Shown one piece after another: positions 1-64,000 of a stretch of DNA of 64,000 bases; the stretch's first letter is position 1, and each line of letters opens with the position of its first letter. Where the stretch lies: contig NC_083223.1 in the NCBI RefSeq assembly GCF_032191835.1, positions 142,166,001-142,230,000 of the forward strand. The letters run 5' to 3'. The notes beneath the pieces are model-generated. The model did not search any database and had not been told where the DNA came from. It saw nothing but the letters and a program-made list of their open reading frames with translations. The position numbers and the translations under genes were made by a program. Origin of the DNA: Heteronotia binoei (Eukaryota).

Positions 1-51
1 CTGTTAGTTAGATTGGGAAAATAGGACATAGAGGAAGGTTTACATCTCCTC

Positions 52-589
52 CAGGGCTGGCCCGACGCCCTGGGGCACCCTAGGCAGACTTACTGCCTGG
101 AGTCCCCCCCAAAGCGCCCCCCATGGCTCCCCCCCACGGCTCCATGTCCCTTCCCCCCGCATGGTGTCCTGCCTGGTCCCCCTGCTGCTCTGCTCACCTG
201 CCCACCTGCTGCTCGCTCCCTTTGCCGGCTTCCCAGCCTGCGCGTTTTGTTAAGAGACAAAACACGCAGGCGTGAGCTGTGAAGCCGGCTAAGCTTACTT
301 TTAGCCAGTGAGCAGGGGGAAGGGAGTGAGCGAGTGGAGTGCCACCGCTCTTAGTGGTGGCGAGCAGGTGAGCGGAGCACCTGGGGGGGTGGGGCGGGCA
401 GGACGCCACACCAGGGGGGTTGGCAGGTGGTGGCGGCCCGGAGGGGGCTAACAGCAGCGGGGAAGGGAGAGGGAGGCAAGCTAAGTGCGTGCCTGGGGCA
501 CTGGAGGGGGGTGAGAGCCCAATTTGCCACCCTCGCCTCTTGGCACCATAGGCAACCACATAGTTTGCCTAGTGGGAGTGCCGGCCCTG
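52..589. mobile_element. Non-autonomous hAT-type MITE
   Basis: Ends CAGGGCTGG(52)...CCGGCCCTG(589) form a TIR. Flanks ATCTCCTC (44-51) and ATCTCCCC (590-597) are a 7/8 match to an 8-bp TSD. GC-rich interior with no credible ORF. Confidence 0.75.
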
Positions 590-2460
590 ATCTCCCCACA
601 TATTGCAAATCCAATTCAAACTGCTTCTCTGCACACCTGAAAATTTACACACATCTGCTTGGCAATCCCTTGACTTGACATAGGAATGGACCTGGGAACA
701 ATATGTTATGGAGATATGTACTGAGTGTCATGAGCATATGGGCATGAGGCATATAAGTTATTACCTAGTTCTAATGGTCCATTAATCAGTTATCAAGACT
801 TTAGAATTGGAGAAAATCCATTCCCTCACAGCAGCACTGATGCCTAATAGCAGAAATTCACATAACAAAGCCCTGTCATTTCTTAAAAATGAAAAGCAGT
901 TATATTTGAGACATGTTGAGAAGAGGTGCTTAGCCTTTTCTATGCCAGTTATTTTTTTCAGCTTCAAATTTCCCCTAAACTGATTTTATCCCCAATGGAG
1001 TTCCAGACATATACCTACAAGGGTAAGCACATCTGGAACTCCATGGGGGAAACCAACTGGGATGGTGCAATTTTCAGTAGAAAAATAGTCAGGATGCTAG
1101 AAAATTAATCAAACCTCGTTCTCCTACACTGTTCCTTCACACAAAATCAATGCCTCTGAAGTCCACTTTTAACTTTCACAGACTGCCAGAGCTTAATTTA
1201 CCTGCACCTGTATGGAACTTACACAGTTTGCCACAAATAAGGCTGTGGCAGAACATCCCTGCTCTCCCCTGCAGGCCCCATTTCTGCCTTGCCTTCCTTG
1301 GGTCCCCTAAGTCCCCTGGAGAGGCTTTTCTTGGTTAATACAAGAATGTATGAAGAACAGTTCAGTGAAATGGGCTTGTTAGTTAATGATTATAAATATG
1401 ATGTAAATGCTAAATTCATTTCTATAGGACTGGAGGAGTTCCATGACACTGACTTAGAACAAATGAAATAGTCCTGAAAGCCAGCCTATATTTCCTTAAA
1501 CTGAAGTCTGTTTTTTTTTTTTTTAATAAACCATGCTGTGCTGTAACAGGGGAGTGCTTAATGCATTTGTGTCAGGGAAGGCCTATTTATTCTGACAAAC
1601 TTATCAACCTCCAGGGCGTTCTTCCACCATGGAACTGATTTTACATCTCATCCATTATCTAATAAGATGTGAAAACAGTTTCCCATCTCACCCAGAGATC
1701 AGCCTTATTTCCATTGAAAGCAGCAGGATGAGATCATCAACCACAGAATTTCTTCCAGCATATTTAAAGAACTGTGGAAGAAGATAACTAACAGAACAAG
1801 CATTCACACTAACACAATTGTAACCAAACTAGCAGGGAAAATGAAAGTGAATATTATAATCCCCCCACCCCAAACATTGGATATATTATTTGAAAGTAGG
1901 CTTACACAATTAATGACCACCAATCCAACATAGCAACCCTCATAGGAAATCATCAGTTATGTTTTGTCTCTGGGTTGGTGAAACTGGATGTTGTCAAATA
2001 TAGTTCATGGCTGATGGGCTACATTTTGCTTAGTAGATCACCAGTTATGGAGACCTGTTTTAAAGTGAAGATAGTGACTGCAAAGCATTGTTTCCCCAAT
2101 AGAAAAATACTTTTGATTTATGGAATATGTCTAAAACAAATATTAGAGTGGCATCATCCAGGACTTTGCAAATAGCTTATTAGGACCTAGAGACAGGACA
2201 CCCTAAACATTAGTAGTGTTATACAAAGATGTAAAAAACCGAGTAAGTGATTAGAAACCACCTGACGTTCTGAACAAAGAAAACAGTAAAATTTGAAGCC
2301 CAGGTCATGTTTGTAAAAATATCTCAGTAACCAACTAATGTATACCTGCTGTCTGTGGAAATATACCAGTTCAGGAACAAGGAAGACTTCAGCGAGAAGA
2401 GGTTGCGGAGAAACAGGGAAATGACCCTGTTTGCTATAGTATTAACTAAGAGGCTGCAAA

Positions 2461-2545
2461 AATAAATATGAGTCTTGTGGCACCGTAAGGATTAACATTA
2501 TTCCAGCATGAGCATCCATGAACAAGAGCCCATTTTGCCAGCATG
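2461..2545. mobile_element. Degenerate Penelope-like element terminal fragment
   Basis: AGTCTTGTGGCACCGTAAGGATTAACATTATTCCAGCATGAGC resembles the same terminal motif as the 6860 and 24856 copies. Highly decayed. Confidence 0.4.
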
Positions 2546-3452
2546 TTTGTAGAAAAATGAAAAGAACAGAAATAATGACCGAAGGCATGCAAGTAAATTC
2601 AGTCATAATAGTCTTAACAATGGCAACTACCAGTTTTGAAACTATATAGGATGTGGAGTACAGACAGAGAAGAAAAAATTGAACTCATATACCATACATA
2701 AAGCACTTCAATGTCATGCTGTGATGAAGATTTCAAAGATGGAGAGCCAAGGTGAGTGATTTGCCAAAGGCTATCCACTAAGTCCTCTACTTATTTGCTA
2801 TTACTGAAATGAGAATTCTCAACCTCGAGGTGGGCTTGGTGTTCTTTCAGAATTAAAACTTGGCTTCAGAGATTACAGAGAGGTAATGTCAGCTTCAAAG
2901 GACATCACTTCCCTTTTGAAATCCCTCACATTACTATCCATGTTATAATAACATTTAAATATTGCCTTTTTATAGCTGTTCACATGTCTGGATTATTATA
3001 CTTGCAACACTTCCAAAGAACAGCACATGCTGCTGAGCATATTAAGAAATTCAAGCTAAATAATAATAGAACTTTTAAAAGTGCTGTTTCCATAAGATGG
3101 CAGCAGTGGTACATGAATCAGCTACAATAGATAAAACTCAGCTAGGCTGAATGAATGTCATGCTGAATAGCCAGGACTCAGTCCAGGGTTACTAAAAGCT
3201 GATACACACAAAACTGGTTCTGACAAGCCTGCCTCATAAAGAGAAATAGTATTCAGATACACTGGGACATATGAAAAGGAGGAGAGGCTGACTGCTATTT
3301 CAAGGACACCACTTTTTCTTAAGCAGGCTCAGTATGGCGACAACTTTCTTAAATGGGTATCCAGAGAATAAGATTTCAATAATTAATTATAGTAAATTTA
3401 GATGCAATGGCACTCTGCCTTCATTCACTATCATTTTCAGGGCTATGTGGGG

Positions 3453-3471
3453 AGCAGCAGCAGCAGCAGCA

Positions 3472-3534
<63 letters not shown>
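3453..3534. repeat. Compound microsatellite (AGC)7(AG)~30
   Basis: Read directly from the sequence. It produces the spurious poly-Q/ER ORFs in the track. Confidence 0.98.
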
Positions 3535-3537
<3 letters not shown>

Positions 3538-4189
3538 TACTCTGGCTAGAGAATACAGACATCACTTCTGTAGTTTTGCCTCAGGCAAACCCACTACTGT
3601 GGATAAATTTAAGTTACCATAGGACAGGTAGTGAGTGCCACAGAAGCCTAATCTCCGTTTACTGATAAGGGAGAAGCAGCTTCTAGGAAGGCCAAGCATA
3701 TTCAGAGGAACCTCAGAGGAGGAGAGAAGAGCTACCTTATTAAACTGGGATTCCTGACAATAATGATTCAGGGCAATGGAGCAGCAACATTAAAGGGAGA
3801 CACTATGCCAGTGGGGTGTGTGTGTGAGGTTGCAGAGTTCTCTTCCTCAAGAAATGTGTTAGGCCCTCCCTCTGCTTACTGCCAAATTACAGAGTGCCTT
3901 TTTTTTCTCCATCTGTTAGTCTGGATGGTATCTAATTTTTCCCTCATGCACAGGAATGCTTTTAAAATACTTTTTAAAATTCATTTTGAATACTTAAAAA
4001 AATCCTTTGTGATACTGCGGTTTTTATGGACTTGAGTGTTTGTCTACTAGATTGTTTGATAGTATTACTATTATGATTGTTACCCACTTTTGCAAGTTCT
4101 TTCTGGATTTAAAAGTAGACTAATATTTTTAAATTATTAAACAAAGGGGCACAACTGCTGGCACCATAACATTTAGGATGGCTATTGTT

Positions 4190-4403
4190 TAGGATTACCA
4201 ACCTCCAGGCAAGGCCTGGAAACTCTTGAAATTACATCTGATCTCCAGACTACAGAGATCATTTCCCCTGGAGAAAATAGCACCTTCAGAGAGTGAACAC
4301 TGGCTGTATACTCCACCATCCTGTCCCCAGATCCCTCCCTCCCCAGACTCCACCCCTAGATCTTCACCCTTAGGTATTTCTCAAGCTGGAGCTGGCAACC
4401 CTA
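4190..4403. mobile_element. TAGGGTTGCCA-family MITE (hAT-like)
   Basis: Ends TAGGATTACCA...TGGCAACCCTA. Body shared with the copies at 4589, 6255, 36577 and 56031. Confidence 0.7.
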
Positions 4404-4588
4404 CTTTTTGTATATGGCTTTCTGAAGGGCCTTTAGGTTTGATTCTATGACCTCAGGAGGAGGCCAGAGCAAATGAAAGGGACTGCAGGACTCCAGGATG
4501 CCATACAAGACTTTTGCTGCACCTCAATGAGCTTTCAGAATAGCCTCTGTTCTCACAAGCATATCATGATTCTTGTTCATAACAGCAT

Positions 4589-4804
4589 TAAGGTTACCAG
4601 CTCTGGCTTGGAAAATACCTGGAGATTTTGGTGGTGGAGCCTGAGGAGGGCATAGTTTGGAGGGGAGGGTCTCCAGTGAGGTATAAAGCCATAGAATACA
4701 CCTTTCAAGGTATCCATTTTCTCCAGGTGAACTGATCTCTGTTGTTTAGAGATCAGTTGTAATCTTCTGAAATCTCCAGCTAACACCTGGAGGTTAAGGC
4801 AACC
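4589..4804. mobile_element. TAGGGTTGCCA-family MITE (hAT-like), opposite orientation to the 4190 copy
   Basis: TAAGGTTACCAG...GGCAACC ends and the same body motifs (GGAGATTTTGG, GATCTCTGTTG). Confidence 0.65.
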
Positions 4805-4832
4805 AAACAGAGTAACGCGGAAATTGGAGCAG

Positions 4833-5087
4833 GAGAAAAGGCACCCAAGCCTCTGTGAAAAACCAGCCTCTATCAATATACAATATACTTATCACCAATT
4901 TTTATGCAAAAATGTAGAATATTTGTAAATTGATATTTCAAACTGGTCACTGTTCTTATTATTTGAATGTGATTTATTTCAATATCAATTTATAAATATT
5001 CTACATTTTTGCATAAAAATTGGTGATAAGTATATTGTATATTGATAGAGGCTGGTTTTTCACGGAGGCTAGTGTGCCTTTTTCTCT
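4833..5087. repeat. Long inverted repeat (arms ~105 bp, spacer 43 bp)
   Basis: 4833-4937 is the reverse complement of 4981-5087. The inner ~82 bp has 1 mismatch; the outer ~24 bp is more diverged. Confidence 0.95.
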
Positions 5088-5707
5088 ACCACCTGGAGGT
5101 TGGTAAGTTTCTCTTCTGCTAGCATTGGGTCTAAAGAAATATTTGTGTCATGTTGTTTTCCCTAAGAGTCAACTATATCCATGGCACATATGTTTATGAG
5201 CACGTTCTGTGAAGTATGGTTTGGAAGATTTACAGCCAAAAGGAATTTGTTTCAGTTAAGTAGGATAGCAGTGATAGAAAGGCAAATTCCAGTATGCCTT
5301 TCTTTCTTTTTTCAGATTATCTCCTTGTGATTCATTAATACAATTTCCAATAAAGTTTAGCTCAATCCTTGTCTATCTTGTTCTGAAATTTGGGTTCTTC
5401 TTTAAATGGTTTACACATGAGCAACTATTTTGCAATTTCCTCAGTTTCAGACTTCCCTGCACAGCAGAAAGGCCCATTGAGCTGAAAAACACCATGATTA
5501 CATCTCTGCAGCAAAATAATTATTTCAGAACTCAAATGATTCTGGCTGTAATAAATCAGCATATATTGACAACAGAAACTGCTTCCCAGCAATAAGCAAA
5601 ACCCTAAAAAAATCTATCAAATCTGATTCAACAACTTGCTGTTTTCTTGGTTTTACTCTGGATTTTTAAATATGCATAACAATCACCCAGCTCTTATAGA
5701 ACATAGC

Positions 5708-5903
5708 CAGAACTTTTTTTGAGCAGGAACGCACAGGAACACAGTTCCGGCTGGCTTGGCATCAGGGGTGTGTGGCCTGATATGCAAATTAGTTCCTGCT
5801 TGGCTTTTTGCATAAAAACCCGTGTAAAACAATGGGGACATCAGGGGGTGTGGCCTATTATGAAATGAGTTCCTGTTGGTTCTTTTCTGCCAAAAAAGCC
5901 CTG
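5708..5903. mobile_element. CAGGGCTT-family hAT MITE carrying octamer/CACCC subrepeats
   Basis: Degenerate left TIR CAGAACTTTTT and right TIR AAAAGCCCTG. TSD AACATAGC/AACATAAC. Confidence 0.8.
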
Positions 5904-6029
5904 AACATAACTATGTGATCATTAATACATAGTAACATAACATGCTAATTCTACATTCCGTATAGACATCTATAGCTTCTAACAAGGGCTCACAGTTACA
6001 GTTGGTAAAAAGCCAACAGCCTAGACTTT

Positions 6030-6186
6030 TACTATATTATTGTTATGTTTATGATTTTAATAATATTTTATTATATTTATGATATTGTAATTTTGACGAT
6101 ATTTTAATGTTATCATCATTGTTGTTGGAAGCCACCCTGAGCCATTCATGGAAAGGACAGGGCATAAATTAACAGAAATAAATAAA
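6030..6186 (+). mobile_element. L2-type LINE 3' tail fragment
   Basis: AT-rich UTR followed by GGAAGCCACCCTGAGCC...GGGCATAAAT and an (AAAT)n tail. Same motif as the L2 tail at 18681-18700. Confidence 0.6.
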
Positions 6187-6254
6187 TTGACAGAGAAGTC
6201 CAAATTCTCTAATTTTAACCATAGTTTAGCAGAATCACTCAGGTCATCTGACAC

Positions 6255-6454
6255 TAAGGCTGCTAACTCTGGGCTGAAAAATTCTTGGAGGTTTGGGGGT
6301 GGATCCTGGAAAGGGTATAGTTTGGCAGGGTGTAATGCCATAGAGTCCATCTACCAAAGTAGCCATTTTGTCCAGGGGAAATGATTTCTGAAGTCTTGAA
6401 ATAAGCTGTGATTCCAGGAGATCTCTAAGTCACACGTGGAGGTTGGCAACCCTA
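6255..6454. mobile_element. TAGGGTTGCCA-family MITE (hAT-like)
   Basis: TAAGGCTGCTAA...TGGCAACCCTA. 8-bp TSD TCTGACAC/TTTGACAC (7/8) supports hAT. Confidence 0.75.
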
Positions 6455-6859
6455 TTTGACACACATGTCCTCCATGTCACTAGAGGTTGGAATACATTTT
6501 AGGCAACACTGAAAAGAAATAGAGAAGCAAATGGGCACTTCTTAATTTACTAACAGGTGGCAATGCAGAAAATCAATTTATGAATCTCCCCATAATATAA
6601 TTCTCCAGACATGACTCTGCAGTTGGCCTGCCAACTGCCATTCAACTTTACTGTGATCTGATTAATTGAGGATTGAGCCACTGCTTCACAGAACAGAGAA
6701 AGAAAGCCTTCCCTCTCCCTCAACTGGCTGAGGGAGGAAGGAGGTGGGAAAGAGCCAGAGAAAGTCTCCCCTCAATTGGCTGAGGGCTCACCTCCCTCTG
6801 GAAGGGAAACAACAGCCAGAGAGAGAGAGAGAAAAGAAAATGGTGTCCCATGCCAGCAG

Positions 6860-6938
6860 ACCAACAACCTAGAATAAGACTGCTGCCAGTCTTATTCTAG
6901 GTATAAGCTTTTGTGTTCCTCCATACTTCTTCAGATAC
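6860..6938 (-). mobile_element. Penelope-like terminal fragment with degenerate hammerhead core and 15-bp hairpin
   Basis: Minus strand reads GTATCTGAAGAAG-[stem II]-CAAAAGCTTATAC. Perfect hairpin CCTAGAATAAGACTG-ctgc-CAGTCTTATTCTAGG at 6868-6901. Confidence 0.6.
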
Positions 6939-7127
6939 AGAGAGAGAGGGAGGGAGGGAAAGCCAGTGAGAGCAAGTCACACACAGAGAGAATGGAGCCC
7001 TGTGTTTGACCAAGAACATTAGGTTTTGTGTGCCTGCGCATTTCTTCTTCAGAGAGAGAGAGTAAGGGGAGGAGAGAGAACCAGAAAGAGCCAGAGAGAA
7101 AAAAAAATGGAGTCCAGTGTTCAAGAT

Positions 7128-7315
7128 CAGGGCTTAAATCTAGCAGGAATTCATTAGCATATTAGGCCACACCCTCTGATGTCACCATTGTTTCACACAG
7201 GGCTTTTGTGGGAAAAGTCCAGCAAGAACTCATTTGCATATTAGGCCACACACCCCTGATGCCAAGCCAGCCGGAACTGCATTCCTGTGGTTTTCTGCTT
7301 TAAAAAAAAGCCCTG
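7128..7315. mobile_element. CAGGGCTT-family hAT MITE
   Basis: TIR CAGGGCTT...AAGCCCTG. TSD TTCAAGAT/TTCAAGAC. Confidence 0.85.
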
Positions 7316-7348
7316 TTCAAGACCAATAACAAAAGCCCTGTTCAAGAC

Positions 7349-8960
7349 GAACCTAGTGCCATCCATGGCGACACTGGGACTCTCCCAAGTTTACAACACC
7401 CACTCACCAGGTGGGGCACATGCTGGACCTGATCTTTGTGATGGGGCTTGCAGTGGAACGGATTGCTGCGGAAGTGGTGCCATGGTTGGACCACTATGCC
7501 CTAAAGGCCCGTGCGGATGTCCCACCTCAAGCCTGTTTAGGCGGCAAGCATATTTTAGCTCGCTCAGAGTCTAATGGTCCAAATGGCTCTTCGGGGTCCC
7601 TGGCCCCCTGGCGATTCTCTAGATGACCTGGTATGACCGATTCTCTAGATGACCTGGATGACCGACTCTCCAGGACCATTGAGAGATCACACCACGGCAC
7701 CCTCTGGACCCCCGTTCTAAGCTCGCACTGTGGTATACCCCGGAGCTGCGGCTGATGAAATGGGGGCTCAGACGGCTAGAGAGGCAGTGGTGGTGGACTC
7801 GAGACGAAGCAATCAGAACATCTTATAGAGAGTTTATTACCAACAACCTAGAATAAGACTGCTGCCAGTCTTATTCTAGGTATAAGCTTTCGCGCCCAAG
7901 ATTGCATCTGCGACATCGCACCCAGCACAAGGCAGTCCAAATTGTAGGGAATTGGATATCGACTGTGAAGCTTTTGCGAATTTTTTCACAGACAAGATCT
8001 TGTCGCTCCGTCATGACCTTCCTGCTACAGTTGAAACAGTATGTGAACTTGAGGCTCCATGCCTGACTTCCGGACCAGCTTTGGATCATTTTAAAATGCT
8101 CAGTTTGGAGGAAGTTGACAGAATACTTTCCACTGTATGCCGAACAACATGTGATCTGGACCCATGCCCCTCTTGGCTAATTAAAGCTTGCCAGAGGGAG
8201 CTAAGATATCCTATATGGGATATCGTAAATAGATCTCTCTCAGAAGAGCTTTTTCCAACATCTCTTAAAGAGGCAGTGGTCTGCCCTCTCCTAAAAAAGT
8301 CCATCCGAGACCCGGCCAAATTGGCACACTATCGACTGGTCTCAAATTTACCCTTTTTAGGGAAACTTATTGAGAGGGTAGTAGCACTACAGTTACAGAG
8401 TTTTCTGGAGGACACTTCCATCCCAGACTCCCACCAGTCCGGCTTCCGCCCAGGCCAAGGGACAGAGACAGTTCTGGTCGCCCTAGTAGATGACTTCCAG
8501 TGGCATCTGAATCGAGGCGGCTCGGCGGTACTGATTCTGTTAGACATATTGGTTGCGTTTTATATGATTGACCATCAGCTGCTAGCCCACCGCTTCACTG
8601 ACACAGGAATTCAGGGGCTAGCCTTACAATGGCCTTCTTCTTTCCTATGCAGTTGGGGACAAAGGGTGTCAATTGGGGGAGAGTTGTCCCAGAGACACCG
8701 GCTTAACTGTGGTGTGCCTCAGGGGACGGTTCTATCCCCAATGTTGTTTAACATCTACATGTGACCTCTTGCCCAGATTGTCCGGAGGTATGGGCTGGGT
8801 TGCCATCAGTACACTGATGACACCCAGCTCTATCTACTTATGGATGGCCGACCTGACAATGTCCCAGAAAGCCTGGATCAGGCGCTGAAGGCCATGGCTG
8901 GTTGGCTTAAGCTGAGCTGATTGAAACTGAACCCAACGAAGACAGAGGTCCTTTGCCTGA
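7349..8960 (+). pseudogene. L2-clade LINE ORF2 fragment (C-terminal endonuclease plus most of RT), disrupted
   Basis: GHMLDLIF...PWLDHY endonuclease end, then YRLVSNLPFLGKLIE, QSGFRPGQGTET, GVPQGTVLSP and Y(T)DD RT motifs. Stops and frameshifts present. Truncated at both ends. Same family as 13175-14475. Confidence 0.9.
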
Positions 8961-9363
8961 ACATCCTGGAAGGTTAAAATGTTCTTCCATTTGTTTTTCA
9001 ATTGTAACCGGGAGGTGCTGCCTATCCAATGGGAGCACCCTAACAAGCAGTGGGGTCCCCATTTTCTGACCTGAACCAGAGTTATCTGTCAGAAACAGGC
9101 CAGTTAGAACACTCTCTGTATGGGCCAAGGAACTTGCCCAGGCTTGTCTGACAGCATAAGGTTACAACGCAGGCATCCTCCAGGCTAACTCCTGGCTCCC
9201 CTCCCCCTCCACCCAGCAATAGAATGTGTGAGACAATGGGTTCACAGGTAAAGTGTATCTTATTCCTTAATCTCTGGCTAGCAACTAATGGCTAATCTTT
9301 CCTACCTTCCTGCTCCAATTAAGCTTTTTTTGTGGTTTCTATGAGCCACTGCTCAAACCTCCT

Positions 9364-9511
9364 TCTGTTCTGCACATTTTGTTAAATGATAAAAGTGTGA
9401 GGCCCTTCCCAAGAGCCTCAGCCTGGCCGTTCCATTATGTGGGAACCACCACAGGGATGTATTTGGGCAGCTGCCAGTTCTATCTGTTTGCAGAGTGACA
9501 CCTTCAAGAGG
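9364..9511 (-). mobile_element. L2-type LINE 3' coding-end fragment (copy A)
   Basis: About 88% identical by eye to 10492-10640. Minus strand resembles the AFSVVAPTLWN...TELF C-terminal region of L2 ORF2. Confidence 0.6.
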
Positions 9512-9760
9512 AGCCAGTTTGGTGTAGTGGTTAAGTGAACGGACTTTGATTCCCCACTCCTCCACTTGCAGCTGCTGGAATGGCCTTGGGTCAGCCATAG
9601 CTATCACAGAGCTTGTCCTTGAAAGGGCAGCTTCTGAGAGAGCCTCTCAGCCCCACCCACCTCACAGGGTGTTTGTTGTGGGGAGGAAGACAAAAGAGAT
9701 TGTGAGCCACTCTAAGACTCTGAGTGGAGGGCAGAATATAAATCCAATGTCGTCTTCTTC
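9512..9760 (+). mobile_element. tRNA-derived SINE with L2-like 3' tail (Squam2-like)
   Basis: AGCCAGTTTGGTGTAGTGGTTAAG A-box head, conserved body, GGGCAGAATATAAAT plus (CTT)n tail. Three further copies in the window. Confidence 0.85.
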
Positions 9761-10439
9761 CCTTCCTGTATTCCTTTCAGAGTGTCAAAATGAATAGTAA
9801 ACATTAACACCATCATGGCTCTTCCTGACACCCATTAAAGGGTCATTCCCACCTTTTGTCTTGAACTGGGAATCTATTCAGGCACTCAGAAAAGACCTAT
9901 CAATGATCATTTACTCAATCATATTCCAGGAGTAGGTCTTCACCCCTCCAAATGCTTTATAAACTAAGAGTAAACCACACCTCGGTGTTCAATCTGTAAT
10001 GGCCCTCTTAAGATATGGCACAATGGCTGTGCATGTCCCCATCTTTAATTTCTGCATGGACTTCTGCACATCTGGATTAGGTAAATATCATCTCTGTAAC
10101 AAGCCCTTAAAGTCTCTAGTCCTCACCCCTGATTTCCTTAGCCTCTTGATGCTTATTTGTAACTGTATTCCTACATATTTTTCAAAGTAAACATTTCAAA
10201 CTATTTTAATCCGGAGTCTTCTTTCTGATACTGGATCTTCATATTATTGGTGCGAGAATCCTGCTCCAAAATAGCTCCACCTAAGTCTATCTCTTGCTAA
10301 TTTCCCCCATCAAAAGAGGAGAGCCAGTATTTCTGGTAACACAATGTTTCTAATAGCAGTAGAAAAGAGCTGCCAGTGTGTTTGTGGTACACAGAATGTT
10401 GCAGTGGAGGTTTCAGACTCAAGTGGGAAGGGTCGTGTG

Positions 10440-10872
10440 TGTGGCTCAGAAAATAGTCTTTCAGCTAGAAGCAAAATGCCCTCCCGAACAATTCTGTTCT
10501 GCACATTTTGTTAAATGATAGAAGCGTGGGGCCCTTCCCAAGAGCCTCAGTCTGGCCGTTCCATAATGTGGGAACCACCACAGGGATATGTGTGGGCAGC
10601 TGCCAGTTTTACCTGTTTGCAGAGTGGCACCATCAAGAGGATTAGCTTACACAAATACAGCTGTCATGACAGAGCACTGCAGAAGAGGTGGTCCTGCAGG
10701 TATGCAGCTACAGTGCCATTAAGGGCTTTGCAGGTGATAGAACGTTGAATGGGGCCTTGGTAACTGGAGGGTCTGCAGAGCGAGAGTTTGGTGCCATTAA
10801 GGGCTTTGCAGGTGATAGAACATTGAATGGGGCCTTGGTAACTGGAGGGTCTGCAGAGCGAGAGTTTGGTGC
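10440..10872 (-). mobile_element. L2-type LINE 3' fragment (copy B) with internal 78-bp tandem duplication
   Basis: Minus strand encodes ITCKALNGTVAAYLQDHL, matching ITFKALYGLGPAYLRNRL of the 13228 L2 ORF, followed by the C-terminal region. Confidence 0.7.
10713..10872. repeat. Tandem duplication, 2 x 78 bp
   Basis: Units start at 10713 and 10791 and differ by one mismatch (AACGTTG/AACATTG). Confidence 0.97.
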
Positions 10873-10879
10873 ATAGTGG

Positions 10880-11042
10880 AGAGGTCATAGCTCAGTGGTA
10901 GAACATCTGTATTTGACATGCAAAAGGTCCCAGGTTCAATCCCTAATGTCTTCAGTTAAAGAACTAGGAAGTAGGTGAACTGCTGCCAGAATAAATAATA
11001 CTGACCTTGATGGACCAACAGTCTGATTCAGCATAGGGCAGC
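10880..11042 (+). mobile_element. Squam3-like (MIR/Ther1-related) SINE, decayed
   Basis: A-box TAGCTCAGTGG, B-box GGTTCAATCCC, then the CTGCTGCCAG...GATGGACCAACAGTCTGATTCAG body shared with 43131-43345. Confidence 0.75.
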
Positions 11043-12045
11043 AGCACCAACCAACTGATGATGCAACATTGAGCCATGTGTACAAGTCATGCACTAAAGT
11101 GTGTGTCCACATCACAGGTGGGCACACAAATCTGGATGGCCTCTGTTTGATGATGGTCCCCATAATTGACTTATCTATGAAATACCCATATAAGGCAGCT
11201 TCACATGTACCCAGTAGTATCTGGGCATTACAGAGACTGGCCAGGGGGAAGCAGGAGGGAGCGCCTGTAGTGGGATTTCATGTCAGCGCACCTCAAGGTT
11301 TATTCAGTGGCAGCCTTCTCAGCATCCCAGCAGGACTGATCTTGCACACCTCTGTTATCGCCTTCAGGGGGAGAGCTTTGGAGGCCGTTTGGCATATTGG
11401 CCAGGGAGGGAAGCCTGGTAGTCACCATGGCACTCGCCCAGAATCTCTTTATAGAGCCTACTGGGCCTTATTCCTAGCCCATATATAGTTTCATTTGATC
11501 TTAATTTTAGGAGAACTCAAAATAGCCAGACACCACTATATGTGTAGAGTTTATTGTGCATAGGATTAAGGTATTCAGGTCAGTTTGTAAACTGAAGTAG
11601 CAGTGCAGCAACCATGCAATTCTTCCTATGTAGTTAGTTATTGTAGAACTATGGGAAGGGACAAAATTGATAATGGTTTTATTCCATATAATCTCGGATA
11701 TTTGAATGGGAAGTTGATTCAGATATCACACACTCTGCTAGAGCCTCGGACATGGTGAATGAATTTTTTTATGGCAACCACAGTGTAGTTCAAAAGTGCT
11801 CTATTTCACTGGAGCAAACAAGCATTCTATGAAGCTAAGTGACGCTGAAATCTGTTCATTATTTCATAACAAGGTGGTAAAAAAAATAAGCCTGATAATT
11901 AGATCTTGTTCTGATGATGTCACTGCATTTTTAGATGTATGCCATTCTGGCCAGACCCTCAAGATAATGAATCTTATCAGAACTTCCTTGATGAGCCATT
12001 ATATAATCTTTGGCAACAAGTATGTGGTTGGGTATTAAATTTACA

Positions 12046-12245
12046 CAGGGCTTTTTGGGTAGAAAAAAACCATTGGTAACTTATTTGCATATTAGGCCAC
12101 ACCCCTGACATGACCATTGTTTCACACAGGGCTTTTTTTGTAGAAAAAGCCCAGCAGGAACTAATTTGCATACTAGGCGACACCCGCCTGACACCAAGCC
12201 AGCTAGAACTGCGTTCTTGTGCGTTCCTCCTCAAAAATAGCCCTG
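12046..12245. mobile_element. CAGGGCTT-family hAT MITE
   Basis: TIR CAGGGCT...AGCCCTG. Perfect 8-bp TSD AATTTACA (12038-12045 and 12246-12253). Confidence 0.9.
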
Positions 12246-13174
12246 AATTTACATTAATATTTCATTATTATTTTTTCCCATTTATAGAAAAACACAGAAA
12301 ATCAGTCCAGCAATAAAAGACACATTACTGTGGGGTGCCCTTTTTGCAAGATCATTGCTATGTTTGGAAGAGATTACCTGGTATATCTCATCATGTACAC
12401 TCAGGGCACTATAAGTAAATTAAACAATAACAAGTTGAGATATCATCCAAATTCTATCATCATAACTCCTAAATATGTGTAAAAGGAGATAATTAATCAA
12501 GAAGGGGGGAATAAGAAGCTTAGACACTTGCTAGTTTTACTGAGATAAAAAAACAGCTGGAGGAAACTACTCGTCTGTACCTAATTCCTGCTACACACCC
12601 AAGAATAACTGGGTTTATATTGATTTGTGAGTAATTGCTGGCCCTGCTTTTAGTATGATTTGAGAAAGAAAATTGTAAAGCAAAGGGCAACTGTTTAAAG
12701 TATTTTAGCCTAATGCTTAATCTTCTTGGAAATAATTATAATAAAATGTCACCTATCTCAAATTGCTTGTCTTTTAAAATATTATTTCTCATCCATGAAC
12801 AAACTGAAGCAAGAAAACAACCCTCAGAACCTTCAGAATTAAAGACTCTTCAACAGGCTTTTATTATTAACAAAAAGAGAAACAATTAATTTTCAAGGGA
12901 AGCACAAGTTGTCCTTACAAACAGTATAATCCAGCCAAAGTTAAGCAATTTACAGTGCCATCCTAAAACCAGTTTGTAAACCGTTTAGGAAAGTAACTAA
13001 GTCCCAGGCTGCTATCATGCTAAAATATGCCATTGTATCTGAATATTTACACTGTTGCAGACTTAACCCCACAGCATAAGAGGATGTCAGACAGCAGGGG
13101 ACCAGGAAGGGCCTTCTACTGGCTGCCACCACTCTGGTAAGGATCTGAATGGCACTCAGAGCATCCACCCCAAC

Positions 13175-14475
13175 CCGTCCTTCATCCCCTTCAGTCCGGC
13201 TTCTGCCCAGGCCATGGGACGGAGAGGGTGCTGGTCGCCCTAGTAGATGACCTGCAATGGCATCTGCATCGGGGCGGCTCGGCGGTGCTGATGTTGTTGG
13301 ACCTATCGGCAGCGTTTGATATGGTTGAGCATCGGCTACTGGCCCGCCGCCTCGCCGACGCGGGGATTCAGGGGTTGGCCTTGCAATGGCTTTCCTCTTT
13401 CCTTGAAGGTCGGAGACAGAGGGTCGCTATTGGGGATGAGCTGTCCCGGAGGCACACGCTTGATTGCAGGGTGCCTCAGGGTGCAGTTCTCTCCCCAATG
13501 TTATTTAACATCTATATGCGTCCCCTCGCCCAGATTGCCCGAAGGTACGGGCTGGGTTGTCACCAGTATGCTGATGACACCCAGCTCTATCTGCTTATGG
13601 ACGACTGGCTGGTCTGTAGCCCACAAAATCTGGACTGGGCGTTACAGGCTGTGGCTGGGTGGCTCAGGCTGAGCGGGCTGAGGCTAAATCCGGCAAAGAC
13701 AGAGGTCCTTTGCTTGGGCCGTCGGGGTCCGGGAAGGGAAATCCCCCTTCCGGTTTTTGACAGAGCGCCGCTGATTGCGACGCATAGGGTCAAGAGCTTG
13801 GGGGTACTACTGGAGCCTTCCTTAACAATGGAGGCCCAGATAGCAGCCACTGCCAAGTCTGCATTTTTCCATCTTAGGCAGGCAAGGCAGCTGGCTCCCT
13901 TCCTGGAGCGCAACGATCTAGCAATGGTGATCAATGCAATGGTCACCTCGAGGTTGGACTACTGCAATGCCCTCTACATGGGGCTGCCCCTGTGCCGAAC
14001 CCGGAAATTGCAGTTGGTGCAGAACGCCGCCGCCTGGTTGTTATTGGGGCTCCCAAGATGGGAGCACATCCAGCCGGGACTCTGGGCTCTGCACTGGCTG
14101 CCAATACTCTACCGAGTTCGGTACAAGGTGCTGGTCATTACCTTTAAAGCCCTATATGGCCTAGGACCTGCCTACCTGAGGAACCGTCTCTTCCCACACG
14201 TTCCCCAGAGAGTACTGAGATCAGGAACTCAAAATCTCCTTGTTGTCCCCAGGCCAAAGGAAGCCCGTTTGAAAACTACAAGGGACAGGGCCTTCTCCGT
14301 AATGGCCCCTTCCTGGTAGAACCAGCTGCCGGAAGAGGAAAGGGCCCTGTGGGACCTTGCTCAATTCCGCAGGGCCTGTAAGACAGTCCTCTTCCGGCTG
14401 GCCCACAACTAACCGGCACTGAACCTGAACTGAGTATAGCTGTAAGATTGCTGTATGATTTTAATGTTTACGTAT
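13175..14475 (+). pseudogene. L2-clade LINE, 5'-truncated RT region plus start of 3' UTR
   Basis: ORF 13228-14319: LLDLSAAFDMV, VPQGAVLSPMLFNIYM, HQYADDTQLY, LHWLP. Premature TAG at 14317-14319 (probably TGG>TAG). The 3' UTR is interrupted by the RTE and resumes at 18573. Confidence 0.92.
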
Positions 14476-14501
14476 CTTGGCTTGGCTTCGCGAACGAAGA
14501 T

Positions 14502-17500
14502 TTAAGAAGGGTGAAATAGTCCACGTCTGCTGCAGGCTCGCTGGTGGCTGACAAGACCAATGCGGGACAGGCAGGTCCGGCCACAGTGGCTGCAGGGAAA
14601 AGTCTGATTTAGGGTTGGTGCTGTAGCAGTGCGATTCTTCCTCAATCTCCTTTTGTCCTCAAGACCAGCTATGCGTGCGTTCTCAAAAGAAGAGACAGCC
14701 TGGTGGATGGTGTGCCTCCATGCTTTGCGATCTGAGGCTAGGTCAGACCACTGGTAATGGTTGATGCGACAGGTGCCAAGGGATTTCTTCAAGGAGTCCT
14801 TGTACCTCTTCTTTGGTGCCCCTCTATTTCGATGGCCGGTGGAGAGTTTGCCATACAGGGCAATCTTGGGAAGGCGGTGGTTTTCCATCCTAGAAATATG
14901 CCCTGCCCAGCGCAGCTGCGTCTTCAACAGCAGTGCCTCGATGCTGGTAACCTCCGCCCGCTTGAGAACTTCAGTGTTGGTCACAAAGTCACTCCAGTGG
15001 ATGTTGAGGATGGTGCGAAGGCAGCGCTGATGAAAGCGCTCGAGGAGTCGCAGGTGATGACGGTATAAAACCCACGATTCGGAGCCGTAGATGAGGGTTG
15101 TCATCACAACTGCTTTGTAAACATTGATCTTTGTGCCTTTTTTCAGATGCTTGTTGCTCCACACTCTTTTGTGCAGTCGGCCAAAGGCACGGTTTGCCTT
15201 TGCCAGCCTGTTGTCAATCTCCTTGTCGATCTTAGCATCTGAGGAGATGATGCACCCCAGGTAGCTGAACTGCTGGACTGTCTTCAGAACTGATTCACCC
15301 ACAGTGATGCAGGGAGGGTGATAATCTTCCTGGGGTGCAGGCTGGTGGAGAACTTCTGTCTTCTTCAGACTAACTTCTAGGCCGAATAGCTTGGCAGCCT
15401 CTGCAAAGCAGGACGTCATATGCTGCAGAGCTGATACCGAGTGGGAGACGAGTGCAGCATCATCAGCAAACAGTAGCTCTTGGATGAGTTTTTCCATTGT
15501 CTTGGAGTGGGCCTTTAGTCGCCTCAGGTTGAACAGGCTGCCATCGGTGCGATAGCGGATGTAGACACCATCGTCATCATCTAGATCTACTGCGGCTCTT
15601 TGAAGCATCATGCTAAAGAACATCGTAAAGAGAGTTGGCGCGAGAACGCAGCCTTGCTTTACACCTGTGCTTATTGGGAAGGTCTCCGAGAGGTCGTTGC
15701 AGTGTCTGACTTGGCCTCGCTGGTCTTCGTGTAGCTGGATGATCATGCTGAGGAACCTTGGAGGACATCCTAAACGTTCCAAGATTTGCCACAGGCTTTT
15801 CCTGCTAACGGTATCGAAAGCTTTGGTAAGGTCGACAAAAGTCACATACAGAGCCTTGTTCTGTTCCCTGCATTTCTCTTGGAGCTGCCTGAGAACAAAT
15901 ACCATGTCGGTGGTGCTCCTGTTAGCTCTGAAGCCGCACTGGCTCTCTGGGAGGAGTTCTTCTGCAATGGCGGGCACCAGTCTGTTCAGGAGTATTCTGG
16001 CAAGGATTTTGCCTGCGATGGAGAGCAGGGTTATCCCCCGGTAGTTGGAGCAGTCTGACTTTTCCCCTTTGTTCTTGTATAGGGTGATGATGATTGCATC
16101 GCGAAAGTCCTGTGGTAATTTGCCTTGTTCCCAGCAGGTGACAAGTACTTTGTGAAGTGAGCTATGTAGTACTGTGCCCCCATGCTTCCAGATCTCTGGT
16201 GGAATTCCATCAACTCCTGCTGCCTTGCCACTTTTCAGTTGCTTGATGGCTTTAACAGTCTCTTCTAGAGTGGGGATCTCATCCAACTCTGTTTTCACTG
16301 GTTGAAGTGGGGTGAGGTGAATTGCTGAATCTTGAACTACGCGGTTGGCACTGAAGAGAACCTGAAAATACTCCGACCACCGGTTCAATATGGATGCCTT
16401 GTCTGTGAGGAGCACTTGGCCGTCTGCACTACGCAAGGGACTCTGAGTCTGATATGATGGACCATATACTGCCTTCAGGGCTTCGTAGAACCCTCTTAAA
16501 TCACCAGTGTCTGCACACAGCTGGGTTCTCTCAGCAAGCTTGGTCCACCACTCGTTCTGAATGTCTCGAAGCTTGCACTGGAGGTTGCCACATACAGCGC
16601 GAAAGGTTGCTTTTTTCCTAGGACAGGAGGGCTGAGCAAGATGTGCTTGGTAGGCAGATCTCTTCTTCGCCAGTAAATCTTGGATCTCGTGATTGTTCGC
16701 ATCAAACCAGTCCTTGTTCTTCCTTGTGGAGAACCCGAGGACTTCTTCAGAGATCTGCAGGACGGTAGTTTTTAGGTGTTCCCAGAGTGCTTCTGGAGAA
16801 GGGTCTGTGGGGCAACTGGGGTCCTCAATTCTTGACTGGAGTTTTGCCTGGAAGGCAGCTTTAACTTCGGCTGACTGGAGACTGCCAACCTGAAACTTCC
16901 TCCGAGGGATACCTCCTCTCCTGGGTGTGGGTTTAAAGTGAAGACGGAGATTGCAGCGTACAAGACGATGATCCGTATGACATTCTGCACTGGGCATTAC
17001 TCGGGTGTGTAAGACTTCTCGAAGGTCTCTCTGGCGCACCAGAATGTAGTCGATAAGGTGCCAGTGCTTGGACCGTGGGTGCATCCAGGTTGTCTTCAGA
17101 CTGTTCTTCTGCTGGAAGATAGTGTTGGTGATGGTGAGCTGGTGCTCCATGCAGAATTCTAGCAGGAGGCGCCCGTTGTCATTGCAGTTGCCAATGCCGT
17201 GTTTGCCAAGTACTCCTTTCCAGGCTTCCGAGTCTTTACCTACTCTGGCATTGAAGTCGCCAAGGATGATCACCTTGTCCTCTGTAGGGGTCTTCCATAC
17301 GAGGTTGTGTAGATCAGCATAGAACTTGTTCTTTTCTGCAGGATCTGCTTGAAGGGTTGGGGCATACACACTGAAGAGTGTTGCATGCTGCTTGTTTTGA
17401 AGTGGGAGGCGCATGGACATGATGCGATCTGAGTGACCTGTTGGCAGGTTTTCGAGTTTGGAGGCAATGGAGTTCCTGACCATGAAGCCAATGCCAGAAA

Positions 17501-17726
17501 GGCGGCTCTCAGCCTTTGACTTACCTGACCAATAGAGGGTATAGCCAGCACCGTGTTCTTGAAGACTACCTTCCTCAGGGAAACGGACCTCACTGAGAGC
17601 TGCTATGTCGATATTCAACCTGAGAAGTTCGTGGGCAACTAGAGCAGAGCATCGTTCAGGGCGACCACTGTCTACTGTGTCAAGCATGGTTCTGATGTTC
17701 CAACACACAAGCTTTAGTCTTTGCAC
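14502..17726 (-). CDS. RTE ORF2: APE endonuclease - reverse transcriptase - C-terminal C2HC zinc finger
   Basis: WNIRT, LSE, VYAP, LGDFNARVG, IDY and TDH endonuclease motifs. NYRGITLL, QCGFR, FVDLTKAFD, GVKQGC, LFADD and YLG RT motifs. CSHCGRTC...HQRAC finger. No internal stop; the frame is open from 17801. Track start is GTG. Confidence 0.95.
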   Translation of the reverse strand: MQRLKLVCWNIRTMLDTVDSGRPERCSALVAHELLRLNIDIAALSEVRFPEEGSLQEHGAGYTLYWSGKSKAESRLSGIGFMVRNSIASKLENLPTGHSDRIMSMRLPLQNKQHATLFSVYAPTLQADPAEKNKFYADLHNLVWKTPTEDKVIILGDFNARVGKDSEAWKGVLGKHGIGNCNDNGRLLLEFCMEHQLTITNTIFQQKNSLKTTWMHPRSKHWHLIDYILVRQRDLREVLHTRVMPSAECHTDHRLVRCNLRLHFKPTPRRGGIPRRKFQVGSLQSAEVKAAFQAKLQSRIEDPSCPTDPSPEALWEHLKTTVLQISEEVLGFSTRKNKDWFDANNHEIQDLLAKKRSAYQAHLAQPSCPRKKATFRAVCGNLQCKLRDIQNEWWTKLAERTQLCADTGDLRGFYEALKAVYGPSYQTQSPLRSADGQVLLTDKASILNRWSEYFQVLFSANRVVQDSAIHLTPLQPVKTELDEIPTLEETVKAIKQLKSGKAAGVDGIPPEIWKHGGTVLHSSLHKVLVTCWEQGKLPQDFRDAIIITLYKNKGEKSDCSNYRGITLLSIAGKILARILLNRLVPAIAEELLPESQCGFRANRSTTDMVFVLRQLQEKCREQNKALYVTFVDLTKAFDTVSRKSLWQILERLGCPPRFLSMIIQLHEDQRGQVRHCNDLSETFPISTGVKQGCVLAPTLFTMFFSMMLQRAAVDLDDDDGVYIRYRTDGSLFNLRRLKAHSKTMEKLIQELLFADDAALVSHSVSALQHMTSCFAEAAKLFGLEVSLKKTEVLHQPAPQEDYHPPCITVGESVLKTVQQFSYLGCIISSDAKIDKEIDNRLAKANRAFGRLHKRVWSNKHLKKGTKINVYKAVVMTTLIYGSESWVLYRHHLRLLERFHQRCLRTILNIHWSDFVTNTEVLKRAEVTSIEALLLKTQLRWAGHISRMENHRLPKIALYGKLSTGHRNRGAPKKRYKDSLKKSLGTCRINHYQWSDLASDRKAWRHTIHQAVSSFENARIAGLEDKRRLRKNRTATAPTLNQTFPCSHCGRTCLSRIGLVSHQRACSRRGLFHPS

Positions 17727-17848
17727 ACTTTGTGAGGCAGGTGCATGCCTTTTCTTTGTTGCTATTTTTTGACCGCAAGTAAGGATGCCCGTTGACCGCG
17801 GCTAGCCAACTGGGTTGGAGGAGACGAGCTTTGTTTAGGCCACCTTTT

Positions 17849-18172
17849 CTAGGCCCCTCTCCGTGTGGAGCAAGCAGTGCTGTCCCTAGATAAGGCTGCT
17901 TGGTCGTTCAGGGTGCTGCCGAAAAATGCTTTCGTCTCCGGGTTAGCATCAGGCGACCAATACCCTGAACCGCCTACATGCAGGATCAGGACTGCGGCTT
18001 CCAGTGGCACCTTCCACCTGCCGTTTCGCCCCTTGCCCATCGCTGCAGGACTTGATGCGTTGTGGGTTGTGTATGTGGATATGCCCTTCAGGCCTGCGCA
18101 GAGGAATTTTTTAGGTGAAGCCCAGTGTGCGCGGTACTGGCTCCACCCTTTCACCTGGGGGTCATCTGCCAT
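17849..18172 (-). CDS. Short upstream ORF (107 aa) in the RTE 5' region, function unknown
   Basis: ATG-initiated, in a different frame from ORF2, lying between the predicted ribozyme and ORF2. No recognisable domain. Confidence 0.4.
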   Translation of the reverse strand: MADDPQVKGWSQYRAHWASPKKFLCAGLKGISTYTTHNASSPAAMGKGRNGRWKVPLEAAVLILHVGGSGYWSPDANPETKAFFGSTLNDQAALSRDSTACSTRRGA

Positions 18173-18344
18173 GGCCCAATAAGCCGGGACGCCGGCAGCG
18201 AGTCCTCCAGGTGGTAGGTGTTACATTAACGAGCTCTATCTGCCCGGGTTTGATGTTAGAGTTTTCCTTCTCTTAGGCTGGCAAGGTTGGTGGGCCCAGC
18301 CTGCCCATCCGGTTATACCGCCGGACAATTCGGTCGCACCATGA

Positions 18345-18553
18345 CGTAGCAAACTCTGTGAAAAACGGGGGGGACCAGCGAGAAGGTGTTGCTACGGATG
18401 CAGTAATGCAGGAGAGGCCATTGCAGTTACCATCTGCCAGGCATAGCCAGACAGTGACCACGCGGCATTCACTACACCGGGAGAGGAGAGGCTATGTATT
18501 GCGCATACACTTTCCCTGGGGGGGTAGGATACCCAGAGGGAGCCCACCCCCCC
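18345..18553 (-). ncRNA. Predicted HDV-like (CPEB3-like) self-cleaving ribozyme at the RTE 5' end
   Basis: Hand-folded double pseudoknot on the minus strand: P1 G7 (18553-18547) with C7 (18373-18367); P2 CGUAGCAAC (18396-18388) with GUUUGCUACG (18354-18345, 1-nt bulge); P3 ACC/GGU; L3 UUCUCGCU; GU after P1; J4/2 CAGA (candidate catalytic C at 18358); P4 minimal. Confidence 0.7.
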
Positions 18554-18572
18554 ACCCCCAATGTTTACGTAT

Positions 18573-18700
18573 ATAACCGTGACAAATGTCTAGATTTTAA
18601 CTATGTAAATTATGAAATGTTAACCTTTTATGCTTAATTTTATATTCTTATGTTAGTTTTAAATGTTAATTTTTATATGTTGTAAGCCGCCCTGAGCCAC
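18573..18700 (+). mobile_element. Continuation of the L2 3' UTR after the RTE insertion
   Basis: AT-rich UTR ending TGTAAGCCGCCCTGAGCC; truncated before the tail and fused to a MITE. Confidence 0.8.
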
Positions 18701-19216
18701 CTTCTGCATAACAACTTGCTTTGCAAGGCTTCCTCAATTCCACAGGAACTACAGAGCAAAACCTCTATTTTCTCCATTGGCTGAGGCTCCTCCCTTGGGG
18801 AGGAAGGGGGGAGGAATAGCTGGCTTTGCCAGGCTCTCTCAGTTGCACAGCTAAGCTACTGAGCCGAGCCGCTCTTCCTTCTATTGCCTGAGGCTCCTCC
18901 CCCCATTCCCTGGGGAAGAAAGGAAAGAGCCAGAGCTTCCTTTGCTCAGTTCCCTGGACTCCATGGGCAAAATGCAAAGAAAGCATCTTTAAGTCCAAAA
19001 AGTGCTAATGTTTAAGCATATTTTAAGTTTTTTAAAATATATTTATTTGTGTTTGTCCGTGTTCTTTTTAAAATTTATATCTCTGCTACCTAATCTTAAA
19101 TAGGTACACACATGGCCCAGCCCGACATGACTCAGCCCAACCCGACATGGTCCGTCCCAACAAGGTCTCATTTATGCAAGATCTGGCCCTCAAAATGAAT
19201 GAGTTTGACACCCCTG
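18701..19216. mobile_element. CAGGGGTGTCAAAC-family hAT-type MITE, left end deleted
   Basis: Colinear with 47445-48045. Right TIR GTTTGACACCCCTG at 19203-19216. Confidence 0.85.
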
Positions 19217-19339
19217 TTATAAGTGCTGAAACAATAGCAGGTAGTAAAACATTTAGTGCAACAGTGATATAAGGAACAGTAAAGGTTGGTGTGAATAAAT
19301 AAAAAAGCACTGATGCGTTCCCTGCTTCTATTGCCAAAA

Positions 19340-19618
19340 ACTCACCACCTCCTTAGGGTGAGGGATCCCTCTACTGAACTGCCTTCTCTCCTGCAGCCTT
19401 TTCCAGACAAAACAAACTTCCTTTCCAGCCAAGCCTTTTATGCTTTCATCCCAGGTCTCCCCGCCCCCCGCCACACACCTTGGCTAGTTTTCCCTCCAAA
19501 ACTCTGCCATCCAATCAGAGGGACAGAAGGAATCCCGGGAGATGTAGGACTCGTATCTACTCCTAGGCAGGCTTCTCCCTGCCTGCTAGGTCGCACTAGG
19601 CCTAGGATCATCATGACA
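19340..19618 (-). mobile_element. LTR-like fragment with promoter motifs
   Basis: Minus strand begins TGTCATGA (LTR-type start), then ATTGG (19515-19511), a GC box (19472-19459) and CATAAAA (19442-19436). The 3' boundary is uncertain. Confidence 0.45.
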
Positions 19619-19742
19619 GAGGGGCATAAGGGATGGAAATAAGCAACACACGTGTGATTTTGCTCTTAATGCAGTTATCAAAGGCACAGAGCCTTGCTAG
19701 ACCAAGATACTTGCAGAATTGATTGGTGATTGGTGAGACAGA

Positions 19743-20003
19743 TGTTGCTAACCCAGCCAAATGTGCACCCATCCATGCCCACAGGCTATTGGCTGGAAAG
19801 TGACTTGTGCCAAGCTTCCAATTCCTGACAAATCACTCACCAACCTATTAAACCAGACAAACCGCTCACCAACTACAACCCACAGGAATCTGTGGCTCCC
19901 CCTCCCCACATGACATTTATACCTGCAGCAGCTTGGTACAAGTCACTTTCCAGCCAATAGCCTGTGGGCATGGATGGGTGCACATCAGGCTGGGTTAGCA
20001 ACA
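19743..20003. repeat. Inverted repeat, 74-bp arms, 113-bp spacer
   Basis: 19743-19816 versus the reverse complement of 19930-20003: 3 mismatches. Confidence 0.93.
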
Positions 20004-20129
20004 AGTGACAAACCAATGCCCGGTGCCCTGATCTTCCGCTTGAACAGCGTATCCAATGGGGCAATTGTTCCCAAGTGTCAGCGGCAGCGATCTCAGGCAT
20101 CTCAATGCAGCCCAAGCATCCCAATGGTG

Positions 20130-20520
20130 ATGCTGTTTTGAAACATCACTATAGCACTATAGTGATCTTAGCCCAACGTTAAAAAAAAAAGCTGGAGATC
20201 ATGCACCAGCGGGCAAAAAAGGGCGCAAAAACAGCCAGCGGTCCTGGAATCGCTACAGGGGATTTCACACAGCATCCAATAGCAATTTCAATCCAGAAGG
20301 AGGGGTTGAAAACTGGAGGAAACTGCTCTTTGAAAAAAACGACTCAAGCATGCCTCACTGCTGAGACAGCAGTGGGACTGTGTGAAAAGGTAACAGTATT
20401 CTGGTAGCAGCCAGTTACTGAATTGGGTCTGTCTGAAATGCCAGAAGAAACCCATTACTGTTCAGTAACTGACCAGCTGCCATACCGGAATACTTAGGCT
20501 GTGTGAGAAAGCTCATACAG
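20130..20520. mobile_element. Decayed palindromic MITE-like sequence (possibly PIF/Harbinger-type)
   Basis: Imperfect internal palindrome GTATTCTGG..CAGTTACTGAA / TTCAGTAACTG..CCGGAATAC, GATTTCACAC motif shared with the 52577 MITE, and a 10-bp hairpin at 20145-20166. Confidence 0.35.
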
Positions 20521-20524
20521 TGGC

Positions 20525-20787
20525 CAAACCCCAGGTGCAATCAGAAAGTCCATCAGCTGAAATAGAAGCCCAGACGTCCTCCCGCTGTTGCCCCCTAAGA
20601 ACAAGAATATAGAGCATCATTGCTGCAGACATAGTGTTCCACCTATACCTTGTGGCTAATAGACACTAATGGACCTCTGCTCCATATGCTAATTCAATCC
20701 ACTCTTGAAGCTGTCTATGCTTGTAGCTGCCACCAATACTTGCGGCAGTGAATTCCACATGTTACTCTTTGGATGAAGAAGCACTTC
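20525..20787 (-). mobile_element. CR1 LINE 3' fragment
   Basis: Minus strand gives NMWNSLPQVLVAATSIDSFKSGLN, matching the CR1 at 62442-63032 (NMWNSLPQEVVAATSIASFKRGLD), plus 3' UTR. Confidence 0.85.
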
Positions 20788-20798
20788 ATCCAAAGAGT

Positions 20799-21795
20799 CC
20801 TTCCTTCCCTTACCACCCAACCTACCTCCGAATCCAGCAGGAACCAATGGCAAACCGACCCCCGATGCTCCAGCCGCCATCAAACCCACATCCGGACCGC
20901 AAAGGCCAGCGTCCCTGCCAGGCATGACTCCACCAGACCTGCCCTCAAAAATAGACAGCCTGGTGAGAATACTCGCCTGCTTACCCTTCTTAGATTGCCT
21001 CACACCATCCTCCCCACCTGGAGAAAGGATGCCCGCTGCCTGTTCCAATGCTCTCAATCTACAAGCAATACTGGAATCATATCACCCTCCTCATCAGAAG
21101 AGGATAACGGCGGTGGTGGCCTTTTCACAGGAGCCTTGGGCACCTAGGAGCTGGCTTTTTTCCTTTGGGCTTGCCCAACCCTTTTCCACCAGCCATCTAA
21201 ATAGCAAGTACAAGACCACAAAATGGCCTTCTGCAGCTCCACTTTAAAATGGCTTCCCCCTGGAAGAAGAAAGAGAACTCAAAATGGCCACAAAAGACTC
21301 TGCTGCACACCAATGTTCCCAGAAGGAGAAAAATGGGGGGGGGGAGGCTCTCCAAAATGGCCACCTGCCAACCTCAAGGGCAATAATAAAAAACCCAGGT
21401 TGCCCCACAGGCCCACACCCTCAAAAATTAAAAGGGGAAAGACCAACCCCTGGGCTCCACAACCCCTGCCCCAGCAGACCCCAAACCCTAGGCAGACTCA
21501 GCCAACAAGAAGGACAATGCCACGTCCTCCACCGCCTCCGATGCCGCCGCCAGCCCGCAGCACTGCAGCCCATGCTCCAGCCGATGCTCCAGCCAACGCT
21601 TCACCCGCCACTGCCCAGTTGACTGCCACAACAAACCTCGACGTCCAACCCAATCAAAAGAAAAGCCGCAGCCTCAGCCCGATCATCTGCCAAGACGAAA
21701 GAGCTGATGAGGAGCGCCTTTTTCTCTGCGTGCCAAAACAGGCGCCCCCTGACTCTTCCCATCCAGGAAAGCTACACTGCAGGCTGCAAGCATAA
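20799..21795 (-). mobile_element. Probable 5' leader plus frameshifted gag-like ORF of a tyrosine-recombinase (DIRS/Ngaro-type) retrotransposon
   Basis: From ATG 21196 with two frameshifts: MAGGKGLGKPKGKKPAP~VPKAPVKRPPPPLSSSDEEGD~RLRALEQAAG...ILTRLSIFEG. GC-rich leader with ATTGG. The assignment rests on recalled resemblance only; no RT or YR present. Confidence 0.35.
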
Positions 21796-22280
21796 GAATC
21801 TCCCCCAACTCAAGGTTCTCAATAAATGCAATACTTTATTTCATTCTCAATAGCAAAAGACTTTTCAACACTGGAATATCCTATATCCCAGAGGTGTCTT
21901 CCCAGCCCAAGGAATTTACTGTTTTATTAACGAAAGCTCAGTTCCTCTTTTTCCTTTTAAATTCAATCAGGAAGAGCACTCAGGTCATTAATTTATGCTC
22001 CACCCTGTTCTAGGAGCTATCTTAACTCACCCAAACTTTTGTGTCAGTGCAGATCTGGCTCATTTCAATCTAATTAAAATATGTTAATCATGTTGCCTCA
22101 CCCAGACTCTTTGTTCCCATGCAGATTTGGCTCACAATAGGCTAATCAAGGTATTTTCCCCACTTTCTCCCACCAGAGTTTGATAGCAGTTAACTTTAAA
22201 TCAACCAGTGAAGTGAAATTCAAACTTTTTATCTTGATCCAATCCAATGCCAGGAAGACCGAAATTCCGTGTGCACTGGG

Positions 22281-22557
22281 GATGATGATGATACTGGATT
22301 TATATCCTGCTCTCCACTCTGAATCTCAGAGTCTCAGAGCAGCTCACAATTTCCTTTATCTTCCTCCCCCACAACAGACACCCTGTGAGGTGGGTGGGGC
22401 TGAGAGGACTCTCACAACAGCTGCCTTTTTCAAGGACAACCTCTGCCAGAGCTATGGCTGACCCAAGGCCTTTCCAGCAGGTGCAAGTGGAGGAATGGGG
22501 AATCAAACCTGATTCTCCTAGATAACAGTCCGCACACTTAACCACTACACCAAACTG
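22281..22557 (-). mobile_element. tRNA-derived SINE with L2-like tail (Squam2-like)
   Basis: Reverse complement of the 9512 family; (CAT)n tail. Confidence 0.85.
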
Positions 22558-24855
22558 TCCATAAAAGAACCCCATGCCATAGCCAATTGTTCCTCATATC
22601 CCTGGCCAAAAAACCCTGCTGTAGTGTGCAGGCTTTTTCTCCTTGCTCAGCCCGCTCCTTGCTCTGCTCCCTGGACCTCAGCTTTGTTTCCCCTATAGCT
22701 CTCCAGACCTCATGCCCAGGATTTTAGGTCATATGTCCCTTCCCTTCCTTAAAACTTCCAGATTTCCTCCCTCCTACCTCTTATAACTGTGCCCTCTTGT
22801 TGGTGTATGTGTGTGCATGTGTGATTTACTTAGGGAATTAGTTCTCAGGTATCCAGTGTAGGTTATATTTTTATTTGTTTTGTTTTGTTTTGTATGCAAT
22901 AACATTATTTGTGTGTACAATCTCTCTGTCTCTCTAATTTTATTTTGGGGTATCACTACCAAGATTCACCCTGGCAAACATAGGCCATGATCCTGCATTA
23001 TTTCTTTCTGGAACCCTTTTAAAGCGAATTTCCCCTCCTTTGGGTCCAGTTTGGGTAACAGTACCTTGATTGTTGTTTGATTAGCAATGCTCTATGATTT
23101 TTGCAGTGTGAGTGCTAGTCCTTCCCCTTCCTTCCAGTTCTTTCTTGGAGAGGCATGAATCCCTGGTTACTGTTGATGAGATGTTGATGAGACAACAGTA
23201 ATGTCTTCTAAGAATGTTCTGTTGTGCATTGCTGTTACAGAGCTCCTGTGGCCCCTGCTAGGGCTGGTCAGCATCCCACATCTTCAGTACAGATACTCTT
23301 TCCATTTCTATCATAACCTCAACTGTGATGCGTAGAAGCTGAGAGCTAGAAATTTTTAAAAGCCTCTGTGTGTGTGTGTGGTGGGGAGAGAACATTCCAT
23401 CCACTTAAGGTGACAAATTAAAATCCGAATGATTTCTTCTAATCTATCTATCTTGTCATTTCTTTTGTGATTTAATGATGGACCTGGTGGGGAAATTTCT
23501 GTGCTAGGATAGCATGAAGAACGTATCTGACATTTCATTCTGCTCACCTGTGACCTCTCTATTATCCTCCTCACTAATCCCTGAATGAAACATTTCACGA
23601 GCTATTTGCTCTTTCCTGGCCATGTAATTATTATGCCCATTATTCCTTTTGTTTAGTTGATTAATTTTTTTAATGTTTAATTTTTGGAAATCTGAGGCTA
23701 TTTTCTAGTCAGTGTGCTTCTGTAAGGCATGTGGTGTGTCACTATAAGATAACACTTGCAGGTCACTGAAGGCATTTGGCTTTTCCTCCTTGTTCATAGC
23801 ACCCACAAGGCTTGTGTTATCTTAGAATAACACATGTCTTGTCAAGCCTTCTTGCATCCCTTTTTTGATGGATATGGTTTCTGTCAGATTATTAAAAGGA
23901 ATAGCACTTTAAATTGTTATGATTTTACTTACTGTCTCAAGTTCCATGCTAAGATGTATAACCCTCTCTTATCAAGTGCGCTTAATGTGAATGTAGCTAG
24001 ATTATTACTGGGGGAAGGCATAAAGCAGCCTTTAGCTTCTCAAGGGGAGAATTCAATGTATTGGGCAAGTCCCATTGTTTGTTTTTGTCCATACATATGA
24101 AACTCTTTTTAAAAAAAATCCCAACCATAAGAAAAGATGAATGTGAATGCTGTGATTTACACAAACTGGAAATGTGTAAGTCAAATCAGTTTTGCCTGCC
24201 AACTCAAATACCAGATTCTTTGAAATAAGTTTTCCATTCCATGTTTTCTCATGTATGTGCGGCAGCCCTAATTGGAAAAATGGTTTATGTAATATCCTGT
24301 GGATTCAGTCCCAGAATAGACCATACAAGCCTCACTTATCATACTTTTCTTTGAAATGTTATTTTGTAGCCTATTCCTTGTTAATTTATTTAAGCACTAT
24401 TATTATGCTTCTCCACAGCACAAAGTAACAGACAATCCCAAAGTATCTAAAACTAAGCATCATGAAAAATAAAACATCCTCCAAACTAGAAACCATAAAA
24501 ACAATAAAGATGCAATATCAACACCTTCATTCAAAACAAATTAATCCAAATCAATATAACCAATTTACATGTCAGCTGTATCTAAGTGATCATCTCTGAG
24601 CAGCAGCAATTGCAAAACAACCCAAACCTCTGGCCCAGTACTTAGTTCAGCAATAATTACTTGTAATTCAGCAATAAAACAGTAACTATTTTATTGCAAA
24701 GGAACTTCAGAAACAGACTGGAATGGGAGGCTGTTGAATTTCAAGTTATTACAACACTCAGGATAATGGAACCCCCAGGACTTAACAGAGATATCAGCTT
24801 CTTATCTCACTACACACGCTAAGTCGCTCAGTGCTCATTTATACCCAGAAATCAA

Positions 24856-25155
24856 ACTTTGTTGGTCTTAAAGGTATCACTGGACTCAAACTTAGTTCTG
24901 TTTGTTAACTCTTGCATTTGTATGCTGATCTACTGCCAATCACATTTTACAAACTGCCTTAATCCTATCTCAGATATAATCATCCAGTACTTATGCATCT
25001 TGACTGGCCCTTCCTGTCAATCAAATCCCACCCCATATGTAATGGTTGAGGAAATTCTGTTTCACTGTATCTGAGGAAGTGTGCTTGCACATGGAAGCTT
25101 ATATCTTGTATAAAACTTTGTTGGTCTTAAAAGTGCCACTGGACTAAAACTTTGT
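24856..25155 (+). mobile_element. Penelope-like partial tandem terminal repeat (pLTR) with degenerate hammerhead
   Basis: AAACTTTGTTGGTCTTAAA(G/A)GT...CACTGGACT occurs twice (~24856 and ~25113). GTATCTGAGGAAG-TGTGCttGCACA-TGGAAGCTTATA at 25067-25103. Confidence 0.65.
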
Positions 25156-26033
25156 ACCTCATGTTAGTATTACTTTCATATTATGCTCTAATTTTTATTG
25201 TGTTTCTTGATCTTTGTTGTATTTTCTTTCTCATACATGTTATATCTTTATTTCTGCTTAGTGGAAAAGCAAAAAAAAAAAAAAACCTAGCAAGATTAAG
25301 GTTAGCTATTTTTAACCAGCAGCCTAGATGCTGTAAATGTTTCTTATTTCCCCATTGGCTGCATTTCCTATCCAAGCAGCAGTAGGAATAATCCCCTAGA
25401 GGTAAGATCAATTCTATTAACAGATGAAACAAACCTGATGTATATTTTGAAGGTATGGTCAACTTAACCATACCCATTTCCATTTTCCCTAAAGGCCAAA
25501 TTCTGTTTTAGGAACAACTCAAAGCAGCTGCTTTTAATTGCTTGTGGGCATGTTGAATTTCTTTTGTATTCTCCTGGCTGCTACAAGCATTAGGAGGCTT
25601 CTCATACCTTCTTCCTTGTTCAGTTCTTGTCACAAAAAGGCTTGTGTATTATCATGGTCTACACGCCCTGGATTAACCATTAAGCAAAATAAGAACATGT
25701 TTAGGGCACCAAGACAAGGGGATTACCACAGAGTCTCCCCCCCAGATATCACACTTTTAACTTTCACTGCCACACTCAACTTTAGTTGATTTTTTTGTAA
25801 TTGTCCTTGTTTGCTATGTTTAACTTTAATATGCATTGTTAAAACATTTTCATTGGCATGTTGAGTGACTCAATTTTGCCTTCAGTACTTATTGAGTCTT
25901 AGTGTCTTGTCAGTTAAGCAATGAAAGGGCCAAGGGACACCATTATTGGACTATGCTTATGGTATCAGATGGCCTTAATCTGGTTCTGCAGTCTACCATT
26001 TAAGAGATCAGATGTGTGATACCTTGGAAACAT

Positions 26034-26498
26034 TGACTGACATGATAGAGGTTTACAAGATTATGCATGGGATAGAGAAGGTAGAGAAAGAAGCACTTTT
26101 CTCCCTTTCTCACAATACAAGAACTTGTGGACACTCAATGAAATTGCTGAGCAGTCAGGTTAGAACTGATAAAACAAAGTACTTCACCCAAAGGTTGATT
26201 AACACATGGAATGCACTGCCACATGAGGTGGTGACAGCAGCCAGCAAAGACAGCTTCAAGAGGGGACTAGATAAACATATGGAGCAGAGGTCCATCAGTG
26301 GTTATTAGTGGAACTCTCTGTCTGGGGCAGTGATGCTCTGTATTCTTAGTGCTTGAGGGGGGGGGCACAGTGGGAGGGCTTCTAGTGTTCTGAACCTCCT
26401 GATGGTGCCTGGTTTTTTGGCCACTGTGTGGCACAGAGTGTTGGACTGGATGGGCCATTGGTCTGATCCAACATGACTTCTCTTATGTTCTTTTGTTC
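26034..26498 (+). mobile_element. CR1 LINE 3' fragment
   Basis: DMIEVYKIMHGIEKVEKE...NTWNALP...SFKRGLDKHM C-terminus, then 3' UTR and TTCTCTTATGTTCT tail. Confidence 0.9.
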
Positions 26499-27221
26499 CT
26501 TTAAATTTGAAGTGTTAATCCTGTTGCTTAGAACTACTGCTCCTGCTAAGGTACTTATATCATCCAAGCTTTACTTTGCTGGTTGACTGAGGACTACACA
26601 ATACAGACTGGATCTAGTCACAAGTGAAGTCACTTCCAAAGCATGGAAGTGACTTTAATAATAAGATCCTGGGAGAATCAAGGTGACTGTGGAATGAACT
26701 TCCTTCATCTTGATTATCTTTGGACAAGAAGGGTTCTCATTTATTTATTTTAGCTATTTATATCCTGCTTTTTCCCTCAATGGGGATCCATTGCAGCTTA
26801 AAGCTGTCTCTCAGGCCTTGGAACAATTTGTGCAAAATTGTTTTTAGATAGCTATGATGACCTAACCTACTTCCCTCCCATATAGGCAAGATTTTCCCTC
26901 CATTTTTCTTTATCTTTCTGAATGAGCAGCCCTACTTATCGATTATGGCTGTTCCATCCTGTCACAGTATGAAATTTTGCTGCTAGCTCAGCCCAGAAAC
27001 CTGAGGTAAGGGTCAAGATCCCCTTTCAACTTAAATCAATTAAATGGCACTTGAGGCTTTTTAAAGTTCAAAATTAACAACATATTTTATTCAACATAGA
27101 GGGGAAAGGTCAGGTGAAATCAGGGGTAAAATTTCTGAGGGTAAATCAATATAGACATAGACTACAGTTCATATATTTCAAACAACTGAGAATTTCTTAT
27201 ACTTTTCACAGTATCTTAAAG

Positions 27222-27356
27222 CAGGGGTGGCCAACGGTAAGTCTCCAGATGTTTTTCCCTACAACTCCCATCAGCCCCAGCCATTGGTCATGCTGGCTGA
27301 GGGTGATGGGAGTTGTAGGCAAAAAACATCTGGAGAGCTACCGATGGCCACCACTG
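27222..27356. mobile_element. Palindromic hAT MITE (CAGGGGTGGCCAA family), copy 1
   Basis: TIR CAGGGGTGGCC...GGCCACCACTG, self-complementary body, degenerate TSD TCTTAAAG/ACTTAGAA. Confidence 0.8.
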
Positions 27357-27467
27357 ACTTAGAACCTTTAAGACAAGAGGCTTTTGTTTCAGTGTTTCCA
27401 AAACATTCCAATATACTTTGAGCATATTTGGCTCTTTTGGTTTCCAGAAGGCAGGGATACTCTATCC

Positions 27468-27604
27468 CAGGGGTGGCCAACAGTAGCTCTCCAGATGTTT
27501 TTTGCCTACAACTCCCATCAGCCCCAGCCATTGGCCATGCTGGCTGGGGCTGATGGGAGTTGTAGGGAAAAAAACATCTGGAGACCTACCGTTGGCCACC
27601 CCTG
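27468..27604. mobile_element. Palindromic hAT MITE (CAGGGGTGGCCAA family), copy 2
   Basis: TIR CAGGGGTGGCCAAC...GTTGGCCACCCCTG. Perfect 8-bp TSD CTCTATCC. Confidence 0.92.
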
Positions 27605-29726
27605 CTCTATCCAGTACCCAAACTCTTTATCTAAACATACCAGTACTTTTCTTAGTTTTAACTGACTCCTCAGGATTTAAAAGGCAGTTTCTAAACACAC
27701 CAGACCAGAGATCTCTCCACTCTTCAGAGCTATCTCCCTTTTCCTACTGAGTAGGAAATCCCTCACCAGAAGATCTGTCTCCTTTTCTGGCTTAAATGGG
27801 AGTCTTCACCTAACTACACACTCCTCCTGCCAACCTTCCCAGTACTCCATCTATGTTGAACTGCTCTCAATCAGGGCTAGGCTGAAACTCATCAGTACTA
27901 GACTCTTCTCAGTCAGGGCTGAATTCAGAATCCATCAGCACCCATCTTTTCTTTGTCTGGGCTAGACTCAAACTGCATTTTCTTCAGCATTCAGTTCTGA
28001 AGTTTTTCACTGCTGAACTGATGCTAACCAGCCTGCCACTCAAGGCTCAAGACTATCACTCAACCCTTCACAGTCCATTACCTGTGTACACAGCACTTCT
28101 GTAATTTTAAAGTGTAGTCTGTCACAGCAGCTTTAGAATGTTTTTCTTTTGTTTGATATGTAAATGCCATGTGATTCAGCCTGTGTTGAAAAGAAATGCA
28201 TTTTTAAAAATTGCCTGTGATCTGGACCCTGTTTAAACTCACCTATTGTTAACATTGTTGGCTATGCTTTACACTACCGATACCCATTATTCAGAAGTTT
28301 TTATCAGAGGAACTGGGGCATCCTCAGCTCCCTATAAAGACTGAGTTGGTGGCAGGTATGACTACTGGGCTTTTATAGGTGGAATGGCAAAGTGAGGCAG
28401 ATGTTAAATATCTGCTTTAACCCAGGATTTCAGCAACAGGAGGTAATGGTAGTTCTCCAGTATGATGAGGAGAAAGATGTTTACACAGGGGCAAAAGACA
28501 AATTTACTCCTGAATTACTGCTGGAAAAAACCTGATATTTTCTCTCCCTTTCTACTCTGTTACAGCTCTTAAATCTGTTGATTGGACCATTGTCTGCCTT
28601 TCCAACCATTTCCTCCAATAAGACTTGCAATATAGGTTCCAGTATTTCCACTGTACCATGAATAGCATTTTATGTAACAATAACATCACCTCCCAAGCTT
28701 TAATTCTCATTGTTTACTCTAGAGATGCAATCTCGATCTGATTTGCTTTCAATATTGCAGCTGTATTTTAATCTGAGGGCTTTAGGGAGTTTTCTACAAA
28801 CAAATCCCAAATCTCTCCCTCATTTAATAATCCCTATTCTGCTCTGGCAAATATTTTTTTTCCTCGATGTGTACTGATTAGTGAGGTATCTGAATGTAAA
28901 TAATGTTTTTTTTCTGTTTCAGTCTCTTCATCATTTCTACTGATTCATTTGCAATAATGTCACAGAGCATGGTCTGTAGCATCGCAATTACTTACAGAGA
29001 TGTCAATGATGATGTCACAAGACCTGTGGTATCTCTGAGGCAAGCAGTTTGGAGGGGGGAAGGAAGGCAGACACTTAACAGAATTCTTGTATGGGTATTC
29101 ATATACTTATAACCAGATGATACAAAAATTATACCAGTCCAGGATAACTGTATCAGCTGAAGGTACCAGCAGCCTTATACTGAAGGACAGACCTGTTGTT
29201 TAAATGGGGCAAAATACCAGGATCCGACTGCGATTGTGATGCAGCCTGACAAACTATTTTCCAGCTGTCACAGGAATGTGAGCATCATGCTCTTTGAACT
29301 CTCCCCAGCTGTGACTGAGGGGATTGAAAACCTAGATATTAGTATTTAGGGGGATTGCCCAATCAGTCTTGATACTTGCTGTATCAACTTGCTTGCATAT
29401 TTTATATTATTATATGCTTTCTGTGTGTAACTCTGCCATACAATAAATGAATAAATACTGACGTTCAAGCAGATATAAAACAAGTATTGATACATAAGTT
29501 AAACATCAAAGTATATGAACATCTACTCTATACTGAGCCAGGCCATTGATTATATAGTCTACATTACCTACTCTGATTGGCAATGCTCTTTCAAAATTTC
29601 AGAGTGGTCTTTCCTATCCTTGCTATTTAAATTTCTTTTCAAAAGCTGTGCTCTTCCACTGACCTTTGGCCTGGAAAAGTCTATCAAATGAACAGGACAT
29701 AAGGCATAAAAGCATTTGATTGTTCT

Positions 29727-29984
29727 TGTAGTGTATTGTCAGCTAAACGCGCCATGCGCTGAGGCGACTGGGCTGCCCCAGGCGCTCCAGCGTAGGGCAC
29801 GGAATCCCCCGCCAATCACCAGCTGTGGCGGGAAGTTTAACAAGTCAGGATTGGCCTGACCTGTCCAGTAGGCTGTACCGGGGTTTGTACATAAGCGGGA
29901 CCCGGCCCGCGTGTTCGCTCTCTCGCAACGTGCTCTGAATAATGAATGTTGCCCAACTCGTGTCTCCCGTTTGAGTACGTTACA
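29727..29984 (+). repeat. 5' LTR (258 bp)
   Basis: TGTAGTG...GTTACA; 8 differences from the 3' LTR. Confidence 0.97.
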
Positions 29985-29985
29985 G

Positions 29986-30005
29986 TGGCGATGAAGGTGG
30001 GATTC
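29986..30005 (+). promoter_or_regulatory. Primer binding site, probably tRNA-Ser(GCU)
   Basis: TGGCGATGAAGGTGGGATTC, 1 nt after the LTR. 18/20 match to the complement of the vertebrate tRNA-Ser(GCU) 3' end as recalled (TGGCGACGAGGGTGGGATTC). Confidence 0.75.
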
Positions 30006-30069
30006 TAGCCTCATCGGCTACGTCGGAGACCAAGGGCACCACCAGGCCACGACCGCCGCCGCAGCCACC

Positions 30070-33000
30070 ATGGCCAACCAGGGCAGAAACACCGGTCACG
30101 TTGAGCCGTTCGACCCCGCGAATCCCGAGGCCTAGGAGTCCTACTTGGAACGAGTCGAATGCTACCTGAGGGCCAACAAAGTCACGGAGGACAGTATGAA
30201 GAGGGACGTTCTCCTGAGCGTCTGCGGGGCGGCCACCTTCGAGATCGCTAAAGGTCTCTCGGCCCCTGCCCGCCTCACGGAGAAGTCCTTCGCGGAAGTC
30301 AGCAGACTCCTCACCGGCCACTTCTTGCCTCAGCCTTCGCGGGTGGCCCGCCGGTTCCTGTTCCACAAAAGGGACCAGGCTGCTGGAGAATCAGCTGCCA
30401 ATTACCTGGCGGCCCTACGCAGGATCGCTGGGAACTGTAACTTCCCTCAGCTAGAGGAGACCCTGGCCGATCGCTTCACGTGGGGTCTCCGCGACGAGAG
30501 GCTCCAGCAGAAGCTCTTCGCCAAAGAGGAGCTCACCCTCCAGAGCGCCTTCAGCGAAGCCGTGGTGTTCGAGAGGACCTCGAGGACCTTCCCCAAGGCC
30601 CGGTAGGACGCCGTTCACCATGAGGATCTGGACCACGACCACCCAGAGGAGGGAGAAGCCCACCAGCCGCGCCGGCCAGCCGGGCCACCCAACCGAGCAT
30701 CCCAGCGCCCCCGAGCGCCCGAACGACCCCCAGCGGCGGAGAGGTCTCCAGCCACCAAGTGCGCCAGCTGCGGCGACCCCCACGACAGGCAGGACTGCCA
30801 GTACTGGACCTGGGACTGCCAGAGCTGGCGGAAGACCGGACACATCGCGAGGGCCTGCCGGGCCAGGCCCAGCCATCGGAGGCCGGCCACCCACCAAGAG
30901 TCGGCGGAGTTCCACGCCACTGCCTCCACGTCCCTACAGGTACTGAACTTGCCCCTAAGCGTCCCTAACAAAATCAAAATGGCGGTCCTAATAGAGGGAG
31001 CCCCATGCCAAATGGAGGGGGACTCGGGTTCCTCCATTTCAATTATATCGGAGGAGACCCTGAGGAACCTGTGTCCCGGGCAGCGGTTTCAGACAAGACC
31101 GGCGGACTTTGTTCTAAGGGACTTTCAGAAGAACCCGGTCCAAATCGCGGGGTGGGCCCGGGTGCACGTCGAGTGGGGGTCCTTCAGGGGGCCGTTGGAC
31201 ATTCTGGTGGTCAAGCACCAGCTGACCACCCTGTTAGGACTGGCATGGTTCAAACCCCTGGGAATACGGATGGAAGGGGTGGGGCAAATCATATCCACCA
31301 GTGGGGTCGGGGATGTATGCCGCGAGTTCCCCAACATATTTGATGGGTCCCTGGGGAGCTACAAGGGGCCGGCCATCTCCCTACCGCTGGACCCCACGGT
31401 CCGACCAATCAGGCTCAAGGCCAGAAGTGTCCCATTCGCCCTCAAGCCCAAAATAGAGGCTGAACTGGACCGCCTAATGGCCCAAGGGGTACTGGAGCCA
31501 GTAGACTACGCCACGTGGGAGACCCCAATAGTCACACCGGTCAAGCCTAACGGAGAGGTGCGGATCTGTGCCGACTATAAGTGCACCATAAACAGGGCAC
31601 TTCAAGACAATCCGTACCCAGTACCGGTAGTAAGCCACGTTCTGGCAGCTCTAGCGGGGTCAAAGATCTTCGGGAAGCTGGACCTGGCACAGGCCTATCA
31701 GCAGCTCCCGGTAGATGAAAAAACGGCAGAGGCCCAAACCATTGTCACACACAGGGGGGCCTTCAGGGTGCGGAGGCTACAGTTCGGGGTGAGCGTGGCT
31801 CCGGGGATCTTCCAAAGCATAATGGACGCTCTCCTTAAAGGAATCCCCGGAGTCCAACCGTTTTCCGACGATGTTTTGATCGCCGCTCCCGACCCCGAGG
31901 AATTCAACAACCGCCTCCGAGAAGTGCTCCGCCGGTTCCAGTCTGCGGGGCTCAAAGTCAAGCGGGAAAAGTGCTTACTGGGTGTCCCGTGAGTGGAGTT
32001 CTTAGGGTTTGCTGTAGACGCAGCAGGGATCCACCCGACGGAGGAGAAAACATGAGCCATTGTACAAGCCCCGGCCCCCACATGCAAAGCTGAACTCCAA
32101 AGTTTCTTGGGGTTGCTAAATTTTTATCACACGTTCCTCCCACACAAGGCAGCCTTGGCAGAACCACTACACCGGCTGCTAGACAAACACGCCCCTTGGG
32201 TATGGGGCAAACACCAAGCCGCAGCGTTCCAGGCGGTTAAAGACACGCTGGTCTCAAATGCAGTGCTCCACCACTTCGATGAGCGCCTTCCGGTCATACT
32301 GGCTTGTGACGCATCGCCATACGGGGTTGGCGCCGTCCTGGGGCACCAACTCCCAGACGGGAGGGAGGTGCCAGTAGCATATTACTCCCGCACGCTCACG
32401 CAGGCAGAGCGCAATTACGCGCAGATTGATAAAGAGGCTCTGGCCATAGTAGCGGGGGTCCACAAGTTCAACGATTACCTTTATGGGCGGAGGTTCACGA
32501 TCGCCACCGACCACAAGCCGCTCTTGGGTCTGCTAGCGCCGGACCGCCAGACCCCACAAATACTGTCCCAGAGGGTACTGAGGTGGAACCAGTTCCTAAA
32601 TTCCTACATGTACACACTGGTCCACCGAGCGGGCAAGTCCATGGGCCACGCGGACGCGCTCAGTCGCTTGCCGCTACCCGAAGTGGGTCCAGACCCCGTC
32701 CCCACACACCACATCATGCTAGTGGAGAGCCTCCCGGAACAACCCCTCCACGCAGCGGAGGTCGCCAAGGCCACCCACAGACACAAGACACTGGCACGGG
32801 TGCTCGACTGGGTGGTGAGGAAGTTGGCCAGAAGGGAACATGGGGGAAGAATTCAAACCATATAAAGCTAGGAGGGAGGAACTAGCAGCCCACAAAGGGT
32901 GCCTCTTTTGGGGAAGTAGGGTGGTGGTTCTGCCCCCGCTACAAAAGCGTGTACTGGAGTCCCTACATGAGACCCACCCCGGCATAGTCCGAATGAAGGC

Positions 33001-34098
33001 CTAGCCAGAAGCTACGTCTGGTGGCCGGGGATGGCCGGGGAGATTGAGAGCTGGGTTCGAAGGTGCCAGGCATGCCAGGAATCACGGCCCGAACCTCCCA
33101 GCGCCCCCGCCACACGGTGGGAGTCCTCCAGAAAGCCGTGATCGAGACTTCACCTCGATTTCGCGGGGCCATTCCAGGGGCAGGTCTTCCTGATAATCGT
33201 GGACGCCTACACCAAATGGCTGGAGGTCTTTCCCGTAGCATCCACGTCCTCAGCCTCCGCCATCCGGGCACTGCGCAGGGCATTATGCACCCACGGCATT
33301 CCAGACACTATAGTCTCGGACAACGGGGCGGCCTTCACCTCTGGGAAATTCCAGGCGTTTCTCCAGAGGTACCTGATCAAACACATAAGGTCCGCCCCGT
33401 TTCATCCGGCCACCAACGGCCAGGCAGAGCGCATGGTGCGCACCACAAAAGAAGCCCTCAGCCGGATCGTACAGGGGGATTGGGAACACCGACTAGCGGC
33501 TTTCCTGTTCGACAACCGGGTGATTCCCAACCCTGTCACGGGGGTGAGCCCGGCGGAACTCCTCATGGGGCACAAGCTCATAACCCAGCTGGACAGGCTG
33601 CACCCCGACAGGGCTTCAGACATTCGCGGGAACCCCGAGGTCCGGGACGCGGCCCGGGGTTTCTTTGCAGGCGATCCGGTATACACCCGAAACTATGCTA
33701 GGGCCCCCGAATGGGTGGCGGGCCGAGTGCTGAGAGTCACGGGGTCCCACCACTACGATATATCAACCGAAGGGGGCCAGGTCGTATGGCGGCACATTGA
33801 CCAACTACGCCGCCGCACACTACCAGAAGAACCAGCGGACATAGAAGAGGCGAGACCCGGGGAGGAGCCACCCAGGGGTCGACCAGAGGACGCCGCCCCA
33901 ACTCCCAGTATACCGGCGCACGAAGCGCCCGGGCCGGCAGAGCCCGAAAGACCCGCGGAACCAGACCAACAGCCTCCGGCCGCATCACCACCCGCAGAAC
34001 CACCGGCAGCCGGAGCCGCGCCTCCCCCACAGGATCCCCTAAGACGGTCCACCAGGGAGCGCCGACCTCCCGCTTATCTCAAGGACTATATACATTAA
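30070..34098 (+). pseudogene. Gypsy gag-pol single reading frame, disrupted
   Basis: GCCACCATGG start. Zn-knuckle remnants (CASCGDPH..C; C..W..GHIARAC), protease DSG, RT (KLDLAQAYQQL, F(S)DD), RNase H (DASPYG, TDHKPL), integrase HHCC and D,D,E (LDFAG, SDNG, AERMV). Stops at 30133, 30604, 31990, 32053 and 33139; compensating frameshifts near 32815 and 33000. Confidence 0.93.
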
Positions 34099-34100
34099 CC

Positions 34101-34113
34101 GGGGGGGGAGGGG
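34101..34113 (+). promoter_or_regulatory. Polypurine tract
   Basis: GGGGGGGGAGGGG immediately before the 3' LTR. Confidence 0.9.
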
Positions 34114-34371
34114 TGTAGTGTATCGTCAGCTAAACGCGCCATGCGCTGAGGTGACTGGGCTGCCCCAGGCGCTCCAGCGTAGGGCACGGAATCCCCCGCC
34201 AATCACCAGCTGTGGTGGGAAGTTTAACAGGTCAGGATTGGCCTGACCTGTCCAGTAGGCTGTACCGGGGTTTGTACATAAGCGGGACCCAGCCCGCGTG
34301 TTCGCTCTCTCGCAACGTGCTCCGAATAAAGAATGTTGCCCAACTCGCGTCTCCCGTTTGAGTACGTTACA
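34114..34371 (+). repeat. 3' LTR (258 bp)
   Basis: TGTAGTG...GTTACA, contains AATAAA at 34325-34330. Confidence 0.97.
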
Positions 34372-35108
34372 GTTCTGTTGGATTGTGGCTATCAAATGTT
34401 GCTTTAGGAAAACAACAAGTGGCTCAGGAGGGGAGTAAAGAGCATGTATACACCATGAAAGAAGGGGAGAGCCTGGAGCCATCAACAGCCTGCCTTTGCT
34501 TTCTTGAGTCTGGCATATCAAACCTATCAGCTGGTTGGAGCTATCAGAACAAATGCCTAGGCTGGGGACTTGGGTTTTCTCAGTCCTCCTTTTAGTATGT
34601 ACCAGTTGAGGGGCAGGCATATGGGGGAGTCGAGGCATCAACCACTCTCAGAGATAGGAGTGAAGTCAGACAGTTATAAATGAAAACCTTAACATGGCAC
34701 ACACTGTTCTTTAATTTGGTTATTCTATCAAATATGATTTTAAAAATCAATACCTATCAGAAGTAGCTGGGAAAGGTTGCTAATACTTGTTATTCTGGTA
34801 TATAGCTGATATTGTTTTGGTTTGAAAAGGGCAGCAAGAAGTGTGTGTGTGTGGGGGGAGGAACAGAAAAGACAGGAAACAGATAATGGCTAACAGGCAG
34901 AATACATATCAATCTTGTCACAAAAGGGAACTGTAATGATGGGTTCCTGAGTAATGCATCTTCACTAGGGAAATTCAGATATGCCCCTTTTTGTTTCATT
35001 TTGGCTTTGTATGCTGTTTTTGTGAGTTTTATGATTATGCTAATTACTTGTGCAGGTATTGCTGATCAGTTTGTTTGCTTTAGGCCATTTTAAAGATGTT
35101 TACACACT

Positions 35109-35205
35109 CTATCTATCTATCATCTATCTATCAATCTATCTATCTATCATCTATCTATCTATCAATCATCTATCTATCCATCCATCCATCTATCTATCTC
35201 TCTCT
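35109..35205. repeat. (TATC)n/(CATC)n tetranucleotide microsatellite
   Basis: Read directly from the sequence. Confidence 0.95.
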
Positions 35206-35429
35206 CACCATATTTATGAAACTGATACAAAAATGATTTTTAAATATATTTGTTTTCACAGGGAAAAAATGATGCAAAGAACCAATGGGGTGGGGCACAA
35301 AAATAAAGACTACCAGGGCTGAATTCTGTAAGAAGAAAATTAAATCAGAACAGGAATCTTTGAACCAGAAAGGATGAGAAATTCAATGGGATCCCTAGTT
35401 TCCACCAATGGCCTTTGCACTATTTCAGG

Positions 35430-35610
35430 AACTCAGAGAGGCAATGAGCTCTCCTTCTTTGGAGATTTTTAAACAGAGGCTAGCTGGCCATCTGACAGTA
35501 GTGCTGATCCTGTGAATTTATGGGGCAGTATTTGTGAATTTCCTGCACTGTGCAGGGGGTTGGACTAGATGACTCTTGGGGCACCTTCCAACTCCATGAT
35601 TCTATGAACC
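35430..35610 (+). mobile_element. Older CR1-type LINE 3' end
   Basis: TCTCCTTCTTTGGAGATTTTTAAACAGAGGCT...GGTTGGACTAGATGA...CCTTCCAACTCCATGATTCTATG, a typical CR1 terminus. Confidence 0.75.
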
Positions 35611-36576
35611 TGGGGAGGGCTTTTGTATTGCATATAAATAGGAACAGCACTCCATTTCTTGCCAGCAGTAAGTACTTTCTCTGAGAGACTGTGCATCCAT
35701 GGGTTCTTCAGCAGTTTGCCTTGCTATTTCAATTGCAGTTTTGTAACTGAGCTGTGCATGGAAGAGTGGCAAATCCCCCTCCCCAGTCCCTGCCTTCTGG
35801 ATATTTCCACATGAGCACTTGGTGATGCTGAGTACTTCATGCCCCTATTTTGAAGTAAGATAAGACTAGAAGGGAGGATCATGGGGAGGCTGAGAACAAG
35901 AAAATACAGTGATACAATAACAAAACTACTAACACAAACTTATACTAAATATATAATTTTTTAAATAAAGTGATATTAATACACAATTTGTACATTACTT
36001 CAACAATGGGTAAGAAATACTCATAACAACTTAACCTATACATCTAAGCACAAACAAAAACTCGTAAGAATTTTACTTCCAATGAAGTGCAGAGTGCAAA
36101 AGAGTGCTTGTATCCAAAGAGGTTTTCATATCCAAAGTTCATTCCATAGTTCTTTAACCAGAAGACTCCACCAAAACCATGAAGCAGACATGCCTCTGTG
36201 CCCACCCTGCCACATTACTGGTCTGTATAGAGAGTGCCACTCTGCCCTGCTGGGCTTGCCAAATGCTTCATTGTGCCTCTTATAAAAAAGGAGGGTTTTA
36301 AAATTGCATGTGTTGTATTTATCTGCCTGAAATTCAGCAAGGAGGATCCCTGGGAGGAAGGAGACACTCTTAGAGAATTTCTTTCCAGTTGGAGTTCTGG
36401 GGGTGGAGATTACACCTAGAAATGTATTTCCCATTGAAACCAATGATAACAAATAAGAAACTGAAGAAAATAAAAATAATAAAACAAATCTTTTAAAGAA
36501 GTAAAACCTCTGCTATTAGCGAGCCATCTTAAGTTGAAAGTAAAGATGACTGAGTGGTGTGATGTGTGAACCAATT

Positions 36577-36756
36577 TAGGGCTGCCAGATCCAGGTTGGG
36601 ATATATCTGGAGATTTGGGGAGTGGAGCCTGAGAATGGTTGGGTTTGGGGAGGGGAGGGACTTTAGTGGGGTATAATTGCCATAGAGACATTCCACCAAA
36701 CCAGCCATTTTCTCAATAGTTGATCTCCAGCCATCAATTGAAAGTTGGCAACTCTA
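36577..36756. mobile_element. TAGGGTTGCCA-family MITE
   Basis: TAGGGCTGCCA...TGGCAACTCTA ends and shared body. Confidence 0.7.
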
Positions 36757-39700
36757 GAATCCACTATAAATGGAAAGCAGAAATTGAGAGTTCACATATT
36801 TTAAAAGTGCTTCTATGAACGGGTCCCCACACACTGCCCACACACGGCTTTATCATCCTTATTCTTCAGATATTTCAAGATGACAGTCCATACAAACATG
36901 GATGCATGGCATGAAGATTACTGCCCCTTTAGTGCAGTACTAATTTTCTTTCTAGAAAATCAGAAATTGGCATAGTAACCAGAACAAGACAGGAAATGTA
37001 GCACGGCTATTCACAGTCCTTCCAGAAGAAAGCATGCAAGCAAAAAAAAAAAAATCACATTCCAGTGGTGTACACATAGCTTAAGAATGTAAACAGTTTT
37101 CCAATGGGCTGCAGCATAAATGACAATATGTAGGGGCAGAGATTAAGATCCAGGTTCAAATTTCAAAGCTCCAAGCCAATTCCCTTCCATCCTCATCTGG
37201 AAATTATACAGGCTTTAGTTCCATCTTAAAGAAAGAGCAGCTCTTGGCATTGGAGTGCCTCTTTTTCATTACTAGAGCTCGTACAGTTCTCTCAGATCAA
37301 TAGAACCACTATGTATCTTAATAAATCTCAGTAACACAGCCATTCTCAAAAAGCTGACCCCATGTTACTTTTCAGCAGGCAAGTTGAACTATAAAAGTAT
37401 TTGAGGGAATATCTGCAACAGCAAGATTAAATTATTTTAGTTAAGCCATGAATAAAAAAACTGAAAATAGTACTCCTTGCATGGCTTAGTCCAGATTTTC
37501 TGCAGACTGTCCTAAACCTGAGGTCATATATTGTTTAGATATTGTATCATTTCATTTTCAGAGGGAGATATACAAATGTCCTTCATTAGACCTTCTTCAC
37601 AAGTAGCATGTCTTAAGACTAGATATGTGCCAAACCTCAGTTTCCTAGTTTACTTGGGAGTATGCCTCATGCACTTTTTGAGGGAAAGAATGCCTCGCCC
37701 CCATTCTGTTTCATGTAGAAAACTAACTACAATGGGAGTTGCATAATCATTTGAGAGTATACTTCATGCCCCTATTTTGAAGAAGCCATATACAATGTCC
37801 CTTCTCAGATGTGTTTCAATCAAAATGTCCAGGGCTACCTCTGTACCAAATTTCATTATGGCTAGTGTACACTATGGGATACATTTGAATTACCTGTTTT
37901 ATTGAAATATACAAATGCCCCATTTTCACTCAGACTGTTTTAATAATCAAGGCAGCGTGGATTTCAGAACTCTAGCCCATTGGGAAGTTCTTTAACAGTT
38001 TTAATACTCAGTTCTTTAATAATTTTCATATATTATTATATGTACTCCTATGTATAGTGCAGCCTGCCCCAAATTATAACCTTGTTGTGCCATTTTGAGG
38101 GAGACTGTTCTGCTCACCTTTGTTGTCCTTTCTCATTCTCTAATGATCAGGGCAGAATCAAATCAACTTCAAATTTTTGTTTGTTTAGCTCTACAACTGA
38201 GACTTCACTGTCCTCCAGAAGAAAAAGATACTGAGTTATACAATCAGACAAACTAGTTTGAGCAGCAAGGAAACACATTCTCAGAAACATTTTATTGAAG
38301 GAAAAAAATGTGGCCGTGCCTTTCAACCATTGCTTTGCTTTTAGATTTGTCAAGTTACATTGCTGTAGTGAGGGGATTACCATATCTGGTAGAATTCTTC
38401 CTTCTCTACAGTATTATTGGGAACCCCTTCAGAATCTAGGTCTGGCATGTCTATGCCCCATTTGTTTTCTATCCCACAGCCCAGGAGTCCACCTTCAGCA
38501 TCTCTGCTTCCTCTTTTATACCAAGAACATAAATTATCTCTTTACCTTAAGTTCAGTGAGGTTTTCCCACAGTAGCACGGTATCAGTGATCCTTCTTTTC
38601 CTCAACCCTCTTTCATCCATATCTGATCCAATCAAACTCAGCCCAATGAGCAGTAACATGGATGATATCAAAGTCTTTCAAAATGCATTGCAAGCAAACC
38701 AAGATTTCTGTCTCTCCCATGAGATTGATACAGCTTTTATGCTCATGTGACTTCACTCCCTGTTTTTCTGGAACATGACTGCTTCCATGGGGAGGAGAAG
38801 AGCTGCTAGCTGAACTCTGTCTCTTTATTTAATCGTATTTCTACCTGGGGAAGGCTCAAACAGTTTTTTTCTTAATTAAGAAAGGCCTGCTTTGCCCACG
38901 GGTTTGAGAAAACCACCATAAAAACAAATATACAACATGCTGAGATTATAAGAAATGCAATGAGATCAACCACATCAAAAGTTTTCCATGATTTCTTGAA
39001 ACAGGAGTTCAAATCAAAACTCTAGATCTAAACTCTGTGGAAGTCTTACATCTAATGTTGGTCTTTGCTTCCCAGGCTTATTATAACAAGCATGCTTTAA
39101 CTAGACTCCTGCCTTTGAGCATTCCCTCTCCCCCCAAAAAAACCTAGGGGCTTTGTTCAGACTCATCTGTATATTGAATCATATTGGAAGTGTCAGCTAC
39201 GAGAATACATGGTGCAGTTAATTACTGTATTCATTGACCTTTTGACTTCTGTTAGAAGAATACAGATCAAATTGTAAGTTAAATGAGCTGGACTGTTTTA
39301 AAGAGATCTCATTCTTTCAACAGTATTCATGTTGAAGTACCCCATGTTACTTCAATAGGAATGTTTTCTGTCTCTCTCTACTCTCTCCTCCCTCCCCAAA
39401 TCAAGCAATCTTTTTGGGAAGAAACTCAAGGCTGAAAAGGCATGAAAGGCAAATTACTTTCTTCATCCACCAGAGGATGATCTCTGAAGATCAAAATATC
39501 AGCAAAGCACTGCGGTGGAATTCTATAGTTGCCAAAGATTACATTATGCATGGGCTGTAAATTAATGGACTTTGGTTTTAAATACTCACTTGCTTATCAT
39601 TCACAGAAAATTAAACTCTCTCTAAGAGGGAGTGAGGCATATGAGATTGGCTTTCTTCTGCCTGAGAATGTCAGACAGCTTCACTGATTTAATGACACCC

Positions 39701-40641
39701 AGCCTGTCATTTCCCATAACTACTGTCATTTCCACAGCTGCTGTATCACCTGCATCTTACATAATGCACTGATCACATTGTTAATGAAACCATATGGATG
39801 GATTGGACATCAGGTGACTCATTACCACACAGGAAGAATGAATATATGCAACACTTTCATTCCTGCTCAGGTGTGTCTTTAGTTTTTTCTAACTTTGTGG
39901 ATACCATACCTTTTTTAAAAAAATCATTATCCACAGGAAAATCCAGTTACAAGAAGTAAATCCAACCTATTAAAAAGGAAGTAAGGAAGAGATTCACAGG
40001 GACTGGGCTTCAGCTGCCTGCCATCTGTGTATATATTTTCAGAACCTTCATATCAGAGGAGGAAAGAACGATGGGAATATTCCCGGGAAGGAAAAAAAAT
40101 CTGGACCTCTTAGTGTCCTTGCACCAGTGCTGGGACTTGACTGCAGTCCCACTCTCAACACAGCACCTGGCATTCTCAATCTTCTGCTGATTCTAGCTCT
40201 CTGTCTCCATCATGACAGACATGTGCTGTGCAAGGAAATTTGTGAAACGCCAGTAGAAACAAGGCTTCTTATACCCCACCTTAGTAGCCATATGAATGAA
40301 GAGTATGTTAAGTTAGTACAAACCAGTTTCAGTTTTAAAAATAGTTATCCCAGGCACGTGCAAGGCATTTGTGACTCATGGCATCTTTGTAGCTAAAGTA
40401 GATCTAGAGGTATAACACTGCGGAGCTGTGCAGGCAGTGCAATATGTTGAATTAAGGCTGAACAATTAGTTTTCTAGTTGATGGGTGCTATAAACAGCAG
40501 TCATGCCTGCAGTAAACGGTAATGGCTACAGATACAATATACTGTTGCCTATTCCTTGGTTGTGCTAATTTCCTAAATAAATAAGATTTTTCCGTAGGGC
40601 TAGATTATGCCTAGGTTTTTGCATAGGGCTAGATTACTCAT

Positions 40642-40928
40642 TGGAGCCCTGTGGCCCAGAATGGTAAGCTGTAGTACTGCAGTCCAAGCTCTGCTCACGA
40701 CCTGAGTTTGATCCCAGTGGAAGCTGGGTTCAGGTAGCTGGCTCAAGGTTGACAGCCTTCCATCCTTCCGAGGTCAGTAAAATGAGTACCCAGCTTGCTG
40801 GAGGGAAAGTGCAGATGACTGGGGAAGGCAATGGCAAACCACCCCATAAAAAGTCTGCCGTGAAAACATCATGATGTGACATCACCCCAGAGTCGGAAAT
40901 GACTGGTGCTTGCACAGAAGACTACCTT
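40642..40928 (+). mobile_element. Sauria SINE (Squam1-like), full length
   Basis: tRNA-like head, GGCAATGGCAAACCACCCC body, ACCTTT tail. 12-bp TSD TAGATTACTCAT (40630-40641, 40929-40940). Confidence 0.9.
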
Positions 40929-41187
40929 TAGATTACTCATCAGTGCCCTTTGATGGCTTCTGCGTGCTCCATGGCACAAGGAACTGGAAGGGGTACGACA
41001 ACATACTTGCCTGTAAGCAGGTTTATAGTGTGAAGATGGAAAGAGGAGTTTTCTTGTGCTGCGGATTGTCTTAGCAGCAGAGCCAGGGCAGCAATTGAAG
41101 GAGCTGGTGGGTGAGGCTACTGAATGGGAAACTGGCCTACAGCCCAGCTATGAAGTGTCTCTGTTGTTGCTTCTTTTGCAGGCTCCT

Positions 41188-41330
41188 CATTTATTTATTT
41201 ATATTTCGATTTATATCCCGCCCTTCCCACCGAGGTGGCTCAGGGCGGGTCACAACATATAAAACTTACATAGGTTTTGGCTTAAAAACAATTACATAAT
41301 AACAATTAAAACAATAAATTAATAAAACAT
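41188..41330 (-). mobile_element. L2-type LINE 3' tail
   Basis: Minus strand TGTGACCCGCCCTGAGCCACC...GGGCGGGATATAAATCG followed by (AAAT)n. Confidence 0.7.
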
Positions 41331-42599
41331 AGGACATAAAAAAAACCAGTGGCTAGGAGATGGACAACACAGGTCCTGCCCCTTGGTGGCCTTCATGAGA
41401 TTAATGCTGGTTTCTTTTATGGATCACAGTAGAAGCTGATGAGATGTACTGAAGGCTGAAGTTCATCTTCATTACCCACTTTCTGGCAGCCCAGTGTACA
41501 ACTTTCTATGCTATATACAAGTGTCATTGTAAACAATGACAAACAGTCCAAATAATTCTAGCTGAACTAAAAGCCCTATGTGTGTTCAAGTTTATTTCAA
41601 TTTTGCAAAAATGGGCACAGATATGTTGCAGGTTTTCTCTCCCTGGCAAAGTGATCTCCTCCTTCCTTCATCAGCCTGTTTCTCATCTCCAATTTCTTCA
41701 TTTTAATTCCCCCCAACAAGCAGTTTTTAAAAAACGTATGTATATACAAGTGTACACACCACATGAAGTACTGAGTGACTTCAAAAGTTTTAAACTGAGA
41801 CACAACTGAAACCAGATTAGAAACTACAGTCAATTTGTTCTCCAGGTATGAATTAAAAATTCATTAACACAGCACTGATTAATGCTTCCCCCCAGCTATT
41901 TAAGATGGCATGGTTTTTCCTATGACTTTCTTCAAATTCTGCATCTTATTAAGTGAAATCTCTGAGAGGTATCCTGTCAGCTAGAAAGTCCTTGATACAT
42001 CAAGAGCTGCAGCATCCCAGAAAGGAACTGACAGAACCTTGGGACAGAAACATTTTTAATTTACAACTAACTACTTTGCTTAGAATACATTTGGTACTTC
42101 ATCTGAGACAGGAGTCCAAAAATGTTGAGGCAAATACTTTATTAGATTTAGCTACTTGCACTCAAATAGGGTTTTTTTGTGTGTGTTGTTTTGAAAACTA
42201 TAGCAGGCATGAATTTTTAGACCCACCTTTCTCTGTTACAGCTATTTAAACTATTTCCTTATGTGTACCTTTTTGCCTGTCCCTCTGAAACAGTATTTTG
42301 TCCAATTTAAATTTATTAATAATTTGCTGTTTTCACATGTGAATCTTGGGTTTGGCTCTAAACTGTCAGCATCTTTAAAAATCAGTCTGCTCAGAAACTA
42401 TGTATTCTTCTGATCTTAGATCCCTGTGATCTTTAATCTCAGATTTAAGGACCAGCTGCAACAGACTAACCAGAGGAGACAATATAGCGCACTCTGTGTT
42501 TTCAGTCATGTGCCAGAATTCAGACTTGCTTGGAAAGCTTTGCCAATCAGCTCCTGTGGCCTGTGGAAATCACACTATTAGGCTGTCATGGGCTATTTG

Positions 42600-43005
42600 C
42601 AAAGGTGGAACTTGGACCACAGAATTTCCATTTGTCTGTGGTATACAGAGCAGAGCTATGCTCTTATTATGAAGAGATGTTCACCTTCCCACTTCATCTT
42701 GAAAGTGTAATGGAAGAAGCAGTGCATTGCATATAGAAAATTGCCTAACCTCTTGAAGAGATCCACAATGGAATTGACAGCTCATGAGTCTCTGGGAGCC
42801 CTTAGTATCCTTTAATTGGTCCACACCCGAGTAGACTGCTCTGTTCTTCACATGGTTACCATACTGCATACTGAGTACAGCACTACTACTGGGCTGTCCA
42901 GTTGTCCAAGAAATGACCTGCTTCAAAAATACCAGTATAGACCAGGTGCCTGCATTTTTGCAGCTATATGCCATGAAAATATTGCTTTATATAGGAGCTT
43001 GTGAA
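42600..43005 (+). mobile_element. Very old L2-like fragment
   Basis: TTGGTCCACACCCGAGTAGACTGC (LVHTRVDC) weakly resembles L2 MVTSRLDYC. Confidence 0.3.
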
Positions 43006-43130
43006 AAGGCTGGCCTAGATTCTTTGGCAATTATTTGGAATGGCAATTAAGCAATGCACAAATATAACTGTGATGTGAACAAAGCATGTACATACTTCTA
43101 ACCATCAGCATTTAGGAGGCAGCCACTTAA

Positions 43131-43345
43131 GGGGAGGGACGGTGGCTCAGTGGTAGAGCATCTGCTTGGTAAGCAGAAGGGCCCAGGTTCAATCCCCGGC
43201 ATCTCCAACTAAAAAGGGTCCAGGCAAGGAGGCATGAAAAACCTCAGCTTGAGACCCTGGAGAGCCACTGCCAGTCTGAGTAGACAATACTGACTTTGAT
43301 GGACCCAGGGTCTGATTCAGTAGAAGGCAGCTTCATATATGTTCA
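43131..43345 (+). mobile_element. Squam3-like (MIR/Ther1-related) SINE
   Basis: A-box TGGCTCAGTGG (43143), B-box GGTTCAATCCC (43186), tRNA-like head continuing into the CTGCCAGTCTGAGTAGACAATACTGAC body. Confidence 0.85.
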
Positions 43346-45319
43346 CTTGTCTTCATAACATCAGTCAACAAGATGTCTTCCATGACCTAAATGGTACTCA
43401 CACTTTAAATGAGGGATGACCTCTCAGTTCTAAGGCAGAACAAACATCCTCTGATTACTAAGCAAATTCCTCCCAGCATGTCTGGAGGCTTCCCTTTGGA
43501 CAGAACTACAGAACAGTCAATGCACTGATGATCAGTTCAGGAGAAACAGCATCAGAACTCATTCCAAATAACCTGTCCACCTTCACAAGTGTTATGATAG
43601 AACTGGTGATTGGTCTGTATAGTGACTGTGGAAAGACTGGGTGGTAAATAACCTTTGGGGTAGTTTTTCGAAGCGAATTGACCTATATTCGTGTTTGGGA
43701 CTTTGGGTACACATGGGAACATGGAGAGAAAGATATATTGCATTGTTTTCTCTCAATCAAGAGAAAACTAACCTCTGGAGATAATGCCAACTTTTCCCTC
43801 CTGATTAAGTAGTTTTAATTTACTTTGCTGAGGCCCATATCAACAGTGTAGTGTTTTCTTTCTTCTGCCTTAGATTTTCAAATTTGCACGTTGCATATGC
43901 AGGTTGCTATTGCCAGAAATTTTCCTTCATTTTATTTATGCAATATTTTCCCATTTAGGTAAGTCTGTAACATCACGGACACTGATAGGTGCCCATGATG
44001 TTCAAATAAGCACCATCTAGGTAATAACTGAAACTTACACTAACTAGGAAAAGAAACTTTATACTTTGTAAGCTAGAACAGTCATTTGTATGTTGGGGAA
44101 GCAGAATATTTCTGGCACTAAGGAGCTTCATTTAGGGGAGATGTCTGGATCCTATGAGCAGCAACTGCACATTCTGAGCCCTTTAAACTGAACAAATGGA
44201 ATGTCCCCAAGAAGCTTCATTGTGGACTGAATTATCCTTTACTGGCTATGAAAAGGAACACAGGGCTTCTAGCCACAAGCCTTGACCAGGAAATCTGCCC
44301 TTATTATGTTATGAAACCTTTCTAATTCTTCTTGTTCTTTTTTTAGTGAGCAGATATAGCAAACAGAGGAGTTAGGATGCAGGTTACCCAGCACTGTTGA
44401 CTTGGTTGACTTATGATCCATCACAATGCAAATATTTGCATTATGTCAAATTGTTTCAAAGGGAAATAAATCTAAGCAGTTGTTACCTCTAGCATCCATA
44501 TCTACCTCAAAGACCCTAAACCCACTTAACAGAAACATTCTGTTGTAGACACATGAGCCATTATCACACATTAAGAATACAGTGGCCAGTGAAGACCTAA
44601 GAATGACAAGACAAACAGTTTGAGTTCCATTCATCTCATGCATATATACTAAATGTAGTTCTGCTGGGGTAACATTAGGAGTCTGCTATATACCTGCAGG
44701 GTTAGATGTGACATGGTGGTATCTCTCTTCATAAGAAGAGAGAAATATTAATGAGCATTCTTTCATTCTGGTTGTCTTAACTTTCTTTGATAAGTTGTCA
44801 TTCAATTCACAAGAGAGGATTCAATAAACAAGAAGGGAGGCTGTTTGGAATTTATTCATACCCAGTATAGAGGAAATGACAAACATTTATTGGAAATAAC
44901 CTTGGACAGAGAGAGCATCAGATGACAGTTTGGATTAACTGAAAACAAAGTAGGCAAGAAGACAGGCAACAAAGAGTTCCTGGGGCTGTACCCAAGCCTG
45001 GGCCTGGCAGAGCTTAGTGTTTTGTGTCAGCAAAGAGTTCATCTCCCTCATCCCTGCAACTGGATCAGCTATTATCTTTGGATGTCCAATCTGATTCCTG
45101 TGTCATTGAGAGTAGAGCAAGACAATAGTAGAAAAAAGGGAAAGTAGCAATTAGCAAGACTTGGCACCATAGTCACTCAGAGAAGTGAGTATCATTAGAC
45201 CCACTTGGAAGTATTGATGTAATGACTTGGCTGGTATCTTTCTTTTGCTCTGAGCTAGATAGTGGTACACTGGGCTAACATCTCTTAATTCACCAATTCA
45301 AAACCTGCGGTAGACTTGA

Positions 45320-46249
45320 TACCAGGCGCTGAGTGGTTTAGAATAGGAAAAGGAGTTAGACAAGGATGTATATTGCCACCCTGCTTATTTAATTTATATG
45401 CAGAGTACATCATGCGGAATGCTGGCCTGGATGAAGCACAAACTGGAATTAAGATTGCCAGGAAAAACATCAACAACCTCAGATATGCAGATGACACCAC
45501 TCTAATGGCAGAAAGTGAGGAGGACCTAAAGAACCTCCTGTTGAGGGTGAAAGAGGAGAGCACAAAAGTAGGCTTGAAACTCAACATCAAAAAAACTATC
45601 ATGACATCTGGACCCATCACACCTTGGCAAATAGAAGGGGAAGACATGGAAGTAGTGACAGACTTTACTTTTCTGGGATCCAAGATCACTGCAGATGGTG
45701 ACTGTAGCCATGAAATTAAAAGATGTTTGTTCCTTGGGAGGACAGCTATGGTGAACCTGGGCAGTATAATAAAAAGCAGAGACATCACCCTGCCAACAAA
45801 AGTCCGTATAGTCAAAGCGATGGTATTCCCAGTATGGGGATGGCTGTGAGAGCTGGACCATAAGGAAGGCCGAGCGCAGAAGAATAGATGCTTTTTAGCT
45901 GTGGTGCTGGAAAAGAATCTTGAGAGTCCCTTGGACTGCAAGAAGATCCAATCAGTCAGTCCTAAGGGAAATCAACCCAGACTATTCCCTGGAAGGTCAG
46001 ATGCTGAAGCTCAAATACTTTGGCCACCAAATGAGAAGGGAGTGCTCACTGGAGAAGATTCTGATGTTAGGAAAGACAGAAGGCAAAAGAAGAAGGGGAC
46101 AGCAAAGGATAAGATGGCTGAACAGCATTACTGATGTAACAAATACGAATTTGAGCAGACTTCGGAGGATGGTGGAAGACAGGAGGCATGGCTTTGTCCA
46201 TGGGGTCGCAAAGAGTCAGACTCGACTGTGCGACTGAACAACAACAACA
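45320..46249 (+). mobile_element. BovB (RTE clade) 5'-truncated copy
   Basis: GKGVRQGCILPPCLFNLYAE, NNLRYADDTTLMAESEE, HEIKRCL, KSRDITLPTKV, LKLKYFGH; 3' end GGGGTCGCAAAGAGTCAGACTCGACTG..CTGAACAACAAC. Frameshifted. Confidence 0.92.
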
Positions 46250-47444
46250 GTTTGGACAAATCATGGATTTGCTTCAGTAAAACAATTCCTTGTCTTAATT
46301 TCAAAATGACATAGGCTCCCTCTATGCATGCAGTCAGTGGCACCAGTAACTTCCCTGTCATGCAATCCCCTCCATGTTGGGGGATGTGACTACTGCATCA
46401 GTGAAGGAGGGGCTGATCACATGGGCATTTCCCACATCATCATTCAATTGCTGGATTCTAATTGGTGTAGGGAATTGTATGATGAGTCCCTATCTATGTG
46501 GGTGTGATATTTACAAATACTCCACATAGTCATGGGATTGTATCACTAAAAGCACTTTTCAAACTGCTGGCTGCGGTTCTTTGAAATGCAATATAATAAA
46601 CCATTATGTCATTATGAGAATGCACCTTAGAAATTACAGAATTAGTTTAATGCTGGTTTCTAGGCAAGAGAACAACCTACAGTTTGTGGTTTCATCCTAT
46701 TCTGTCATTATGATGAATTATCATTTATTACAACCCAGACTATGTATAAAGAGACTAGGAAGGGGAACATGTGAACCCCAAGTACTTTTCAGGACCATTT
46801 CTGTCATTATAAACAACATCCAAATAGAGTTTGCATGAAGGAAGCCTTTAAAATACTGGCATATGAAGATTTCTGTCTATTAGTTTACATTAATTCTAGT
46901 ATTATTATAGCAGATTGGCTTGAAGCCATTTGCAGCTCTGAAATACAAATGCACAGAACTATGTGAGAAATTTGGTATTTAGTTCTTTTATACATTATTC
47001 TGGTATGGTAAGCATAGTCATGTTTCCATGGCTGTGAAATGAAGCAGTTGAAAGCCAATTACTTTCTGAGTTTATGGAATATTGGCTACAAATCAGCATA
47101 TTTGTTGTGCAAGCAATAACCAGACTTTGTATGCACAAAATCTTGCAGTCACTTTTTTGCATGAAGAGTATACATATTAATCAAATAGCAATCCAGATTC
47201 TTTATTTCCCAGTGCACTGCCTGACATATCTGTGGGTAGAAAAAAAATCACAACAGTCTATGGAATGTGGATGGTTTCTTTGACCCATAAGGAAGTTACA
47301 ACATGGGTGTTATGTATCAGTAAATCCATAGGGTCTATACCCTTGTAAGTACTGATCTTGGGCAGTGGATGCCATATGCAATTTATTTGACTGAACAAGA
47401 GCTTGTACTGACAGACATCTCAGTGCGAAGAACATGCCATAGAC

Positions 47445-48045
47445 CAGAGGTGTCAAACATGTGACCTGGGAGCCTAATCAGGTGGCAGGCCCCTGAGCAA
47501 CTCACTGTCATCTGCTTCCTTTTCTCTCTCTCTTGTTTCCTTCTGCTTAACAGCTTGCTTTGCAAGGTTTGCTCAATTGCAGAGAAGCTACAGAGCATTG
47601 TTTTCTGCATTGGCTGAGGCTCTTCCTTTGGGGAGGAAGGGGGGAGGCAGAGCTTGCTTTACCAGGCAGGCTCTCTCAATCGCACAGCAGAGCTACTGAG
47701 CCAAGCCTCTCTTCCTTCTATTGGTTGAGGCTCCTTCCCCACCTGGTCCCCTGGGGAAGGAAAGAAAGAGCCAGAGCTTCCTTTGCCCAGTTCCCTGGAT
47801 CCCATAGGCAAAATACAAAGAAAGTATCTTTAAGACCAACAAGTGTTAATGTTTTAACCTTTTTACAACAAATAAATAAAAAAATAAATCTTTAATTGTG
47901 TTTGTCTGTGTCCTTTATAAAGTTTATATCTTTGCTACCTAATCTTAAATAGGTACACAAAAAGCCTGGCCCAACATTGCCAGGCCTGACAAGGTCTAAT
48001 TTCTGTCAGATTCAGCCCTCATAACAAATGAGTTTGACACCCCTG
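47445..48045. mobile_element. CAGGGGTGTCAAAC-family hAT-type MITE, complete
   Basis: TIRs CAGAGGTGTCAAAC / GTTTGACACCCCTG. No clean TSD retained. Confidence 0.85.
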
Positions 48046-48599
48046 ACTCCACATATTGTTTCCTATCCCTCTAAATTTGTCAGATTTGAACAATTTCATT
48101 TATGACAATTTATACAACCCCATCCTGGATGTGATTATCAAGGACACAATCCTGGTATTATTTTAGATTGCCATGGTAGCTGATTAGATGTTTTATCACC
48201 ACATCATTTCATTTCCATTCTGCAACAACCTATAGGTGAATGTAGGTGAGCGGTTTCAGATTTCTTGTGAGCTCTTTATCTTGTCAGACATGTTCAAAGT
48301 TGGAATTGGGGGCAACTATGGTGTCTTCTATAAAAAACAAGTAAGATAAATGAGTGAAATTTTTGAATTTATTGAAAACACTTCCCATTAGGATGTGCTA
48401 AAGAGCTGGCTAATAAACAAATTTCTATAGCCTGTTTTGGTCCAGTGACTGACAAAGTTATCCATCATTCTAAAAAAGCAGCTGTTTGGATGTGGATTAT
48501 AATCATGAATGGTGCTTTGTGATCATTCTGGTCTCTCAGATCTTCAGTTTCTTTACCATTAAAAATTGTAATTCTCTTTTTCATGCCTGGATTCCTTCC

Positions 48600-48720
48600 T
48601 AAGTAGGTAGTAGTCCGCTTGTGCAAGCACCAGTTGTTTCTGACACTGGGGTGACGTCGTGATGTGATGTTTTCACGGCAGAGTTTTTAATGGGGTGGTT
48701 TGCCATTGCCTTCCCCATCC
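48600..48720 (-). mobile_element. Sauria SINE 3' half
   Basis: Reverse complement of GGGGAAGGCAATGGCAAACCACCCC...GTGCTTGCACA. Confidence 0.8.
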
Positions 48721-49134
48721 ATCTTAAATACATGTAGCTAAAAGCACAGAGGGAGAGTCCCAAAACACTGGAATAAGGTAATGAAGATTTCTAAATATTT
48801 GTACCTCTAAGATTCAATAGACTACCATGGTCCATGAAGTGAAGTTTGTGGCAGGGCAACTGGTATTAACTTTCTGGCTGTTCATAGCAGTTCATGTCAG
48901 TTCATGAATGAATACATTTCCAGACAAACTATCTCCACACATGTTTACCCTACTTCAAAACAACAGGAGGGGGGGACTTGGAGGGCATGTAGAGGAGCAT
49001 CCAGGAGCGGTCCCTTGTGACTTTGATGTCTCTAGGTTGCACAGGATCCATTCTATACAGTTCTGAACCTCCTGAACCCTCACCTGTCAAAATGACCATC
49101 TGTCAATGACATCCCTACTCTTTCTGGTTACTTG

Positions 49135-49330
49135 AGATGGGCACAAACCATGAAAATGCAGTTCAGAACATGGCTTGTAGTGTGCTTGGTTCACAAACCA
49201 CGAACCATCATGAACTTTAGAAGCTAAGTGAACTGGTTTGGTTTGTGAGGTTCATGACTCCATAGAACAAGCCGCCCTGAGCCCACTTGCAGGATAGGGC
49301 AGAGTATAGATAAAAAATTAAATTAATTAA
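49135..49330. mobile_element. Decayed MITE-like end followed by L2 3' tail
   Basis: GAGATGGGCACAAACC start with ACGAACC/GGTTC subrepeats, then AAGCCGCCCTGAGCC...GGGCAGAGTATAG plus AT-rich tail. Confidence 0.45.
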
Positions 49331-49374
49331 TTACAATTAGAATACCCTCCACCAGACTATAAATTGCAGAAAGT

Positions 49375-49434
49375 CACAGAACAACCAGCACATTTCACAG
49401 AACAACCAGCACATTTCACAGAACAATCAGCACA
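49375..49434. repeat. Minisatellite, ~3 x 21 bp (CACAGAACAACCAGCACATTT)
   Basis: Units at 49375, 49396 and 49417. Confidence 0.92.
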
Positions 49435-52400
49435 AACTGTTTTCCCTCCTGAGATTGACTTCCCCAGGAGCTCCATGGCCATGGGACACCTGGGGAAGCT
49501 GATCCCGGGAGGGAAGGCAGTTTAACCTTCCCTTGCCTTCTCTAGGTGTCACCCAGCCATGGGGTGCCTGGAGAAGGTCTTCACAGAAGTTTAAGCTCCT
49601 TCCTTTGGCTTCCCCAGGAGCCCTTCTACTGTCCCACAGCCTGGCAAGCAGATGGGCTGGGGAAGGGAGGGAGCATTAAACATGCCTCTCCACTGAGTCT
49701 TCCTTTCCCCAGCCATCCAGATGCTTCCACTGGTCAATTTCACTCCCCAGCTCTCCCACTGGTTGCCAGGCATTTCCTGGCAACTCTAGATTGGAGTCAT
49801 ACATAGTATTAGTCAGTATTAGTAGCAGGGACTATCATACACATGAATGAAGGAAAGATCTATATAGTGCAGGGCCATGAGCTCTGGGTTGGGAAAACTT
49901 TCAAACCCTCTAACTCACTCTCTTTTTCAGTAATGATTTTGAGTAACTATAGCCCCAGTATTTATTGCTTGTATAAAAACTGACTATCACATTTTGGACA
50001 ATACACAGGGAATATACAATCAGCATTTATTCACCCTAAATTGTTCATATTGTATGGTGGTGATGCTGCCACTGACATGGAGAAGTGCTGTGGGTCTAGT
50101 GACAGTATATTCTTGCCTGGGACAGAATAAATAAATAACTAAATAGATATATAGATAAATAGATAGATACCCCTCCTTTCTTGTGGTTCAAGGCAGCTTG
50201 TATTCAGCCACATTTGGATGGTGGAAATTCTTGCCATGCAACAGCTCTTTTGATCACTGGACTGCTGCCATGTGATGCTCATGGGTGCCCCCTATTGAAG
50301 AGTATGTGAATATGTGCATGGGGGGGAAGAGAAAGTGACAAATACATACACTCCCTCTACAGAAGCAAAAAGGTAGATAGATACACAAGGAAGTTATTCT
50401 AAGAAAAACAGAAACAATCTCTGTCAAATAAGATTTTTTAGCTTCATAACAGAAGACCACTTCAGTTAATATATAAGCAGCTGCCTGTATCTATTGTCTA
50501 TAAATTAACCAGGAGATATTCTTAAAGATTGCTGGACATATGCAAAGGCAGTCTTTTTCAAGAGAATCAATCTATCCAGTAGATAAAATGCACAAGAACC
50601 ACAGATGGCATAACAGTATAGAATACATAAGACTATTATTAAAGCACACATTTCTCTAAAAGCAGTTATTTATACTACAGAAAAAGAAAGAAAAAAGACA
50701 GCATTTTTGTGCTTTTATACTACAGCACTATAACTTTAGAACCAAGAACATTAGGGGGTCTATTATTCAGAGAGATGACCACATAGCACTGAAAAAAAAA
50801 GAAGTGAATGCAGTGATATTGTTCTGCCTTTGAAAAGCTTTCTGGAAAAAAAAATAACCACAACAAAAATATACACACATCAATTTTCGATCACAAATTC
50901 AAAGCCCGGAAGACCCTCATTTGACACAGACAGAATTATAGCACACCAGATAAATGACTTGCTGCATTACCTGAAAATACTTGGGATGGTATAGAGAAGA
51001 AAAACAGCAAAACTCCCACATAAGTAAACTTTCAACAAAAGAACGATTATAGCTTTTAGAAGTGCAGTCACACTTAGTACCTTGCAAAGAGAAAGTAGCA
51101 CTTTTCTCAATGAAGTAAAAAGTACTTGGAAACAATAACAAATAGATGGACTGGCAGCCTACAATAAACAGTGTCTTGCAAGTCTCGTGGTCTTCCCTAA
51201 TGTTGGTATACTGTGCAAAAAAGTCATGAAATATGAATTATGTCTGTAATTGTTAATTACTAGAAAGACTTTATAAAAGGCCAGGCCAGTTCTCAATATT
51301 ATACCACCATTTCAGAACATTTAACAACAGTTTCAAATTGAAAGGAATGTTTATTTTTAAAGGTCTGTAAGGTTTTAACTATAGCTAAGCTGGTGTAATA
51401 GCATTTGCACATTCTTTTCTGATTTTTATAAAATTATGTAAAATAGACTATCAAAATATGCTGCTTTAACACATGAAACCAACACATTGAACAAGCTGAA
51501 ACGGCGGACAATAAATAAATAATAAAACTCATGGTTCAGAATATGGTTGATGCCAGAAGGTCAACAAAGAGAAAGGATCATAGGTAACTTCAGGGGATCT
51601 GAGTTCCCAACTGTAGGGGTGAGCACCAAGAAAGTCTTCATGCAGGTTCCTACCAAATATACCTTGTGTAGCATGAGTTCCCACAGTAGTGCTCCCTCAG
51701 AGGATCTCAACACATAAGCAGATGCATATGACTGAAAGTGCTCCTAATTTTGTCTTTGTCTCCTCTTCTCCCACTTTCATTCCCTCTGTCAAAATTCAGA
51801 TTGTAGGCTCTTTGGAGCAAGAACCGGTATTTTGCTTATGTCATTTTGTGAAGCACCCTAATAGAATAATAACAAAACAACAAATAACAATAATAAAGAA
51901 CTCTACGCTAGGAAAAGTAATCTTTTGTATTGGGAAAACAGAGTGAAGAACAGAATTATTTTATGTGAACTCTATAAAAGCCAAGTGGATAGACAACATA
52001 TGGAAGGGTTTGGGGACTGACATAAGACACCAGGAAGAGTTAAAATTAAAGACACCATTTCAGATGTCAATAGTGGTGGTTTGGAAAGATTTCAGTCTGT
52101 GTGCAAGCATGAATGGGCAGGGTGTGAGATTTATAATGATAACTGATCGTCTAAGATCTATTCAAGTTCAAACTGCAGCACAGCATTTTAACTTGAGATC
52201 ATTTGTCATGGCTACATTTTTATATCTCATTGTAACTATGGTGCACCTGTTTGGCACTTGAACACACCCTATTCAACTTCTGTGATTAGACTGTGAGCTA
52301 GTTGGGGATATGTTCAGCTTCCATTGAGCATCTTGAACAGCTGCCAAACAAGTATGCAGCTGCCTGCTCATCAGAAGCTGACTCACAACTAATCAGGGGA

Positions 52401-52576
52401 TCAGCTGAGAGTCAGGTTCTGATACACCTCTCACTTCAGAAGTTGCTGCACAGCAAAGCTGGAGATCAGAAGTGATTGGCTACTGATCTCCTCAGTATAC
52501 AAAGGAAGGAAGAGATCATTGATCTCTTTTCTCTGCAGCTCTAGCTGAAAGCTTGGGTTGGGAGAAGAGAAACAAT

Positions 52577-52863
52577 GGGTGTTTTCGCACTCACGTTTTA
52601 CTGGCGCCACGACCCTCCTCACGCCGGCGGATCTGCAGTGATTTCACACTAGAAGCGCCGGCGCAGCCCATTGCGCCGGCTACTTCCGTCGCTAAGCCAG
52701 CGCAAACGTTTTCCTGCTTCTTGGCGGTTTCCGTTTGCGCTGGCTTAGCGACGGAAGTAGCCGGCGCAATGGGCTGCGCCGGCGCTTCTAGTGCGAAATC
52801 ACTGCAGATCCGCCGGCGTGAGGAGGGTCGTGGCACCAGTAAAACATGAGTGCGAAAACACCC
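52577..52863. mobile_element. Young CpG-rich foldback MITE (PIF/Harbinger-like)
   Basis: 132-bp arms (52577-52708, 52732-52863), 23-bp spacer, 3 mismatches all at CpG. Ends GGGTGTTTTCGCAC/GTGCGAAAACACCC; 3-bp TSD AAT. Confidence 0.88.
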
Positions 52864-55268
52864 AATGTGTTTTGTTCTCCTTACCCCAGATTGAAGCTTG
52901 GGCTGTGGAGAACAAGAGCAGTCTGCTCCTTTTTTCTACAGCCCAAGATAATTTGCTGGGCTTCTGATCACACACAGTGCTAAATCTTCAGCATCTCAGC
53001 AAATCAGGGATGCAGCAAAGTTTCTAACATGGGAGATCAAATTAACCTGGTTTATAATCCCCATCACCCAAAAAACCTGGCTGAGTATGCAACAAAACTT
53101 CCTCAGGAGAAAATTCAAAACTAACTCCCAGTGGATCCCTCATTCACTGGGAGTCAGCTTGGCTGCAATGAGCTTGTTCCTGTGAACAGATATGAACAGC
53201 CAAGCAGCCCACTGCTTAACTAGTTTAGTTGCCTGATCACTGCTGTCAAACAGGATGTGAACCAAACTGGCAGGTGCTTGGGCATCCCTAATTGAAATCA
53301 GAAATAATATTTCATTACATACAGTTTGAAACAACAGGTAAGAGGTGGATGGACTGCACACTTTCTTTCTAAACAATGCCATTGGAACAAAGAACAGAGA
53401 AGGTGAAAAAATATAAAATACTGAAGAGACACATATTCATCTGGAGAGCTAGTTAGACACCCCCCCATAACAAATTACATTCACTTTCACATATACCTTC
53501 ACATCTGTATTTACTGGCATCTACAAAAACCTGAATTTATTTGGAAACACCTTCAACTGTACTTTTATGGGGGGGGGGATGGGCATCATGGTCTTAAAAG
53601 AAACTCATTTCTGTATGTAGGTTGGCATGTGATTCATAATGAAACTACTCGAACACTATCATTCTAGAGTACTGAATTCTGATAATAGTCAGATGCCAAA
53701 TAAAAGACATTTCAGTTTTTATGATATTAGCAAGCTACAAGTACTTCCACTTTTGAGAAAGGCCTTACAAAGGGATTTTTCAAAGACAGACATATGAATG
53801 TGTAGAACAAGCTTACTGCTGTGATACTATGAAGAGGTAAAACCTCAGGAGGTTTTAGCAAACTTTAGCACCTACTGTGGTTTACAAAGGTGGGTTGCAA
53901 TCCACCCACTGGTTGCTGTGCTTTACTCCAACACATTCCTTCAAGGGCTATTCAGGCTTTCAAAACATTGCTGAGGGGCCCTCTGATCATTTGTCCCCCA
54001 AGAGCTAAACCAAAACTCCCTGCTGGTGTTCTTATTCACCCAATTGTTTCAAGATGCTGAGCGCTCAGGAAACAAAGTGCTATGTGTTTAATTTGATATG
54101 TTTTCTTTTGCTTTTGGGCTATTGGATTCTCATCCGCACTCCTGTAGCTGGGAAAATCTCCAGAGCTGACAGTGAATGGGGAACACTGCTGACTTACAAA
54201 ATTAAATGCCAGGACTGGATTGTCACTTTCTCTTTCAAATTATGGGAAAAGTCCACATGTCAGAGAAGGTGAATACAAGTCCAGAGTTTAGCCTGCAAAC
54301 AAGCAAGTTTTCAAATGTAGCTGCTGGAGGTCTGCAGTTGAACTTGCTGTGACCTATACTGAACTGTTTACAGCATTGTTCTACCTCTCTCAATTTACAG
54401 CACCAGTGGGAAGTTGAGGGAGGTGTTTTACTAGGTTTTATGTATCCAAATGTTTTCTGGTACAATGGAATTGCCAGCAAATCTTACTTTATTCCTCACC
54501 CATATGAAAGCCATATAAGCAGACAGAGATGAATATGGTTTTAGGTCACCCTCACAAGTGCAGGTTTAGAGACCTGAACTGCCTCTCATTTTGGTGTATC
54601 TGAAGATTTTTATCTCACCATCAAATGTAGTAGTGCAAATCTCCATTTGACTTAATATTTGATGGATAATAATGAATACACATTTTCTTTGCTGAGCTGT
54701 TAATAACATTCTAAAAGAGATTGAAGGCTTGAGGCAAATATAGGGTAGTTAACTTACCTGATCCGTCATTAAAGTACTTCTTCCTGCAAAAAGACTTTTA
54801 CCACTGTATTCCCCCATGGCATATGTCTAACCTCTATTCAAAGAGTTGGGAGAGGACAATTACTGCCACCAGAGTTGTTCCATAAAAAGAAGGAAATCAC
54901 ACTGTTCTCATGTAGATAGTGCCACTAGCTAGAGACATGCCCTGAAATCTAACCTCTTCTCCTTGACTATTTGAACTGTGATGTCTGCAGTAAAACAAGA
55001 GAGGGGAGTCAACACTGAGAAACTAGACTGAACTGCAATGGGAGAAATATGAAATATTTCACATACACTTGCATGAAATGCCTCTCCCCCCTCCTTTATT
55101 CAGTCTTCTTGATGGTAAATGGAAACAAGGCAGAAAGAAAGGTTGGGAGCATGTCTCCACATTATTAAATATACAAAACAGTGCTTCCTGTCTTCTCCCT
55201 CTGATGTGCTGGAAAGAAGTTTCTACACAGCACATCAGAGGCAGATATGGACATTTGCAACAGGCCTC

Positions 55269-55549
55269 AATAATAGAAGAAGAAGAAGACTGCAGATTTA
55301 TACCCCGCCCTTCTTTCTGAGTCAGAAACTGAGAGTGGCTTACAATCCCCTATATCTTCTCCCTCCACAACAGATACCCTGTGAGGTGGGTGGGGCTGAG
55401 AGGGCTCTCACAGCAGTTGCCCTTTCAAGGACAACTCCTGCAATAGCTGTGACTAACCCAAGGCCATTCCAGCAGGTGCAAGTGGAGGAGTGGGGAATCA
55501 GTTCTCCCAGATGAGAGTCCACACACTTAACCACTACATCAAACTGGCT
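55269..55549 (-). mobile_element. tRNA-derived SINE with L2-like tail (Squam2-like)
   Basis: Reverse complement of the 9512 family with (CTT)n tail. Confidence 0.85.
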
Positions 55550-56030
55550 AATACAGGGCTACACTTGTGTATGTATATTGCCATACTGTGTTGCAAGGGA
55601 CAATGAAACTGCCCCTAACTAGGGTGGGAATACAGCATATTCCTGCACTGCCAGCCCAACTAAGTGATGCTCCCTGTCTCCCAGGACTGCACTGGTGTGA
55701 TACAGCATAGGAAGACAGGGAATACCAACTAGTTGACACTGCAACACAGGCTGTTTCTTCCATCCCACCAGGGCAAGGACTTTTTGCCTCACTGAAAACA
55801 CAGACTCAAATCTCATTGGCCACGTAGCACTATGACACATTTAGCCTCTAATTAGAGGAACGAAGGCGAAGAAAAGAGAAAAGCAACAGGCAGGGGGAAC
55901 TAAGTTCTTGTGAACAGCCAAAATAAGCAAAAACCTGGTTGGTTACTTGTTTGGTTTTTAGACAACCCCACTTTGACTCAAAAATTCATGGACAAAAATT
56001 TGGCATGACAGACCTACATTAGATCCTAAT

Positions 56031-56237
56031 TAGGATTGCCAACCTTCATGTGGTGGCTGGAGATCTCCTGCTATTACAATTGATTTCCAGGCAACAGAGA
56101 TCAGATCAACTAGAGAAAATGGCCACTCTGGAAGGTGGATTATGGAATTGTTGAAGTACCCTCCTCCCCTTTCTCCATCCTCCAGGTTCCACCCCCAAAA
56201 TCTCCTGGTATCTCCCAATCTGAAGCTGGCTGCCCTA
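56031..56237. mobile_element. TAGGGTTGCCA-family MITE
   Basis: TAGGATTGCCAA...GGCTGCCCTA. TSD ATCCTAAT/ATCCTACA (6/8). Confidence 0.75.
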
Positions 56238-56257
56238 ATCCTACAAATTGATTTCAG

Positions 56258-56715
56258 CAGGGTTTTTAATTGTAGAAAAAGCCCAGCAAGAACTCATTTG
56301 CATAATAGGCCATACCCCTGATATCAATGGAAGTGACATCATCTGCTCAGTAGGTTACTTTCCGCATATTGACACAGAACAGTACAGTGCTATCAGCTGC
56401 ATTTCATGGATGTGTGTTCTTACACAGCCCTATGAGAGACCTTGTTTTGCCCCCCACCCCCGACATGGCCAGAGAGAGAGAGAGCCATAAGTGGTGGAGT
56501 GGACAGCGGCAGGACCAGCTTCTCCCAGAAGAGGGTGCTCATAGGTCTCAGCGTCTCTTGCTCTCTTTGCAAGCCCGCTGGAGACGGCAGAAAGGACAGA
56601 TAATGTGATTTGGGAGTGTGTGGCTGCCTAGTGCCTTCCCTCTGCTGGAGACCTTTTTTGAGCTGGAGCCCTGGCCAAGACAGCCAGAACTGTGTTCCTG
56701 CTCAAAAAAGCCCTG
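56258..56715. mobile_element. Long (458 bp) variant of the CAGGGCTT-family hAT MITE
   Basis: CAGGGTTTTT...AAAAAAGCCCTG. TSD GATTTCAG/GATTTCAA. About 330 bp of interior is absent from the ~200-bp copies. Confidence 0.8.
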
Positions 56716-59407
56716 GATTTCAAGACATTGAAGGTCTGGCCCAGAAGTGCTATTGCAACACAGAAAGGAAGGCCATTGTTCTTGGTCAAAATGCTGAAAA
56801 AGAAAGCAGGTTGCTCCCATTTTAACATATATCCCCAACCTATGCAAATTGCTTTTAAAAGTGCTAGTATAAGCGGAATGATTAACTCTTGTCCCTAGAC
56901 ACTGGAAAAGGTCAAATGCCTCTGAAAATGAAGGGGCTATGAGAAGCTTTGCTAGTAGGTGCCATACATCTGGCTTTCACATTCATATTCCTTAGCAATT
57001 GTTTTGGATATAAAACAACAGCAGTGATCTTTCAAATGAGGATGTTGCATGTCATTTGTGCTAGGCAGTGGGGCTTCTGTCTCTCTGAAAGCTTAAAGAC
57101 GGTAGAGAGCAAAAATACCCACTCCTTGTTGTTACCCAGCTCGGAGGTCTCCAAATTAATTGGAAGAATTAGTGAGATTGGAGACCAGCAAGAGGAGGTA
57201 ACTAGGGGATCTCCACCAACATCTTGGTTTCATTTCTGGGCCAAGCTATACAATGTACCAATGATTTCAGGGGTGATATTTTAAAGAGGCGTGTCCTCTA
57301 CAAACTGCCCTTCTGCAGGAGGGGTCTGGCTGCTAATATTGCCTCCACAAGTGCTGAGCTTTTATTTATAGGACCAAAGCACTTTCTAAAGGGACTATGG
57401 CAAAGCTGCCTTATTTCAACATTTAATTCACTGGAAAAGCTGGATTAACAATCACACAGCATCTTAACCAAAGGTACAGAACATAGGGATGAGCAGCTGT
57501 TTGGATGCCTTCCTTGGCTGGATATCCTGCCTTCTGTAGCCATGCTCGAAGCCCATAGATGATCTCTTGGCTGTCTCTGAGTACGGAGTTGGAGTGGAAT
57601 GGTGCCATATGAACACATGTGCTGTCTAAATTGCTTGGCATCTAACCCCGAGCAAAACTATTCAAGTGACCATAGATTAAGACAGGCAGCATATATAAAA
57701 CTGCAAATGTTGGCTTCTCAGTAGAAAACTTGGCCCTTTGTGACGAGGATGAAAAATGGACTTGGTAGGCTTTCCTGAGTGTGTTTGCACCTGTTGGCAT
57801 TTTGATTGTAAAGAAACACACAGCAACAAATGTCCTGCATGCTGTTTCAATGCTGATGGACAAGGCAATCTGCATTTCTTCATGACCTGGTGGGGAGGGG
57901 AGATCTTGATGGCATCAGCAGGCAAGTCTAACAAACAAATGCTGTTCTTTGAGACTATTAACACATTTGTCTCTTAATGACAGGACACATGGAATCAAGA
58001 CTTCTTGGTTATATGGGACTATAAAAGAGGACAACAGAGCTCCTTTAGCAAGCAGCTAATATAAGTGGTAGCAGATTTCAGCACTTGCCTATCCCTTCGT
58101 CTGCACTCCCGGCAAGAAGACCCCAGCAATTGTCTCTGCCTACTCATCTTGCATGGGCTGTGTTTCCTGTTCATGTTGGCAGCTGCTCTCCCTGAACAAA
58201 CAGGTGGGTTCTATTAACAGGTTGTTGGGAGAGGGGAGAGGAGTCCACCCATTCCCCTGGGAGAACAGCTGCCACTGGAGAGAACAAGGCATTGTTGGTA
58301 AGGCCAGATAAAATGATGGCTGATTCCTGCTTGGAAAGGAGGGTGTTCCAAGAACCCTCCTAGCTTCCCAAAGAGAAGTTCTAAGGATCATGTGTTTTTG
58401 TATACATGGGCAACAACTCAGTAAAAGCCCACTTTTTGCAGTCTTCAGCAGGAGCCTAACAAGTAGGCTTCTCTATAGCTGTTGCAGGCTTTCTGATTGA
58501 TAGAACCAGCAGTTTCCAGGAACCTCCACCATCTGGGGCCAGTATCACCAAATCATGAAGCAAAGTAGATGGTGATTCCTGCTCATCCTTGAGGTACAGA
58601 AGGGCAAAGAAAGTATCCTTTGTTCCCAAATAAGTTCCTTAGAAAATATACTTCATGCCTTGAGTGTTGTCTAATGTTCAGAGAATTACAAGGTAAGACA
58701 GGACAAACTATCATGGAATCTGGTGATCCTCTTGTTTTATAATTGTGAATGACAAAGACATAAATAAAGTAATAATCAGAAGTCATCTAAGGGTTCATAT
58801 CTAGGTTATATGGTAAGAGAGTTTGCTGCCATGGCAGGTATGGTTTTATTAAGCTAAGTATTTAATCTTCCTCACAAGTAGGTTACCAGTTTGGTTTTAA
58901 TTTGCACTGAACATAGGGCCATAGCAATTTTTAACAAATAAAATGTTACCCTAGGCCCAAACATGTCCAAAAACATTATTAATGATCAGAGGAACAAAAG
59001 TCATTATTTAAATCCAGTAAGCAATTTCAGTTGTGAAGTGGGAATTTCCAGGGATTTATTTTTTAAATTACTCATACATCACATGTCATCAACTCAAAAA
59101 AGCAACAATAAACCCAACCTTGTTTAAGGATTCCTGTTTCTTTAGCTGGTACTGCAGATTAAACAAAATACCTTAATGACTTTAAATATTTCCAAACATG
59201 AAAAAAGTAAAAAAAAATAACGTGACTGAGCCAAGTTGAGAAAATCCCCCACTGTTTTCTCTACTGCTGAGGAAGTGATTAAGAAGAGTACAGTAGTTGC
59301 AATACTGTGCACAGAAGCTGCTAGAGCCAGGCACCTGAGTCTACTGCTTATTAGTCACACAGTTATCAGTTTTGAGAGCATGAAAAATATGATGGAATTT
59401 GGGTGTG

Positions 59408-59595
59408 CAGGGCTTTTTTTTTTAAAGCAGGAATGCACGGGAATGCAGTTCTGGCTGGCATGGTGTCAGAGGGTGTGGCCTAATATGCAAATGAATTTCT
59501 GTTGGGCTTTTTCTACAGAAAAGCCCTATGTGAAACAATGGTGACATCAGAGGGTGTGGCCTAATATGCAAATGAGTTCCTGCTGGACCTTTTCT
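59408..59595. mobile_element. CAGGGCTT-family hAT MITE, right end lost
   Basis: Left TIR CAGGGCTTTTT and two GGGTGTGGCCTAATATGCAAATGA subrepeats; ends in a C-run. Confidence 0.75.
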
Positions 59596-60958
59596 CTCCC
59601 CCCCCCCGAGGGTGGGTATTCCCCACACTCACTTTCCGGGCTATGACTGAGGCAATCCATAACTGCAATACAACGAAATCAAGTTACAATATTTCACAAC
59701 ACTTGTGAAGATTTTTCTGAGCTGCTATTGCTTGAAAGAAAGAAAACTCTTTCCAATATTTTTTTTTTTAAAAAAACACCTTAATAGAATTAATTTCCAA
59801 AAGTTATGAGAAAAACTATTAGGGGAGCTGAGGTGAACTGACTAATACAAATAGTACATTTATTTAAGTGGCAGGGCACAAAAGCGGGAAAAGATTAGGT
59901 CTTTCTGTTAATTAACTTGGATGATGCCAGAGAACAAAGTAACCTTAGGAAAAACTAGAAGCACTCAATAAACCAATGCAATTAATTATTAGAAAGCATT
60001 GGTCCTTTAGTATCTTTCAGTTATAAATGTGGAAAATATCTACTCATTTTATCAATATTTGATATACACACACTCATAGTTCTACCAATATTGCATATGA
60101 GAATCAATGCACTGAACCGCTCACAAGGCATGACTGCCCATGCCAGAAAGAAAGGAATTAGTGCGCTACAACATCCTTAATCTGTTTCACTGTGGACATC
60201 TGATATGTATCTCTGTCTCTCAGAGATTTCATCTTAGACAGATGTGCTACTCATTCAATAGAGGGAACAACTTTAGCTCTGCCTTAGAAGCTGCCAAGCA
60301 GTACACAGGAAGATAGATGTTAAATAATCACATTGTGCAGTTTTCAGTCTCTGAAATGCTAGGGGTACATGTATCCCTAGTGACACTAGAAAGGATATGC
60401 CTGGATGACCATGTCAGAATGTGTGATTATATCAAACCTGCAGAAGCTAAATTGGTCTGGGTGTGGCCAGTGTGTTGCAACCCTATGTATTTCATCTTGA
60501 AGTCCATGATACAAGATGGACTTCAAGCTTTAAGATAAAGAAACAAATAAGGAATGGCATGCAGAAAAGGGCTCAATTAGTAATAAGCTGAGTGAAACGA
60601 AAAGTGGAGGCTGGGTTTGATTGCTTTGTATTCCATAACTAACAAAAGGCTAATTATCTGACTCTGCTAGGCATATGCAACCAAAGTAGTGGCATGTATT
60701 CATAGTGGGATCAGAACCATTGATTAGGTAATGCCACTGTCTCCTTTAAATATCAGTCCTGTCCAGTTCTATTTGTATTTCATCATGAATTTTACCTGAA
60801 TAGTGCAACTTTCCTAAAGAAGGCCTGCCTTTCTTGAAGACGCTTTCCTAAATTGGCAGCCAGCCCTACACAGCACATTGGACCTGGAAGTCTTAATAGG
60901 AGCATTCAGTCTGAAATCTGTAGATGCATATTAGTATCGAAGTGGCCATAGATGGCAA

Positions 60959-61237
60959 TAAGAAGACCGAAGAAGACAGCAGATTTATATTCCGCCCTTC
61001 TCGGAATCAGAGTCTCAGAGCAGTTTACAATCTCCTTCATCTGCTTCCCCCACAACAGACACCCTGTGAGGTAGATGGAGCTGAGAGAGCGGAAGCTGCC
61101 TTTTCAAGGACAACTCCTGCAAGAGCTATGGCTGACCCAAAGTCATTCCAGAAGCTGCAAGTGGAGGAGTGGGGAATCAAACTCGGTTTTCCCAGATAAG
61201 AGTCTGCATGCTTAACCACTACACCAAACTGGCTCTC
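60959..61237 (-). mobile_element. tRNA-derived SINE with L2-like tail (Squam2-like)
   Basis: Reverse complement of the 9512 family. Confidence 0.85.
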
Positions 61238-61457
61238 AGACAATTGAAATGCAAAGGGGTAACACCTCAGAATTACTTCCAAAGCAGTCTAGGTGCTAAG
61301 TCTTCTCATCTTTCCTTTGCCATCCAGCTCCACAGGAAATGGAAAATCAAGGCTTAAATGTTTTCTGATAGACAAGAAGGAAACTGAAGCAGTGTACCAT
61401 TTAAAGGAAAATCAAAGGAATGCCATCTTTTCTGAGACACATTTTAAGAGGGGAGCA

Positions 61458-61600
61458 ATGCTGGGGGTAAAGTGTAGATGACTGGGGAAGGCAATGGCAA
61501 ACCACCCCATAAAAAGTCTGCCATGAAAACATCATGATGTGATGTCACCCCAGAGTCAGAAACGACTGGTGTTTGCACAGGGAACTCTTCCTTTACCTTT
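61458..61600 (+). mobile_element. Sauria SINE 3' half
   Basis: GATGACTGGGGAAGGCAATGGCAAACCACCCC...TTGCACAGGGAACT..CCTTTACCTTTA, matches 40800-40928. Confidence 0.85.
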
Positions 61601-62291
61601 AAACAATTTTGATATTTTAAAACCATTGTTTCCCACATACTGTGACACTAAGATTCTCTTAGATTATGCTAACAGCTAAGGACCCCCTGAGAAGGAGGCT
61701 TTCAGAACATGCTGCCATGTTCTCAACAGCTGCAGAGCCTCAAGTGTATTCTGACTAGGTCAGAAGGAAGGCAAAATGGCAGGGATTGCCTTAATAGATT
61801 CAGGTGAGTTACAGCCATTGAGATGAAAAGTCCAACAATATTTAGGGAGTCGTCTTGTAATTCTAGCTAGGCTGAAAGCAACTTATTGGTGAGCTGGTTC
61901 AATTTCTAGTGTGAACTGGTAACACTCTGCTGTCTTCCTCTGCCCTGCAGTTACTGGATAAGGCAAAATGATACTAAGAAACCTTTCTAGGGCTCCGGAG
62001 TGATAAAGAAAATGTTAGGAGCTATGCCAAAGTGCTACTATTATTCTATTTAATATAAAAGGCAACTATCTAGCACCATATTCCCTCTTACTTCTGCCAT
62101 TCCATGATGATGCAACCCAATATGTCTCGTCCCTTCTATAACATTTACATGCCCTGCTTATGTATCTCTACCATAATGCTACTGAGACCAGAGTGTCATT
62201 TTTGGCACATTTTTGCTTTGTATGTCCATTCCGTTAAACCCAAAATGAAACTCTGGAGCTTTGACTCTGTGATTTCAGTGATATTATACTA

Positions 62292-63850
62292 GAGAACAGA
62301 AGAGAAGCCATGTTGGATCAGGCCAATGGCCCATCCAGTTCAACACTCTGTGTCACACAGTGGCCAATATATGTGTGTGTGTGTATACACACACACACAC
62401 ATACGTACATACATACACACACACACACACATATACTGTGGCTAATAGCCACTGACGGACCTCTGTTCCATATTTTTATCCAATCCCCTCTTAAAGCTGG
62501 CTATGCTTGTAGCTGCCACCACCTCCTGTGGCAGTGAATTCCACATGTTAATCACCTTTTGGGTGAAGAAGTACTTCCTTTTATCCATTTTAACCTGACT
62601 GCTCAGCAATTTCATTGAATGCCCACGAGTTCTTGTATTGTGAGAAAGGGAGAAAAGGACTTCTTTCTCTACTTTCTCCATCCCATGCATAATCTTGTAA
62701 ACCTCTATCATGTCACCCCGCAGTCGACGTTTCTCCAAGCTAAAGAGCCCCAAGCGCTTTAACCTTTCTTCATAGGGAAAGTGTTCCAAACCTTTAATCA
62801 TTCTAGTTGCCCTTTTCTGCACTTTTTCCAATGCTATAATATCCTTTTTGAGGTGCATTGACCAGAATTGTACACAGTATTCCAAATGAGACCGCACCAT
62901 CGATTTATACAGGGGCATTATGATACCGGCCGATTTAATTTCAGTTCCCTTCCTAATAATTCCCAGCATGGCGTTGGCCTTTTTTATTGCAATCGCACAC
63001 GGTCTTGACATTTTCAGTGAGTTATCTACCACGACCCCAAGTTATCTACCACGACCTTTTGGCCAGTCTCTGCCAGTTCACACCCCATCAACTTGTATTT
63101 GTAGCTGGGATTCTTGGCCTCAATGTGCATTACTTTGCACATGGCCACATTGAACCTCATCTGCCACGTTGACACCCACTCACCCAGCCTCAACAGATCC
63201 CTTTGGAGTTTCTCACAATTCTCGCTGGTTCTCACCACCCTGAACAATTTAGTGTCATCTGCAAACTTGGCCACTTCATTGCTCACTCCCAACTCCAGAT
63301 CATTAATGAACAAGTTAAAGAGCATGGGACCCAGTACTGAGCCCTGCGACACCCCACTGCTTACCGTCCTCCACTGTGAAGACTGCCCATTTATACTCAC
63401 TCTCTGCTTCCTATTAATTAGCCAGTTTTTGATCCACAAGAGGACCTGTCCTTTTACTCCATGCCTCTCAAGCTTACTAAGAAGCCTTTGATGAGGAACT
63501 TTATCAAAAGCTTTCTGGAAGTCAAAGTAAATGACATCTGTTGGGTCCCGTTTGTTCACCCCCTCAAAGAACTGTAACAGGTTAGTGAGGCAAGATCTTC
63601 CCTTACAGAACCCATGCTGAGTATTCCTCAATAACTTGTGTTCATCAATGTACCTACTCATTCTGTCCTTGATAATGCTTTCTGCCAACTTTCCCAGTAT
63701 TGAAGTCAGACTGACTGGCCTGTAATTTCCCAGATATCCTTTGGAACCCTTTTTAAAGATGGGGGTGACATTTGCTAACTTCCAGTCCTCAGAAACGGAG
63801 GCAGATTTCAATGAAAGATTACATATTTTTGTTAGGAGATCCAAAAATTC
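62292..63850 (-). pseudogene. CR1 LINE, 5'-truncated RT region plus 3' UTR
   Basis: NYRPVSLTSI, QHGFCKGRSCLTNLL, DFQKAFDKV, QGSVLGPMLF, KFADDTKL, RSHLEYCVQFW. Frameshift at a 16-bp local duplication (63021-63056) and a small deletion near 63550. Confidence 0.95.
62367..62434. repeat. Compound (GT)/(AC) microsatellite inside the CR1 3' UTR
   Basis: Read directly; flanked on both sides by CR1 UTR sequence. Confidence 0.95.
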
Positions 63851-64000
63851 AACATGCACCATGACCACTGGCTCCTCCCCAACACTATCAGCCTAACTAC
63901 AACACACTTTATGTTCGCTACCTTCAAACCAGGCAGGCAAGTCACCATACGGTCAGTATGCGGTTTTGCCACCCAGCTGTCTACTTGCCTAAGGATCGAA

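What the first reader, a model, noticed from the sequence alone, without database searches (positions are those of the whole stretch)
14463..18572. Intact, full-length RTE nested in an L2 3' UTR; candidate active and horizontally transferred family
Seen: perfect 13-bp TSD and a 3.3-kb frame without stops or frameshifts, retaining all endonuclease and RT motifs plus the C-terminal zinc finger. Every other large TE in the window is broken. The protein is clearly different from the BovB at 45320. Inference from recall: the N-terminus (LKLxCWNIRTMLDT...RPERxSAL, GAGYTLYWSGK, KLENLPTGHSDRI) resembles AviRTE-like RTEs, a lineage known for horizontal transfer between birds and filarial nematodes. The copy could be retrotransposition-competent, although some residues look like CpG decay (e.g. 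ERCSAL).
Basis: partly seen in the sequence, partly recalled or inferred. Interest (0 to 1): 0.7.

Follow-up and report, generated by a model that had tools for sequence, protein, structure and literature searches.

The report
Intact AviRTE-related RTE LINE in lizard
This is a complete, frame-intact copy of a young, abundant RTE-type jumping gene in a gecko-like lizard genome, whose closest relatives are in birds (AviRTE), amphioxus, fish and marine invertebrates rather than other reptiles, so the family probably arrived by horizontal transfer, although this copy has already started to decay.

Summary
A 4,084-bp minus-strand element (14476-18559) sits between perfect 13-bp target-site duplications inside the 3' UTR of an L2-like LINE. 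It carries one open frame of 1,074-1,099 codons with endonuclease, reverse transcriptase and a C-terminal CCHC motif.

The AviRTE recall is right at clade level:
- About 79% protein identity to the published AviRTE consensus.
- A near-identical 3' end and the same conserved 5' UTR.
- It is not inside AviRTE proper. Relatives in amphioxus, a sea anemone, carp, urchins, shrimps and unnamed contigs are equally close (71-82%), and the tree backbone is unresolved.

No squamate protein appears among the hits, although the database holds many squamate retrotransposon proteins. That favours horizontal acquisition but does not prove it.

The family is high-copy, 5'-truncated, transcribed and present in several coded organisms. 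This copy differs from the family majority by 1.3-1.8%. It has at least 20 amino-acid changes in a neutral pattern, so its competence is doubtful.

The frame has no AUG before the essential endonuclease N-terminus, a clade-wide trait. It follows a ~300-nt 5' UTR RNA structure with strong covariation, which I consider the most interesting result.

The scan noted the same family elsewhere in this genome.

The parts
14463..14475 (.). Target-site duplication, copy next to the element's 3' end
   Evidence: Exact 13-mer AATGTTTACGTAT; only two matches in the window, 0.05 expected.
14476..14486 (-). 3' terminal short tandem repeat (GCCAA)2G, in place of a poly(A) tail
   Evidence: Read from the sequence. 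The same tail is in relative L001, and a near-identical one (GCCAAGCCATG) in the AviRTE consensus. Other relatives carry (GCAA)n, (ATG)n or (CAA)n.
14486..14499 (-). 3' UTR hairpin CUUCG-UUCG-CGAAG, the presumed site recognised by the reverse transcriptase
   Evidence: Identical in L001 and AviRTE. L002 keeps the stem with a different loop. Distant relatives have a different hairpin at the same place. The function is inferred by analogy with stringent-type LINEs.
14502..17801 (-). Single large ORF (ORF2-type): open frame 17801 to 14505, stop TAA at 14502-14504. First start-like codon is GTG at 17726; first ATG at 17687-17685.
   Evidence: dN/dS is about 0.10 against L001.
16959..17702 (-). AP-type endonuclease domain; its CWN motif lies upstream of the first ATG
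   Evidence: Pfam PF03372 and PF14529. The CWN(I/V)RT motif upstream of the ATG is conserved in all relatives.
15246..16061 (-). Reverse transcriptase domain with the FADD motif
   Evidence: Pfam PF00078, E = 8.7e-36.
14532..14594 (-). C-terminal CX2CX12HX3C (CCHC) zinc-knuckle-like motif
   Evidence: Read from the translation. Conserved in P0001-P0007 and in AviRTE. No Pfam hit.
17760..18060 (-). Conserved structured RNA block of the 5' UTR, 12 helices spanning 17788-18049, ending just before the coding region
   Evidence: 77-89% nucleotide identity to relatives whose ORF2 is 69-75% identical (L001, L002) with saturated dS. Detected in 34 of 80 loci. 34 of 55 pairs show compensatory changes. 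93% of cells are paired, against 34-45% in slid controls, and 0 of 500 shuffles reach the observed values. Also present in AviRTE.
18075..18227 (-). Middle 5' UTR module conserved with L001, L043, L049 and AviRTE
   Evidence: 75-79% nucleotide identity. Matching sequence in the AviRTE supplement. Its structure was not analysed.
18247..18559 (-). 5' terminal module, starting with G-runs at the exact 5' junction; site of the HDV-like ribozyme proposed elsewhere in this scan
   Evidence: Element positions 44-313 are about 70% identical to the 5' regions of distant RTEs (L036, L031, L062, L051, L065) whose ORF2 is about 40% identical. Rfam gives no HDV or CPEB3 match. The ribozyme fold was not established here.
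18560..18572 (.). Target-site duplication, copy next to the element's 5' end
13228..14462 (+). Host LINE: L2-like RT C-terminal ORF (13228-14319) and the first 143 nt of its 3' UTR, interrupted by the RTE
   Evidence: Pfam RVT_1. The best protein hits are all squamate, and the highest identity is to the gecko Heteronotia binoei at 79%.
18573..18700 (+). Continuation of the host LINE 3' UTR after the insertion
   Evidence: Sequence. Contigs of paralogous copies run on from about 18698-18702 with GGGCGGGATATAAAT (table 7), so this copy is cut or rearranged near 18700.

Best explanation
What it is (shown): a full-length copy of a young, high-copy RTE-clade non-LTR retrotransposon. It inserted in antisense orientation into the 3' UTR of an L2-like LINE in a gecko-like squamate genome and made a 13-bp target-site duplication.

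Anatomy (shown): an ~830-nt 5' UTR, one ORF encoding AP-endonuclease, reverse transcriptase and a CCHC motif, and a 26-nt 3' UTR made of a small hairpin plus a (GCCAA)2 tail.

Lineage (shown): it belongs to the lineage that also holds AviRTE of birds and filarial nematodes, and close relatives in amphioxus, cnidarians, cyprinid fish, a ray, sea urchins, crustaceans and molluscs.

Mechanism (inferred from the known biology of RTE and stringent-type LINEs): the ORF protein binds the 3' hairpin and tail of its own RNA, nicks the target and reverse-transcribes in place.

Translation (first part shown, second part inferred): the frame has no AUG before the catalytic CWN motif, so translation must start unconventionally. 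It probably starts under the direction of the conserved structured RNA that ends 28-69 nt before the codon of that motif's tryptophan (W).

Origin (inferred, my odds about 0.6): the family probably entered the host lineage horizontally.

This copy (shown to have changed since its origin; competence inferred, my odds about 0.3): it has drifted neutrally by 1.3-1.8% since it left the family majority. More likely than not it is no longer a competent source element.
For: - TSD and boundaries.
- ORF and domains.
- RTE-type 3' end: hairpin plus short repeat tail, identical to L001 and, but for its last letters, to AviRTE.
- Kinship: about 79% identity to the AviRTE consensus ORF over the first 291 aa (manual count). 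72-78% to bird copies (Manacus, Willisornis). 75-82% to amphioxus, Exaiptasia-cluster and unnamed contig proteins.
- Trees: the same core clade is well supported (95-99% SH-aLRT).
- Selection in the lineage: dN/dS is about 0.10.
- Young, abundant family: DNA contigs of several coded organisms hold it, with 3'-biased depth (330 down to 10), and their contigs differ 1.3-1.8% from this copy. RNA reads cover the whole element.
- Composition: GC is 52% and CpG o/e 0.52, against 0.25-0.29 in the flanks.
- Host is a squamate.
- No squamate protein is among the 120 listed hits of either RTE search.
- AUG-less frame: seen in 22 of 28 related loci, including 6 of the 8 with a full-length frame.
- Structured 5' UTR.
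Against: - Horizontal entry is not demonstrated. dS to the nearest DNA relative is saturated (1.5), so no donor is sampled. Presence or absence in other squamates could not be tested.
- The absence of squamate protein hits could partly reflect TE masking in annotations and the 120-row listing limit.
- RNA reads come from unstranded libraries and follow the DNA copy profile. They may be read-through of truncated copies rather than element-driven transcripts.
- No reads pile up at the 5' end, so the 5' processing of the RNA is untested.
- The differences of this copy from the family majority show a neutral N:S ratio (20:12 against 1.96 expected). They include at least 4 clade-invariant sites.
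- No empty-site allele was seen, but the DNA runs are shallow.
Confidence: 0.8

Rival explanations
1. The family is an old, vertically inherited squamate RTE that was recently reactivated. Its likeness to elements of aquatic animals and birds reflects slow evolution of a conserved LINE lineage, not transfer into this host.
For: Presence or absence in other squamates was not tested. dS to the nearest DNA relative is saturated. Squamate genome annotations often mask TEs, so missing protein hits are weak evidence.
Against: The database clearly holds many squamate LINE-derived proteins from Podarcis, Anolis, Varanus, Naja, Heteronotia and others. None of them appears among the RTE hits, while bird, fish, amphioxus, echinoderm, crustacean, mollusc and cnidarian copies do, at 66-82%. 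The clade is star-like and does not follow the host tree: birds nest among marine taxa. GC and CpG content are well above the host background.
Confidence: 0.25
2. The element is a member, or the immediate sister, of AviRTE proper. It would then belong to the same bird and filarial-nematode transfer network and extend that network to lizards.
For: It shares recalled and verified motifs, the ~800-nt 5' UTR, the 3.2-kb ORF and a near-identical 3' terminus. Part of the 5' UTR (element positions about 250-335) matches AviRTE but not L001 or L043. The tree constrained to window plus birds scores 1.96 lnL units better than the free search, with AU p = 0.625.
Against: About 79% amino-acid identity implies a nucleotide distance well above the ~0.10 mean (0.055-0.146 in the pairs seen) among AviRTE consensuses. 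Backbone support is low, with ultrafast bootstrap 12-60. Rare states shared with birds number 3, within the 0-4 range of control sequences. Unnamed contigs and amphioxus are as close or closer.
Confidence: 0.15
3. This copy is itself a retrotransposition-competent source element.
For: The frame is uninterrupted, all catalytic motifs are present, both ends are complete and the TSD is perfect. It departs from sites conserved in 95% or more of the clade at only 7 of 331 positions, within the 0-30 range of relatives.
Against: It shows 32 well-supported ORF differences from the family majority, 20 of them amino-acid changes in a neutral ratio. They include R26C, V79I, D237E and E960K at clade-invariant sites. 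4-17% of simulated neutral copies keep an open frame at this divergence, so in a high-copy family an open frame is weak evidence. It also carries an extra base at 18107 in the 5' UTR relative to most copies.
Confidence: 0.3

Closest known systems
AviRTE (Suh et al. 2016, Nat Commun 7:11396, PMC4844689)
   Same: Same architecture: ~800-nt 5' UTR, ~3.2-kb single ORF and a very short 3' UTR. About 79% protein identity over the first 291 aa. A near-identical 3' terminus (TCTTCGTTCGCGAAGCCAAGCCA). The same conserved 5' UTR block, including the TAG in the last hairpin loop. The first ATG falls at the same MLDT position.
   Different: The host is a squamate, not a bird or filarial nematode. Divergence is several-fold larger than within AviRTE (0.055-0.146 substitutions per site in the pairs seen). 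Monophyly with AviRTE is unresolved. Unlike the AviRTE copies reported, which all have frameshifts and stops, this copy has an intact frame.
RTE-Snek, RTE-Kret and Proto2-Snek of sea snakes and sea kraits (Galbraith et al. 2020, PMC7846101)
   Same: These are young RTE-superfamily LINEs in squamates whose nearest relatives are in aquatic animals. They have 5'-truncated high-identity copies and transcripts, and are interpreted as horizontal transfers.
   Different: Here the host appears to be a gecko-like lizard, not a marine elapid. Sequence relationship to the Snek families could not be tested because no sequences were at hand.
RTE-1 and BovB (classical RTE clade; Malik and Eickbush 1998, from my own knowledge)
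   Same: AP-endonuclease plus RT in one large ORF. Short 3' UTR with a simple-repeat tail. An ORF without its own conventional start codon.
   Different: Only about 26% identity to the BovB-like RT fragment in this window. No conserved overlapping ORF1: the 10-codon uORF at 17746 and the 107-codon ORF at 17849-18172 are not conserved in relatives or in the family majority.
Structured 5' RNAs of R2 elements (HDV-like ribozyme; the 5' protein-binding pseudoknot region) and dicistrovirus IGR IRES (from my own knowledge)
   Same: A conserved, covarying RNA structure at or near the start of an ORF that lacks an AUG. In R2 the 5' ribozyme promotes initiation and a 5' RNA segment binds the element's protein. 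The IGR IRES starts translation at a non-AUG codon.
   Different: There is no sequence or Rfam match. The block is internal, about 500-800 nt from the 5' end, and about 300 nt long with 12 helices. Its function is untested.

Membership tests
RTE clade of non-LTR retrotransposons | One large ORF with an N-terminal AP-type endonuclease followed by a reverse transcriptase | tested here: met
   Pfam PF03372 and PF14529 at residues 9-256, and PF00078 at residues 556-827.
RTE clade of non-LTR retrotransposons | Very short 3' UTR ending in a short tandem repeat, not poly(A) | tested here: met
   26-nt 3' UTR made of a hairpin plus (GCCAA)2G. Relatives carry (GCAA)n, (ATG)n or (CAA)n.
RTE clade of non-LTR retrotransposons | Groups with named RTE elements by sequence | tested here: met
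   71-82% identity to a large set of endonuclease-RT proteins, and about 79% to AviRTE, which is labelled LINE/RTE-BovB in its own supplement. No Repbase-wide RT tree was possible.
AviRTE sensu Suh et al. 2016 | Nucleotide distance among member consensuses of about 0.10 (pairs seen: 0.055-0.146) | tested here: not met
   About 79% amino-acid identity, by manual count of 60 differences in about 291 residues on the text. For comparison, 77% amino-acid identity to L001 corresponds to 75% nucleotide identity. This is an approximate test: the AviRTE DNA could not be loaded for alignment.
AviRTE sensu Suh et al. 2016 | Monophyly with bird and nematode AviRTE copies | tested here: inconclusive
   Birds are monophyletic at 100/100. 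The window's placement is unresolved. The AU test does not reject window plus birds as a clade (p = 0.625). There is no excess of shared rare states.
AviRTE sensu Suh et al. 2016 | Architecture and terminal sequences: ~800-nt 5' UTR, ~3.2-kb ORF, ~40-nt 3' UTR | tested here: met
   5' UTR of about 830 nt, ORF of 3.2-3.3 kb, 3' UTR of 26 nt. The 3' terminus and the 5' UTR block match the AviRTE consensus text.
AviRTE sensu Suh et al. 2016 | Host range restricted to certain bird lineages and filarial nematodes | tested here: not met
   The flanking LINE has its best hits in squamates, with the top identity to the gecko Heteronotia binoei.
BovB | Close sequence relationship to BovB RT | tested here: not met
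   Only 26% identity to the BovB-like RT fragment at 45328-45825. No reference BovB sequence was available.
HDV-like self-cleaving ribozyme at the LINE 5' end | Nested double-pseudoknot fold with the cleavage site at the first base of the element | tested here: inconclusive
   No Rfam HDV, CPEB3 or drz match at E up to 1. The 5' module is conserved with distant RTEs, but the six-sequence alignment gives little covariation. Read depth at the 5' end is too low to see a cleavage end. Other reports of this scan treat it.

The most novel reading that the evidence does not exclude
The ~300-nt covarying RNA structure directly upstream of the AUG-less ORF could be a new class of retrotransposon translation-initiation element. 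It is conserved across this whole RTE clade, from AviRTE and this lizard element to relatives with only about 40% ORF identity. It might act like an IRES that places the ribosome on a non-AUG codon. Alternatively it could be a 5' protein-binding RNA like that of R2. In addition, this lizard family may be the sister of AviRTE, which would add squamates to that transfer network.
Probability: 0.25. Interest if true: 0.8.

Novelty: new member of a known kind. Interest (0 to 1): 0.55.

Why it matters
In 2016 AviRTE was described as shared only by some birds and filarial nematodes. This element shows that the same RTE lineage is alive, with an intact frame, in a lizard, and that it is widespread in aquatic animals. 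That reframes AviRTE as one branch of a very mobile, cross-phylum lineage. It also offers a natural frame-intact copy for functional work, which AviRTE lacked.

Separately, the clade-wide lack of a start codon, together with a strongly covarying 5' UTR structure, makes a long-standing question directly testable: how do RTE elements translate their ORF?

Tried and rejected
I could not see the source samples or DNA of the closest proteins (P0001-P0004), which remain unnamed.
- Rfam on the whole element gave only chance-level hits.
- ORF1 ideas were rejected. The 107-codon ORF at 17849-18172 has no Pfam hit. It overlaps the structured RNA. Its frame is also altered in most family copies, which lack one base at 18107.
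- The 10-codon uORF at 17746 is absent from AviRTE and L001.
- Reading the 5' UTR block as coding was rejected. Different relatives join different frames to ORF2, and the helices covary.
- A hammerhead reading of CUGAUG...CGAAA in the block was rejected, because the core A9 is missing and Rfam gives no hit.
- Empty-site polymorphism: the joints at 14384>18678 and 14402>18676 and the loose end at 18573 are paralogous L2 copies, not the empty allele. The result is inconclusive.
- The EN-domain tree could not resolve the backbone. I did not build a full-length tree with birds, because only fragments of bird copies were available.
Identity to it is therefore a manual count on tool text, and no joint nucleotide tree was built.
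- Literature searches found no description of the RTE 5' UTR structure, nor of an AviRTE-like element in squamates, in the held library. That is not proof of absence.


Full report
**Observation.** The 13-mer AATGTTTACGTAT occurs exactly twice in the window, at 14463-14475 and 18560-18572, against 0.05 matches expected by chance. The 4,084 bp between the two copies form a minus-strand element with no second copy in the window. Its frame is open from 17801 down to a TAA at 14502-14504. The ORF listing reports 1,074 codons from a GTG at 17726. Pfam finds an AP-type endonuclease at residues 9-256 and a reverse transcriptase at residues 556-827. The catalytic residues, the FADD motif and a C-terminal CX2CX12HX3C motif are present. 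Apart from the N-terminal Asn, which the database proteins do not reach, they lie in columns invariant among eight relatives. All other TE reading frames in the window are fragments of 363 aa or less, including a split LTR-retrotransposon pol at 30949-34098. The BovB-like piece at 45328-45825 is only 26% identical. The first ATG is codon 14.

**Setting.** The element interrupts a plus-strand LINE, 156 nt after the stop of that LINE's RT ORF (13228-14319). The LINE's 3' UTR resumes at 18573. That ORF's best database hits are all squamate, from Podarcis, Anolis, Varanus, Naja and others. The highest identity, 79%, is to the gecko Heteronotia binoei. The host is therefore a squamate, probably a gecko relative. 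This agrees with earlier notes of this scan, which I treated only as a lead. I did not test whether the host LINE is L2 rather than another member of the CR1/L2 group.

**Ends.** The 3' UTR is 26 nt long: a hairpin, CUUCG-UUCG-CGAAG, followed by (GCCAA)2G. The same 3' UTR is present in L001, a metagenome contig whose ORF is only 77% identical, and a near-identical one in the AviRTE consensus. More distant relatives carry a different hairpin and other short repeats at the same place. This is the RTE type of 3' end. Its role as the reverse transcriptase's recognition site is inferred by analogy with stringent-type LINEs.

**Family.**
- The full ORF finds 1,528 proteins, but none above 80% identity. 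Unnamed contig proteins reach 79-80%.
- Named full-length hits are Branchiostoma lanceolatum 77%, a cluster that includes Exaiptasia 77%, Cirrhinus 71%, Diadema 71%, and Oratosquilla and Penaeus 66%.
- The endonuclease part alone also finds bird copies annotated 'craniofacial development protein 2-like' in Manacus, Willisornis, Lepidothrix and Pitangus. These are suboscine hosts of AviRTE. It finds further hits in a ray, molluscs, corals and echinoderms.
I counted 60 differences in about 291 aligned residues, or about 79% identity.
- AviRTE also shares the 5' UTR block and the 3' terminus.

**Trees.** In endonuclease-domain trees the bird copies are monophyletic (100/100), and the window element lies in the same well-supported core clade. 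The backbone of that clade is a star, with ultrafast bootstrap values of 12-60. An AU test does not reject window plus birds as a clade: p = 0.625, and the constrained tree scores 1.96 lnL units better. The window shares 3 rare states with birds, against 0-4 for control sequences. So the element is AviRTE-related, not AviRTE proper, and its sister group is open.

**Horizontal transfer.** The lineage as a whole does not follow host phylogeny. No squamate protein appears in either RTE hit list, although the database is rich in squamate LINE proteins. The element has 52% GC and a CpG o/e of 0.52, against 0.25-0.29 in the flanks. These points favour horizontal entry into the host lineage. Against this, dS to the nearest DNA relative is saturated (1.5 to L001, 3.4 to L002; dN/dS about 0.10). 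No donor is therefore sampled and no date can be given. Presence or absence across squamates could not be tested with the tools at hand. I put horizontal entry at about 0.6.

**Activity.**
- Near-identical sequence is held by runs of several coded organisms in eight studies.
- DNA contig depth rises from about 10-17 over the 5' two-thirds to about 330 at the 3' end. This is the usual 5'-truncation profile.
- Contigs differ from this copy by 1.3-1.8%: 42 of 3,128, 25 of 1,358 and 11 of 805 positions.
- RNA reads from two transcriptome runs cover the whole element. The libraries look unstranded and the depth follows the DNA profile, so read-through transcription is not excluded.
- Of 33 well-supported fixed differences from the family majority, 32 lie in the ORF. 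They split 20 nonsynonymous to 12 synonymous, against a neutral expectation of 1.96:1, and 9 are at CpG sites.
- At least four hit sites conserved in 95% or more of 39 relatives (R26C, V79I, D237E, E960K). In total the copy departs at 7 of 331 such sites, where relatives range from 0 to 30.
- Simulated neutral change of 32-58 substitutions leaves the frame open in 4-17% of copies.

The family is young and was recently, perhaps still is, active. This copy is a slightly decayed member whose open frame is weak evidence of competence. No exact empty-site read was seen, but the DNA runs are shallow.

**Translation start and the 5' UTR.**
- The peptide L(K/N)LACWN(I/V)RT upstream of the first ATG is conserved in all relatives. 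It contains the Asn of the AP-endonuclease SWN motif, so it must be translated.
- 22 of 28 related loci have no in-frame ATG upstream of it, including 6 of the 8 with a full-length frame. The AviRTE authors also began their ORF at MLDT.
- Directly upstream lies a ~300-nt block (18060-17760). It is 77-89% identical to relatives whose ORF2 is only 69-75% identical (L001, L002) at the nucleotide level.
- nhmmer finds the block in 34 of 80 loci, down to elements with about 40% ORF identity. In the loci checked it ends 28-69 nt before the codon of the motif's tryptophan.
- Different relatives join different frames of the block to ORF2, so the block is not coding.
- On 24 sequences RNAalifold predicts 55 pairs in 12 helices, and 34 pairs show compensatory changes.
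- 93.3% of cells are paired, against 34-45% when partners are slid. There are 229 double-change cells against 20-35 in the slid controls, and 0 of 500 shuffles reach the observed values.
- The in-frame TAG at 17804-17802 sits in the loop of the last hairpin and is shared with L001 and AviRTE.

I infer that translation starts unconventionally, just downstream of or within this structure. The alternative is a protein-binding role like that of the 5' RNA of R2. I found no description of this structure in Rfam or in the held literature.

**The 5' terminal module.** Positions 44-313 of the element are about 70% identical to the 5' regions of distant RTEs. Other notes of this scan propose an HDV-like ribozyme here. 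I could not confirm or refute that. Rfam gives no match, the six-sequence alignment gives little covariation, and read depth at the 5' end is too low.

**Limits.** The AviRTE sequences could not be loaded into scripts, so identity to them is a manual count and no joint nucleotide tree was made. Run and organism names were coded. The same family was noted by this scan at other places in this genome.

Noticed in passing
window 17760-18060 (-): A ~300-nt structured RNA in the RTE 5' UTR. It has 12 helices, and 34 of 55 pairs show compensatory changes across 24 relatives. It is more conserved than the ORF, is present in AviRTE and has no Rfam family.
   Followed up: yes
window 17687-17801 (-), and loci L001, L002, L003, L005, L008, L009: The ORF has no AUG before the conserved CWN(I/V)RT endonuclease motif. 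This holds across the clade (22 of 28 loci). The frame opens inside the last hairpin loop of the structured block.
   Followed up: yes
window 18247-18516 (-); L036:614-898, L031:1603-1888, L062, L051, L065: The 5' terminal module is shared, at about 70% nucleotide identity, with distant RTEs whose ORF is only about 40% identical. Closer relatives (L001, L043) have an unrelated 5' end. The 5' UTRs therefore look modular, perhaps through recombination.
   Followed up: partly
window joints 14518>18071 and 14623>17848 (RNA run X24): RNA reads join the 5' UTR directly to the last 43-148 nt of the element. These look like internally deleted, SINE-like non-autonomous derivatives of the RTE.
   Followed up: no
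window 18107: Most family copies and both DNA contigs lack one base of the A-run here. That change alters the frame of the 107-codon ORF at 17849-18172, so it is not a conserved ORF1.
   Followed up: partly
window 14505-17726: Non-CpG differences from the family majority are strand-asymmetric. About 13 are C-to-T on the element's sense strand, against about 5 on the antisense strand. The cause is unknown: it could be subfamily structure or deamination of single-stranded intermediates.
   Followed up: no
window 30949-34098 (+): Remnant of an LTR retrotransposon pol gene (RT, RNase H, integrase), split over several frames.
   Followed up: partly
window 18698-18702: Paralogous copies of the host LINE continue here with ...GGGCGGGATATAAAT, while this copy diverges. 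The host LINE's 3' end is therefore cut or interrupted.
   Followed up: no
P0192, P0205, P0209, P0201, P0211, P0214 and others: Many RTE endonuclease fragments of birds and marine animals are annotated in NCBI as 'craniofacial development protein 2-like'. This name carries over from the RTE-derived CFDP2 gene.
   Followed up: no

What the first reader, a model, noticed from the sequence alone, without database searches (positions are those of the whole stretch)
18345..18559. HDV/CPEB3-like self-cleaving ribozyme at the 5' end of a reptile RTE retrotransposon
Seen: on the minus strand the element starts GGGGGU-GGGGGGG. About 150 nt later it reads CGUAGCAAC-ACC-UUCUCGCU-GGU-CCCCCCC-GU-UUUUCA-CAGA-GUUUGCUACG. 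This maps element by element onto the HDV nested double pseudoknot: 7-bp P1 (G7/C7), 9-bp P2 with a 1-nt bulge, 3-bp P3, an 8-nt L3 one base from HDV's UCCUCGCU, a single P1.1 pair followed by GU as in CPEB3, near-absent P4, and a CNRA J4/2 with candidate catalytic C at 18358. The predicted cut (5' of G18553) is 6 nt from the TSD-defined 5' end. Established: HDV-like ribozymes process the 5' ends of R2 and some RTE elements from read-through transcripts and can aid translation initiation. Inference: this is an active or recently active ribozyme with a long structured J1/2 and minimal P4. I am not aware of one being described for a squamate RTE, but I cannot search to confirm novelty.
Basis: partly seen in the sequence, partly recalled or inferred. 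Interest (0 to 1): 0.85.

Follow-up and report, generated by a model that had tools for sequence, protein, structure and literature searches.

The report
Self-cutting RNA heading a reptile LINE
The first ~210 bases of this intact RTE jumping gene fold like the hepatitis-delta self-cutting RNA minus one helix, and matching base changes in relatives support the fold, so it is probably a real ribozyme of a known kind whose cutting is still untested.

Summary
On the minus strand, a full-length RTE (18559 to 14476, 13-bp target-site duplication, intact 1074-aa endonuclease + reverse-transcriptase frame) begins with GGGGGU-GGGGGGG. After a 150-nt J1/2 comes a compact P2-P3-L3-P3'-P1'-P1.1-linker-CNRA-P2' core.

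Rfam gives no hit, but it also misses canonical relatives, so that says little.

Five related RTE contigs from metagenomes carry the same P4-less design. Five more distant ones carry an HDV-like core with a P4 helix at the same spot (two complete with P1). Across the six P4-less members, 68 of 72 P2/P3 cells pair and 11 of 12 pairs show two-sided compensatory changes. P1 pairs perfectly in all seven sequences where both strands are available, using five different strand pairs. A covariance model built without the window finds the window site at E = 2.6e-10.

Catalytic-core letters (U20, C22, G25, the J4/2 C) never vary.

RNA-seq shows the 5' UTR is transcribed but neither shows nor excludes cleavage. 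Caveats for this copy: G1-C instead of G1·U, a -29 kcal/mol competing local hairpin, and 6 extra bases upstream of the predicted cut.

This scan had already found and followed up the same motif on other copies in this genome, with the same reading. Verdict: a real new member of a known kind; activity untested.

The parts
18560..18572 (.). 5' copy of the 13-bp target-site duplication ATACGTAAACATT
   Evidence: Identical string at 14463-14475
18554..18559 (-). GGGGGU: six element bases upstream of the predicted cut. Either added or slipped at integration, or the remnant of a longer G run that allows other P1 registers.
   Evidence: In RNA reads of a related organism, 18554 is mostly G (20 of 28 reads). 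Copy junctions lie at 18552, 18559 and 18560.
18547..18553 (-). P1 5' strand (G7); predicted cleavage 5' of G18553
   Evidence: 7/7 Watson-Crick pairs with 18373-18367, -15.7 kcal/mol. The homologous terminal runs in L001, L025, L085, L029, L060 and L077 all pair fully with their own P1'.
18397..18546 (-). J1/2 peripheral domain, 150 nt, predicted multi-hairpin. Its last helix (18478-18397) abuts P2.
   Evidence: Partly conserved: an invariant AUGGCCUCUCCU block.
18518..18530 (-). Local C-rich strand (CCUACCCCCCC) that can sequester the P1 G run in a competing hairpin
   Evidence: MFE folds (-29 kcal/mol)
18388..18396 (-). P2 5' strand CGUAGCAAC
   Evidence: Pairs with 18354-18345. P2 covaries strongly among relatives. 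An A18393-U18348 to G-C change is seen among transcribed copies.
18385..18387 (-). P3 5' strand ACC
   Evidence: ACG/CGU in L085 and GCC/GGC in L021 keep the pairing.
18377..18384 (-). L3 UUCUCGCU. U18384 and G18379 correspond to U20 and G25; C18382 forms P1.1.
   Evidence: U1, C3 and G6 of L3 are invariant in all 11 sequences
18374..18376 (-). P3 3' strand GGU
18367..18373 (-). P1 3' strand (C7)
18365..18366 (-). G18366 pairs with C18382 (P1.1). U18365 faces U18383 (U·U), as in CPEB3.
   Evidence: [quoted passage not shown] Relatives with P4 have UCC plus GG (two G-C pairs).
18359..18364 (-). 6-nt linker UUUUCA in place of P4
   Evidence: The linker is 5-6 nt in all six P4-less members. Its length and sequence vary among copies (18361 deletion, 18362 change).
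18355..18358 (-). J4/2 CAGA with candidate catalytic C18358
   Evidence: C-N-R-A in 10 of 11 sequences; the C is invariant
18345..18354 (-). P2 3' strand GUUUGCUACG (U18353 bulged)
   Evidence: A one-base bulge at this position recurs in L001, L025, L085, L021 and L029.
17688..18344 (-). Remainder of the 5' UTR, including a block conserved across distant RTEs
14502..17726 (-). Intact RTE open frame, 1074 codons as listed (first AUG at 17687): AP-endonuclease plus reverse transcriptase
   Evidence: (PF03372 2.3e-11, PF00078 8.7e-36)
14476..14485 (-). 3' end of the element, (CCAAG)2
14463..14475 (.). 3' copy of the target-site duplication

Best explanation
The first 209-215 nt of this RTE LINE encode an HDV-like (delta-like) self-cleaving ribozyme of a minimal, P4-less design with a 150-nt structured J1/2 insertion.

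Proposed mechanism (inferred, not shown):
- The element is transcribed as part of a longer host or read-through RNA.
- The terminal G run (18553-18547) pairs with the C run 160 nt downstream to form P1.
- P2, P3 and a one-pair P1.1 complete the nested double pseudoknot.
- C18358 in J4/2, together with a Mg2+ held by the U18384/G18379 pair, cleaves the backbone 5' of G18553. With a homopolymeric P1, another G-run register is possible.
- Cleavage leaves a 5'-OH on the element RNA, which then serves as template for target-primed reverse transcription. The folded 5' end may also help translation, as proposed for R2 and other ribozyme-bearing retrotransposons.

Shown here: the fold, its conservation and covariation, its place at the element terminus, and transcription of the region.
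Inferred: catalysis, the exact cut site, and the biological role.
For: 1. Exact element-by-element fit.
2. Five independent RTE contigs (ORFs about 44-80% identical) have the same P4-less architecture: L001, L025, L085, L029 and L021. In the first four it sits at the start of the element, directly after compositionally different flank.
3. P2/P3 covariation. On the six true members, 68 of 72 cells pair and 11 of 12 pairs show two-sided changes. On the model-fitted alignment, 94.3% of cells pair against 69.6% in shuffles, 0/500 shuffles reach the observed value, and slid controls give 26-45%. RNAalifold recovers P2 on its own with compensatory pairs.
4. P1 is fully paired in 7 of 7 sequences with five different strand pairs: GGGGGGG/CCCCCCC, GGGGGGU/GCCCCCU, GGGGGGU/ACCCCCU, GGGUGU/ACACCU, GGGGGUC/GACCCCU, GCUGGCC/GGCCAGU.
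5. In L025 a 130-nt 5' extension carries a new perfect terminal G run, while the old homologous run has decayed.
6. P1.1 covaries: UUC plus GU in P4-less members, UCC plus GG in four of the five members with P4 (UCC plus GU in L008).
7. U20, C22, G25 and the J4/2 C are invariant in 11 sequences.
8. A covariance model built only from four metagenome sequences finds the window site at 57.1 bits, E = 2.6e-10. It is the only significant hit in the 64 kb.
9. More distant RTEs (L060, L077, L010, L005, L008) carry an HDV-like core with P4 at the same place.
10. Among transcribed copies in a related organism, 18393 and 18348 change together in similar shares (A-U to G-C in P2).
11. Precedents: HDV-like ribozymes in RTEs (PMC6765202), large activating J1/2 domains (PMC4908430), and minimal drzs that lack P4 (PMC10879173).
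Against: - No cleavage data. RNA-seq shows no pile-up of molecule ends at 18553. It does show reads running across the junction into flanks: 19 loose-end reads in X22. The library is unstranded and only about 6% of each run was read.
- This copy has G1-C rather than the G1·U wobble seen in all six relatives.
- A -29 kcal/mol local hairpin (G run with 18530-18518) forms first during transcription and competes with the -15.7 kcal/mol P1. Forcing P1+P3 costs 7.3 kcal/mol against the nested MFE.
- The predicted cut is 6 nt inside the element.
- There are no Rfam hits.
- Several of the closest relatives lack the module altogether, so it is not indispensable to the family.
Confidence: 0.75

Rival explanations
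1. The region is a conserved structured 5' UTR element that descends from an HDV-like ribozyme but no longer cuts. It would serve only as a protein-binding, template-end or translation-initiation structure.
For: - P4 is lost, P1.1 is reduced to one G-C pair, and this copy has G1-C.
- A strong competing hairpin exists.
- Junction-spanning RNA reads exist.
- Relatives without the module still have intact ORFs.
Against: - Every residue needed for catalysis (J4/2 C, U20, G25, C22-G pair) is invariant across elements whose P2 sequences have turned over completely. That is hard to explain without selection for catalysis.
- The P1 strand stays at the very terminus even after a 130-nt extension.
- P4-less HDV-like ribozymes are reported as a natural subgroup, and its theta members self-cleave in vitro (PMC10879173). 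CPEB3 works with the same one-pair P1.1 (PMC4836649).
Confidence: 0.17
2. The G run's real partner is the local C-rich strand, forming a 5'-terminal hairpin. The pairing with the distal C run is incidental, so there is no P1 and no ribozyme.
For: The local hairpin is far more stable in this copy (-29 kcal/mol). RNAalifold predicts a local helix in all four aligned sequences.
Against: - This leaves the conserved P2/P3/L3/CNRA core and the invariant C run unexplained.
- In L025 the local helix uses an internal G run, while a separate terminal G run matches the distal strand, including a U-A pair.
- In L029, L060 and L077 P1 has other sequences yet still pairs fully.
- In L085 the unconstrained MFE already contains P1.
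Confidence: 0.05
3. The match to the HDV fold is a chance resemblance in a G/C-rich 5' UTR.
For: No Rfam hit. Loose descriptors give many hits (29).
Against: The strict descriptor gave zero hits outside RTE 5' UTRs in 2.8 Mb. An independent model hits at E = 2.6e-10. Covariation is seen.
Confidence: 0.02

Closest known systems
HDV-like (delta-like) ribozymes at the 5' ends of non-LTR retrotransposons: R2, L1Tc, baggins and RTE elements (Ruminski et al. 2011, as summarised in PMC6765202; R2 in PMC3774820)
   Same: - Nested double-pseudoknot order.
- P1 begins at or next to the element's first base.
- The element lacks an obvious promoter of its own and is released from a co-transcript.
- CNRA J4/2 with a conserved C.
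   Different: No P4 helix, a 150-nt J1/2, and a vertebrate (squamate) host. The Ruminski paper itself was not held, so I could not compare sequences with its RTE examples.
Minimal HDV-like ribozymes lacking P4 (drz-Mtgn, Riccitelli et al. 2014; theta ribozymes, PMC10879173)
   Same: P4 is replaced by a few nucleotides; the rest of the core is kept. The compact relative L029 is only 95 nt.
   Different: Those were found in metagenomes of unknown origin or next to phage tRNAs, and they have a short J1/2. Here the host is a eukaryotic LINE, and this copy has a long J1/2.
drz-Agam-2-1 of Anopheles gambiae (PMC4908430)
   Same: A large structured J1/2 (P1.2) domain between P1 and P2. That domain was shown to speed cleavage by bringing P1 and P2 together.
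   Different: drz-Agam-2-1 has a 12-bp P2, versus 9 bp here; the passages I read do not say whether it has a P4. The J1/2 here is predicted to be multi-hairpin and is untested.
Mammalian CPEB3 ribozyme (PMC4836649)
   Same: - L3 begins UUC and P1' is followed by GU, giving one G-C plus a U·U in P1.1.
- L029 has an L3 of UUCACGU, which matches the CPEB3 L3 as I recall it (sequence from my own knowledge, not checked against a source here).
- P1 is G-rich.
   Different: CPEB3 is a single-copy intronic sequence with a P4 hairpin and a short J1/2. It is not part of a retrotransposon.

Membership tests
HDV-like (delta-like) self-cleaving ribozymes | Strand order P1-J1/2-P2-P3-L3-P3'-P1'-P1.1-(P4)-J4/2-P2', giving a nested double pseudoknot | tested here: met
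   Contiguous strings verified in the window and in 10 relatives
HDV-like (delta-like) self-cleaving ribozymes | 6-7 bp P1 whose first nucleotide is the cleavage site, usually G1 in a G·U wobble | tested here: inconclusive
   P1 is 7/7 and starts with G. This copy has G-C at pair 1, while all six relatives have G·U. A homopolymer run makes the register ambiguous.
HDV-like (delta-like) self-cleaving ribozymes | 3-bp P3 closing a 7-8 nt L3 that carries U20, C22 and G25 | tested here: met
   ACC / UUCUCGCU / GGU. U1, C3 and G6 of L3 are invariant in 11 sequences, and P3 covaries.
HDV-like (delta-like) self-cleaving ribozymes | P1.1 mini-helix between L3 and the nucleotides after P1' | tested here: met
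   C18382-G18366 plus U·U, as in CPEB3. It covaries with the UCC/GG form found in four of the five relatives with P4.
HDV-like (delta-like) self-cleaving ribozymes | J4/2 with the catalytic cytosine (C-N-R-A) directly before the P2 3' strand | tested here: met
   CAGA at 18358-18355. The C is invariant in 11 of 11 and the CNRA pattern holds in 10 of 11.
HDV-like (delta-like) self-cleaving ribozymes | Helices supported by compensatory changes among homologues | tested here: met
HDV-like (delta-like) self-cleaving ribozymes | P4 hairpin. Present in HDV and CPEB3 but absent from minimal drzs, so it is not a defining feature. | tested here: not met
   A 6-nt linker replaces it. PMC10879173 states that minimal drzs lack the P4 domain.
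HDV-like (delta-like) self-cleaving ribozymes | Mg2+-dependent self-scission giving a 5'-OH and a 2',3'-cyclic phosphate | not testable with these tools
   RNA-seq gave no end pile-up and cannot decide the question
HDV-like (delta-like) self-cleaving ribozymes | Match to an Rfam HDV-type covariance model | tested here: not met
   No hit at E up to 10. The same search also misses the relatives that carry P4 (L060, L077, L010), so it has little weight.
RTE clade of non-LTR retrotransposons | Single long ORF with an N-terminal AP endonuclease and a reverse transcriptase, short 3' end with a simple repeat, and a target-site duplication | tested here: met
   Pfam PF03372 and PF00078. The element ends in (CCAAG)2 and has a 13-bp TSD. 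Homologues carry the same two domains. Clade assignment by phylogeny was not done.
Mammalian CPEB3 ribozyme | Single-copy sequence in a CPEB3 intron, with a P4 hairpin | tested here: not met
   This is a multi-copy LINE 5' end without P4. The resemblance is limited to L3 and P1.1.

The most novel reading that the evidence does not exclude
P4-less 'minimal' HDV-like ribozymes, first found in metagenomes with origin undetermined, may in part be the 5' ends of a horizontally spreading clade of RTE LINEs of aquatic animals that also reached a squamate.

In the squamate subfamily, the homopolymeric G/C P1 would let the ribozyme cut in several registers. Together with the strong local G:C hairpin acting as an attenuator, this would produce the heterogeneous 5' ends seen among copies (junctions at 18552, 18559 and 18560).
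Probability: 0.2. Interest if true: 0.6.

Novelty: new member of a known kind. Interest (0 to 1): 0.45.

Why it matters
This gives a vertebrate example of a retrotransposon that probably defines its own RNA 5' end with a minimal HDV-like ribozyme.

It also provides a natural series within one RTE clade:
- core with P4 and a short J1/2: L060, L077;
- core with P4 and at least 130 nt of upstream contig sequence with no matching P1 strand in it: L010;
- P4-less with a short J1/2: L029;
- P4-less with a 150-280 nt J1/2: window, L001, L085, L025.

Such a series is useful for studying how peripheral domains are gained and lost in a ribozyme. It may also point to a eukaryotic source for some P4-less ribozymes of unknown origin.

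It is not a new principle. HDV-like ribozymes in RTEs, P4-less variants and large J1/2 domains have each been described.

Tried and rejected
- **Rfam scans** of the window region and of 12 related loci gave no HDV-type hit. I set this aside as uninformative because relatives carrying a full core with P4 are missed too. The weak S6-S18-Chlorobi leader hit at 18477-18561 (E = 0.16) is a G/C-run artefact.
- **Pattern scans** of viral contigs (10 hits) and genome contigs (111 hits) for the core string returned only chance matches, with no RTE context.
- **Other close relatives lack the core.**
  - No core was found in L082-L084, L086-L089 or L211-L215.
  - Homology to the window stops about 460-570 nt before the ATG in most of them: L002, L082, L083, L086, L088, L089, L211-L213 and L215.
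  - L214 stops at about 343-367 nt, L084 shares nothing with the others, and the longer L087 match is a duplicated segment.
- **P3 contig.** Its DNA could not be fetched.
- **Loose descriptors** without P2 or with a relaxed L3 are non-specific: 29 hits, equally on both strands.
- **L064 second site** (7611) is a broken fragment without a P2 partner, so I excluded it.
- **L021** has a one-base deletion in P3'/P1' and no convincing P1 5' strand. I used it for P2 and P3 only.
- **L005, L008, L010**: I found no convincing P1 5' strand, or the contig ends first.
- **RNA-seq end mapping** gave no verdict on cleavage.
- **Ruminski et al. 2011** (PMC3308841) is not held, so I could not compare directly with published RTE ribozymes.
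- **Literature searches** for HDV-like ribozymes in lizards or squamates found nothing relevant.

Full report
**The element**

On the minus strand the window holds one full-length RTE-type LINE.
- Its target-site duplication ATACGTAAACATT sits at 18572-18560 and 14475-14463, so the element runs from G18559 to G14476 (4084 bp) and ends in (CCAAG)2.
- The long frame 17726-14502 is open for 1074 codons and carries an AP-endonuclease domain and a reverse-transcriptase domain.
- It is the only copy in the window.

**The observation**

- The RNA begins GGGGGU (18559-18554), then G7 (18553-18547).
- After exactly 150 nt comes CGUAGCAAC-ACC-UUCUCGCU-GGU-CCCCCCC-GU-UUUUCA-CAGA-GUUUGCUACG (18396-18345).
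- P1 is 7/7, P3 is 3/3, and P2 is 9 bp with U18353 bulged. C18382 pairs with G18366 as a one-pair P1.1, and the candidate catalytic C is 18358.
- The 21-nt core occurs once in the window, with none expected in shuffles.
- A strict descriptor (P3, L3 = U[UC]CNCG.., G[GU], CNRA, P2 of at least 7 bp, perfect P1) hit only RTE 5' UTRs in 2.8 Mb of both-strand sequence, which included about 120 unrelated bacterial and viral loci.

**Databases**

Rfam 15 gives no HDV, CPEB3 or drz hit even at E = 10. It also fails on related elements whose HDV-like core includes a P4 helix. Absence of a hit therefore carries little weight.

**Relatives**

The ORF's closest proteins (74-80% identity) come from about 4-kb metagenome contigs. 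Others come from amphioxus, a carp, mantis shrimp and prawns.

I fetched 94 related loci. Five carry the same P4-less architecture upstream of the ORF on the coding strand:

| Locus | Total length | J1/2 | Note |
|---|---|---|---|
| L001 | 210 nt | 152 nt | |
| L085 | 211 nt | 150 nt | |
| L025 | 339 nt | 280 nt | |
| L029 | 95 nt | 41 nt | |
| L021 | not determined | not determined | core only; P1 unclear |

In L025, L085 and L029 the P1 strand begins exactly where an AT-rich or microsatellite flank ends.

Five more distant RTEs (L060, L077, L010, L005, L008) carry an HDV-like core with a P4 hairpin at the same position; four of them also have a two-pair P1.1 (L008 has UCC plus GU). L060 and L077 are complete with P1.

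**Covariation**

All segments were verified as exact contiguous strings.
- **P1.** It is fully paired in all seven sequences where both strands are known, with five different strand pairs. Pair 7 is G-C in the window, U·G in L001 and L085, U-A in L025 and C-G in L060 and L077. L029 has U-A at pairs 4 and 6.
- **P3.** It changes ACC/GGU to ACG/CGU, GCC/GGC and GCG/CGC.
- **P2.** Its sequence has turned over completely (CGUAGCAAC, CCAUAGCAGU, CAACCUUCAGC, CCACCACACC, GGAUAGCU) yet it always pairs. The same one-base bulge sits next to J4/2.
- **P1.1.** It covaries as a unit: UUC plus GU in the P4-less members and UCC plus GG in four of the five members with P4 (L008 has UCC plus GU).
- **Core residues.** U1, C3 and G6 of L3 and the J4/2 C never change.
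- **RNAalifold.** On four sequences it recovers P2 with compensatory pairs without being told.
- **Independent model.** A covariance model built from L001, L025, L085 and L021 only finds the window site at 57.1 bits, E = 2.6e-10. It also found L029.
- **Pair counts.** On the model-fitted alignment, 94.3% of cells pair against 69.6% in shuffles (0 of 500 reach the observed value) and 26-45% when the partner is slid. That alignment contains a few chance rows fitted to the model. Restricted to the six true members, 68 of 72 cells pair and 11 of 12 pairs show two-sided changes.

**A telling case**

L025 has a 130-nt 5' extension. The run homologous to the others' P1 strand has decayed to GGGGUGU. 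A new perfect GGGGGGU sits at the new terminus and matches its own P1' (ACCCCCU), including the U-A pair. This fits selection for a P1 strand at the very end of the RNA.

**Energetics**

- In L085 the unconstrained minimum-energy fold already contains P1 and P3.
- In the window, forcing P1 and P3 costs 7.3 kcal/mol against the nested optimum. That comparison cannot credit P2 (-10.5 kcal/mol) at the same time.
- The window copy has a very stable competing hairpin between the G run and a local C run (18530-18518), at about -29 kcal/mol against -15.7 for P1. It would form first during transcription and may slow or gate cleavage. This is inference.

**RNA evidence**

RNA runs were found for a related organism. 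Raw reads from three of them, plus the contigs of a fourth, were laid on 18000-18700.
- The 5' UTR is represented at depths of about 5-35 with only about 6% of each run read. Depth collapses at 18552-18560, and the flank is empty.
- The library behaves as unstranded.
- No pile-up of molecule ends at the G run was reported.
- Reads cross the junction into other flanks: 13 from one locus and 6 from others in X22. Uncleaved RNA, antisense or intronic RNA, or DNA is therefore present.
- This neither shows nor excludes cleavage.

The same table gives variation among copies:
- 18393 and 18348 change in similar shares, which turns the A-U pair of P2 into G-C. Linkage on single reads was not shown.
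- L3 position 4 varies U/C.
- The linker varies in length and sequence.
- 18554 is G in most reads.
- Copy junctions lie at 18552, 18559 and 18560.

**The six extra bases**

The predicted cut lies 6 nt inside this copy. Two readings fit.
- G-rich bases were added or slipped at integration.
- The source copy had a longer uninterrupted G run, as most transcribed copies do at 18554. A homopolymer P1 could then form, and cut, in several registers, one of which coincides with G18559.

I cannot decide between them.

**Comparison with what is known**

- HDV-like ribozymes at the 5' ends of R2, L1Tc, baggins and RTE elements are established (PMC6765202, PMC3774820).
- Large J1/2 domains that activate the core are known from drz-Agam-2-1 (PMC4908430).
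- Minimal drzs lacking P4 are known from metagenomes, with origin undetermined (PMC10879173).
- The one G-C plus U·U form of P1.1 is that of CPEB3 (PMC4836649).
- I found no paper describing such a ribozyme in a squamate. The study of horizontally transferred RTEs in sea snakes does not mention ribozymes (PMC7846101).
- The primary RTE paper (Ruminski 2011) was not held.

**Earlier work in this scan**

The same motif was noted on at least nine other copies in this genome. Two follow-up agents reached the same reading. One of their notes calls the host a gecko, which I did not test. My tests were run independently of theirs and agree with them. What this report adds is specific to this copy and to the family:
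- the 6-nt offset and its G-run context;
- the competing hairpin;
- the RNA-seq look;
- the within-family P2 change;
- L025's relocated P1;
- the compact L029.

**Verdict**

This is a real, well-supported HDV-like ribozyme fold at the head of an intact RTE. It is a new member of a known kind, with a P4-less, long-J1/2 layout. Catalysis is untested and, in this copy, possibly attenuated.

Noticed in passing
window 17750-18050 (minus strand): A roughly 300-nt block of the 5' UTR just upstream of the ORF is 68-86% identical at the nucleotide level to RTE contigs whose ORFs are only 45-50% identical in protein. The 107-codon ATG frame at 18172-17849 is not kept in L001. A conserved RNA element seems more likely than coding sequence.
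   Followed up: partly
window 17687-17804 (minus strand): The conserved endonuclease N-terminal motif (..KLVCWNIRT..) lies in frame upstream of the first AUG (17687), and an in-frame stop sits at 17804-17802. L001 has the same layout. Translation may start at a non-AUG codon or by some unconventional route.
   Followed up: partly
L002, L082, L083, L086, L087, L088, L089, L211, L215: These closest relatives (ORFs 73-80% identical) share only the proximal 510-570 nt of the 5' UTR with the window and lack the ribozyme module. Some share other upstream sequence among themselves. The family therefore has modular 5' ends.
   Followed up: partly
L025 147-434: A 130-nt 5' extension starts with a near-repeat of the internal 5' sequence (GGGGGGUGUUGUGAGCGG against CGGGGUGUGAGGUC). 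It looks like a 5'-terminal duplication that moved the P1 strand outward.
   Followed up: partly
L029 1-148; L060 4640-4835: Both elements begin directly after simple repeats, (TGTA)n and (GT)n. L029 is a compact 95-nt P4-less HDV-like ribozyme and would be a good candidate for a first bench test.
   Followed up: partly
protein hits P0005, P0019, P0023, P0032: The nearest named relatives of a reptile RTE are from amphioxus (77%), carp (71%), mantis shrimp and prawns, besides marine metagenome contigs. This pattern is suggestive of horizontal transfer from aquatic animals, as described for sea-snake RTEs (PMC7846101).
   Followed up: no
window 18663-18700: RNA reads pile up again from 18663 outward, with many loose ends at 18663-18669. 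Another repeat, expressed in the same organism, appears to begin about 100 nt upstream of the RTE insertion. That would fit the companion note that the RTE sits inside another LINE.
   Followed up: no
window 18477-18561: Weak Rfam match to the S6-S18-Chlorobi ribosomal leader (24.3 bits, E = 0.16, below the gathering score). It is driven by the G-run/C-run hairpin and is a chance hit.
   Followed up: yes
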